A DNA stretch of 64,000 bases, taken from contig NC_134837.1 of NCBI RefSeq assembly GCF_004210375.1, positions 252,553,964 through 252,617,963 of the forward strand, written 5' to 3'. Below the pieces are notes generated by a model that saw only the letters and a list, made by a program, of their open reading frames with translations, was not told where the DNA came from and did not search any database. A program made the translations under genes and the position numbers. This document shows, piece by piece, positions 1 through 64,000 of the stretch. Each line of letters starts with the position of its first letter. Positions within the stretch are counted from its first letter, which is position 1. This DNA is from Tachypleus tridentatus (lineage: Eukaryota).

Positions 1-140
1 TAGGTTTCGAGTAGCCCAAAAGTTGGCGGTGGGTGGTGATGACTAGCTGCCTTCTCTCTAGTCTTACACAGCTTAATCAGGAAGGGCTAGCACAGATACC
101 CCTTATGTAGCTTTGCGAAAAATTAATAACAAACAAAAAG
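1..140 (+). mobile_element. tRNA-derived SINE, 3' portion. Its 5' part lies left of the window.
   Basis: Matches the body and tail (gtagcccaaaagttggcggtgggtggtgatgactagctgcc...aaacaaaaag) of the full-length copies at 8336 and 12448. Confidence 0.7.
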
Positions 141-801
141 TTTTATTCAGTTTAGTTTAGCATGTCTTAAAAATTTATAATCCTCTAAAGTTTTTGTTTA
201 TTGTATATTACATATTGAGAATAGATTTAACATCATATTCTTTCACCCCACTGAAAACAGTTAAAAGGAGAGATTTCTTCATTACTTTACTTTATTATTT
301 CCAAGGTTGCATGTAATGTCATATACCTGTGTATTAATCGTACATTATTTTCTCATACCTTGACGACAAAATATCACAAGTGAATTGAAAAACCTACAGC
401 AGGGTTAACAAAATTTGAAATTTCAGATTAAAAAAGAAGATAATACAATACTATTTTTAATTTCTTTAATATAATGAAGTTTAGATAATTTTAAAATCTT
501 ATTTAAACAATAAAAAACACCCAAAAGGTTAAAATTTCTTTACTGGGAGTCGGTCCGCGTTAGAGACAAAGGAAGGTGTTGTCCAATGCTGCCAGAAACA
601 TTTTATTTCAATGTTTTTTTTTAAATTTTCCTTCGCATTTTAAGCTTGACCCGACATCTACTATCGTTATTTAAACTAACCATGTGTTCATATGTATGTT
701 TAGGAATCACAATATTTAATATCTTGTTTAACAAAAACGTAAAAGAAGGTAATAGCCAATGTGCACTACACAATAAGGCTGAAACTTAAAACAAAAAGAT
801 A

Positions 802-2100
802 TACACTGCTGGCCAAAATCTTAAGGCCAATAAACATAAAGAAAAAATATGCGCTTTGCGTTGTCAGACTCAACCACTTATTTGAGCTTCGAAAGATGAA
901 AATAAAAAAATGGAAAATAAAAATAAAATACCTTTTTGGCATTTAATAGGGAAAATGTGAACAATATGAAATTAGCCTTAATCGATAAACACGTAACGAA
1001 ATTCAGTCATTTGTGTTCAAGCATTAGCGTTGTCAACATCTCCTGTGTTACAATTGGTAAAAACATGGCAAAGGCTAAAAAGTTGACAGAGTTTGAACGT
1101 GGCAGAATTGTCGAGCTGCAAAAGCAAGGTCTTTTTCAACGTGCCATCGCTGGTGAGATTGGACGTAGTAAACCTGCTGTTGCAAATTTTTTAAAAGACT
1201 CTGAGGGATATGGAACGAGAATTTCAAGTGGTCGGCCCAAGAAAATTTCGCCGGCGTTGAACAGGAGGATTCGAAGGGTTGTCCAGCAAGATACCATCCT
1301 ATCATCGAACTAGATTAAGGCCCTTATGAACTTAGAATGCAGATCAAGAACAATAAGACGGCATCTACAAGAGAAAGGCTTTAAAAACCGTAAGCGTCTT
1401 CAAAGGCCACGCCTCCTTCCACACCATGAAACAGCTCGGTTAAACTTTGCTGAGAAGCACTAAACATGGGATGTAGGAAAGTGGAAGAAGATTTTGTTCT
1501 CTGATGAGAAAAAAATTAAGCTGGATGGTTCACATGTCTTCCAACGCTACTGGCATGATAAGGATATCCCACCTGAGACATTTTCTACTCGACACAGTGA
1601 AGGAGGTTTCATCATCATCTGGGGTGATTTATCCTTCCATGGAACAATGGAGCTTTAGGTTATACAGGGACGTCAAACAGCAGCTGGCTACACTGGTATG
1701 TTGGAGAGAGCATCCTTATTTACTGAAGGCCCTCGTTTGTGTGGAAATGACTGGATCTTTCAGCAGGACAATGCTGCAATCCATATGCCTGCAGGACAAA
1801 GGACTTTTTAATGGAGAATAACGCGATTCTTTTGGACCATCCAGCGTGTTCGCCCAAACCGAACCCTATTGACAATATTTGGAAGTGGATGGCAAGGGAA
1901 GTCTAGAGAAATCGATGTCAATTCCAAACAGTGCATGATCTTCGTTAAGCCATCTTCACCACTTGGAATAACATTCCAGCCAGTCCTTTACAAACGCTTA
2001 TATCGACCATGCCAAAATGTATGCCAAATTTCCTCAGCTTTATAAATATAAGACAAAACAAAGAAAAAAAGATTTAATCTTTCGAGATTAGGTATTCAAA
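802..2100 (+). mobile_element. Tc1-family DNA transposon remnant. The left TIR is present and the right end is lost or decayed.
   Basis: The left end tacactgctggccaaaatcttaagg resembles the C. elegans Tc1 TIR (CAGTGCTGGCCAAAAAGATATCC). The internal transposase ORF has HTH and DDE motifs. No matching inverted right TIR was found. Confidence 0.6.
1066..2040 (+). pseudogene. Tc1-like transposase pseudogene with at least 4 frame breaks or stops
   Basis: Frame A MAKAKKLTEFERGRIVELQKQG... is the paired-like HTH. The DDE region is split across frames: [43 protein letters not shown]. The C-terminus is ...STMPKCMPNF. Confidence 0.8.
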
Positions 2101-2149
2101 TTAGCCTTAAGCAGGATTACTTGTTTATTCATTCATGATAAAATAGTAA

Positions 2150-2388
2150 AGGTTTGGTTTGTTTTGAATTTCGCGCATAGCTACTCGAGGATTATCCTTC
2201 CCTAATTTAGCAGAATAAAAGTAGAGGGAAGGCAGTTAATCACTACCACCCACCGCCAGCTCTTGGGCTACTCTTTTTACCAACGAATAGTGGGATTGAC
2301 CGTGATATTCTAACGTCCCTATGGCTGAAAGGGCAAGCGTGTTTGTGTGACGGAGATTCGAACCTGCGACCATCGGATTATGAAAGAA
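2150..2388 (-). mobile_element. tRNA-derived SINE copy, head-truncated
   Basis: Reverse complement of the SINE body (gaaggcagttaatcactaccacccaccgccagctcttgggctac) plus the T-arm relic ggagattcgaacctgcgacc. Confidence 0.75.
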
Positions 2389-2541
2389 ATGGTATGTACT
2401 GTAGTAGTTTCTTCTTTCAGTTGGTTAACTTACACTAATTTACTTTGTACTTTATGTTTCAATGATTTTATCAAAAGTAAATTTAAATTATTCCATGTTT
2501 TAAGGTCGATTACTCGAATAAATACAAGAGATTTGTTGGCG

Positions 2542-3423
2542 ATGGAATCCAGGTTGACCAAAGAAGAAGCCCTGTATTTTGCATCTAAAGTTCTTGAGAT
2601 ACCAGAGGCTAAGAGAAAATTGGCAACAGATCGCAGTGCTTTCCTAGATCATCTTATAGAGACGATCCACCAAGTAATTCCTTATCATAATATATCTTTC
2701 CTTTCACTGGAACCGGAACATCGTTACATACCAACATGGGCTGGAATTAAAGAAGCCATGATGGCTAAACAAGGAGGATCGTGTTACATTCTCAATGTCT
2801 TTGTGAAATATTTGCTTCAAGCTTTGGGGTTTGACGTGTATCATACTGCATCTGCGTTTGGATTTCCAAACAATCATATTGCCACAATTGTTCGAAACTT
2901 GTCGGCACGTGGCACTAAACATCTGGTGGATTTCAACGCCTTCCCAACGTTCAAGGCAATCCCATTAGATTTCGAAGAAGAATCACCAGTTTATAGCATG
3001 TCATATCTCAAATTTAAGTTTGTTCGTCAAGGAAATTTAATAATACGAGTTCATAAAACTTTAGACGTTCTTGTACCCGAGAATCGGCGTGATAAAGACG
3101 GTTGGTCTGATTATTTTATTTTTGATCTTGAACCTCGAGATCTTTCTTACTTTGAAGAACACATGACTAAAGCATACCTCGTTGCAGAAGTGAACCCTCC
3201 AGTCTTAGAAAATTTATATTTTATTAGCTTTCCTGGACTCAAACTCTGCGGTATCAAAAATAAGTTTGAGCTCTCAGAAGGAGCCGATCAGAAAATTCAA
3301 TACCAGCAGCTTTCATCAAAGTTCGAAGTGGTTCAGTCAATTATTAACAAATGTCCACAAATTCCCGAAGATCAAATCATCTTAGCGATTGACAGAATAA
3401 ATTTGTTCACTGTTTACAAGTAA
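2542..3423 (+). CDS. Arylamine N-acetyltransferase (NAT, pfam00797-like) homolog. 293 aa, intronless.
   Basis: ATG at 2542 (MESRLTKEEALYF...) to TAA at 3421-3423. It aligns with vertebrate NAT1/2: HQVIPYHNISF matches HQIRAVPFENLN, QGGSCYILNVF matches RGGWCLQVN (catalytic Cys), NNHIATIV matches TGMVHLLLQV (His), VDFNAFP matches VDAGFG (Asp), FIFDLEPRDLSYFE matches FTLEPRTIEDFE. The upstream part of the six-frame ORF 2347-2541 reads through a SINE and is not coding. Confidence 0.85.
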   Translation: MESRLTKEEALYFASKVLEIPEAKRKLATDRSAFLDHLIETIHQVIPYHNISFLSLEPEHRYIPTWAGIKEAMMAKQGGSCYILNVFVKYLLQALGFDVYHTASAFGFPNNHIATIVRNLSARGTKHLVDFNAFPTFKAIPLDFEEESPVYSMSYLKFKFVRQGNLIIRVHKTLDVLVPENRRDKDGWSDYFIFDLEPRDLSYFEEHMTKAYLVAEVNPPVLENLYFISFPGLKLCGIKNKFELSEGADQKIQYQQLSSKFEVVQSIINKCPQIPEDQIILAIDRINLFTVYK

Positions 3424-4367
3424 AGACGAAACGTGTTGCTTCATCCTTTTATTACTTCCTGAAGAAAATAAAAGATTCAACTTTCTTATTGTATTAAATG
3501 TTTAAATCATGTGTCGAAATGAAGTTGCGTATTTGTAGCCTTAGGCAAAGTTTTATTTTTTTCTTATCAATAAAAGAAATGTTTTAACCGTTTTATTATA
3601 TAAATTGTTTAGCATTACATTTAAAGGTAACTGTATTTACCATTCCTTAAAGTTGTAAACTATATGAACGATATACTGTAATTTTTTTTATTTCCAATAA
3701 ACTCGAATATTTTTCCCCAAAATAGTTTCTTTTCGCATTTACTTCGATCCTGTGAACATCACTTTACTCTTTTGTGAAGACTGGGTGGTACAAAACACTT
3801 ATATAAATTGATTTATTTTTGGGCAAATTATCTCTTCGACGTTTTGTTAACATAATAATTACAGCGCTGGACGGTGAATCGAAGGCTCGAGACCAGTACT
3901 ATTTTACCTGCTTTATCATCCTTGGATAAGTTATGAAAGTAAATGTTTATTCTGGTGTTTGGTTCCAAAGGCCTAAAAAATCCACTGTACTAGCTGATTC
4001 TACTGGGTTTTTGGTTAATAAATCAAATTAAGAACAGCTACTAGTACGTGAACTCTAAAGGACTTTTTTAACCTGCCCGTTTAACCCACATGCTCAAAAG
4101 ATGGGAGTTCAGGTTGAGAATTCCAATTCCTTTCTTTGATAAAACGTTTTCATTGGACTGTTTGTTTCTTACAAAACTGTCAAGGTAATGAAAGAATGCT
4201 TTTTATGTATTTATCTTTACCATAAAAAGAAATGATTTAGCTAACCCAGAAATCACTACAATCAACCATCCGCGATGCTCGTTCCAGTCAGCACTGGTCC
4301 CTTCCCAAAAATAATATAAACTAATTGGTGATCATACAAGCTCGAACTTATAATTTCTTGCAAAGTT

Positions 4368-4615
4368 ACTATTGGATGTTTGTTTTTAAATTTGCAGTAG
4401 TCGTCCCTAATTTAGCAGTGTAAGACTGGAGGGAAGGCAGCTAGTCATCACCCCCCTCCCCAACGCCAACTCTTGGGCTACTCTTTTGCCGCCAACGAAT
4501 AGTGGAATTGACCATGACTTTATAACGCCCCAACGGCGAAAGGGGCGAGCATGCTTGGAGGGATGGGGTTCGAACCTACAACCCTCATATTACGAGTAGA
4601 GAGCCCTGCAAAGTT
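4368..4615 (-). mobile_element. tRNA-derived SINE copy
   Basis: The reverse complement contains ggttcgaaccccatccc (T-arm), the anticodon-loop relic ctactcgtaatatgag and the body gtagcccaagagttggcg...gtgatgactagctgccttccc. Confidence 0.75.
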
Positions 4616-6865
4616 ATTTTATTGGTGGGAGACTTTTGGAGCACACTGACTGCTAATTAGCAGCATATATAAAACCCAATTCAGAATCATTTTGACTAAA
4701 ACAATCAAATAAACAACAAGCTAACGTTTAACTCCATTTTGTTTCCAACTAACGTCTGGCTATCTGTGCTGTATCCATTACAGATATCTTACACAGATTA
4801 TAGGGTTAAAAGCTCTCAAGCTGATAGGTTAACTATCAGATAAAAGTTTGTTTGACAAATAATAATTTTTGGTAACGTTTTTACGAAAATTTCTGTTACA
4901 CACATGTGTGTTTTATCTGTTTTCGCGAAATGCCTCAAAACTGGTAATATTCTATTTTAACTGTTTCAAATACAGGATGGGGCCATTTGATTTCGAGCTC
5001 AAAGGGCACCTTAAATTTAAACACTCGTTAAAGATTTTAGCATTAGTCAAGTTTCTCGACTTATTTTTGGCACCCTTGGCAAACCAAAAAATATTGGATG
5101 TAACTTCGTAAACATACACATATGATCACTGAACCATGGCAACTAACTGTACCTCTCCTATGTATGTCGTATAATTTTATATCTTTTGGACAACAGATAC
5201 CATCCAGTTTTGAATTCTGACCACAATTTGTCATTTTTTATAGAAGAGTTAACACAAAAGATCACAAAATCACTATATTGAGAAATGGGAAGACAACTTG
5301 TGACAAGAATACAAGGACACTACAAGATTAATGAAAATGGAGAGATTAGCCATTGTTGAACATACTACGTAAACTGGACACAATAAAGACTCCGCCAAAA
5401 ATAGAATAATCTACTCAGACAACGTTTGGAAAACAAGAAAAATAAAGGGCTCTTGTTGTATCAACAAAATAAAATGTTAGTTAAACAAAAACTTTAGCGA
5501 GCCTAGAAATGAGAAACTTATGGCTACCATTGGTTGAATTCACATTCAGTTGCTCCACCAATCAAAATCAAGAACGAACAACCAATTAAAGCGCATCAAC
5601 CTGAATAATATGTAAGGCCTACAGTACTTTGCATATGGGTCACTTGGTATGTCAAATGTACAGGATTTGTATAGTTGATGTTTATGAAGATATTATGAGC
5701 ATATTGTAAGTTCTGTTTTTGTATAAAGTTTATCACTATGCAACTGACTTTATGAAAAATTGTAATCTGTAAATGTGATGAAACAAACGCTGGGGCTGGC
5801 GTTATGTCTTCTCTAGAACTGGGAGCACTGACCTACTGATACAGGTCTCTGCCGTCTGATTCTGCTGATTGTAATTAGTTCATCGGTTGTCAGATTAAAA
5901 TGTCTAAAACATCTCATTTCAAACCAACATCATGAAGACAACTGCTCCTCTGGTTTTCTTTGAGGCTTTTACTTGCATCTGTAGAACGAAAATCCAACTG
6001 TCCAGAGAAACCACTATTAACTGGTCAAAATTATCAAAAGCCTAGGATATGGAAGGAAGTTAAGGGCACCCAGGTTGCTGACAGTGTTGAGATCACAATA
6101 CTAATTTAGGGGTTACATGCACAGTACTGGGGCTCTACCCCAGAGCAGATGTAAGGCCCATAGATACCATGCATACTTACAAATAATCTGGAAGCTTAAT
6201 GTTCATACCCCATAATTAAAACTTTGTATATTATCTTAAGTTTTATTCACTCTGGTACACTTTATGAATTCACCTACAAATAACTTTTAATTCTGCTATT
6301 ACGGTGAAGAGGAACAGAAGTTTCTGAGTGCCCCTGGTTGTCTAATAGTCCCTTTATTAGATTTTACACTCATAGTAACTGTCAAGTCGATATAATATGC
6401 ATAAACCAGTACATTAATTTTGTTCCTTCACACAGTGTAAATGCCCAACCAAGTCATAGGGTAACCTTGGTTAAACTTACTGAATAATTTTTGGATTAAA
6501 AAATGAAATTCACATAACTTTATTTAATTCTATTATTTAATGTGTCATGAAATTTCCATAATTTTACTCAGAGATTTTTCAACTAAGAAGCCGAGTCCAA
6601 AAAGCAATCTACAAGTGATTAAAATGTGGTTCAAAACAAAAACAAAATGTACATCGTCATCAACTGAAATTATTGGAGATTTTATACAGTATTATCTGTT
6701 CTAATGTAAAATACAGATAATTTACAAAAAAAATATTTTTATACCATGATATTTAATCTAGTATCACATAAATAATTTATCACAAGATTACTGAAATCAA
6801 ATTAATTTATATGTATATCTGAAGTGATGCAGTGCCTAACAAATGAGGGTTTTTTTCTCCTGTTA

Positions 6866-7018
6866 TTATTCCAAGCTGGTTTTCCACAGAAGCAGATGAA
6901 CGTGACCACTGGCTGTGCCACAGACAATACGAATGTTGTCCACTGTTCTTAACATTTTACGGCCAAAAGTATGTACAGAAACTGCACTGATAGGTACTGG
7001 CATGTGAAACTGTCCCAG
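6866..7018 (-). CDS. Duplicate copy of the terminal coding exon of the NACHT-WD40 gene, ending in a TAA stop
   Basis: Acceptor cttttacag, then LGQFHMPVPISAVSVHTFGRKMLRTVDNIRIVCGTASGHVHLLLWKTSLE*. Identical in organisation to 19454-19606. Confidence 0.6.
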   Translation of the reverse strand: MGQFHMPVPISAVSVHTFGRKMLRTVDNIRIVCGTASGHVHLLLWKTSLE

Positions 7019-7180
7019 CTGTAAAAGAAATTAGGTGAGAACATCAAGTGGATTTCTAGTCTATTCTTCATTCCAAAGTTTTCCTTGTGAAAGCAAAATT
7101 CTCATCAACAAGACAAAACTGTACAATTAGAGCAAATCATTTGTAGTATTCAGTGATGTCGAGAAAACCCACTTGTAGAG

Positions 7181-7355
7181 AAATATATATGTAAAAACGG
7201 CTCGTTTGGGTTGAGAACATTTTTTACGAAGAGGAGTGAACAACGTTTCAACCTTCTTCGGTCATCTTCTTCGTGAACCTGATGTTGACCGAAACATTGT
7301 TCACTCCTCTACGTAAAAAATGTTCTCAACCCAAACGAGCCGTTTTTACATATAT
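7181..7355. repeat. Near-perfect long inverted repeat (hairpin). Arms about 70 bp with AT-rich ends. MITE or foldback-like.
   Basis: aaatatatatgtaaaaacggctcgtttgggttgagaacattttttacgaagaggagtgaacaacgtttcaacc, then a loop of about 30 nt, then the reverse complement arm. Only 2-3 mismatches. Confidence 0.85.
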
Positions 7356-7556
7356 ATTTGTAGTATTGTTTTCAAAGAACAACATTTCCCATGAAAATGT
7401 AATGTGACTTTAAATTTACCATTTTCAATTTCTGTAGTGATAAATGACATGTTTAAACAATTGAATAATTTGTTCTTAGAGAATGAGAGTACGGCTATTC
7501 AAAGTGTGCCATTAAGACAAACATATTATAAGAGTACAAAATAAACTAGACAATAC

Positions 7557-7661
7557 CTGTTTCTGACTGAACAGATCCCACACCTTCGGTGTTCCATCAA
7601 GTGAAGATGTAAATAAAAACATTTCTGTACAGCAAATAGCTGTCAAAGACTTTGTGTGCAT
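7557..7661 (-). CDS. Duplicate copy of the penultimate WD40 exon of the NACHT-WD40 gene
   Basis: ttttacag|ATG..., reading MHTKSLTAICCTEMFLFTSSLDGTPKVWDLFSQKQ, then |gtattg. This is the tail of a WD40 repeat (SSLDGTPKVWDL). 105 nt, phase 0. Confidence 0.65.
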
Positions 7662-8335
7662 CTGTAAAAATACAATGCAGATAACAGACTATATACAGTC
7701 AAATCATAAATTATGTTACGGCTAATAAACAAGTATAGGTCAACTGGGTCTTGAAGACAAGATTGTACTGATGATTTACAGAAATTAAAACTTTTTTTCA
7801 AGTGATGTTAAACCAAAACATAGATTTCTCTCAAAAAAACTTTTTTACTACAATTTCTCTTGTTTGTCATGGAAACAAAGCATCAGAAGAGTTAGTTGTC
7901 TCCCAAAGACCAACCTGTACAAAAGTATAATTACTTCTCAAACAACATCCAACAAATCAGTTGCTACCATACATTCTTATATGTGTCTTTCAAAGCTATA
8001 CTAAACAGAATTTCTTTAGAATTTCCAAACTTCTTATTAATGTTCTTGATCGGCGTACGTAACTCTGTTATAAAGTCCTTGGTTATGTTGTAACCTGATC
8101 TACGGCCTCTTTTTTGTCTTATTTTCGGTTTAGATCTTATTTCACCGATCACTGGATTGTGATCAGAGCCTCAGTCTACTGATGGGTAAATTCTAGAATG
8201 TTCTTACTTTGTGTGTAATCTATCTGATTTGTTACAATTCCTTAACCATCCTGAGGTAACCTCCAAGTGTACAAAAACTGAGTGATCATTACATTATATC
8301 AAATGTTGCTGATCGTTAAGCCTATTTCCTCGCCA

Positions 8336-8612
8336 GGCCCGGCATGGCCAGATGGTCAGGGTGCTCGACTCGTAATTTCAGGGTTGAGAGTTCGAATCCC
8401 GGTCACACCACACATGTTCGCCTTTTCAGCCGTGGGGCGTTATACTGTAACAGTAAATCTCATTTTATGTTTATAAATGTGTATCTCAAGAGTTGGCGAT
8501 GGGTAGTGATGACTAGATGCCTTCCCTGTAGTCTGTAACTGCTAAATTAGGGACGGCTAGTGCAGATAGTTCTCGTGTAGCTTTGCGCGAAATTCAAAAA
8601 ACAAAATAATCT
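8336..8612 (+). mobile_element. tRNA-derived SINE, full length
   Basis: tRNA-like head ggcccggcatggccagatggtcagggtgctcgactcgtaatttcagggttgagagttcgaatcccggtcacacca, then the conserved body and an A-rich tail ...cgaaattcaaaaaac. Confidence 0.8.
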
Positions 8613-9539
8613 TCGTAAATCTATAATTATCTCATTCCCGTCTAAAGGGCTGTATGTTTGTCATTATACATTGCTGTCTTCAAAGGAAGTTTTACGTTAA
8701 AGATAGCTAATTATTCTCTTTTTCTTTTCGGCTTTCAGGAATACTTTGGGTACTTTATTATAAGGGTTAGTAATTCTACGAACACATGAGTGGGACAGAG
8801 GTAAAGGTGTTGATACTGGTACTAAGAGTTTTTTAAAAATCTACGTTTTACGTTTGGCTAGGTGTTTTCTTTCCTCTGCGTTCAGCCGTATTATATTATA
8901 ATGACAAGGTCGTGTATCATTTTATTAGTTTTGTGATTTTTGTTTATTTTGTAGTGTCTGATATTTGTTTCTATTATGACAAAGCGAATGCATCGAACCC
9001 GAAATCTTTTTCCAAAACACCTGATATTAAATTTCACATTTAACAAGTTATATAGTGGCGGAAGGCATACAGAGTGTGTTGTTAGAGAGAGAGCCAATTC
9101 CCAAAAAAAATAATATACATCAGCGACTGTGGCTTAGGAAAAAGAGTTATTGTATATGGGTTCCTCATTTGAGTAATATCATGTTATTTATCTATTGTCC
9201 CCTTCATTAAGTATATGATATACCACTTAATATATCAAATAGATTTACATTTATTTTACGTCAATATGCCCTTAATTATAAAACATGTATTACAAAGATT
9301 GAGTGTCATTATTAATTTAGAATTTTTATTTAGAGTTAGTCTGGACATACTAATCTGGCCCAAGCTTATGGATTTACGGACGAAACTGTTGTTAACAGCA
9401 AGGGTGCCCAACTAACAAAACAATCCACACTAGTTTTTATAAATAGCCACGTAAGAAAAGTGCATTTGATTAATTATTCTGATGACCAGATAGCCTACTG
9501 TGATTGGAAGAATTTTTTTTTTAATTTTAACTTTCAGGT

Positions 9540-9960
9540 TTTCTCCTGATTTCACTGCTGTATAGTTTCCTCAATATCTGAATAAAAGTTTTCGATTTTA
9601 TCTTCTTCATTATCAGATGATGGCGCATAAACTTGTGGGATAATTAAATCAGTGTTTTATCTAAATCTTGAATACGATTATACCATCTCGGACAAACCAA
9701 AAGCTTTTCACGAAGTTGCTTGATTTCTCTTTGAACCAGTATGAAGTAGGAGTCTACCATGCCTCTGTGCATTATATATTATTCAAAGATCTTTATTGAA
9801 GTGAAAGTTTCCGAAGATTTCTTGTAGTTGTTTTCTGTGCACTATTGGCATAAAAACAGTTTGTCTGGAAAAACGTCGATATTTCTTTGTTCTAGCGTGG
9901 CCGTTTCTCTCAGTCTTCCTTCACATCAGATATCGCCTTATTTAGCTTCTTAAAATGCTT
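9540..9960 (-). mobile_element. Possible non-LTR retrotransposon (LINE) endonuclease-domain fragment, decayed
   Basis: The minus-strand translation contains IIPQVYAPSSDNEEDKIENFYSDIEETI, which is like the conserved VYAPT...FY..L segment of APE domains. A nearby frame reads SYFILVQREIKQ. The order of motifs is not canonical. Confidence 0.3.
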
Positions 9961-22689: not shown

Positions 22690-23402
22690 CTGTGAGCCTG
22701 ATAAAAAGAACATACATATATCACCAAGTTTCTGCACAACTCAGCAGCTTGTTTTAGAATTTTTCTGCCCAATCAAAAGCACATGTAATTATTATGAAAT
22801 TATTACTCCTTAAAAAAGTAAGTATTAATGTTTTGTGTCTAACTTAATATTCCTTCTTTTTACACATATTTTATTAAACATAGCCTACAATTCCACCCAT
22901 TTATCACCTCCTACTGTTGAGTAGAGACCTGTGAATAATATTTGTGAGTTTTAATACTTGCCCCAATAACCTTAGTTAGTGTATTCAAATTAGTTGTTTG
23001 TTTTTGATTCTGTTTGGAAGAACGACTGAATGTGGTTTCAACCAATGGTAGTCACAGGTTTCTAATTTCTAATGATCCTTAGGCTTGATGTGGTTAACTA
23101 ATATAAGCTGCAAAATTTGAAAACAACACCATGAACTTAGTGAAAACACTTAAATCCAAATGAAAATTGTAAGTTTTGCAACTATAAGGTCAGATCCTCT
23201 AAAGATGGAATTGAATGTTACTTAATAACGTCAACCCTTAATTAATTCACACTGTACAATAAAACTTTGTTCATTTAGCATGAAGGATAACAATAATAAT
23301 ATCAAACAAATTTAATATTGTAATTTTTAACAAGATATTAATTTATATGTATTTTGAGGAAGTATTTTCACATAAACAGCAATAAAGAACAAGAAGGTAT
23401 AC

Positions 23403-23555
23403 CAGTTGTCCGTTAAATGGACTATTCTTAGACTTCTACAAGTTCTGTCTGTCAGATAGAGATCACCTTGTTGGGTGCCTATGGCAACACAATCTCCCTT
23501 TGATGCATAATTCATGGTGGTAACTTCACCCAATAACTTGTGCTGATTCTGAACT
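23403..23555 (-). CDS. NACHT-WD40 gene exon
   Basis: ctgtag|..VQNQHKLLGEVTTMNYASKGDCVAIGTQQGDLYLTDRTCRSLRIVHLTDNW|gtatac. Overlaps the minus-strand ORF 23327-23533. Confidence 0.55.
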
Positions 23556-24450
23556 CTACAGTAAAATAAACACTGAATTAATCTTCAAGTATAACACAGT
23601 CAAATAACAAAATAGTTGTTTATTCTGTGAAAATTATTAATAATTATAATTAATTTTCAATTACTAATTTGTTCATTGTTTACTGGTGTACATATAAATA
23701 ATTTAAACATTTCATCCAACACTACTTTCCTGTATATTTATATTAAACAATTTTACATAAATCTATGAATTAAAAAAAAATAACTGAAAACTATAACACC
23801 TTTGAAGAGTTGACTATATTTCTTCTTCCCAACCAAAAATAATCAATTATTTGAATATTCAAGTTTTTAGTCAATTTTGAAATTCTCTTTCATATGTGAT
23901 CTTGTGTGTTAAATCTTCTATAAAAATAATATAAATCCAGATCAGAATACCACACAGGGTTGTCCAAAAGTAATGACTCTATGACACACACAAAAAATAT
24001 ACATTTTCTGAGAGCAACACCTATTCACAGTTTAAGTACAAACAAATATAAATAAAAAGAAATAGATCAGTTAGAAACCATCTTTTTTTCTTATGGGAAT
24101 TCCTTATGACACCTTTCCTTTACTGACTGAAAAACCACATAGTAAATGAGTACTATTACTTTTGGGCAATTCATATATTACATATACATGTGACAAAAAG
24201 CTAAAAATTATAACAAGACCTATGTAAAGGTTAGTTAATGTTGAAGAAAACTACAAGATATTATGACATGATGGAATAGGTTTAAATTGTATGAAATATC
24301 AATGTAATAATTTATCTATTTATGATCCACACTCCATTAACCATACAAGTCTTCTGTTTTCTTAGTGACATTTAGAGATTCATTCTTTTACTTTCATAGT
24401 GAGTGTATCATAATTATTTTTTTGTTTAACTGAATCTGAACCGAACCTAC

Positions 24451-24737
24451 CTCTTCATGGCCACAGTAACTAATGGCAGATAAGCTACCGTTTATGGTCA
24501 ACTCCCATATTACCAGCTTTCCCAACTCATCCCCACTGAGAATGTGACGCCATTGTCCGAAATCCTAACTATGTTCACTCGACCCTTGTGGTGTTTAGAA
24601 TTATCATCTGTTAAAGTCTTCAAGTTCCAAAACTTCACGGTTCGATCTTGAGAAGTTGAGATTAACTGTTCATTGTTTATCACAGCACATCCCAGTACTG
24701 GCTCACTATGTCCATACAAGGTGCACTTTTCTATTCT
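24451..24737 (-). CDS. Exon with two WD40 repeats that carries an apparent 1-bp frameshift
   Basis: KCTLYGHSEPVLGCAVINNEQLISTSQDRTVKFWNLKTLTDDNSKHHKGRVNIVRISDNGVTFSVG, then a frame jump at the C4 run 24531-24534, then DELGKLVIWELTINGSLSAISYCGHEE|gtaggt. One extra C would give the canonical ...FSVGDELGKLVIWEL. Confidence 0.6.
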
Positions 24738-27475
24738 CTTATAATATGAAAGGATATGAAACAACTTATTACCTAATTCCTTAATATGTGTAAGAGAGTT
24801 TAAAATTTATGAATTACTTTATAACTGTTTAATTCATTAAATATATTGAACATTTATAGAACAAACTCCAAATTGTCTGGTTACGTTTTTTTTCACATGA
24901 TAAGAAAGAAACTTATTTTTAATAGGACTTTTCTAAATATAATGAGAAGTCAAACACAAGTGCAGTTTAAAATACAATTACTAATGAAGCAGTAAAATAG
25001 AATCAGTATATAACAATTAAAAAAACCTATAAGTAACGTGTAGAGAAAGACATAAGATTTAAACTTCTTTGCAATCACAATAATTAACCAGTGAAGCAAA
25101 GACAACGTCAATTACAATGCTCTAAATAGTCTTATCTGCTACAATATAGTGAATATTAAATGAATAAGAAATAAAAATACCACCTCCCAAGACTCAGAAT
25201 ATTTGATTTATTACATCACACTGGATATGCATGATGTTTATATTTTCCACAGAGGTTCATAATATAAATTAGCTTGTTAAGTATTATGTGTGAAAAGATT
25301 TGTAATTTAAGTCATTAGAATAAAGATAATGTGTCTAAATTTCCAAATAAATATACATCAACAATTAAATATCATGTGTGTATTGGTATGTAATACAGAT
25401 AGTCGAGTACATTATATCAAAATGATTTTGGGGCTACTTCATCTCAATAAAGCACACATTGCCATGTTTGTTTATGATTTATCTGAGGACCATGCACCTT
25501 GACAATGGCTCAGAAGTGTAGTTGCTATTGTAAAAGGCTCTGTTGTAATACTTTCATGTCAACAGTACACCATTCTTCCTGAAAGTTTCTTGTAAGATGT
25601 TAGTGTACAAGGATGATGGTTTCCTAGTGTCTGTTCAACAGACTGGTCACATGTAAATTCACAAGCATTGCATTGGCATGTCTTCATATAGAATAGCAAG
25701 AATGCTGTTTTATTCCTTAGGTGCTTGAAGTATAGAACCATTAAATGGGAGTTACAACTGGAAACCTTATATTGATGAACTTACAACCTGTTGCCCTTTC
25801 CAACGAAGATACTTCTTGATTATGTTGTGCACTGTTGCCTGGGGCACATGGAAAGCTACCCTCATTAGTCTTTATGTACTTGGATTCTCACCTGTTACAA
25901 GAGACAACACACTTTGCTTTCCATGCTTAAAGAATGATTTATTGCAGGTCTTTTTCTAGATGGTCCTGGTACCCCAAGTTGATCAATAATTTTTTGCTTT
26001 CTGTGTAGTTAAGTACATGGAATATCTCTGATGTAAGTACATATTGAAAAGGACTGTTACATACCCTTCCCCAAAATTATTTATTTTTGGTGGCATCACA
26101 CTACTTACAAAGTGTCATGCAATGTCAAAATGAAATTCTATTACATGTCATTCCACCACAATTTTATATCAACCACGCTTGTCACAATTTTCTGATTTAA
26201 ACATTCAAAGTCATTTTAACATAATGCACTCAATCCTTTATCAGCACATTAAATACCAAGTGTGAACATGATTGTGATGTGAATCAACACAGTATGATAT
26301 ATGAACTAGTTTGTAACATACATCAACATATTAAGTATCATTCAAGAAAGAAACAGCTATTATCATCCCTAAATTATGTAATAAACAACAACTTTAAAAT
26401 ACATTGATAAATAAACAATAAAAGAAAAAATGTATCAGGTACTTTTTTATATTTAACAGGCTGAGATATCCTTCTTCATTCAATTTACGGGATTAAAATA
26501 ATGTGTTGGTGGGTTTATGATAAATAACATAAAAATTCTAACTTTCACACAATTTATTTATTAAATATTATTACACTAATCATTATTAACTGATCAAACG
26601 TTTTGTATTGGCTTTAAGAACTCAATATATATGAGGTAATAGTCTAAATATTTACGGGAGGTGTGATTTCTGTTACATGCTTTCAACACTTAACTTTTAT
26701 GTCTCTCCACAGTGTTTCACATGCTTAATTAATCTGTGGTCATTCACTTCAAATGTGTCTTATGGGACAAAGTTGAAAGGTCATGGGTTAAAACAGAAAG
26801 TGGTCATAACTCAAGAAATGTATTTTTCATATCGGCATTATGATGGGTGTTGGATTAGAAACTTCATCTGAGCTGACATATTATTGCAACAGTGATGTCC
26901 ATTGTTTTTTCATTCCATTCTTCCATTAAGAGTGCTAGCACACTCTTTTAAATATAAGACATTCTGTGCCTTCCCCAACACTGTATATTGTGCTAAAAAA
27001 AATATTTTTTTTTTTCAGGTGTAAAGATGTGGCACTCCCTACGAATGTAGTTAACATTAATTTCTCCCAAAGATAACAAGTGTTTAATAACATCAATGTT
27101 GGGGGGTGGAGGGAGTTATAAACTTTACTAAAAAGTTACAAGCTACCATTCCACAAAGTTTGAGATTGGGCTATTGAACTAGTAGTAGTTTGACAATGGA
27201 CAGAGAAACAAAATGTATATACACACACACACACACACAATGTTTTATAAGTGTGTGTGGGTGTATAAATATCAAATCTTAAAATGGATCATAACTGTAG
27301 TTTTGAAATTTAAAAAATGTTTTATTTAATAGACCACATCCCTCTTTCCATAAGAATAATTTAGCTTGCGTTTATACTCTGCTGTTACATGATCTGAGAA
27401 AATAAAAAGAATAGATTTTACACCATGCACTTGTCATGCCATTAATAGTAATATATAATGTTTACAATTACTTAC

Positions 27476-27558
27476 TGCAAAAGGTTTTCTGATTGTAATA
27501 GAACCATCTTCTTCTTCTGTTGCAATCAGGCCCCTGAATCGACTTTCTTTGCCCAAGT
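27476..27558 (-). CDS. NACHT-WD40 gene exon
   Basis: tttaatag|..ENENLGKESRFRGLIATEEEDGSITIRKPFA|gtaagt. Confidence 0.5.
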
Positions 27559-28852
27559 TTTCATTCTCTATTAAAGGAAGAAAAATACAACAGTAAACCT
27601 GATGTGATAACATATAATAAAAACTGCTGAGGAATATACAGATTCATAATATTTTAACAACTTCTTTCTAGAGTTTGGGAAACAAAATACTAAAACAATA
27701 CATTATAACAGGCTGTATCCCAGGACGACTGGTATTAACAATTTTACAAAAAGAAAACAGAGAATAATATGAAGATGACCTAAGAAGGTCAAAATGTTGT
27801 TCTCTGTTTTATTGTGGTAAAAGTGTTCACACCTATACAAGAAGTCAATAGATTCATTTTTACTTCAAGTGAGTTTCTCGTCATTATGAATCAAAGCAGA
27901 CTTCTACAAAATACACTGTTTGTCTTATTACATCTAATAGAAATAAGTATGAAATTGCATAGTATGGGACTACCAATATATGTAAATTTTAATGTAACTA
28001 CTGCATGGATATCACCAAAACACTAAGGATCTTGAAAGAACATTCCTATAAAAACCATTTAGAAAAACAATTAACATCCAATATACATCATTCATGGTAT
28101 ATAAAATTAGTGTATGTCATCACAGGTAATCTAACTGATGCAGCTTCTTAGGCTTATGCCATCCCAGGTAAGTATTTACTAACAGAGTAATCGCAGGTTT
28201 TATTCTATAACCCCTACATTCAACAACCTGTGGTCTTTTTTGTGGGTTTTTGTTAATTCGTGGCACATCTTGCATAGGAACTTGTCACTGATGGTTTCAA
28301 GAGGTTCATTATCAAGAAATTATAAAATTCAAATATGATTTAGAATATGTGAGAGAAAATACCACTTTGCTACGAGCTGAACAACACAAAATATGAAAGA
28401 TACCTACAGGTTAAATGGAAAAATTCACATTAACTAACAAGCTCAACAGTCACTAATTGTATCTGATGACCATAAGATAACCACTGTATCTTCTCAGTGT
28501 TATTCATGTAATATCCAGGCAATTTGTACATACACATCTTTTATGATTTTCTCTGAATCAATCATCTCTCCTTTAACAGTAAAGCACCAAACTGATGAAA
28601 CAATGCATTGTAATCTTTGTAAGCAAGAATATATTAACAAATATATTTGATTAGCTATGCTCATTTAATCCAGGTTTATTTTTAGATTTTAGTTCTTCTC
28701 CAAATAGACAGCTTGCTGTAACTTAAGTTAATACTAAATCTTCAATTGTTATAAATATATTATTGGCACATTTGTCATTGTATGACATTATTAAACCTTT
28801 GGAAAGTAGAAATCATAACAAAAACAAACTTTGAAGAATGAGTACAATTTAC

Positions 28853-28979
28853 CTTTCTGCAGGGTAAAAGCTGGGTAGCTTTTGTGGGAATGTAACGCAG
28901 GTAGACTGGTAATCAAATTTCCATTTATATTCCACAATGCAGACGAACCATCTACACATCCAGCAAAGATGTAACCTCC
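28853..28979 (-). CDS. WD40 exon
   Basis: tttctcag|GGYIFAGCVDGSSALWNINGNLITSLPALHSHKSYPAFTLQK|gtaaat. Confidence 0.6.
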
Positions 28980-30374
28980 CTGAGAAACAGATTTATTTAT
29001 ATATTTACATTTGAGTTATAGCTTATATATCTGCCTGTCTGTATCTATATAAAAAAACACAAGTCCACATTATAAATATAATAAAAATGTTCTGAATTCA
29101 GCTTTAAGCCATGATTGTGAATATCTATTCTGTCATTTCTTATTTAATCATACCAGATTTCCTGTAACTCAAGCCATCTGGACAGTCAAAAATGACTGTC
29201 TCAGATTCATACCTAAAGAAAAATGTTTGGCAGAAATAAATAAATTATAGACTATACATGATTTCAATAATATAATTTTTTTTTTACTGCAAAGTTAGAC
29301 AACAGGCTATCTCCACTCTGTCCATTCTGGGAAATCAAATCCCAAGTTTTAGCACTATGTTTGTAAACTTACTGTTGAACAACTGAGAGAAGGCTTAAGT
29401 TATGGAACATTTAGTAGTAAGTAAAATAAAACAAATGTTACTGTAACGACTTTAACATGGATTGAAATAATGACATTTATCAAGTAATGTGTTACACATG
29501 GCAAGATAACTTTTAAGTAGATCAGTTACAGCTCTCTGTATTTGAAATAAATCATACATAATTACTTTATCTAAAATATTTTATAAATGGTTAGAAAGAC
29601 AATCTTATCAATAAGATAAAACATTTAATAATACCAGTTGTTCCACTTTAGTCAGTATATTTATTGTACTTTCATATCGATTCCTGTCATCTGCAGAAAT
29701 GTAATTTACTTTTAACTAAACACTGTTTATTCATGAAAAATCTCATGAAACTGAAATATATATATATATATTGTATGTCTTACAAGATTCATATTATTAT
29801 TATAAAATTAATGCAGTTTAAAAATGTTGTGACTATAATTCCAATCTCAAAACTGCATTACAGAGTTTTTAATACATAAAATTGGTATCTTAACAGAAAC
29901 AACTATATGCTCATATTAAAAAGAAAACAAGTATTGGTTATGGGTAACTAAAGTTAATGCATCTCAGTGCTAATTTAATTAACTGGCATTTTCTACCTGT
30001 TTAACAATTTAAGCAACACAAGATAAACGACCAAGCTAAAGACCTCAAGGTTCAGGTAAAGTCATCCCAAATTTTGAACTTCAAATTGGAGAAAAGGGCA
30101 AATTAGAGCTGTGGCATGCATTTTGAAACCTCAAACCTTTAAATATGAAGCACAACATGCTAACCACTAGGCCATGCATGGCCCATTCTTACTGACATAT
30201 ACCACCAATATTACCTTCTTCAGTTTTACTATATGATACAGAAACAAATGTGACACTTGTATATTTAAGTAATGTATTTCTTATACGAGATATTAGTAGC
30301 CAAGTAAACATGGGTAATCATGTCTGAAAAACAGCAACATGGAATACACACAAAATCAGCACCTCTTTTGTTAC

Positions 30375-30470
30375 ATAGACAATAGACGATTGAAGTCCAT
30401 ACAACACACGGGGTTCCTTTTCTGTTTTAATATCCCAAACTCTCACAGTAGCATCTGCACTTCCAGTAAC
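30375..30470 (-). CDS. WD40 exon
   Basis: cttaatag|VTGSADATVRVWDIKTEKEPRVLYGLQSSIVY|gtaaca. Confidence 0.6.
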
Positions 30471-30839
30471 CTATTAAGAGAAAATGTGTTATAGAGTGGA
30501 GAAACAAAACTAAAAACATACTTTACTAGATTAGACAGTTTAACAGTAAATGCTTCAAAACAGACACAACACGTTATAATCAGTAGGCCAAGCTGATTAG
30601 CAATAGTCCTAGCACTATCAATTCATGTTCTTTACTAATTGTCTGCTGGTAAATTTAAGAAACTTGCTTACTGATTTATAGTTAATAGTATAAATACACT
30701 ATGGCACAATGGCTGTATGACAGATATACATTTTTGTGTTTACGAAGCCAATGTAAATTCCTTGTTCAGGTATAGTTCTTCAGTTTACAGAAAAATATGT
30801 TTATAATATGTACACGAATCTTAGCTAACGATTACAACT

Positions 30840-31130
30840 CATCTAACAATGGATCATTACGCACACAAATAAATCCTACCTGACAATAACAACTTCACTG
30901 GCAGTGGGTCATAATGCACACAAGTGAATTCTACCCAACAATCACAACTCAATTAACAATGGGTCATAATGCACACAAGTGAATTCTACCTAAAATTTAT
31001 CACAATTTGACTAACAATGGGTCATAATGTGCACAAGTGAATCCAACCTAACAGCCACAACTCAAGAAACAATGGGTCACAATACATACAAGTGAATCCT
31101 GTCTAGAAACTGTAACTCAACTGATAATAA
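30840..31130. repeat. Minisatellite, 57-60-bp unit, about 5 copies
   Basis: Recurring ...caactcaattaacaatgggtcataatgcacacaagtgaattctacc... Confidence 0.8.
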
Positions 31131-32379
31131 TTCTGAAGATACATTTACACATGCAAGTTAAAACATACTTATGTATCCATGCATGCACATATATATTACT
31201 CTTTTGTAGCTAATACTTCTCTCGTCCTGATGTAAGGTATAGAAAAAACTAAATCTTCCTTTGAAACATTTACAAAATTTCTAAGTAAATACTTCAAGGG
31301 TTACCATTAAACAAAAGTAAAAACACTTTAATGCCTTCAACACATTTGTCAATAAACCACAAAAATAAAATTAAAAAATAAAAAGGATTTATTGGAGAGC
31401 AGAGATACCAGTAGGGGATATATCAACAATGGTGATAGTTCCCAACTCTTGGAAGGAGCCAATCACAAAATGTCTTCAAGTTTTCTTAAGTGCAGAAGTT
31501 AATATGTATTTTCATTGACAGTATTTAAATTTGAAAAATTTAATACAGTTTTTGAAACAGTATTTAAAAGGCATACATTTTATAATCACACTTTTTCTAG
31601 AGCACTCTATCCAGTTAAAGTTATACTATAACTACATCACAAACACACTTTTTTTTACACAATGAATTTTGAAGAAAGGAAAATAAAGACTTCATAACTG
31701 CTTCTGTTATACTGACTGGAAAACAAGATCCCAGCATGAGGTGCAGCTTACCAAAATTGTTAAATTTTAATGATTTTAAACATGAATTATTTCAATATTA
31801 TCTGAATAAATTGTAAAAAGAGAACACATTTAAATAGGGAACCATAGATATATTTGGTACTAGGTCCACTAAAGAGTCTATCTCTTTATTAACATAACTT
31901 AAAGTTTCAACCTGCAGAATATGAGATGAACACCCTAACCACCAGGCAATGCCAGGCCTAGGAGGCTCGAAAATAAAATCTGAAAAGAATGGTGAATTAA
32001 AACATTAAATACATATATAACTCTAAGAATTCACCAAGTTTCTCAAATCAAGGTAATGAGCATCTAATAGTAAACAAAGCAACATAATGGTACCAGAAAT
32101 GGCTTATATGGCTCAGGCATCTTTCAAACAGTGGCAAAGCATTTAGAAGGAAAAGAATTACATTACACGTTATCCTTTAGTTTTTATTAATGAAGATTTA
32201 ATCAGTGTTTCTCAAACTAAACAGTTTCTAGATTGAAACAAGGACTGAATTAGAATGATCACATCAATTCTAAGCTTGTTAAGAAAACATTTGGAAGTTT
32301 AAAGAATGATAAAGCTCCTGGATACAGATGTTTCTTCAAGAGTTTTGAAAGAGATTAAGTCATGATCATGTGAGCCATT

Positions 32380-33420
32380 TTCTTTAAATTTTTGTAAATC
32401 TTTGAATATAAGATTTCAAGTTGGCTAATGTCACTACCCTTTTCAATGGAGGTAATAGAAATTGTTCCAGTAATTATTAATTATAAGTCTATTAGTCATA
32501 TGTCAGTGGTGATAAAAGATGCTTTGGAAAGTCACTTAACAAACTTAAAAATTTTGTTGAATAGTCAGCATGGTTTTACTGGGGAAAACCTTGCCTTAAT
32601 AAATTTTTAACATTATATGAAGAGGTTACTTTTTGTGTAGATAAGGGTAAGATGGTGTATCTGGATTTTCAGAAAGCATTTGACAAAGTGCCACATAAAA
32701 TGGTTGTTGAAAAATGTTATCTCAGTCGCTGTCGGGAATAGGTTGGCTCATTAGATAGAAAGCTGGCTAGACAGAGGAAAGCAAATAGTTGTTAAAAATA
32801 CAGCTAGGTCAAACTGGACTAATGTCACAAGTAGAGAACATCAAGACTCAGTGTTAGCACATTTGTTGTTTTTTATTTACTTCAGTAACATAGATGAATA
32901 AATAATCTCTTGATATTTTAAATTTACTGACATTATTAAAGTTTTGGGTGTTGTTAACTGTGAGAATGATGCTGTTGCTTTACAAAAAAAACTGGATTAG
33001 TTAGTGAGCTGGGCAAAGAAATTGCACCTTGTTTTTAATTCTAATAAATGCAATGTAGTACATATGGTGTATCACAAGCTGAAATTTAATTTAACATTAA
33101 AAGTATTACAGAAGAAAAAGACCTCAGTGCCTTCCTTATTGATCATTAATTTTTTAAGCCATCCAAACACTGTGCTGTTGTTAACAGCAGGAAAAATAGG
33201 GTTTTAGACTGTATCTATACTAATTATAAATACATATATAAAAAGGTTATAATGTCATTCCACAGGTCACTGATTAGGCCACATATTGAGGTCTTTACTT
33301 CAGTAAGAATATTGAATAGTTGGAAAGGACATCAGAGGAGAAGTACTACTTTCAGATATAAATGCAGTTAACATCAGCAAGTTTAAGGGAAAGCTTAAAA
33401 TATATTTGAGCGATAATGGC
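32380..33420 (+). mobile_element. CR1/L2-like LINE fragment (RT domain through the 3' region), decayed, intronic
   Basis: The frames contain NSQHGFTGENLAL (the QHGFR.GRSC motif), VYLDFQKAFDKVPH, WLDRGKQIVVKNTARSNWTNVTSREHQDSVLAHLLFFIY (like SGVPQGSVLGP.LF.IY), WAKKLHLVFNSNKCNVVHM, and SLIRPHIEVF (like LVRPHLEYC). Multiple frameshifts. Confidence 0.7.
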
Positions 33421-33659
33421 TAGATTTGAGTTTGAATCTTTTTTAAGGTTTTAGTTTAATTTAGTGGACAAGACAGTCCAGATGTATCAAAAATTTTCTC
33501 CTTGTCCTTTAATGTTATAATTAATATATAGAGAAAAAATACTTTCCATTCTATTCAAAGGTAGAAACGTGTTTGGTGGTTTATTTTTAAATTTCAAAGT
33601 TCTTCACTTTTGCTACACATTTTAAGCATTATCACTTATAAACAGTTGGTTATTGGTGA

Positions 33660-33890
33660 TAACACACTTAACCAAGTGTTTATAACAACACACATCAAAA
33701 AGATAAAAATTAACCAAATGCTTATAAGTAATAATACATATTATAAAGATAACAATTAACCAAATGTTTATAAGTGATAATACACATTAAAAAAGATAAC
33801 AATTAACCAAATGTTTATAAGTGATAATACATATTAAAAAAATAACAATTAACCAAATGTTTATAAGTGATAATACATATCAAAAAGAGG
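33660..33890. repeat. Minisatellite, 57-bp unit, about 4 copies
   Basis: taaccaaatgtttataagtgataatacatattaaaaaagataacaat repeated. Confidence 0.85.
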
Positions 33891-33972
33891 CAAGTTTTAA
33901 CTTGTTATCCTATTCATCAAAGTATAGACAATCTAAAGCAAAGCAAAAGAAACTTGTTCTGTACTTACCAAG

Positions 33973-34108
33973 AAATTATCCTTAAAACTGCAGGATGTGA
34001 TCCAATCTAAGTGGTAGTCATTTAAAGATTGTTCTAAAACAAGGTTTACAGATGCACTTCCTTTTGCATCAGAATTAGCTACAGCCACCTTCCATTTCTT
34101 CACTGTCT
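33973..34108 (-). CDS. NACHT-WD40 gene exon
   Basis: ctctag|TVKKWKVAVANSDAKGSASVNLVLEQSLNDYHLDWITSCSFKDNFL|gtaagt. Confidence 0.55.
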
Positions 34109-34396
34109 AGAGTAGGGATAAAGCATTTTATCCTAGAGACATTCTAACAACACATTTACCTGTGCTATAAGTTTATAAATCTAAACATTCCTTAACATAA
34201 CACCAACCATAACGTAATGCATACACTGTTTCATCTAAAATATATGAGAATACAAATTGTGGCTTTCTCCACAGAAAATGAAAAATCTATATATATAAAC
34301 TGTAATAGTCATAAAAAACAATACTTTGATATTTTTACTTTAAAAATTATTTCAAAACATCTCTAAAACTTAAGATAGTCTAAAAACATTACTCAC

Positions 34397-34496
34397 TCGA
34401 TCTAAGCCTGTTGTGAAAAACAAGTCATCGGTCAGCACAGCAAATCCTGAAACATGACCTTCGTGTGCAGTGACATTACTGAGTAGAGTACCCTGA
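34397..34496 (-). CDS. WD40 exon
   Basis: tttctttag|..QGTLLSNVTAHEGHVSGFAVLTDDLFFTTGLDR|gtgagt. Confidence 0.55.
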
Positions 34497-35444
34497 CTAA
34501 AGAAAGAAACACCCCAAAAGATGTAACTACCATGTGCACGTATACAAGTATTTCATACATAAATGATGAAATCAAGTTTATTTTACTATCAATCTGGTGT
34601 TCTCAAGTATGACCATTCACTTCCCTACAGTCAGGTCCAGTAATCACTAACAAGAAGTTTTAGCAGAAGACTGGACAACAATGAAGTGCTGAAATAAAGT
34701 ACCTTATATACAAACAGCCTTGGATATCATTCAAACCCCAAATACAGCTATTTCTTACAAAGATCCTCACCAACCACATCACCTTTCAAGAGAAATATGA
34801 AAGATTGAGTATTCCATACCTCCATATTACCATATGGATAATGTGGCCATAACACATGTTAGGTCAAGTTCACATATACAGGGCATCCTGATATGAATGC
34901 ACCAAATATAATGTTAAATAGGTTTTTAATTACTTGGGATAAGAACAAAATTGAAAAATAAATTTCTGAAGACTTCTAAGTTTTCTAAGTTTATTATTAT
35001 TCTTATTACTTACATTATTTACAAATGTATTTTATTACAGATTTCAGAACTAAACTCTGTTTTTGATTAAAATTATAATACTTGAAGCATTCCTTCAGCT
35101 TAACTTTGGAAACAAAAGTCTACCACAATAAACCAATGGATCTTGAGAAAATGAAATTTCGTATCCACAATGCTGTTGTATTCATCCATACAACCGTGTT
35201 AGAAAATGTGTTCTGAGAATGTGAACACAAAATTAGATTAATTGTAACTAATGATGAGAGATGTGTACAAGTTTATTAATTAAATAAAATAAAATTTATG
35301 AGCATTTAGAAGACATTTTGTTTTGAATTTTGTTGTTATCTTAAACAATATAAATATTATTCAACTTTCCTTTTGGTATATGCATTTTGGGACACCCTGT
35401 ATTTCCCACTATCATCAACCCTGGATTAACTATCACCAATGTGT

Positions 35445-35700
35445 AATTGGGCAGTTTGTTTTTCACAAGGGCTATCTCCACTAGCCCTTGTGAAAAACTA
35501 CAGGAAAGACCAGCTAGTCATCACCATCCACTGCCAACTCTTAGGGTACTTTTTCACCAATAAATAGTGTGACTGAAGTCACATTGTAACACATCCATTG
35601 CTGAAACGGTGAGTATATTTGGTGGGATGGGGATTCAAACCCACAACCCTCAGATTGCAAGTCAAGCACCCTAATCACTTAACCATGCCGGATAATTAGT
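35445..35700 (-). mobile_element. tRNA-derived SINE, diverged copy
   Basis: The reverse complement reads ccggcatggttaagtgattagggtgcttgacttgcaatctgagggttgtgggtttgaatccccatccc...ccctaagagttggcagtggatggtgatgactagctgg. Confidence 0.65.
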
Positions 35701-36609
35701 CAGTAAATGGTAATAATAACATCAACATATTTTAAAGCTGGTTATTTATAAATAACCATGGTGAAACCAAAGCATATACTTGTGAAAAATATTCACCTTT
35801 CTTTTCATGTTCAAAGGAAATGAAATACATGTTGTTCTTTTTTAATTCAACACTTACAAACCTAATACTGGATATGTAAACATATATATATATATATATA
35901 TGCATGACACAGTGTAAGTTTTAATATTTGTTACAGGTTAACAAAAATAAATATGTAACTTTTTCTTCCCTAATTCTGATGGCTTGATTAATTTATAAAA
36001 TTTCACAAGCATTGGTTAGTATTAATTAAAAAAAATATTTTTTAGTGGTTTTAGTAGTGGTTAATAAATTAAAAGCTAGAATAGAAAATAAAGAAATAAT
36101 TTGATAACATATGATAACATTACTGGTTGGATCACATTTTCAGTCTTAAAAGTTCTTGTGAATTTTATATGTGTATAATGATTAAAGGTAAACTTTTTAA
36201 TGAATGTAAATTTTCTTTTTAAAATATAATTTAATTATGATATTCTAATAAAGGTTTGAGATCCAGGGTACAAATGAAATCCATCTGATACTATCCAGAG
36301 ACATATGATGGTACCATTCAATAAACACAACAATAAACAACAAGAGAGACTTTTACAGGTGCTTTATGTATGTATAGTAATTTCTTAAGATTCACAATTC
36401 TATCGAGATGAAAATGGATAAAGGACCTGAGCACTAGAAAAACTACAGTAAGTTTCACTCACATGTACAAGATTAATAAAGAACAACAGTCAAGTTCAAT
36501 TTCTCTCTTACAGTTTTAGTTTAGTTTCAATACCTGAGACATTCCTGTATTAGTATGGGTTGTTTTAATAATAAAAAATTCATTATGCACAAATAAATAT
36601 ATACGAAAC

Positions 36610-37250
36610 TATTCTTTCACTTGAATATATTGCACCAGCAGAACTACTTTAACTTATTCTTTCACTTGAATATATTGCACCAGCAGAACTACTTTAACTT
36701 ATTCTTTCACTTGAATATATTGCACCAGCAGAACTACTTTAACTTATTCTTTCACTTGAATATATTGCACCAGCAGAACTACTTTAACTTATTCTTTCAC
36801 TTGAATATATTGCACCAGCAGAACTACTTTAACTTATTCTTTCACTTGAATATATTGCACCAGCAGAACTACTTTAACTTATTCTTTCACTTGAATATAT
36901 TGCACCAGCAGAACTACTTTAACTTATTCTTTCACTTGAATATATTGCACCAGCAGAACCACTTTAACATATTCTTTCACTTGAATATATTGCACCAGCA
37001 GAACTACTTTAACTTATTCTTTCACTTGAATATATTGCACCAGCAGAACCACTTTAACATATTCTTTCACTTGAATATATTGCACCAGCAGAACTACTTT
37101 AACTTATTCTTTCACTTGAATATATTGCACCAGCAGAACTACTTTAACTTATTCTTTCACTTGAATATATTGCACCAGCAGAACTACTTTAACTTATTCT
37201 TTCACTTGAATATATTGCACCAGCAGAACCACTTTAACATATTCTTACAT
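36610..37250. repeat. Minisatellite, 45-bp unit, about 14 copies with 2 variant unit types
   Basis: Unit cttgaatatattgcaccagcagaactactttaacttattctttca. Three units carry ccactttaacat. It produces the spurious 213-aa ORF 36621-37262 (NILHQQNYFNLFFHL x14). Confidence 0.95.
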
Positions 37251-38169
37251 CTTCTCAAGTAAGAATATTCCTATATTTTTGAAACGTGTACACAAAGAAA
37301 GTTATATTGAACAAAAACATTATAAAATAAAATTTAAGAAAACAACAAAATCCCAGGTTTGAGGCTTGTTCCTAAGTTTGTAAACTTCACATTAAAATCC
37401 TTTCTTTGATACCATCACTAGTCACTTCTCAGAGATCATACACAACTTTTTATGTAAATAATATTTATTTAACACTGAGTTAGATAGAAAATAATCTTTT
37501 CTATCCATTCATGTTTAGCCTATGGTTTTATCTTGTTTCAAGATAATATATACAAAAGTAGAAACCTCCATCAGTTGCCACGTATGCTAAAGTTCAACCA
37601 CAATGCCCATGAGAAGTGTGTTTTTTGACCAGTGAGAACCCCAGTATAACTGGCATGGGAAAAGGTATTCAATCTTTAGTCTTGTTATGTAATACTGCCA
37701 GTGTATAAAAACAAAAATAATAAATATCATAAAAACAAAAGTTTCACTCATCAAATTAAGTGCAAATGAGAGAAAAAAAATGACATATCCGTTCAATGCA
37801 GTGCTAAGAATGAAGTTATCACAAGTGCATTGGAGGAGTTATTGCACATGAAGGATGTGTTGTTTTCCTGCTGCTGAAGGACTGTTTTTGCATGATGACA
37901 TCATAATGCACCAGTGCAGTTCATATGAGTAAGTTCAAGTCTAGTGTCATGAAAACCTCATAGGAGATGCAAGAGAGGAACAACATTTGTGTGTTTGTGT
38001 AAAGACATAGATTACCATCTCATAAATATCATTATCGAATTAATAATCCAGCTACTTTCTGAAACAGTATAAACAGTGATAAAACTAACTATTGTAGTTA
38101 TTCTACTAAAAAAATACTTGAGTTTTTCTAGTGCTTTATAACCTCAAATTTAATAATCATAACAAAATA

Positions 38170-38340
38170 AACCATACTAACTTTTTGCCTTTACAACTGA
38201 ACAAGCAAACAGTTCCATCCTGGTAACCCACTAGCAGGTTGCTTCCAACCTGACTCAAACTAGTTACCATTCTTTTCATTTTCAGAGCTTTTATGTCTAG
38301 CATGTCCAAGCCATCTTCTAGCAAGACCACCTAATAAAGT
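38170..38340 (-). CDS. NACHT-WD40 gene exon region (two short exons). The second contains a WD40 motif.
   Basis: tattag|VVLLEDGLDMLDIKALKMKRM|gtaact and gtcag|VGSNLLVGYQDGTVCLFSCKGKKLV. Confidence 0.4.
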
Positions 38341-39238
38341 AAACACAATATTCATTCACATAAGTTTAATGTAGTTCTCTACCTATTGCCTCAAAAAAAT
38401 GCTACAAAAAGGACATTCTAGAATTGTTGTAGAATTTGTAATTTGAAACAAGATAAGAATCAATAAAACAAAATTTGTACTTTGATTTTAAATCCAAAAA
38501 CCTTAGAAAAAGCATTTTAAATTTTGAAACAAAATTGGCGTTCACTAAATGTCTGTAGTTAATATTAGGTTGAGGAATAATTCGTGAGCGTTTTTAAATA
38601 ATTTCATTCAAGCATTACATGCAAGACTATACAACACTTCAATGCATGAACACATTACACCCAAAACATTTATTATGATACTTTATTTCATGTAATACCT
38701 AGGTATATAGTATGCATTGTTTTAAACGAAATTGCAAGAAATTAAATGCGAAAAGCAGATGGTGTCGAAAATGCTCAATTTTGTCCACTTGACATTCCAT
38801 TTAATGAGCTGAAAATGAAAGCAAAAATTAAAGACATATGAAAATCAAACACACCGTCTATTAGAGCAAAAAATTATCTACCAAATGACATGAAATATTT
38901 TGCGAAAGCGTTTCATTTATGAATATATTTTGTTAACTTAAAAAAACGCCCACGAATTATTCCTCAACCCAATATATTTCAACCAAATATAATATACTTT
39001 TCACATTATACAGCCTTATTCAGTATCACTTATTACTCAGTTTATGGAAGGTTAAATCTTCAGCCAAGCAGGTTCGATGCTTATATTTACACAACAAAAA
39101 CTGAATGGATTACAGACTTACATGTAGTTTTTGTCACTGAGCTTAAAAGGTAAAATAAATTATAAGTGGAGGTATATAAACAACTTGATTTTACACTGTT
39201 GATAAACAAAACCAATATTTTTATTATTCGAACCTCAC

Positions 39239-39360
39239 CTTTATATCTCCAGTTTTGGATGCAACACACATTCCACATAGAGCTCCAGTAGAAGGTTTCT
39301 TAAAAGAGCTGATGCAACTGACAGAGTCTCTAACTATCATTTTTTTCCAAAACAGAGCAC
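39239..39360 (-). CDS. NACHT-WD40 gene exon
   Basis: ttttaccag|..ALFWKKMIVRDSVSCISSFKKPSTGALCGMCVASKTGDIK|gtgagg. Confidence 0.5.
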
Positions 39361-42300
39361 CTGGTAAAAATTTATTACACATAAAAACCTTGAGTTGTGT
39401 TTTATTTTAAAGGGAACAAAAACAATAAATGTATTCACATAAAAAAAAGAATAAATTAATTTAACTTTATTATTACACAACAAATTACACCTAGGACACC
39501 AAATATATTATTGTAACAAAGTAAAAAAATAGCTCTCAAAGTTTCACTTAAGATTTATAATTCTTAAAAGTACAAATTAATTGAAGAATTTAATTTTCAC
39601 ACAGTAACCTTTCAGAGAGATACATGTTTAAACTAAATTATATAAGCATTTCACACACCTACCCAGGTATGGGGGTTTGGTTGAACTCTCAGTTTTTATG
39701 ATGCACAAAAATTATGCTTATATAATTGTAGCACGGCTGTTTATAACATTTAATGATTTTTACACAGTCATGTTCTGATGAAGCATTAGAAGTTTTCGAT
39801 TTGAAACAGCCACATAAACCCAAACTCCTGTAGAATTAGCATGCTTTGCAAGATGGTTGTGTTTTGCACAATGTGTATTGGCTCTTGATCTCACAAATCA
39901 GACCCCTTCATTCAAGTGTTCTGCATATGCACCTGCACTTTTAAAAAGAAATGCCAACTCTTTCTATACAGAGTTAGTCATAGTAACCAATCTTTTCATC
40001 TCAAAGTAACCATCAGAGTTTCCATACTATAAAGTTTAACATGTTTTATGTATGTTTGCAAAATGTAGCAAGCTTTTAGTAAACATTACAGACTTTTTGT
40101 ATAAAAAAAAATCATATTTTTTAAATTAAGTGTTTTTATTCAAGATTTATCCTTGAGTATATATGGAGTCAGAGTTTTGACTACTCAGAATGTATGACTT
40201 TCATGTTAATATTAAAAATACTCTTCTTTATTTGAAAACTGTAAAATGTCCTTTGCATAATCTTTAAAACCTCCAAAATTAACATCCAACTTTTTTCCAT
40301 AAAACTATATAATTTATCTGAAATTTTTTCTACACAAACTACAAAGACTTGGTCAATTTAACCAATCTTGTAACCACCACAGATTGGAACATATAACTAC
40401 AGTTTTTACATGAAACAGTTTAAGGCTTGTAACATTCTACACCCATTTACATTTATTGTTTTGTTTGTATATACTACCCTGTGAATTGTATCTAACAAAT
40501 TAATCCTGCCATACAAGTTGTAAATTGCTCAATGAACACATGGCTCACACTGCTATTTTAAATAAAGTAATGCACAAAGTGGTAGCAAATCTACATCAAG
40601 AAGACTTATGATATTGTTGTTCAATATCTTATCTCATGTAGTCTAGAAAGTTTCTAATTTTTACATCTTAGTTATTTTTGTTACAAAATGCGAAAAATGT
40701 GTAAGAAAAACAAAAAATATAGTGCTTACCTTAGCACACATTTTTTGCTATTAGTTGCAGATGAAATTTAAATCTATTTTTTTTATATGTAGTGATGGAA
40801 CTAATACCCTAAATAATTCTTATTTACTTAAATAATACATCTAAGAACATACAATAACATTCACAGAGCAAACAAATGTCTTATAACTATCATAACATAA
40901 CTAACTTTCTAACTAAGGCATTAAAGCCTTAAATAATTCTTTGAGCTTCTATGGCTGAACATTGAGAGAAACTTTTAAACTGAAGACAACAGAATATAAT
41001 ACATAATTTCAAAGACTAAAACATTTGTTTTGTTATTGGTTATACATTATATTGCATAAAGAGCCAGAAAAACTCATTGGTAATTTGTGAATAATGTTTG
41101 TGATAACAGGTTGGAATGGCAATTGGATGTGATTTTCTAGTTTATAACATTCTAATCCAAATTAGAAAGCACAATTTTTAGTAACTGAATGTGAACCCAT
41201 TGGATTCATAATCCAGTACACTAAGCCAACTCTAACCAAAACATAACTTCAAAAAAACATGTTTTTTTAACAATATTGGCTGATCCAATTTTTCAATAGA
41301 AATAAAATTTAAGTAGGAATAACTACAACAAACAATAATTAAATATAATGTATATTTCAAAGTTGCATGCACAATTTACTCATGTATTTCGAATAACGAA
41401 CTAGATTTTGGGTCATCTGAGATAAGCCTACAAAAAATGAAATTCATAAAATCATAAACTCTTGAATATATACAGAAGTTTAATTTTTGAAATAACAAAT
41501 AAACTTTATTGATCAAATGACATTTTAACAAGTTAGGGAAACGTTTTGTTCTAACTCAATAAATGACATTTTTAATCAAACGAACTTTTCATCTTAATTT
41601 CTTCAGAAACATTAAATCCATTGTTTTCTCTACAACTGAAGGACAGAGTGTTAAAACATACAGTAGTCTCTCTCTCTCTTTCAAGTAAAAATTAATAACG
41701 GTATATTTTAATTAAAAGTAATAACAAAGATGTTAACACAAACTATTATTCCTACATCTATAGAGGTTGAGAAAACAGGGGATGACATCAACATCACATA
41801 AGTAGAAACACTAGGCACAAAGCTGGACGTATCAGACAAGTTAAGGGGAACGTCTTGAATAGCTCTCATATGCACGTTCAAAAATTATGAAGCAAGTAGT
41901 TAGAATAAATATTAAATAGATAACTTTTATGAAACTAAAACAAAAATAGAATGAAAAAACTGAAGACGAATTTTAAGAAAATTAAATATTATGTCTACAG
42001 AATAAAGTAAAAAAAACAAACAAATTATTTAAAGCAAATTTATCAAATATAATCTGTAATTTTACGAAACTAAACACATAAATGTTATGCACAAATATTT
42101 ACAACACAATATGTTTTAACAGTATTAGAAAGAAATGTGGTTACTTCAAATTTATCAATTTTTCAACTTGAATTTGGATACTAGATTTCTCTTATGCAAG
42201 GTAAATGGCTCAACCAATTGAACTAAACGGTTAACCCATTAGTGTTTGATGTTAGATGCTTTTTAACAACTCAGATCACCAAAGAATGTTTGGTGAGCTA

Positions 42301-42375
42301 CATACAGTACCAAAGTAGTTATCCTATTATAAGTGTTTTCTTCTTAATCTAATTCTCACTTTCAATGATTTTTAC

Positions 42376-42523
42376 CTTTTTGTATATCAAACAAAAAGAC
42401 TTCTCCAGTTTCTTGTCCAATAGCAACATAAGAAATATCCAAAAAGATCATGCAAGTTGGACTTGAAGATAAAACTGATTGAGATATGGTGTGTACAACA
42501 GCCTTGCTGTAACTGATCCATGC
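42376..42523 (-). CDS. NACHT-WD40 gene exon
   Basis: ttgcag|AWISYSKAVVHTISQSVLSSSPTCMIFLDISYVAIGQETGEVFLFDIQK|gtaaaaa. Confidence 0.55.
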
Positions 42524-43037
42524 CTGCAATTATAGCAGTTTTAAAACGTTAAATACAGAAACTCTAGGGAGGTGACTTTATAATAATATGATAATAAGCT
42601 TATTAGAACATAGCAGTTATTTCTTCTTCTGATACAGGTAAAAACAAAAACTCAGCACTTTAGGAAAGACAATACTATCAAATTATTGGGTGTAATTTTA
42701 AAAGACAAATGAACAATAACCAAAGCTCTAAAACAACAGTTGTAACATCATAAAATCTTTACTAAAAATATTGTAAAGTTACAATCTTTGAGCACTCTGC
42801 CCTCCCACCCCTGAAAAAAGTTAAAATTTTCACATAAGCAAGAAATAAAACTTTTTTAATGTAATATTTACAAACATGTAAAACTAAATAACCCAGCAAT
42901 GAAGCAATATTTCAGAGTATGTGTAACGAATAAATTTAAGTCTCTGTAAACAAATTTGAAATTAATTAAATAGTTAACAGAATTTTGATAGTAGCATGTA
43001 AAAATATCACAGTTTTAAATATATTAATATCAAATAC

Positions 43038-43136
43038 CTTTAAGGTTCTATCTTTACTCCCTGTAATCATAATATCCTCCAGAACTGAAAAAGATGCACA
43101 TGTGACAGGAAGAACATGTCCTTCCATCTTACCAAT
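43038..43136 (-). CDS. WD40 exon
   Basis: ttttcag|IGKMEGHVLPVTCASFSVLEDIMITGSKDRTLK|gtattt. Confidence 0.6.
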
Positions 43137-43740
43137 CTGAAAAATGCCAAAACATGAAAATTATAATTTAAATTTTGTTTATTAATAACTTTTATTCCAA
43201 GTTTGTATAATAACCTTACAAAACTTTTACTTCTAGCTTGCAGAATTAAGTTTACTGGAATAATTTTAAAACATTCAAGTAATACTAACACAATAGTGAA
43301 TGTAAAGACAGACAAAAAGATCAGAAACACAGATTCCGGAATTACAAATTTAACATTTCTGAGATGCAATTCTATTCACTGGTCACTAACCAACCATGAG
43401 AACATAGAGGTACAGCTGGTAATAAACTGAACAAATACTTTTTCACCAGATGATAACCTTACAAAGAAACAATGTAAGGAGTGAGAAAATGCACATAACA
43501 TCAATGTAAAATATGCCCTATTTTTCACTTAGTCAAGTTTTAGTTTTCATAGTCCAACAAAAACAACTTTCATTCATCAGGCAGAAGGATAAAAAAAACA
43601 AACCTGGCTGCTAATGGTGAACAATAATACAACTACTCAGCACACAATCCATAAAATTAACGAGTAAATCTGAAGAAAAATACAAAATGTCAGAGGCTTA
43701 GAATACAATACAAACACACTAGTTTACAACGTGATGTAAA

Positions 43741-44172
43741 CAGGGGCGTAGATCCTGGGGAGATGGGGTATACATCCCTCCCTTCATTTTAGGTGGGGGG
43801 TTGGTGCATACAATCATCCCTCCCCTACAGTTTGGTCTGTTGAATTGTTTTATTGCATCACAGGCCTACAATTTGTGTGTTTGTTCTTGAGATTCTCGTG
43901 ATCTTACCAATCAAATTACATAATTAGGCCTAGATGTAGGCTTTTGCAGTAGCCAAAATGTACATCTTTAATATAGGCGTGCTTCTAAGCTTTTCGATCT
44001 AAGCGATAGTTCGTAAGTATCAGTCAGTAGGCCTAAGTATACATGCAAGTATCGTGGCAACAAGATTACTCTGTGACTGCATGTTTACAGCTTTCAGATT
44101 CACGTAATCAGAGATTACCAATTTGTAAATTGAACAATCCACCCCATCGGGTGTAAAAAATCTACGCCCCTG
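43741..44172. mobile_element. hAT-like non-autonomous element (MITE), 432 bp, 13-bp TIRs, 8-bp TSD
   Basis: TIRs caggggcgtagat (43741) and atctacgcccctg (44160-44172). They are flanked by gatgtaaa (43733-43740) and gatgtcaa (44173-44180), matching 7 of 8 positions. The termini resemble the Ac CAGGG... ends. No ORF. Confidence 0.7.
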
Positions 44173-44906
44173 GATGTCAACCAAACAAGTTAAAAGTCCT
44201 ATCACATGGTGAAATTGATGTAGAAAGAAGTTTAAACCACGTTGTCCTTGACACTGTCTGTAATACGTCTATTACAGAAATACAAAGAATGGTAAAGTCC
44301 ACATCATTCGAACTATACTATTTCAACCACTTAATCAGACTCACTAATCATAAGAAAATAATGTTTAGATTCAACACATGACACAGCTGACATGTGAGGG
44401 CTACAGGAAGATCAGAATAAAAGTATTACTAACATCTATCCTAGCCTAACTACTTTGTTTAATCACATGCAGAAGAGTTCAAGACATGCAATTTAGAATT
44501 ATTGGCTACATACATTTGATAAAAATAACAAGTATATCTTCTAATGCAGTACATTCACCAAAGATAAAGTAAAAGGTTCAATATCAGAGCTGAAAACAAA
44601 ATATAAGCCAAAACTGTGGATTTTTGTTTAGTAGTATTAATGCTATTGGTTATATGAACAGATTATGCAAATCACATAGCAGATGAAGTACTAGAATCTC
44701 ATTTAACAAATTTGCTGTAAATGGATTTATTACTAGTGAAGTCAGAAATATTTCTTATTGTTGTATCTATATGTTTCAGAAAGCCTAAAATTTAAGTACC
44801 TACACAACACCTTTAATTTAAGAATAGCCCACGATTTATTTAATAATAATAATAGTGAGCCATATAAAACTAAAAAAATAAGTTATAAGTTCACTAACCT
44901 GAGTAC

Positions 44907-45020
44907 CTTGAGATGCTGACCACAGGAACACTTCCATCCTGGACGATGATGACACAATCTGTTGACCACTAGTGCTAAAAGTCACAAACTGCACTGACCC
45001 TTTATGACCATGGAGGATCT
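44907..45020 (-). CDS. WD40 exon
   Basis: tttttgtag|ILHGHKGSVQFVTFSTSGQQIVSSSSRMEVFLWSASQ|gtactc. Confidence 0.6.
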
Positions 45021-45332
45021 ACAAAAATTATATAATACTTTAATAACAACAATGCCCCAAGAAGACTACTGATTTTATACTCAGACAAAATGTGTCCAGA
45101 AAACTATACTAATTACTATATTCTTTGGCATCAGTTCCATATGTTTTATCCAACAAATAACAAATTGGCTCAGAACTGCTTTTACAGTAAATACATACAA
45201 GGTTAAAAAGGAAGTTAATATGTATGCTTTAAGAAACTGAGTTTAAACTATACATGAATAAATAATTAAGAAAACAACTTATGCCACTTTTCAATCTGAT
45301 TCTCAGTAATTTCTATAAGAACAATGACTCAC

Positions 45333-45441
45333 TGCTTTTCTTCTAACTGTAACAAGATCCCATAATTTAACTGTTTTGTCCCATCCTCCACTAACAAGTA
45401 ACTGCTTCTCTGGATGAAAATCTATACAACTGATTGGTTTC
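45333..45441 (-). CDS. WD40 exon
   Basis: tgtttcag|..KPISCIDFHPEKQLLVSGGWDKTVKLWDLVTVRRKA|gtgagt. Confidence 0.65.
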
Positions 45442-46692
45442 CTGAAACATAAGTCAGTTGTATTCTTATCCTATTATAATGTATTTCAATATTTTTATAA
45501 AACAGAAGTACTTTAACTGACAAGGATTTACAATTCTTCATACATGTACCATGACCAATGAGGATTGAAATTTCAAACTATGTTAGTTCTATAACTATGG
45601 CCATCTCAGCATCAACCTTCTTATGTCTTTACACATATAGTAATAGAATTTATTCATACATATTTGTAATCTTGCAGTTGGAATGTGACTTCATACTGCA
45701 ATTCACATAACCAAACATGTTGGATTAAGTCTTAATAAACACTAAGGAATGACAAAAGTATTTAGCTAGTATGTACATCTGTAAGAAATTTTAAGTACTT
45801 ATTTAGCTTATAGATGATTCTAACCATCTGTAAGTTTCAAGAACAAAACAAAGGAAGTGTTCCGATAATCCACATAAGTAACTAAAAAAAGTTAGTTTTT
45901 ATTCAGTGTTTCTGTTTTATGCATTGAATGTAAGCTTAAACTCAATATTAAACAAATAATTCTGATACGTAAAGAGTCTGCATCTCTTATTTTTCACCCA
46001 AATTTAAGAATTAAGATCCAACCTGCATTTCTAGTACAGTGAAAACTATGTAATTTTGAATGTACATCAATATTTTAAATTTGACCTTAATGTCAAAGTA
46101 TACAAATGATTAAATACATGTGCTATCATATTATGCCTTATTACTTCAACTGTAATAGTAAATCAAAATCTATGCACCAAGAAGAAAAGGAAACCAGTGC
46201 ACTTTCAACAGCTGATTATTGATTATTTTTATGAAATTAATAAATGTCATTTGTTTCTCAAGGTAATTGATAAATAATAGTATAAAGTTCACTGCTCAGT
46301 TGTAACTGTATATAGCACTGAAAATATATATATACTTCATTTGAAAACCTTACTTTGACCATAAGTTAATGTCTATAAACCACATGTAATGTGTAATGTT
46401 TTTGTTACTCTGTTTGATATTTTTACTCCTTACTTAGGAATTAAACACACCAGAAAAGACTGAGTAGTTTGGGGCAAATCTTTAACAGCTCGGTCTATTA
46501 TGTGGCTGGAATGCATTTTTGACTATTTGGTTTTAATTCTACTTTTAGAACCTCACAAATTACTAGTTTACATGTGCCTAATACATACATGTTTTCATAA
46601 TTATTTTACTTCATTAAATCTTACTTTTACTTGTGTACTACAGCCTTACTTGTTCTGTCTAATACAGGTAATTTCTCGACAATCTTTCCCAC

Positions 46693-46799
46693 TCCAGATT
46701 CTTATTGTTTTGTCCCATCCTGTAGAAACAATGGTGGTTCCATCAGGATCAGAAACACAGGATGTTACACTTCTTACATGGCCCTCTAAAACACCAATT
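46693..46799 (-). CDS. WD40 exon
   Basis: aacag|..[36 protein letters not shown]. The 3' boundary is uncertain. Confidence 0.6.
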
Positions 46800-48591
46800 C
46801 TGTTAACACCAGAAAGTTAATTGAGTAACTCAAATTATTTTAATTATGTCTTTTAACAAAACAAAGCAATACAAATGTAAAAAAGAATTCTTTTGGAAAC
46901 CTTAGCAAAATATTCAACAATTTTTAAAGAGATGAATCTGCAATGAATAATTAAACATTACATATGAAAACCTCAAGTATTATACAAGACATATACAACA
47001 CTTGGAAAACAGTTCTTTCTGATCATCAAATTTATCAATTAAAATAGATCTTTACAACACGAAAGTCTCCAAATTGCAAAAAGTAATCTTGCAGCTTGCA
47101 TATAATTGCTGTTTTCAACCTGAGTGGCAACTTATGTAACATATGTTATACAGACAGGACAGACATCAAAAGGTTTAGTGACTTCTAATTTAACATTGCA
47201 AATCCAGAAGAGTGACAACCAGTTAGAAGCACCTACTGCAATGGTGTGACAGTCAAAACCAGTTTACCCACAACTGAAAGTGCAGAGCATTCAGAGAGGC
47301 ATGCCATGGCTAAAGCCTTGAACTTTCCAAACCACATCCTGGTATACTAACTACTAAACCATGCCAATCCTATGATCCTTAAATAAGAATTTCTAAACAT
47401 ACACTAAAAATACAGGAAAAGAACCACAGTTAAATGATTTCATCAGCAGCTATCAGAAATCATACATAAATTTCTTTATGTATTCTAGATATCTTTAAAT
47501 TTATCAAGGTACGTTAACTACATGAATAGTCTAACCACTGAAGGATGCTAATGGCACTTGGCTTTTATATACCTTTATTTACTTTGAGCAATAACTACTG
47601 TAAAAGCTTAACAAAAATACATTTTCTGTTTGAAAATTAGTTAATTATGAGGAAAAATCTAAAAGCAATAGAAGTAGAAATTTTAATACATGTTAACATG
47701 TTGGCTCCCACACGACCCATAGGTAGGTCATGATAGTCTTCCAGTAAGACCCACATGACCCACCAGTGTGTTGTGCTCTATTTTCTTTTTAAAGGACCAC
47801 TTATTGGCTGGAACACAACAGATACATACACACTCTTCCTAAAAAAGTAACTGTACAATGACCAGTGGGACCCTGGAAAGCAAAATTATTTTATCTGTAA
47901 TTATAATTTATGTGCTTAAGGTTTATGCAAGTTCTAACATGCAAATTGTTCCTATGGTCAGATGTCAAAGGAGATGCCATCACATCTGTAGAGTTACATT
48001 TTGTTTCAATTCATCCAAATCTAATTTATCACAGTTACACACTATGCCTGGTCTTTACAAAGCCTTCTAGAATACTGAAAATTAACAATTTTTAAATAAT
48101 GTTCTTATCCTAAAAGTTTAACCTCCTACAGCAAAGTTTCTAAAATGGCTACTTATTTCACTGAAATGTTTTGTAATTCAAAAGTAATGTTAGACTCTGC
48201 TCATCTTTTCTTACACATTTCTAAATATAAAAATGATTTAATCACATTCACGTGCAAGCCTCTATAACTAAGAACCATTTGCAATGTAAAGAAACATATG
48301 TACAAACACTGAGATCAATACAGCTTATTGATAATATAATATTCTATTTAATTACTTTTGAAGAGAAGAGAATCAAAAGAACCAAATAATCATTATTCTT
48401 CTCACAAAGAATTCAATTTCCTACTTCAAAGATGGAATAATATTTTGCAAATTATTCATAGTAAAGCACAGTGGTTGAGACTATAACTTTCTTTCTGATC
48501 AACATCTTGTCTTTTGTTAATTCCTTTTAATAGATATTACTTCACAACAGACAATTTTCAGACACTGAGTAGCTAAAAAAAAAATTCTTAC

Positions 48592-48715
48592 CTATACCCT
48601 TTTGCTATGTCCCACAAACACAAGTTTCTGTCTACTGAAGAACTGCATAACTTATCATTTCCAACAAAACAAATACTTGTTACCTTCTGAATGTGGCCCG
48701 TTAATGTACGTTTTA
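48592..48715 (-). CDS. WD40 exon
   Basis: ttattacag|IKRTLTGHIQKVTSICFVGNDKLCSSSVDRNLCLWDIAKGY|gtaaga. Confidence 0.65.
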
Positions 48716-50765
48716 TCTGTAATAAAGACACTGAAGATATAAGGAACAGTAACTATTTCTACAGGAGAGCAGCATACACTCTGCTAACCAATTCCAAACA
48801 TCAGGTATTAAGTGTTGAATTAAACCAATAACAATACACACATCAACATATGTTTAATTTATTTCTTTATGAATGATCAAATTCATATGTGTCTGGAGAA
48901 AACCTCAAAACGTGAAATAACCAATTGACCAACTAAAAAAAAAAAAGAGCAGTAGGTGGCTGATCCAAGTCAGCCTCATGAGAAGTTGATCTAGTATATG
49001 AAGGTGATGGAAAAAGAAACTCCAGATTCTCTCCATACTATCACAAATCATCGCAAAACCCCTGGAGAGATACCTCAAGACCAAATATATATCTCCATCT
49101 CTTATGAATAATATTACAGACAGCATCCACTGAGTGTAATGTATCATAACCAAAATACTGTTTCATTAGAAAAAAACCATAGACAGGTAAATTTCTAAAG
49201 GCCAGGTTTATACTAATGGATACAGTAACATAAGTACACATGTACCACATCATTGCATCTACTACAATATTAGTTAGGCATGAAAGAAAGTTCAATAAAA
49301 TAAATATACAGAGATGTATAATAAATGCTATGAGATTTAAGCTATTTAGATGAAACATTTGTGGTTTCTTATTATAATTTGTAATCACTCAAAAATGAAA
49401 AAAATGCATAATTTATATCTCTTTCCTAATTTTTTATGTTCATTATGAGGTTGATCAAATTGATTAAATCCACATACGGATATAACATGAAAATAACAGA
49501 TAAAATGCTGTTTTTCCGAATAAAACATTGATAATTATCTGGTGGTTATTAAGAGATTATAGAGATTTTGCATATGAAATGTGACAATTTTCTGATACAA
49601 AAACAAATATTTTCAATCTTAAAACCAAAATTACTTTGGATGTTGGATGGTCAACATTTGAAAAACAAATGCATGGGCAAATTATACCATAAAAAAATCT
49701 TGAAACTTAATAACAAATATCTGATATTTTGTGTACTAAATCCTTGTAATGTTTACTGATAATCTGAAAATTTTGTGAAAATACACATATTGCATTAAAC
49801 GTTATAGTATAAAAACTGTAACAAACACAAAATGGTTATAAGTCTCTACGACTGAGCTGATAGTTAGAAAGTTAATTTTGAACTGAAAGACTAGATGGAT
49901 GGCAGCTCATGGAATTATCCACTGCTATCTTTTTAGTTACTCTCATCAAAGTGAAATTTTAAGTTACTTTTATAATGCATTTGTAACCTCAAAGTTAGAA
50001 CAATTTACTGCAACTGGATAATCCAGAAAGGTAACCACTTGACCACTGCTGGTGTTATGTGAAAAATACCTCACAGAAACACTCATAGTGGTACCAAGGT
50101 TTAGCCTATATAACTGTATGATATGCAAATTCTTTTCTAATGCCAAATAGTTATGATGAGCACTTAAGAAAGAAATTCACAATGAAAAGATAATTAATAA
50201 ATGTGGGATTGTGAATTTGTTTTTGTATCTTAATAGCTTAACATTATTATTACTTGTCATATTGAAACATTTGATTACAAATAATTTTTTTGTTTTACTT
50301 CCTATATTACAATTATTCACGAGAGCAGTCATATCAATAGGTACTACAATAACCGGAAAATAATAGTAAGATCACAGTATGGGCTAACTGTTGTGTAATC
50401 TCATATTGTCATGTCTACAAATCTATATAAATGATACACTTGTATTTGTCTGTCCAGAACTTTTCTTGTAAATTTCTTGATCAAACAACAACAAATCTCA
50501 TATTATTAGAAAAACCATTATCCTAGCAGTCTACTTTTCCACTCAGAATCAGCTTATGTATGTATTTTCTTTCAGCAAAGCCATATCATGCTGTTATGTC
50601 CACTAAGGTGGACTAAATCTGAGTTTAGCAATTGCAAGCACAAAGACTTACTGTTGTCCCACAAGGGATCCTGAATCACTTTACCTGTTTTACTATTACA
50701 TTCACCTTAAAAAGCTGCACATTTGACACAGTTCTCAAAATCATAAAAAAACAACAAAAACTTAC

Positions 50766-50861
50766 AAAACCAGTTTGGACATCTATAACTCTTATCACAC
50801 CATCCTGTCCTCCTAAACCAGCTATATCACCCTTCCTTGAAACTGCCACACACTGTACTGG
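50766..50861 (-). CDS. WD40 exon
   Basis: cttctgtag|PVQCVAVSRKGDIAGLGGQDGVIRVIDVQTGF|gtaagt. Confidence 0.6.
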
Positions 50862-50904
50862 CTACAGAAGGAGAGAGAATATATGAGGTATAAAAATAAG
50901 AACC

Positions 50905-51215
50905 AAATGCAGAGATTTATTTACTATGTTAGTGTTTTTATACAAACAAACAAAGCTTTATTACCAAGTTACAAAATAGAAGACAAGTATTACGATGTTA
51001 GTGTTTTTCTACAAACAAACAAAGCTTTATCACCAAGTTACAAAATAGAAGACAAGTATTACATGTTAGTGTTTTTCTACAAACAAACAAAGCTTTATCA
51101 CCAAGTTACAAAATAGAAGACATTTATTTACTATGTTAGTGTTTTTATACAAACAAACAAAGCTTTATTACCAAGTTACAAAATAGAAGACAAGTATTAC
51201 GATGTTAGAAAACAT
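50905..51215. repeat. Minisatellite, 62-70-bp unit, about 4.5 copies
   Basis: gttagtgtttttatacaaacaaacaaagctttattaccaagttacaaaatagaagacaagtattacgat repeated. It produces the spurious ORF 50883-51116. Confidence 0.85.
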
Positions 51216-51622
51216 TAAGATTGTCAAACGAGTATTGCTTTATACTTAAAAATAATGATGGAAAAAATCATATTTACTATAACTGTAACATTGCTTCTTA
51301 CTCTAATGAATGTATAGTAAAATTTACTTCCATGACTTCAATTCTGTTTTACTGGATCAGATACATTATTATACTATTCCAAAAGGCATATCAATGCACA
51401 TGTGTGAATTTCACCAAGTTAAAATGTCAATTATATGTTAACAAGGCCACTTAGTTTCTCATCTTCTTTACCTGATTTACAACTTTATATGTCACATTTA
51501 TTCCCATAAAATATGACTCTGTGAGGAAAAAGCCTTAAAAGCAATATTTCCATCACCATCTTAAAGTATTAATGGCAAGACATAGAAATAAGCTTAAATG
51601 CACAGAAGTATCAACCATGTAC

Positions 51623-51779
51623 CTCTCTGAATTCAGATAATGTCAACCTAAGAGGTCCATGACACTGAGGTCTTGTTAACCAGTGGATGGCACAAGCAGA
51701 TGTATTTTGTATTGCTTCAATATATACGGATGATGAGAATGGTTCGTTCAGGGCCTGTTGTCGTACCAAACTGTGGTAC
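51623..51779 (-). CDS. NACHT-WD40 gene exon
   Basis: gttgaaag|.YHSLVRQQALNEPFSSSVYIEAIQNTSACAIHWLTRPQCHGPLRLTLSEFRE|gtacat. Lies within the minus-strand ORF 51611-51850. Confidence 0.5.
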
Positions 51780-53631
51780 CTTTCAACACCAAAAACAAAT
51801 ACATATCTTAATATATAATATATACACACACACACACACATATATATCACAGTTCTTGTCAGTGTAACAATTTACTACTTAATAGTTGCTTTATATAACA
51901 AAACCAAGCTTAACAGCCATTGTTGTTAAGTTATATATAAATAATGAAATATTCAAATGTAAAAATTTTCCCAACATTATATAGCTGTTCTTTTGTTATT
52001 AACTGTACAACATTAATAACGTTACAACAGCAATTACAAATATTCTAAAAACATTATTTTAAACTAGTTTTTTGACAACACATGGTTTTACGGTTTGATG
52101 TTTCTAACATAAGACTCTTCTCCAAGAGGCTTTTGTGCAATTATATATGTAATAAAGTCTTTGTAATTGATATTTCTGATTTCATTATAAGTAGTCTGGT
52201 ACATACAGAAATCACACTGTGTGTGCAGTAGGCAGGGATGCTTGTGTGTCCTACATATTAAGTAGGTAGCGCTTGCATCATTAGAACAGTAGTATTATCA
52301 TTTCACGTACAAAACAATTTAATTTCTTTAGAAACAGCTTTGGTTTTAGATTTTATGTTGTTTTTTTTGTTCAATGTACTTTCAAATTTGCTTCAGGATT
52401 ATCTGCACTATTCTTCCCCATTTGCAAAATGACAGACTATATTAAAGACAGATAGTCAGCACTACCCATTATCTCTTGGGCTATTTTAATTAAATACTGC
52501 CATGGAATATTAAATTATAACAGGATGAACATATCTGGCAATGGGATTTGAGCCCCTTACCTGCACAATAAGAGTTAAGATAGACTAGATCATTTTGTTT
52601 TTTATTTAATGCTTTTTTTATCTGAAATCTTTGCTTTAAAGGTGTCACAAAATATACTTTTAATTTGATTACTTTGTTTCAATATTCAGTAGAGGTCATT
52701 TCAATATGTTTCATTATGCATCCACTCTTTTCTTTAAATTTAGTTGAGATCAGAGAATTCAGACTCACACTACAATAGATTTTCTGCTAAAACCTCCTGA
52801 TATCCTATGGCTCTTACTAAAATAATCTTAGATGGAAGTCAGTGAACTTCAAAATACACACATTTCTTGAAATTTACTGGACAAGGACAAATCAAAAGGG
52901 GTAATGATGAGGGTTAGAATCCCCCATAATTGATATAAATTAGTGACAACTGGTAAATCAAATGATAGGTTAAGCTTCAGATATATTTTAGAATATTTTA
53001 AGCAGTTTGTCAGCTAAATAATTCAGAAGACTAAATTAGTAGCACCAATGATACTTATGCTTGAGATTCCTCTGTAAACATAAGATCAAAAAGAAAAAAG
53101 TCATATCATACATATAATGCTTTTTCTAATAAAAAACAACACAAACATGATAAGTATCCAAGAAATGGAAGTAATGGAATATTGAGTTTTCAGAAACAAT
53201 TTGCCATCTTTACAATTTTTCTTAAACAGTAGGACAAAACACCTTTCATATTTTATTTAAAATTAACATGCAATGGTACAAGGACTATAACCGTAAACAC
53301 AGATATGAGTTTGAAGTTGGAGGTGCATACTGTAAATATTATATCCTTGATGACTGAGAAATGTGATAACATCTCTTACACCACAATTCCCACCTCCCTG
53401 CTTCGTAGTCAAAAAACAATTTATTATTGTGTTTGAGAATGACAAAATCACAGGTTGTAGAACTTAATAATTAAATATCACTAGAGCGTTAAACACAAAA
53501 TGTACTTGTACATCTCTAAAAGTAATGCATATTTCTATACTTACTCAACAGTCACACTGGAGAGCATATAAAATGATCAACATTACATTTTTATCAGAGT
53601 GACAGCCGGAAGTAATACTGAAACTACTAAC

Positions 53632-53944
53632 CTCAACAAAATGTGAAGGTTTCGAGATATAAACTGGTAGTAATCTTCAACCTTTTTGTTCAGATTCTCA
53701 TCTCTATTGAACATTTCTACTGTTGATATCCTAGTGTTAAATAAAGTGTTGAAACTGTCCAGCAAACATGCTCCTTGACCAAGTCTAAAAGAAGCCTCAA
53801 TAAAGCTGAGATCACAGAGAATTTCTGATAAATATCTAGTGCAAGAACCTCTGCTTAGATGGTAAGGAAGGGCCTGAAAAGCTTCTGGCCATTTACCAGT
53901 CCAGGTTTTAGAGCCTTGAGGGTCAGCTTTATGTAGCATTAGAG
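53632..53944 (-). CDS. NACHT-WD40 gene exon (helical region between the NACHT and WD domains)
   Basis: tttttgtag|..LMLHKADPQGSKTWTGKWPEAFQALPYHLSRGSCTRYLSEILCDLSFIEASFRLGQGACLLDSFNTLFNTRISTVEMFNRDENLNKKVEDYYQFISRNLHILLR|gttagt. Confidence 0.55.
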
Positions 53945-54775
53945 CTACAAAAAATATATCAAATATATATAGCCAAATTAACTAATGAATATAACTACAA
54001 CATGACAATCTTAATTTGAAGATCACTCAGTTACAAACTATAGAAAAAGTTTTCAAGACATGAAAAGCTAATATTAATAAATAATTTCTCATTTCACTAA
54101 TCATGGCCTAGATTTCCAAGTTTTTGTTCAAAAAAGTGTAAAAATAGCAACATGTGATATAATTTATACACAATCCTGTCAACAGTTGGTACACAATATT
54201 TATTACTGTTAAAAAATGAAAAATACATTCAAATTACAAGAAGGCAAAGTTTATATACAGCTACAAGTCACATACTAATAACAAACGTCAAGTAAAAAGA
54301 TGTTACAGTATTATTACATGTCCTTTTAAACATACGTAAGATCTAAATGACAAATGTAGATTAAATCTGTGTGTGTATATATATATTAATATATATAGTG
54401 AAATTAAATAATTACATTTAAATGAAGTTAAATAAGTAACCAAAATCATGAGGAAGGACTGTGTTAAAAACAGCAAATCCCATCCTCTGATTAACTATAT
54501 TATAAACATAAATTTTTAAGCCAAATCAAAACACATTAAAATTAAACAAAATATACTGCATTAAAAAAAACACAAAAAAACAGGGTACAAGCTACAATGT
54601 GGGATTATAAAATGTATCCCTGGTTTTAGAGATGACCGCAGAAGTAGGACCGTCTATCAGTCTTAACCTCAATTTCGTTAGTCTCACATAAGATTAGAAA
54701 TTAGGAGAGCAAGATGTGGGTGCTCAAGCCTACAATGTCCCACATCTATATCACCCTTCACAGAAAAAATCTTAC

Positions 54776-54907
54776 CTGCTAGAATAAAATGGAGATTAAC
54801 ATTCTGTTGTTTTCTAAGAGAGTTTAGGTATCGAACTTGTAAAGCTTTTTTAATTTCCACGTGAGACAGACGTAGTGCATCTCCACTAACAGTAGAAAAC
54901 AAGTAGA
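54776..54907 (-). CDS. NACHT-WD40 gene exon
   Basis: ctag|VYLFSTVSGDALRLSHVEIKKALQVRYLNSLRKQQNVNLHFILA|gtaaga. Confidence 0.55.
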
Positions 54908-55139
54908 CTAGATTACAATCTGTCTCTTTTAAACAGATAACATTCAATACAAAATTCTTTAAAAGAAATAATGACATGTAATAAGTAATAGAATACATAC
55001 CAGAAAGATATGATGATCAACATTAAATTGTCTTTCACTTGATGTAAAAACAAAACAGACCATTGATCAAAATTAATTACCTGTGCCCAAAGTATTAAAA
55101 CAACCATAGCTGACAAGATTTAAACTTTCACAGTGAACA

Positions 55140-55500
55140 ATTTAGAAACATAGCATCATCAGAAAGAAATCACTTATCAGTACAGCAGCAGCAAGAAATC
55201 ATTTGAAAATACAGCAGCATAAGAAGAAAATCATTTAAAAACACAGCACCATCAATAAACAATCATTTAAAAACACAGCATCATGATAAAGTAGTCATTT
55301 AGAAACACACAAGTTGAGAGTAGAATCGTTCAGAAGTATGGCAGCACCAGAAAGAAATCATTTAGAAGCAATGCATCATCAAAAACAAATTACATCAAAG
55401 AACAACATCAGAGAAAGCAGTTTTTTTTAAACACACAAAACCATAAGAAAGCAATCATTTAAAAGCACAGAATCATCAACCAGTAAGTTAGAAACAAACA
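55140..55500. repeat. Degenerate tandem repeat, about 36-bp unit, about 10 copies
   Basis: Recurring aaacacagcatcatcagaaagaaatcatttag variants. Confidence 0.7.
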
Positions 55501-55564
55501 GGTATCAGAAAGTGTCTAGTTATGTATAAAATTATGTATTTAAAATGTTTTCATTTAGGAAATT

Positions 55565-55795
55565 TGTTTATAGCAAAGCTACTACTTAAGACTCTCTGAT
55601 GCCACTATGTAATTCTAAGCTGTAGACCACAGGGAAGGTAACTGTTTATCGACACCCACCATCAACTTTTGGAATATTCTTTGTCAATGAACAGTAAAAT
55701 TGACTGTAAAATAACAACTTCCTAATGGCTGAAAGGGAGAGCATGTATGCTGCCAGATGGAAAGTACCACCAGGCTATGCCAGGTCCCCTTATCA
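55565..55795 (-). mobile_element. tRNA-derived SINE, diverged copy
   Basis: The reverse complement reads ggggacctggcatagcctggtggtactttccatctggcagcatacatgctctccctttcagccattagg...aaagttgatggtgggtgtcgataaacagttaccttccctgtgg. Confidence 0.55.
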
Positions 55796-57092
55796 TTTAA
55801 TAGTTGTACTAGATATACAAATTATACTGTATTATAGAAATTGATAAATACTGCTAAAATAAAACTTTTGATACTCATCAGAACAGATTAATTCCTTTTT
55901 TGCTCATAACATAAGCTAAACATAATTTTTTTAATGTTTACAGTTCAGTTCTAAAATATACATATAAGCAGTGGTTATTGCTATAGAAAACTAGATTAAT
56001 ACATACAGTTTCACAAATATTTATGATTCCACTGTAATAAACAATATACCAATCTAGTATCAACAGACAAGAGGTAGTGAATGTACAAATTCTTATCACA
56101 AGTTATTGTCACAACTTAAATGATGTAAAGACTTACAAATTTGACAAAAAATTTCAAATCTATAAAAATGTAACATACTAATGAAAGTTTACAAAAAAAA
56201 TCAAAATATCCACTTCTATTATACTACCCTTTTTATCGTGGGTATCCTTCACTGAGCATTCCTCAAAGTTTCAGTGTCTTACATTCAAAATTATATATTC
56301 AAAATATATAGAAATAGGGGGAGAAAATAACAGATAAAATATAAAATTTTATTGAAAAGGAAAAAAAAAACCGTTTGAAATGTACTTATGTAGTTTCAGA
56401 GATTACACAAACAAAATTTGAGATTTTTGAGGTGAAGAAAAGTATTTTTATTCTTAACATGAAAATTACTTTGCATATGGACCATTCAAAACTAATAGTA
56501 TATATATTTATTCATAGGTAAATCTATTTTTTGTTTATTAAAACCTTCACTAAAAATAATTTTCTTGTATGTGAAAGAATTATAATGTCATCTGAAAGAC
56601 TTACAAATTTTGTAAAGATATACATCCACTATATAGAAAGTTTGAAGTATTAAACCTATAGACTTTAAATGAGTACAAGGAGCTCATATGGTCATTTGAA
56701 AGACTTAAACATATGAATAAATAGCAGCTACAGAGAACTATCACACAATAAAGAAATTTTCTTTTTAGTGTGGAAGTGGGTCATTCTTTCTTCAATTCAG
56801 TCAGTATCACACACTAACTACTTTTTAGGTTAATATGGTATTTTCCATCTACAAATTTTGAGTCATGAGACATGATAAAGAAAGAATAATTATGCTTTGT
56901 AAGGTACCAAATTTCATAGAATATGTACATGTAGCATATATTTTGACAAATAGAAATGTTAATTATCCTGGAATGTACTTAAAAGAGTATCTCTTTGGAA
57001 CCTACACTGATTGAAATTTCAAACAAATATTGGAAGAGACAATATAAAAACATTTTTAATATTGTTTGGTAATCACTGATAATGCAACCTAC

Positions 57093-57279
57093 CACTGGTC
57101 TCCTGTAGGATGCAAAAACCTATGTAGTGACAAAACCAACTTGGAAAATAATGCAGGAGGAATCATGGCATCTGGTTTCAGTGTACTAATTTTCTGCTTA
57201 AAGGCATCCACATCCTGACCAATTGAAGGTAATGTGCCTTGGATGCTGAGCAGAGTATGAAGGTCTCTCTCTTCCAGAC
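57093..57279 (-). CDS. NACHT-WD40 gene exon
   Basis: cttccag|.LEERDLHTLLSIQGTLPSIGQDVDAFKQKISTLKPDAMIPPALFSKLVLSLHRFLHPTGDQ.|gtaggt. Confidence 0.55.
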
Positions 57280-58307
57280 CTGGAAGTTTGGTGAAAGAAA
57301 TTATGTTCATTCAGAGACATAAAAGAAAAACAAGTAAAAATATTAACCACAACATAAAATAATTGTGCAAATTAACTGTGTAATATTTTACAAAACAAAT
57401 CAAATTCAAATGATTGTATTTATCAAAAGCAACACATTAAAAAACATATATACTAAAACAAAATGTGACAACTTCTTCTGTTAATCCTGCATATCTTAAT
57501 AAACCATAGTAAAAACTATGTCAATAATGGTTTTTATTTCACATTAAACTGTAAAAGTACCAGGAAAATTTATGTTAGGTTAAAAAATTATTCAATGGTT
57601 TCCATGTTTCAGATATAGTATTGTTTATAAGCTATAAATTTTTACAAATGCAGAATGGGCCAGAATAATACCTCAAGATTAATAACATTCCACATAAATA
57701 ATGAAGTTCTTTCAATCAATAAGAACAGAAATGTAACATATTAACCACATACTAACTAATTATACAAAACATGTAAGATATTATAGTTCTGACCATAAGG
57801 TGTCAATGCCAAGTACAAAAAAGCCATCTGAACCAGTTGAAAACCATGTTCTTTCTCTATGTTCTGTACCATTTCTTGTAACAATGATGGTAATGTTTGA
57901 GGCAAGCTCCTTAACTGGGCAGTAAGCTAGGAAATTAAATATAATAGTAAATACATATCCTTCTCAGAGGATTAACACGATTAATTATTAACATGAACAA
58001 GAAAACAGTATGCCCTTAATGACCGTATCTGCAATGTTAATTTTCATCCTTTATGTACATACACACACACTTACTTCTCCGTATTTTCTTAACTGTTTCA
58101 CTATGAACTATATAATCTTTGTTTTGGCTTTGAAATGTGTGATATTAACCACATGTAAGCTTGTAATTTTGTCCCATCATGAAAAAATGGTATTCCTCTA
58201 AGTTTCTCAGAGTTTACAAGTTTCAGTTTTGGGATAAATAATAAAAAATTAAGCTATCTTGTTTGTTTTATTGTGTGTCTAGAAATAGAGTATCTGTAAA
58301 ACTTTTA

Positions 58308-58602
58308 TTTCACTTACATTTTCATAGCCTCCAAAAGCTCGGAGCTCCTCACAAGCTAATGAAAGGTACAAAGGTTGTGATGCATCACTCTTACTAACTA
58401 GTAGTAGCATTTGATTATTAAATGGGCTTTCATCCAATGACTTACGATGTGGCTGAAGTAGCACGGTAACAACACTTTTACGTTCTGACAAACAAAGCTG
58501 TTTCAGTGAAATGAACCTAACAGAAGGACCTGCTTTCATTCTATCTAAAAAGGTGCGATATGTAGAAGAATCTTCTGATACACTACAGACTATCTTCACT
58601 CC
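58308..58602 (-). CDS. NACHT-WD40 gene exon (NACHT-associated region)
   Basis: tttggcag|GVKIVCSVSEDSSTYRTFLDRMKAGPSVRFISLKQLCLSERKSVVTVLLQPHRKSLDESPFNNQMLLLVSKSDASQPLYLSLACEELRAFGGYEN|gtaagt. Confidence 0.65.
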
Positions 58603-60360
58603 CTGCCAAAGAAAGTCAGAGAAACACATTTGGAATAAGAAAGAGCATAAATTCAAAACATTTGAATGTTTTTAACAGGAACAAAATACATATCAAATGC
58701 TTCCTTCAGAGTTTTACAGATTTATTGACAGATTAGTCCTATTTGTAAGTAACGATGAAATAAAAGATGCGTATAATCCAAACAAATACTTTCTTTGTCT
58801 ACCTATCTATATGAATGTATGTATAATTCTTTTTACATTAGTTTACAATTAATATTAAAGTGCTAGTATTAAAGAAAAAATTTAAAAATTCAAACTGCAA
58901 AAATACTAAAGCTATTAGGCAAATCTTGAACATATAGATAATTGCAGCATCTAAAATACACGTAGAGTTCACAAGCACTCCTAGTTGTACAATACTGATA
59001 TTAAACAACTTAATGGGATAGTGGATAGATTCCATATACAAAAGCTCAGTCAATTTGAAACCATTTCATTCTCATTGAAGTAAATAACAATTTACTCAAG
59101 GTAACTGTACACTTATATGCACTGCTGCACATTTTGTTCCTCGTGTAAAACTTGAAATTAACACCAGTCCTGTCATCAGTAGTGAGTAAAAGTTTAATAT
59201 AGACAAGACAACTTTTGTTTCTTTAACACATCTAAATAACGAAGTAACTACTTCCAATGTAAATTTTATGTTTATTGTGGACCTTTTTAATAATCAATTA
59301 TGTTTTGCACAATTATAAACAAAAACAAAAATCTAAAAATTTTCAACAATGACAACAACAAAAATAAAAATTACATTACCCAATACCAGAGACAGTAAAC
59401 TTATTGTTTTTTTCTTGGATGATACAGTAAACATATAAACATAATATAGTAATGTCAGAGTTGAATAAAGAAGGGTAAAAATGTCTTGTGATTAATCGTC
59501 CATCTCAGGTCAAGACTGCTGAAGGGAATGAGATGATACACAGATCGTTATAATACTTTACTAAATATATAGATTTTATGTGGTTTTAAAGTAAAGTTCT
59601 AAGCAAAAAAAAATAGAAATAAAAATAAATTTTTGGGATATTAAAAATACTTTGAAGTAGCTATAGAACGTAATAAGTGTTACTACATGAGCGTTTCTGA
59701 AGAGAGTTATAAAATAAGGCTCTAAAGACACATTCAAGTATGTACACTTTTTTCCTTCTCTGCAAGACTATTACTTATATCTCTACTGTTAATATGGCTT
59801 AAAAAACATATAAAGTGATTATTCAACTGGAATTAATTTCTTGTTTGACAGAATCATAATTACTTCACAAATTACTAAAAACTATGTGTTGCAGTTATAT
59901 TTAAGTAGAATAAACAATTTCAAGTTGTTATGGAAACAAGGGTTTGTATTTATTACCCACAACGGTTTGTTTTACAATCACTTACTACTTACTGAGATGT
60001 ACTCTTTTCATAAAATACTGTTTTCATGTACTATGTTATCTCATGTTTTGGAATACAAGTTTTGCTTGCAGATAGTTGATGGTTTCTCTTGCATTAGTTC
60101 AAATTATGAAAAAGTAATAATGTTTATACTTACTGTATCATGACAAAGTATGAAAAATACAGCTTTGTTGTGAAAGTGTTGCATGTGTCATATTTTCAAT
60201 ATGTTATGAAAAACTAAAAACATGATTTCATTATAGATTTCTTCATCACAAAATCATACTTTACAACACAGTATGTGTTTTGGAATTTATATGCATAGTT
60301 AATTTTGAGCTACTAACTATCATAGCAAATAGCCTAAAAATATAATAAAAATGCCATATT

Positions 60361-60840
60361 CTTTTAACAGTCCAGTTGAATGATTTGGAGAAGGTTCAGA
60401 GAAAAGCCACTAGGATACCTAGGTTGGTGGGAGTGTCCTATGAGGAGCAACTACAGTCTCTAAACTTGTTTTCTCTGGAGAGGAGAAGATAACTCACGAG
60501 GTAATTTGATTGAATGTTTAAGATTATTATGGTATTGATAACACAGATCCATCAAAATGTTTTGTTTACCAGTGAAAACAATAGGACAAGCTCTCATAAG
60601 TTCAAGTTTTGGCAGCATAGCAGTCGTCCACAGTTTAGATAATATTATTTTTCAAACAGGGTGGTTGGTTTTCAAAATGAACTGCTTTCAAGGGTGGTGG
60701 AGGCAGAAAACTTGAATACAGTTCAATAACACACTGGATGAATACATGAATAGTAAGGGTTGGTTATAGTTGGGAGATGGAAGGGACATCCTTGATGGGC
60801 TAATAAGCTCATTTTTGTCCCTTTAAAATTATAGGAAATT
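60361..60840 (+). mobile_element. CR1-like LINE 3'-terminal fragment, intronic
   Basis: The frames read VQLNDLEKVQRKATRIPRLVGVSYEEQLQSLNLFSLERRR.LTRGNLIE (like CR1 [42 protein letters not shown]), then ..RTSSHKFKF..SRPQF (like RTRGHSLKL.KRRFRLD), then RVVGFQNELLSRVVEAENLNTVQ (like RVVRHWNRLPREVVDAPSLEVFK). Confidence 0.7.
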
Positions 60841-62380
60841 TATGAACAGGTTTCAATATAAACAGATAATGCAAGCACTAGCTATGTACAGAAGTGTTGT
60901 CAAGAAACTACTTTTTGTATTAGAAAATACAATTATTATCAACAACTTATTCTCTTTCTTCTATGGATGGATGTGGCTTAGTGGTTGATGTGTTGAACCA
61001 TGACTCCAAGCATCATGATTTGTGCCCCACTACCAAAAAACAGTATTCCTTGTTTTGGGATCACAGATACATTTTAAGAGGAGGTTTCAAATCTCACATT
61101 TTATTAGATTAATGGGTGCTGTTGATTTCTTGCATTTCTTCCAGTCCATCAATTCAAAATAACTGATAGCTAGTGTACATAGTCCTTGTGTTGCTTTTAA
61201 TTAATATCAGAAACTATTTAACTTTCACCAAACACACTTTTTCATTTTAGAATTTTATATGCATTCACATGGCATACCTGTTAAAATTATCATACACGCT
61301 TGTTTCATTGAATAAATTAACTCTTTTTTCTTGACAATCTATTTGAAAATATTGTTCAGATGCAATAAAAATACTTATTCATTAGCATAAAAATATACTC
61401 ATGAAAAACTACACAAAGGCTGACTGCACCGACCATCCCTACTTTTGAACTTATGTACAAGAGGAAAAACAGCATCCACCATCCACTCTCAGGTATTCTA
61501 ACTGAATAATAGAACTAAAAAGTAACTTTAATAATCCATGTCTCCTTATTCCAAAGTGCAGCACCACAAACCATTGACCTTCCTATTCACACTTGACATA
61601 TTCACCACGATTCCACATTGAGCCTTTAACAGAAATTAACTGGTTCAAGTAGTTTATATTTACTGTATAAAAGTGAATTCGTGAGAGAAATTTGGTGAAA
61701 CAGCCTACAATGTTGACTAATGCAGAAATTCACTTTATAAAATATTATCCCTATTTATTACAAGTAAAGGAGGAACAAGTTCTAATTCTAAATGGTGTCA
61801 ATAAAGTTCTTACACTTTAACGAGTTTGGAGATTTTAAGAGAAAAATAATTAAATAAAGGACAATTTCCAAAAGAAAAAAAACTATTTATTTTCCTCTTG
61901 TATCTGTTAAATAGCTAGTTATTTATTTATAGCTATATGAAGAAGGTTTCAAAATCCAGGTGCACAATCTATAAGGAATAATTTATATGAAGCCTAACTG
62001 AAAAGTATTTTTGAATACAAGAAAACAAAAAGGTGTTTACTGTGTATGGCACTGCTTCTATGTCATTACTTAAAAGTTTTGTTGTACATATACAAATATA
62101 TATGATAAATGTATTACTTTCACTAAGCTAACAAAAATTTAAATGAAGTTCAAAGCTAAACAAGATACCTACTTATATTAAAAGCAAGATTTAAAATCAA
62201 GCCAGTAATGAGTTCAGTTAATTAAATGAAGATACAGTAATTTTAATTAAAGTTTGGCTGCATGTTGTCATGTTTAAAACTACTGAACATGTAAATGCCT
62301 TGCAGAAGTGTAAGCAGCTACTAAAATGAAATATTCTCATAGGTGTGTCATTAAATAAAATAAACATGTAAAGCAACTTA

Positions 62381-62532
62381 CAGTAGGTAAGTCATGAGGC
62401 AGCCAGTCTAAACTTGGAGACTGTCCTTCATCTGATAATTGGTCTAAACCATCTATAAGGATTAGAAGTGTCTTACTTGAAGAAACAGAAACTGCTTCTT
62501 GTAGAATTTCCAGGAACTGGTGTTGTGCTTCT
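62381..62532 (-). CDS. NACHT domain exon containing the Walker B motif
   Basis: aaccag|.EAQHQFLEILQEAVSVSSSKTLLILIDGLDQLSDEGQSPSLDWLPHDLPT|gtaagt. hhhhDGLDE is the NACHT Walker B signature. Confidence 0.7.
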
Positions 62533-63784
62533 CTGGTTATTAAAATTGTGTAAAAGAAAACAAACAATTACAGCAACACATATGATCAATATCTAGTCCT
62601 AAATAACACCTACACTGTATTATCTACAGTAGCATTAACAGATAACCAAATACACAGTGCTGTAGAATTAATGAAAATTAAAAACTAAAACATGGTATTT
62701 TACTACTTAAATATTAACTATTCAAGTTTCAAACTCAGTAATATTTGGTTTAAAAAGAAAATAAAAGCACAGTTTTTGCTCTCTTACCACAAGCTATATT
62801 TTAAGAACTGTACTGATATAAATATAAAAAAATTATCTTCTAATGTCCAAGTATAAACAACAACAAAATTCAAAATGCAAAAGTGATGACAACATCATTT
62901 AGAAATTAGCTTTAATATTAAGTATAGGAACATTAATACGAACATTTTATAAAAATTAAATTCTAATAAAACAGAGCACAAGTTTAGACAAATATTAATG
63001 AAGCAAGCTAGTATTCAAAAATATCAGTTATGAAATATGACATAATGTGTTGAAAAATCCATAACTGTGATAATTAAAAAAAAGTTATTACAAATGACAT
63101 ACAGTGATGCCAATCTCAGTTTCATGTCATAATCCTTACAAAAAAAAAAAAAGAAATTTTTGTAAATAAACTTTATTAATTCAATATTTCACTATTGCAC
63201 CTTTGAAGCTGGAGATATAGGTAATGATACAATTTACATTTATAAAAGTGTCTCACCATAAACCCAGCTTGCATTGAACAAGTTACAGTTTTAACGAGAA
63301 ATGAATAATTAAGACATACAAGGAATTTTCATAGCATAAAAATGTCCAAGAGAAGTGTTTTACTATATTACTTGCTGCTATTTTTTATGTGTGAAACAAA
63401 TCACATACCACAGCACGTTTGAGACTCGTAAGAACAATCTTAATGTTTCTGTACTGATACATAACAAACTCAAATCAACTACTAAATTAATATAATACAA
63501 AATTTATAAACCCTACAGGAGCTATTCCCAAACATTGTTTAATATGTGTAGCAAAATTGACTTACCTTAAACTCAATATAAATAATTTGTTTTATTATGC
63601 TTTAAAAGCAACCTGAAACCCATTTACATGAAAACATTGGAAAAAATGAAAATATTAAAACTAGCAAAGTTACAACTTTATGGGTTCTTAAATATACACA
63701 CCCAATACGAGGTAACTGTAACAATACATTGTGCTAGTAAAGTAAAGAAAAATAAAGTACATCCAGTAACATTATGAACCCTAC

Positions 63785-63939
63785 TCTTTGTTTTTGGGCA
63801 GGGAACAGGTGAGATTCAGCTTGGAACAGATGCTGTTCAAAATATGCAGAAGAGTGTTGTCCAGAGCAGCAGACTGGGTATTTGTGTCTACAAAATGCGT
63901 CACGATGGGATGACCTTTGATCTTTTTACTGAGATGTGA
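63785..63939 (-). CDS. NACHT-region exon, 5'-most exon visible. The gene continues beyond the window end.
   Basis: ctccag|SHLSKKIKGHPIVTHFVDTNTQSAALDNTLLHILNSICSKLNLTCSLPKNK.|gtaggg. This is the only open frame. The P-loop exon is expected beyond 64000. Confidence 0.5.
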
Positions 63940-64000
63940 CTGGAGTAACAAAAGAAAAAAAGACGAAGTTTACTTCAAGTTCATCTATCAAAAAGAGGAA

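Follow-up and report, generated by a model that had tools for sequence, protein, structure and literature searches.

The 64,000-nucleotide stretch of Tachypleus tridentatus DNA analyzed here (hereafter, the window) very probably contains two tandemly duplicated, recently homogenized copies of a functional nuclear gene encoding an enzyme of the arylamine N-acetyltransferase (NAT) family, PF00797. The protein is already present in public annotation as an "uncharacterized protein", and the gene is unexceptional within its family, which is old in animals. Our literature search found no published work on a horseshoe-crab NAT.

Family membership, fold, and predicted catalytic site

An earlier note on this DNA had proposed an intact NAT homolog at 2542-3423, and this identification held up. 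The 293-aa open reading frame (ORF) is uninterrupted, and its product gives a significant match to the Pfam family Acetyltransf_2 (PF00797) over residues 35-208, with E = 6.2e-10 and 39.7 bits against a curated cut-off of 22.8. A profile built from 44 relatives matched 22 NAT-family sequences in the PDB (best E = 5e-17); this subfamily profile gave E = 4e-13 with full-length human NAT1 (2ija) and E = 5e-17 with 4dmo. The 2542-3423 frame remains open further upstream, back to a GTG at 2347. Together with its twin it is the longest ORF in the window, where the GC content is 32% and about 6e-8 open frames of 358 codons would be expected by chance, given a stop-codon frequency of 0.076 at this composition. 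A tblastn search of the window found no third NAT copy. The second-ranked ORF in the window measures 213 aa and lies inside a minisatellite.

Structure prediction is in line with these matches. The AF2 model of the 293-aa protein has a pLDDT of 93.8 and a pTM of 0.92. When the model was compared with the PDB by using Foldseek, ranks 1-40 were all NAT-family chains, with E values from 7e-13 to 2e-8 and query-normalized TM scores of 0.56-0.75. Scores then drop sharply, to E = 0.017 and TM 0.25 at the first match after rank 40, indicating that the predicted fold is that of NATs.

The Cys/His/Asp triad that had been proposed from the letters also stands, as all three residues fall in columns conserved by the family. 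They lie in the motifs GGSCY (Cys81), NNHIATIV (His112), and HLVDFNAFP (Asp130), and the corresponding columns of 143 subfamily sequences hold Cys in 140, His in 142, and Asp or Glu in all 143. Cys81 (within QGGSCY) aligns with the Cys of RGGLCY in 4dmo and 3lnb and with that of RGGWCL in 2ija, whereas the Asp130 column contains Asp in 2ija and 3lnb and Glu in 4dmo. The His112 column coincides with the His of 4dmo and 3lnb, but the sequence alignment with human NAT1 is imperfect at this residue: sequence aligners place the human His three residues away because of a longer hairpin loop in the protein studied here. In the model, helix 81-94 begins at Cys81, a strand begins at His112, and Asp130 comes after the partner of that strand, a predicted arrangement that places the triad residues by secondary structure. 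Judged by sequence, Cys81, His112, and Asp130 are the conserved catalytic positions of the NAT family. The residue preceding the catalytic Cys varies among the 143 subfamily members (Leu in 82, Val in 19, Met in 11, Thr in 10, Ser in 6, and Ile in 6), and the replacement of GGWC by GGSC, which had been pointed out earlier, is therefore nothing special.

Segmental duplication, repeats, and gene structure

Table 1. Features of the window; positions are counted from its first nucleotide, on the forward strand.
Feature	Position	Strand	Basis or remark
NAT-family coding sequence, copy 1	2542..3423	+	293 aa plus stop; ORF, PF00797, fold, RefSeq identity
Predicted catalytic codons, copy 1	Cys81 2782-2784, His112 2875-2877, Asp130 2929-2931	+	
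NAT-family coding sequence, copy 2	15124..16005	+	0 nt differences from copy 1
Predicted catalytic codons, copy 2	Cys81 15364-15366, His112 15457-15459, Asp130 15511-15513	+	
Predicted 5' end of coding exon	2505..2541	+	acceptor ttttaAG ending 2504; 37 nt leader in frame with ATG
Twin of predicted 5' exon end	15087-15123	+	same basis as 2505..2541
Candidate poly(A) signals	AATAAA 3467, 3569, 3696; ATTAAA 3493 (span 3467..3701)	+	pattern scan
Possible alternative 5' exon relic	6890..6934; twin 19478-19522	+	ATG 6896 opens MNVTTGCATDN after ttttccacAG; no clean GT donor; weak match
Segmental duplication, copy A	1..8017		self-BLAST; cut by window start; right end sharp
Segmental duplication, copy B	12586..20591		self-BLAST; sharp end at 20591
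Tc1/Tc3-type transposase relic, degraded	936..1811	+	several frames; PF01498; twin about 12,585 bp downstream
SINE-like dispersed repeat	2140..2400	-	142 bp before ATG; twin 14722-14982; B-box-like GGTTCGAATC on minus strand
Second copy of same SINE-like repeat	4404..4595		981 bp after stop; twin 16987-17170

The two coding sequences, reported earlier as identical, indeed differ at 0 of 882 nucleotides between 2542-3423 and 15124-16005. They belong to a duplicated segment 8 kb or more in length, whose copies A and B share 98.84% identity over 8038 columns in self-BLAST. All 48 substitutions lie past position 4567, leaving none in the first ~4.5 kb, and divergence climbs to about 4% at the far end (7000-7500). 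Of the 20 indels, the 12 listed (as far as position 6400) each change 1 bp at a short homopolymer run. No duplicate of the intervening 4.5 kb (8018-12585) follows copy B. This pattern of zero-then-rising divergence fits recent gene conversion or unequal crossing-over. Twin identity as a sign of selection was considered and rejected: it is uninformative on this point, as the non-coding DNA around the coding sequences lacks substitutions as well, over 4.5 kb.

Could the second copy instead be an assembly artifact, a falsely duplicated haplotype or mis-joined reads in a genome with one locus? The lack of substitutions over the first 4567 bp is what such an error would leave, and the differences there are only 1-bp changes at homopolymers, resembling long-read consensus errors. 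The steady rise in divergence to about 4% at 7000-7500 and the sharp ends at 8017 and 20591 nevertheless speak for a genuine duplication, and the window has no N gaps. Copies A and B are followed by unrelated sequence (4.5 kb in the case of copy A), whereas a retained haplotype would keep matching. RefSeq furthermore assigns the identical protein to two gene IDs of one chromosome, in a family with many other paralogs. We consider an artifact quite unlikely and retain the reading of two tandem copies.

The gene had been described as intronless, which is true of the coding sequence but probably not of the gene. RefSeq isoform X1 (P0166) of a near-identical paralog reads ...TDN followed by RSITRINTRDLLA and then MESRL, where RSITRINTRDLLA matches exactly the in-frame sequence directly ahead of the ATG; RSITRINTRDLLAMESRL is located at 2503-2556 and 15085-15138. 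As RefSeq gene models are themselves predictions, the X1 extension implies a predicted splice acceptor at 2504/2505, with the 293-codon ORF probably contained in one exon that is spliced to one or more upstream exons. A tblastn search of the window with the X1 extension yielded the ORF-contiguous part plus weak fragments at 6896-6928 and 19478-19518 (E about 8), and no convincing upstream exon. The latter fragments overlap the possible exon relic listed in Table 1, which resembles the N-terminal extensions of the RefSeq X1 isoforms P0170 (MTVTASDHWATDN before RS) and P0166 (...TRDHWATDN before RS). Mammalian NAT ORFs are likewise intronless with upstream exon(s), as described in PMC4158862. 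Relatives for which DNA was seen, on animal-like contigs, also have a single ORF.

Mobile elements flank the gene as the earlier note had stated, with the SINE-like repeat ending 142 bp before the ATG and its second copy starting 981 bp after the stop. The upstream Tc1-type ORFs match PF01498 (HTH_Tnp_Tc3_2; E = 7e-11, 42.7 bits against a cut-off of 31.5), with weak matches to HTH_38 and HTH_Tnp_Tc3_1. These ORFs are split across frames and thus constitute a relic; the catalytic part has no Pfam match in the individual relic ORFs, and an "FQQDNA"-like remnant is visible by eye. The SINE-like repeat spans ~200-260 bp, and at least 10 diverged copies of it, at 70-83% identity, occur across the window. 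For its tRNA-like head, ARAGORN called 0 genes and Rfam gave 0 matches at E ≤ 1, with only the B-box-like GGTTCGAATC seen.

These elements had led to the proposals that a promoter was co-opted from the repeats or that the gene was transduplicated. Capture and copying of the gene by a transposon, through transduplication or retroposition, or a promoter derived from the upstream SINE or Tc1 relic, would agree with the closeness of the repeats on both sides and with an ORF that lacks introns. The duplicated unit of at least 8 kb, however, includes several different repeats plus unique sequence and is not bounded by one element; gene and repeats travel together within it. The acceptor implied by X1 lies between the SINE and the ATG, which would put the transcription start further upstream, and the SINE-like element is oriented on the opposite strand. 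With an acceptor at 2504/2505, the repeats located 100-1500 bp upstream are most likely intronic and not a promoter. Either variant of a transposon-derived gene or promoter is thus highly improbable. The Tc1 relic and SINE-like repeats would be passengers copied with the gene in the segmental duplication, probably intronic or intergenic.

Relatives, descent, and constraint

The named relatives of the protein are all animal: Limulus, Branchiostoma, crinoids, sea urchin, sea stars, sea cucumber, the hemichordate Glandiceps, the snail Bulinus, and the sponge Halichondria, with five classes of echinoderms represented. They make up about 30 of some 360 family representatives, and there are no other arthropods among these about 30. 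Searches of a set of 5.8 billion proteins with 44- and 138-sequence profiles gave 27-28 matches each and added few further taxon names. In a neighbor-joining tree, the horseshoe-crab sequences group as a single clade within this set of relatives, whereas the NATs of human and Bacillus lie beyond it. The all-animal distribution favors vertical descent over horizontal transfer, and the tree likewise points to vertical descent.

Transfer of the gene from bacteria, or contaminant DNA, is barely credible. Searched as a single sequence, the protein has its best PDB match in a Bacillus NAT (4dmo, E = 3e-5), and the ORF is single-exon, but single-exon ORFs are typical of the NAT family. The setting, with its 32% GC, Tc1 relic, SINE-like repeats, predicted splice acceptor, and location on a 276 Mb chromosome, is at odds with both possibilities, as is a Limulus homolog at a dS of about 0.27. 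Relatives at 30-42% identity occur in animals or on animal-like contigs (sparse genes, Death/ankyrin domains), and a single-protein scan of 185,579 genomes, which detects close relatives only, found no close prokaryotic relative. Vertical descent within animals thus remains the preferred account.

The rarity that the earlier note had attached to this NAT is diminished by existing records. The 293-aa protein is identical to the T. tridentatus RefSeq entries XP_076330929.1 (LOC143236513; P0167) and XP_076337128.1 (LOC143239667 X3), and Limulus homologs carry the NAT name in UniRef. Partial NAT-like ESTs from shrimp and limpet were reported in 2010, as cited in PMC4447851, and a review statement contradicts the absence of NATs from nematodes that the note had put forward (PMC11787565). 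LOC143236513 and LOC143239667 reside on the 275.9 Mb chromosome, and further paralogs are found there and on two other chromosomes, for at least 7 paralogous NAT-family loci in T. tridentatus.

The reading frame is intact in eight of eight distinct Tachypleus proteins and in both Limulus proteins retrieved (52-99% identity), and these proteins retain the triad wherever they include that region. Between Tachypleus and Limulus, where the frame is open in both, dS is 0.22-0.29 and dN/dS is 0.56-0.68 over 247 codons, for a Limulus sequence that may be a paralog and not an ortholog. A dN/dS of about 0.6 indicates what would be moderate constraint only.

Such a fairly high ratio, together with alterations in family motifs (RGG to QGG, which exchanges Arg for Gln; PFEN to PYHN; and VDxGxG to VDFNAFP) and with twins whose identity is silent on selection given the equally identical 4.5 kb flank, could suggest a decaying or non-catalytic copy that is open only because the duplication is young. 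Decay is difficult to reconcile with the intact frame and retained triad in the 8 Tachypleus and 2 Limulus proteins, and by our estimate a pseudogene is unlikely to accumulate ~16% nucleotide divergence over 247 codons with no stop or frameshift. The AF2 model is also very confident. A decaying copy is therefore very unlikely, if marginally less so than a transposon-derived gene, and the gene is real and probably functional, encoding a predicted enzyme.

A broader and rather doubtful scenario is that horseshoe crabs are the only, or nearly the only, arthropods to keep an ancient metazoan NAT subfamily that was lost in insects and other well-studied arthropods. The subfamily would have expanded through duplications of the whole genome and in tandem, with gene conversion still under way, and the clade with Ser or Thr before the Cys could have evolved a novel specificity for substrate or acyl donor, linked to marine, microbe-rich life.

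Proposed function and comparison with known NATs

By homology with solved NATs, Cys81 would be activated by His112 and Asp130 and would take an acyl group, most likely acetyl, from an acyl-CoA to form a thioester. The acyl group would then pass to an amine, hydrazine, or hydroxylamine acceptor in a ping-pong transfer. The gene would belong to an old, divergent animal NAT subfamily that extends from sponges to amphioxus, with a history of vertical inheritance, many lineage losses, and a horseshoe-crab expansion that reached at least 7 loci. These findings extend the patchy distribution of NAT enzymes among animals to a chelicerate lineage and provide a clean case of a young, homogenized tandem duplicate in a xenobiotic-metabolism gene family. 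They agree with the birth-and-death evolution that PMC3601968 describes for NATs of vertebrates. The findings also allow "uncharacterized protein LOC143236513" to be named as a NAT-family acyltransferase, and they are of use in comparative toxicology, the animal being of ecological and biomedical importance. Knowledge of NAT mechanism or origin is unchanged.

Several more distant enzymes share the fold and a Cys-centered site, including the Fusarium FDB2 malonyltransferase (7QI3), the geldanamycin amide synthase GdmF (8BTM and others), and a Streptomyces arylamine N-acyltransferase (8K51). They are weaker matches (E from 1e-8 to 1e-10), and there is no specific pointer to their activities here. 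They illustrate that the fold by itself does not disclose the acyl donor or acceptor. Because NAT-fold enzymes such as FDB2 and GdmF use other acyl donors or form amide products, according to their PDB titles, both "acetyl" and "arylamine" are assumptions for the horseshoe-crab protein.

Among solved structures, Bacillus cereus (BACCR)NAT3 (4DMO) and Bacillus anthracis NAT C (3LNB) are the best sequence matches (E = 3e-5 for the single sequence and 5e-17 for the profile). Their GGLCYELN and HIAT segments align residue for residue with the protein studied here. These enzymes are bacterial, however, with a structural-alignment identity of about 17%, and 4DMO has Glu in place of Asp130 (a Cys-His-Glu triad in its PDB title), a replacement also found in 44 of the 143 subfamily members.

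Human NAT1 and NAT2 (2PQT, 2IJA, 2PFR) have their three-domain fold in common with the horseshoe-crab protein (Foldseek E about 1e-12, TM 0.68-0.72), along with the columns of the Cys and Asp and the PFEN motif's conserved Pro. Their intronless ORF with upstream exon(s), described in PMC4158862, parallels the structure that RefSeq X1 suggests here. The structural-alignment identity is merely 13-16%, RGGWC there corresponds to QGGSC here, and the His-to-Asp hairpin is 3 residues longer than in human NAT (18 versus 15 positions). In the neighbor-joining tree, human NAT falls outside the whole invertebrate subfamily.

The closest resemblance is to the invertebrate NAT homologs of sea urchin, amphioxus, crinoids, sea stars, sea cucumber, hemichordate, Bulinus, and Halichondria, which share 30-42% identity over their full length, both sides being about 285-310 aa. 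These homologs are mostly annotated as "uncharacterized" or "arylamine N-acetyltransferase". The motifs IPFQN, GGxCY, NH(I/V), (L/I)V(D/E), and P-x-F-x-AIPLDFxxESPVY are common to both, and the homologs have single-exon ORFs wherever DNA was seen, as here. The horseshoe-crab clade differs in having Ser or Thr rather than Leu before the Cys in most paralogs, and in a DFNAFP/DFSGYP segment after the Asp that is one residue shorter. It is further set apart by its at least 7 loci, which include near-identical tandem copies.

A predicted arylamine N-acetyltransferase and its putative active site

The earlier note had described an intact ORF for an arylamine N-acetyltransferase (NAT) homolog and a second copy of it. 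Both are present, with 0 differences in 882 nt. In the window, which has a GC content of 31.9%, the frame upstream of the ATG at 2542 is open as far as a GTG at 2347; for a 358-codon open frame, about 6e-8 are expected by chance at a stop-codon frequency of 0.076. There is no other long ORF in the window, the runner-up (213 aa, 36621-37262) being a spurious product of a 45-bp minisatellite, and tblastn found no third NAT copy in the 64 kb.

Assignment of the 293-aa protein to the NAT family is well supported. It matches Pfam PF00797 (E = 6e-10) at 39.7 bits, above the curated cut-off of 22.8, which bears out the proposed homology. The best single-sequence match in the PDB is Bacillus cereus NAT3 (4DMO, E = 3e-5), and a profile of 44 relatives retrieved 22 distinct NAT-family PDB sequences, including human NAT2 (2PFR) and, matched along its entire length, human NAT1 (2IJA, E = 4e-13). 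An AlphaFold2 model computed from the 44-relative alignment is of very high confidence, with a mean pLDDT of 93.8 and a pTM of 0.92. In a Foldseek search of the PDB with this model, ranks 1-40 are all NAT-family structures (E 7e-13 to 2e-8; query-normalised TM 0.56-0.75) from human, mycobacteria, Mesorhizobium, Bacillus, Salmonella, Pseudomonas, Nocardia, Fusarium FDB2, and GdmF, after which scores fall sharply to E = 0.017 and TM 0.25.

The three motifs proposed to hold the catalytic triad were all found, with Cys81 in GGSCY, His112 in NNHIATIV, and Asp130 in HLVDFNAFP. In HMMER and MAFFT alignments, Cys81 shares a column with the Cys of RGGLCY (4DMO, 3LNB) and RGGWCL (human NAT1), His112 with the His of 4DMO and 3LNB, and Asp130 with Asp in human NAT1 and 3LNB and Glu in 4DMO. 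Across the divergent animal subfamily to which the protein belongs (n = 143), Cys is kept in 140 sequences, His in 142, and an acidic residue in all 143 (Asp 99, Glu 44). In the model, helix 81-94 begins with Cys81, strand 112-118 begins with His112, and its partner strand, 126-129, is followed by Asp130. Such placement is the expected layout of a papain-like NAT active site. These three residues are the putative triad. Sequence aligners place the His of human NAT1 three columns away from His112 because the His-to-Asp hairpin is three residues longer here (18 intervening positions, against 15 in human NAT1). The change from GGWC to GGSC, which had been singled out, is unremarkable, as subfamily members differ at the position before Cys (among 143 sequences, Leu 82, Val 19, Met 11, Thr 10, Ser 6, Ile 6). 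In the title of PDB entry 4DMO, a Cys-His-Glu triad is called "non-canonical" and unique to Bacillus cereus NAT3; judged from the animal alignment, the Glu variant seems to be common in animals.

By homology with solved NATs, His112 and Asp130 would activate Cys81, which would accept an acyl group from acyl-CoA as a thioester; the acceptor of that group would be an aromatic amine, a hydrazine, or an N-hydroxylamine. Both donor and acceptor are assumed here, since NAT-fold PDB entries include, by their titles, a malonyltransferase and amide synthases.

Horseshoe-crab paralogs and more distant relatives

Every residue of the 293-aa protein is identical to a RefSeq T. tridentatus protein (P0167) recorded as both XP_076330929.1 (LOC143236513) and XP_076337128.1 (LOC143239667 isoform X3) on the 275.9 Mb chromosome, which identifies the window as horseshoe-crab nuclear DNA. 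One protein under two gene IDs matches the two window copies. The proteins of the LOC143239667 "isoforms" X1/X2, also on this chromosome, lie three substitutions from X3; this RefSeq model appears to link common 5' exons to distinct near-identical coding exons, which implies a third copy nearby, beyond the window. Further paralogs are LOC143238952, LOC143239727, and LOC143236544 on the same chromosome (86-87% identity), LOC143256338 on the 196 Mb chromosome, and a "putative arylamine N-acetyltransferase 2" on the 101 Mb chromosome (~53% identity). Limulus polyphemus has at least two homologs, named arylamine N-acetyltransferase in UniRef.

Scanning all 1.84 billion representatives yielded 362 relatives at E <= 0.001. 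All named relatives are animals: Branchiostoma (33-37% identity), the crinoids Anneissia and Antedon, the further echinoderms Strongylocentrotus, Acanthaster, Asterias, and Apostichopus, the hemichordate Glandiceps, the snail Bulinus, and the sponge Halichondria. The nearest relatives outside Xiphosura (36-42% identity) come from ENA and Logan assemblies. At three of these loci (ERZ25069326, ERZ25068511, ERZ24894575; 38-42% identity) the NAT is a single uninterrupted ORF on a long, gene-poor contig from a "metagenome" assembly, with Death and ankyrin domains as neighbors at one locus and transposase fragments at another; they are probably host DNA from marine animals. A scan of 185,579 prokaryotic genomes, sensitive to close relatives only, found none.

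In a neighbor-joining distance tree of 146 sequences, built without bootstrap, the horseshoe-crab proteins form one clade within the animal set, and human NAT1 and two Bacillus NATs branch outside that set. One Limulus homolog (locus L005:79-747, ending at the contig edge) has an intact frame, with dS 0.22-0.29 and dN/dS 0.56-0.68 over 247 codons, so that the gene is older than the divergence of Tachypleus from Limulus and has evolved under moderate constraint. Horizontal transfer or contamination is opposed by the animal-only named relatives, the position of this clade, and the Limulus homolog. On the question of vertical or horizontal origin, these comparisons argue for an old metazoan NAT subfamily, vertically inherited and lost many times. 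Divergent invertebrate NATs have been found to group with atypical NATs of fish and lizards (PMC3601968). According to PMC4447851, Glenn et al. 2010 reported partial NAT-like ESTs of a limpet (Lottia) and a shrimp (Litopenaeus), and a review of spider venom enzymes includes EC 2.3.1.5 in its entries for theraphosids (PMC11399385). Our literature search found no published work on a horseshoe-crab NAT; the gene is an ordinary subfamily member, annotated computationally and unstudied.

The duplicated segment and its repeats

Window positions 1-8017 (copy A) and 12586-20591 (copy B) are 98.84% identical. Because copy A is truncated at position 1 of the window, 8 kb is a minimum length for the unit; its right boundary is sharp (8017/20591). 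The first 4567 bp contain 0 substitutions, differing only by 1-bp changes at homopolymer runs, and substitutions then climb to 20 per 500 bp (about 4%) at 7001-7500. Two such copies could be an artefact of assembly, which is unlikely given this graded divergence and the differing downstream sequences, the 4.5 kb after copy A having no counterpart after copy B. The NAT copies are most probably a young tandem duplicate. The pattern resembles an older duplication in which gene conversion or unequal crossing-over has recently homogenized the portion carrying the gene. Since the substitution-free stretch surrounds the ORFs, their identity is no evidence of purifying selection.

The region is rich in repeats. 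The Tc1 relic and SINE-like repeat noted near the ORF are both real; the latter occurs in the window in 10 or more diverged copies, one of them spanning 12586, the point in copy B that matches the window start. Neither ARAGORN nor Rfam called a tRNA for it.

Coding and repeat features of the window
Feature	Position	Strand	Details
NAT ORF, copy 1	2542-3423	+	ATG-to-stop, 293 aa
NAT ORF, copy 2	15124-16005	+	293 aa, same sequence as copy 1
Tc1/Tc3 relic	~936-1811		PF01498, E = 7e-11
SINE-like repeat	2140-2400		B-box-like motif on minus strand
Further SINE-like copies	9-138, 8390-8599, 11800-12006, 12484-12723	-	70-83% identity
Further SINE-like copies	35490-35662, 55653-55749		70-83% identity
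Minisatellite	21930-22280		unit 68/139 bp
Minisatellite	30816-31100		unit 55/113 bp
Minisatellite	33690-33888		unit 46/93 bp
Minisatellite	36610-37246		45-bp unit, 14.2 copies, 98% matches
Minisatellite	50921-51208		unit 69 bp
Minisatellite	55140-55309		unit 32 bp

Predicted exon structure

For the near-identical paralog, RefSeq isoform X1 (P0166), a protein of 343 aa, carries an N-terminal extension that closes with ...TDN-RSITRINTRDLLA-MESRL. Translating in frame upstream of the ATG at 2542 yields precisely the last 13 residues of this extension before Met, and the stretch encoding them starts directly after ttattccatgttttaAG at 2503-2504. Position 2505 (15087 in copy B) is thus the most likely start of the coding exon, which would be spliced to one or more upstream exons; tblastn gave no convincing location for these in the window. 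The earlier description of the gene as intronless holds for the uninterrupted ORF and, judging from P0166, most likely not for the transcript. At 6890-6934 (+; twin 19478-19522) an acceptor-like site, ttttccacAG, is followed by an ATG at 6896 that opens MNVTTGCATDN. This peptide resembles the paralog X1 extensions MTVTASDHWATDN|RS and ...TRDHWATDN|RS, a weak match with no clean GT donor, and the segment could represent a variant or remnant of an alternative 5' exon, ~8.2 kb upstream of the copy B coding exon.

The predicted acceptor would place the Tc1/Tc3 relic and SINE-like repeat within an intron or in spacer DNA upstream, and not in the promoter. Promoter co-option from repeats, once suggested, is accordingly unsupported and not needed, as is transduplication: the repeats were copied together with the NAT gene, as passengers. 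The arrangement indicated by the RefSeq isoform and the acceptor is like that of mammalian NAT genes, which are described as having an intronless ORF and upstream non-coding exons (PMC4158862).

Follow-up and report, generated by a model that had tools for sequence, protein, structure and literature searches.

How does a palindrome come to be nearly perfect in one copy of a recent duplication and conspicuously degenerate in the other? We analyzed a stretch of 64,000 nucleotides of the Tachypleus tridentatus genome (contig NC_134837.1), hereafter the window, that contains such a pair. A first-pass annotation of the window had proposed a foldback element, a MITE or a long hairpin RNA, with a small-RNA precursor in its inner stem. 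It had attributed the difference between the copies to hairpin-associated instability or to templated correction in one of them. Here we consider what the palindrome is, which copy changed and whether either copy is likely to have a function.

A palindrome in two states within a tandem duplication

Self-comparison of the window aligned positions 1-8017 with 12586-20591 at 98.84% identity, close to the 99 percent estimated previously. The layout fits a tandem duplication with a unit of ~12.57 kb (~12.6 kb) and a junction at 8017/8018, and duplicon copy 1 (1-8017), which runs past the window start, is probably the right-hand part of this unit. On the minus strand, from ~62.5 kb down to 19.45 kb, we found the exons of an NB-ARC/WD40 (TEP1/APAF1-like) gene, the ORFs of which match the APAF1_C, WD40 and TEP1 beta-propeller families. 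The product of LOC143236650 (P0025, 211 aa) is an exact match to the last exons at 23.5-19.45 kb. Of the WD40 gene, the duplicon includes only the final two exons. Thus, the authentic 3' end of the gene is in duplicon copy 2 (12586-20591), whose last two exons are those of LOC143236650, and copy 1 holds a truncated fragment. RefSeq annotates this large gene (20600-62600, minus strand) merely as its 211-aa C-terminal product, and a paralogue elsewhere (P0026) is likewise a short fragment; some of the gene family may have become pseudogenes, or its annotation may be incomplete.

In copy 1, the duplicate of the last coding exon (...LGQFHMPVPIS...LLLWKTSLE*, recognized by its ORF and by P0025) occupies 6866-7018 and that of the penultimate exon 7557-7661, both on the minus strand; the counterpart of the latter in copy 2 is at 20121-20225 (minus strand). 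The two exons are separated by an intron-equivalent of 538 nt (7019-7556, minus strand), with GT/AG splice sites read in the sequence, and the exon junction, between ...DLFSQKQ and LGQFHM..., was confirmed by P0025. The penultimate exon differs between the copies at two positions, both non-synonymous (V to L and L to P), and the L to P change converts the WD-repeat core DGTLKVWD to DGTPKVWD in copy 1. We found no protein model built on copy 1 in the protein database, where the P0025 cluster has a single member. Because copy 1 has the last two exons only, both of its penultimate-exon changes are non-synonymous and it has no protein model, this gene fragment looks unconstrained or decaying.

The palindrome of copy 1 lies in the intron-equivalent and consists of a 69-nt left arm (7181-7249), a 41-nt spacer (7250-7290, AACCTTCTTCGGTCATCTTCTTCGTGAACCTGATGTTGACC) and a 69-nt right arm (7291-7359). 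The arms are complementary at 67 of 69 positions (97%). Pairing is perfect over the outer 48 nt of each arm (7181-7228 and 7312-7359), and just two mismatches, at arm positions 49 and 64, interrupt the remainder. At 179 bp the whole palindrome is the longest inverted repeat of the 64-kb window and slightly longer than the 170 bp (7181-7355) first noted, and its near-perfect pairing was confirmed. Its placement in the last intron of a gene holds for copy 2, which is within the annotated gene; copy 1 is within the truncated two-exon duplicate. Folding, which had been suggested as a check, returned a long hairpin of -113.4 kcal/mol for the plus-strand RNA (z -19.6), -116.5 kcal/mol for the minus-strand RNA (z -19.7) and -77.2 kcal/mol for single-stranded DNA, and in all three folds shuffled sequences were far from the energy of copy 1.

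In copy 2 (19769-19923) the outer stem is gone. Compared with copy 1, the left outer arm (19769-19810) has lost 3 bp at two places and 1 bp at a third and has ~7 substitutions, and the right outer arm (19893-19923) has 13-bp and 5-bp deletions, one substitution (C>G) and a 1-bp insertion. With multi-bp deletions of 3, 3, 13 and 5 bp, a 1-bp insertion and ~8 substitutions in the two outer arms together (ATAAAATCGGTTAGCGGTTGAG), the changes are deletion-biased, 25 bp having been lost and 1 bp gained. In contrast, the inner arms and 40-nt spacer (19811-19892) are intact, a single 1-bp deletion being their sole difference from copy 1. Pairing is left only in the inner arms 19812-19831 and 19872-19891 (20 nt, 95%), and the fold of copy 2, at -46.9 kcal/mol (z -3.5), retains only this inner stem. 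The stem measures 20-21 bp as DNA and 24 bp, with wobble pairs, in the minus-strand (transcribed) RNA; the 24-bp inner hairpin folds at -37.7 kcal/mol (z -5.7). The loss of outer pairing described in the first-pass annotation is therefore real, but the largest deletion is 13 bp rather than 14 and the inner stem 20-21 bp rather than 25. We ruled out CpG decay or deamination as the source of the copy-2 substitutions, because the changes are not CpG transitions.

The two copies differ by 68 events over 8 kb. The outer arms (96 bases) account for 16 raw events, or 13 after adjacent changes are collapsed, where ~2 are expected; relative to the flanking 1 kb, with 20 events, the excess is significant (Poisson P = 1.3e-7). 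The inner arms and spacer (83 bases) have the one event, and the difference in event density between outer and inner parts is also significant (Fisher p = 0.0017). Four multi-bp indels fall in the arms versus one in the other 7838 bp of the duplicon (P ~1e-9). When differing alignment columns were counted per 100 bp, the 7200s and 7300s had 11 and 21, versus 0-7 elsewhere in the duplicon, the exceptions being a 10-bp indel at ~7798 and the duplicon edge. We conclude that divergence is concentrated on the palindrome, the most divergent spot inside the duplicon, as had been claimed. The indel at ~7798 is an insertion of TACATTTTTA in copy 2 (20363-20372) with adjoining substitutions, and it is the sole multi-bp indel of the duplicon outside the palindrome.

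Divergence along the rest of the duplicon is a mosaic. Positions 1-4500 and 12586-17100 differ by seven 1-bp indels only, with zero substitutions; past ~4.5 kb divergence is ~0.5%, then ~2% near the junction at 8017 (20591). This pattern suggests recent gene conversion or unequal crossing-over superimposed on an older duplication, and part of it could be homopolymer consensus error. The low-divergence part contains an intronless arylamine N-acetyltransferase-like (NAT) gene on the plus strand (2542-3423, duplicate at ~15124-16005; Pfam Acetyltransf_2). It is identical in both duplicons and exactly matches XP_076330929.1 and XP_076337128.1, from the RefSeq loci LOC143236513 and LOC143239667 (isoform X3). 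Several NAT paralogues at 87-99% identity are on the same chromosome and homologues are present in Limulus; more than two copies of the duplicon probably exist. Both duplicons also contain a small overlapping palindrome centered on ACACATGTGT (4879-4930 and 17464-17515; 31-nt arms, 71% complementary), identical in the two.

A short interspersed repeat with a hairpin core

The sequence related to the palindrome extends beyond its arms. In copy 1 the full repeat unit is ~330 bp (7106-7436, plus strand), defined by homology with two further copies, and its flanks are not palindromic. Copy C (27609-27930, minus strand) is an independent, diverged insertion (nhmmer E = 1e-7), and copy D (21488-21737, minus strand) is diverged and partial, with mainly the left flank and left arm recognizable. 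A profile built from the family alignment recovered all four loci and nothing else within the window. The 64 kb thus hold three independent insertions: copies 1 and 2, which are one insertion duplicated later, copy C and copy D.

Copy C has an inverted repeat of its own (27731-27770 and 27794-27833; 40 nt, 80% complementary) at the position homologous to that of copy 1, which indicates that the long-hairpin design is a feature of the family and no local accident. Its center is close to that of copy 1 (GAACAAC.TTT..ACCTTCTT.GGTCATCTTC, 28 of 32 identical), and the best-conserved segment falls within the copy 1 spacer. We considered whether the outer arms might be complementary in copy 1 alone and rejected this. 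The right arm of copy C, the left arm of copy D and the right arm of copy 2 carry GGCT.GT.TGGG or its complement, and therefore outer-arm symmetry is also a family feature.

Copies C and D remain homologous to copy 1 for ~75 bp past each arm, as in CGAGAAA.C.CACTTG.AG (left) and TAGTATT.TGTTT (right). It follows that the arms are not terminal repeats and the TA-rich ends not target-site duplications. The (AT)4 found at each end of the palindrome belongs to the arms, and in C and D it aligns with family sequence. We found no complementarity between the flanks outside the arms (p = 0.47-0.99). A larger decayed foldback reaching beyond the arms was rejected, since flank complementarity was not above that of shuffles or genomic controls. 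A 12-bp direct repeat, ATTTGTAGTATT (7138-7149 and 7348-7359), is offset from every repeat boundary, and no target-site duplication was found flanking the element, with three insertions to compare. The 179-bp palindrome and the ~330-bp unit are within the size of a MITE (under ~800 bp), and the unit has no meaningful ORF; the inverted repeats of a MITE, however, stand at its termini and are bounded by a target-site duplication. Taken together, the sequence data best describe the palindrome as the hairpin core of a short interspersed repeat of ~330 bp that is non-coding and appears MITE-like or foldback-like. The earlier suggestion of a foldback or MITE is upheld as to transposable-element origin, given copies C and D, but not as to a simple MITE bounded by TA-rich ends.

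A known element invites comparison: human MADE1, a mariner-derived 80-bp near-perfect palindrome that is the source of mir-548 (PMC1784062). Like MADE1, the Tachypleus repeat is short, non-coding, dispersed in multiple copies and intronic, its core is almost wholly one long hairpin and its older copies have decayed arms. Unlike MADE1, its inverted repeats are not terminal, with ~75 bp of uncomplementary family sequence flanking them on each side, no TA or other target-site duplication and no related transposase were found for it, and it is not known to yield a small RNA.

Two mariner-type sequences lie in the window. One is a frameshifted Tc1/mariner-type transposase remnant (936-2045, duplicate at ~13520-14630, plus strand; weak, sub-threshold matches to Pfam HTH_38 and Tc3 HTH) with ORF fragments that are FSDEKK.. 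and DDE-like. Matching terminal repeats were not found for it, and kinship with the palindrome was rejected on that ground. The other is a clean mariner-type MITE (38563-38974) whose terminal inverted repeats (ATATTAGGTTGAGGAATAATTCGTGAGCGTTTTT) are 34 nt long and 94% complementary, with TA at each side and a 346-bp non-coding interior. What these two sequences have in common with the palindrome arm is a 10-mer at most, TTGGGTTGAG; in the MITE it is located at the terminus, and it may reflect chance or a distant relationship. A tRNA-derived SINE origin of the palindrome repeat was also rejected, as there were no tRNA-like matches.

Outside the window, the repeat family had 0 matches in 31 kb of Limulus DNA (L001 and L002, around the NAT homologues), loci that are not colinear with the window downstream of the NAT gene. 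The family core and arm patterns had 0 exact matches in metagenome and viral contigs, as expected of collections that hold no horseshoe-crab DNA. The window contains other repeats as well. A SINE-like repeat of ~75-200 bp (77-85% identical) occurs at 9-144, 4406-4600, 11791-11999, 12482-12729 and 16989-17184 and again in Limulus polyphemus contig L001 (5133-5246 and 8195-8327), and is therefore older than the Tachypleus/Limulus split. Intronic tandem arrays are present at 21930-22280 (68 bp x 5), 30816-31100 (55 bp x 5.1), 33690-33888 (46 bp x 4.3, with an inverted partial unit at 33623-33660), 36610-37246 (45 bp x 14.2, 98% matches) and 50921-51208 (69 bp x 4.2).

Which copy of the palindrome changed

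Between instability and correction, the two causes first put forward, we lean toward decay of copy 2. On this account, which on the sequence comparison we hold with about even confidence, the palindrome was already near-perfect before the duplication, and a local burst of changes removed the outer stem of copy 2. A ~330-bp element would have inserted in the present last intron of the TEP1-like NB-ARC/WD40 gene. A tandem duplication of ~12.6 kb would then have copied the 3' end of the gene, at a time when the element was already a near-perfect palindrome with at most the two inner mismatches that both copies share. Copy 1, in its truncated and apparently unconstrained fragment, would have kept the ancestral state. 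In copy 2, within the intron of the annotated gene, small deletions together with clustered substitutions would have destroyed the outer 48 bp of the stem. We consider this burst most likely to have been caused by one or a few hairpin-provoked breakage or slippage events followed by error-prone repair synthesis, and selection against long double-stranded RNA in an expressed intron may have contributed.

The evidence for polarity comes from an alignment of all arms in one orientation (the left arm of copy 1, its right arm reverse-complemented, the same pair for copy 2 and for copy C, and the left arm of copy D). At GGCTCGTTTGGG, both copy-1 arms, the right arm of copy 2, the left arm of copy D (GGCTGGTATGGG) and copy C agree, and the left arm of copy 2 alone deviates (GGTTAGC---GG). 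Conversely, the 13-bp and 5-bp segments are absent from the right arm of copy 2 alone and are kept in its left arm, in copy 1 and in copy C. By this alignment every peculiarity of copy 2 appears derived, and its two arms decayed at different places, which is what independent decay from the copy-1 sequence would predict. Both inner mismatches are common to the two copies and are thus older than the duplication; the C/T asymmetry at arm position 64 is also found in copy C, a hint that it may have been inherited from the source element. Background rates make zero symmetry-breaking changes in copy 1 unremarkable (P(0) = 0.25-0.63). The polarity is one that we infer by parsimony against two very diverged family copies.

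Several observations weigh against decay of copy 2. The burst itself, 13 events in 96 bp with four multi-bp indels, is without a demonstrated mechanism. Instability intrinsic to the hairpin should also have hit copy 1, which has no changes, and decay must therefore assume a cause specific to copy 2. Classical palindrome instability yields central or large asymmetric deletions, but the center of copy 2 is intact and clustered substitutions are prominent in its left arm. Long perfect palindromes in mouse transgenes and in yeast undergo 'resolution' by small asymmetric deletions, and the locus is similar in that a long perfect inverted repeat gave way to a shorter imperfect one through symmetry-destroying, deletion-biased changes. 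It differs in that the 41-nt spacer should make extrusion rare, the center of symmetry is untouched in copy 2, about half of the copy-2 events are substitutions and the identical sister copy is unchanged. In addition, the changed region of copy 2 is exactly the perfectly paired region of copy 1, from arm position 2 to 48 with the mismatch at 49 as its limit, and the same picture would arise if copy 1 had acquired a tract by conversion or template switching.

That coincidence is the starting point for the opposite polarity, in which copy 1 is derived. Here an old quasi-palindrome, copy-2-like at least in its left arm, would have been made perfect again when a replication template switch primed on the inner stem restored 48 bp of pairing in one event. 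The copies differ over the very region that is perfect in copy 1 (arm positions 1-48), and this tract stops exactly at the retained mismatch 49, as expected if it was templated from an inner-stem primer. All ~13 events would fall on one lineage (binomial p = 2e-4), a single right-to-left switch would account together for the ~9 left-arm differences, and copy C is an old family member with just such well-paired inner and degenerate outer arms. Single-step creation or restoration of perfect stems by template switching is documented, and the locus resembles those hairpins in that substitutions and indels between close relatives are densely packed within a hairpin arm and one relative is perfectly paired over the whole tract (Loytynoja & Goldman 2017, PMC5453318; Monttinen & Loytynoja 2022, PMC8794818; PMC10710096). 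The defining test of a switch asks whether the derived arm is identical to the ancestor's other arm reverse-complemented, with that other arm unchanged. With copy 2 as ancestor proxy this four-point test fails in both directions for a single event, since both arms differ between the copies (~9 events on the left and 4 on the right). Neither arm being conserved, one template switch from a copy-2-like ancestor cannot yield copy 1: a right-to-left switch leaves over the four right-arm events, including the 13-bp and 5-bp deletions. The copy-1 arm would have to be a mosaic of the two copy-2 arms requiring at least 4 template changes, and even so it mismatches both at position 17 and in the length of a T-run. 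The 47-nt tract would also be long for a template-switch hairpin, and the outer arms of a copy-2-like ancestor barely pair, which makes hairpin mismatch repair implausible. We thus regard a derived copy 1, re-perfected by a template switch, as a doubtful though serious alternative, and regeneration of its outer stem from a decayed quasi-palindrome by a single long switch off the inner stem as unlikely. If a template switch were the origin, the locus would be a freshly dated, paralogue-controlled case in which one mutation made a Dicer-grade 69-bp hairpin, and copy 1 would possibly be an incipient siRNA or miRNA source in a chelicerate. Template-switch signatures were sought in the other small multi-nucleotide clusters of the duplicon, where reverse-complement matches were 5-14 nt, AT-rich and uninformative.

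Ectopic gene conversion could in principle overwrite the palindrome of one copy from another family member or from a third duplicon copy, with either a pristine donor converting copy 1 or a degenerate donor converting copy 2. The setting is favorable to such exchange, because the duplicon is a mosaic rising from zero substitutions in the first ~4.5 kb to ~2% near 8017, at least 2 loci encode an identical NAT protein with several close paralogues on the same chromosome, and the repeat family is locally dense. The shape of the difference is not: a single tract reaching from one outer arm to the other would also have converted the inner 83 bp, which are identical except for one 1-bp deletion and include both shared mismatches, and two separate tracts each ending exactly at arm position 48 would be contrived. 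We consider conversion improbable in both forms. An artefact of assembly or consensus, with the copy 1 palindrome a foldback chimera or polishing error, is hardly credible. Foldback chimeras invert entire read-length segments, and here a 179-bp palindrome sits within colinear unique flanks that match copy 2 on either side. Copies 2 and C have the same architecture in diverged form, both inner mismatches recur unchanged in copies 1 and 2, and the sole hint of artefact is that 1-bp homopolymer indels are the only differences in the first 4.5 kb of the duplicon.

Small RNAs and the significance of the pair

Whichever copy changed, the hairpin could matter as a source of small RNAs, either as an intronic miRNA or mirtron-like precursor or, through the copy 1 stem, as an endo-siRNA hairpin. 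A transcript of copy 1, if made, is predicted to be a 69-bp nearly perfect double-stranded RNA, the inner hairpin persists in copy 2, and the inner core is the part best conserved with copy C. There is also precedent, as palindromic MITEs gave rise to miRNA genes in the case of MADE1 and mir-548 (PMC1784062).

Several results speak against a mirtron or a miRNA. Distances of 162 and 197 nt separate the hairpin (7181-7359) from the splice sites of the 538-nt intron, and since the hairpin ends do not coincide with those sites the mirtron proposed in the first-pass annotation is excluded. A canonical pre- or pri-miRNA has an imperfect stem of ~33-35 bp with a terminal loop and belongs to a described family. 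The stem of copy 1 is 69 bp and near-perfect, which is not miRNA-like, and that of copy 2 is 24 bp, which, with a loop of ~33 nt, falls short of what canonical Drosha/Dicer processing needs. A search of Rfam returned no family at gathering score for the hairpin. Its sub-threshold matches, to plant long-hairpin MIR families at 45 bits or less versus gathering scores of 80-119, reflect generic hairpin shape. Arm and stem sequences had no match in the text part of the horseshoe-crab miRNA supplements of PMC7815833. Conservation of the inner stem between the copies equals the background expectation (P(<=1 event) = 0.51) and is therefore no evidence of constraint. The intronic miRNA precursor proposed earlier is thus not supported by Rfam, the supplements or the inner-stem identity.

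The long near-perfect double-stranded RNA of an hpRNA is predicted for copy 1 alone (69-bp stem, -113 to -117 kcal/mol), and copy 1, if transcribed, would be an siRNA-type substrate. Drosophila hpRNA loci are sources of endo-siRNAs and are typically much longer than this hairpin. Copy 1 is like them in that its transcript would be a long, nearly perfect intramolecular double-stranded RNA, and unlike them in being much shorter and having no evident target. It also lies in a gene fragment without an annotated product. With these results, we consider a functional small-RNA locus of any of these kinds quite improbable, and no function is evident in either copy. For genome annotation, the sequence should be entered as an unclassified hairpin-bearing repeat and masked; a miRNA or mirtron label is unwarranted.

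As a feature, then, the palindrome is of an ordinary kind, and its modest interest is as a curiosity of palindrome evolution with a paralogue as control. The locus is a natural experiment in which two tandem paralogues began with one hairpin, and one is intact and the other is heavily altered, only where the hairpin was perfectly paired. With an outgroup, the pair could tell burst decay from template-switch re-perfection of palindromes in the animal germ line.
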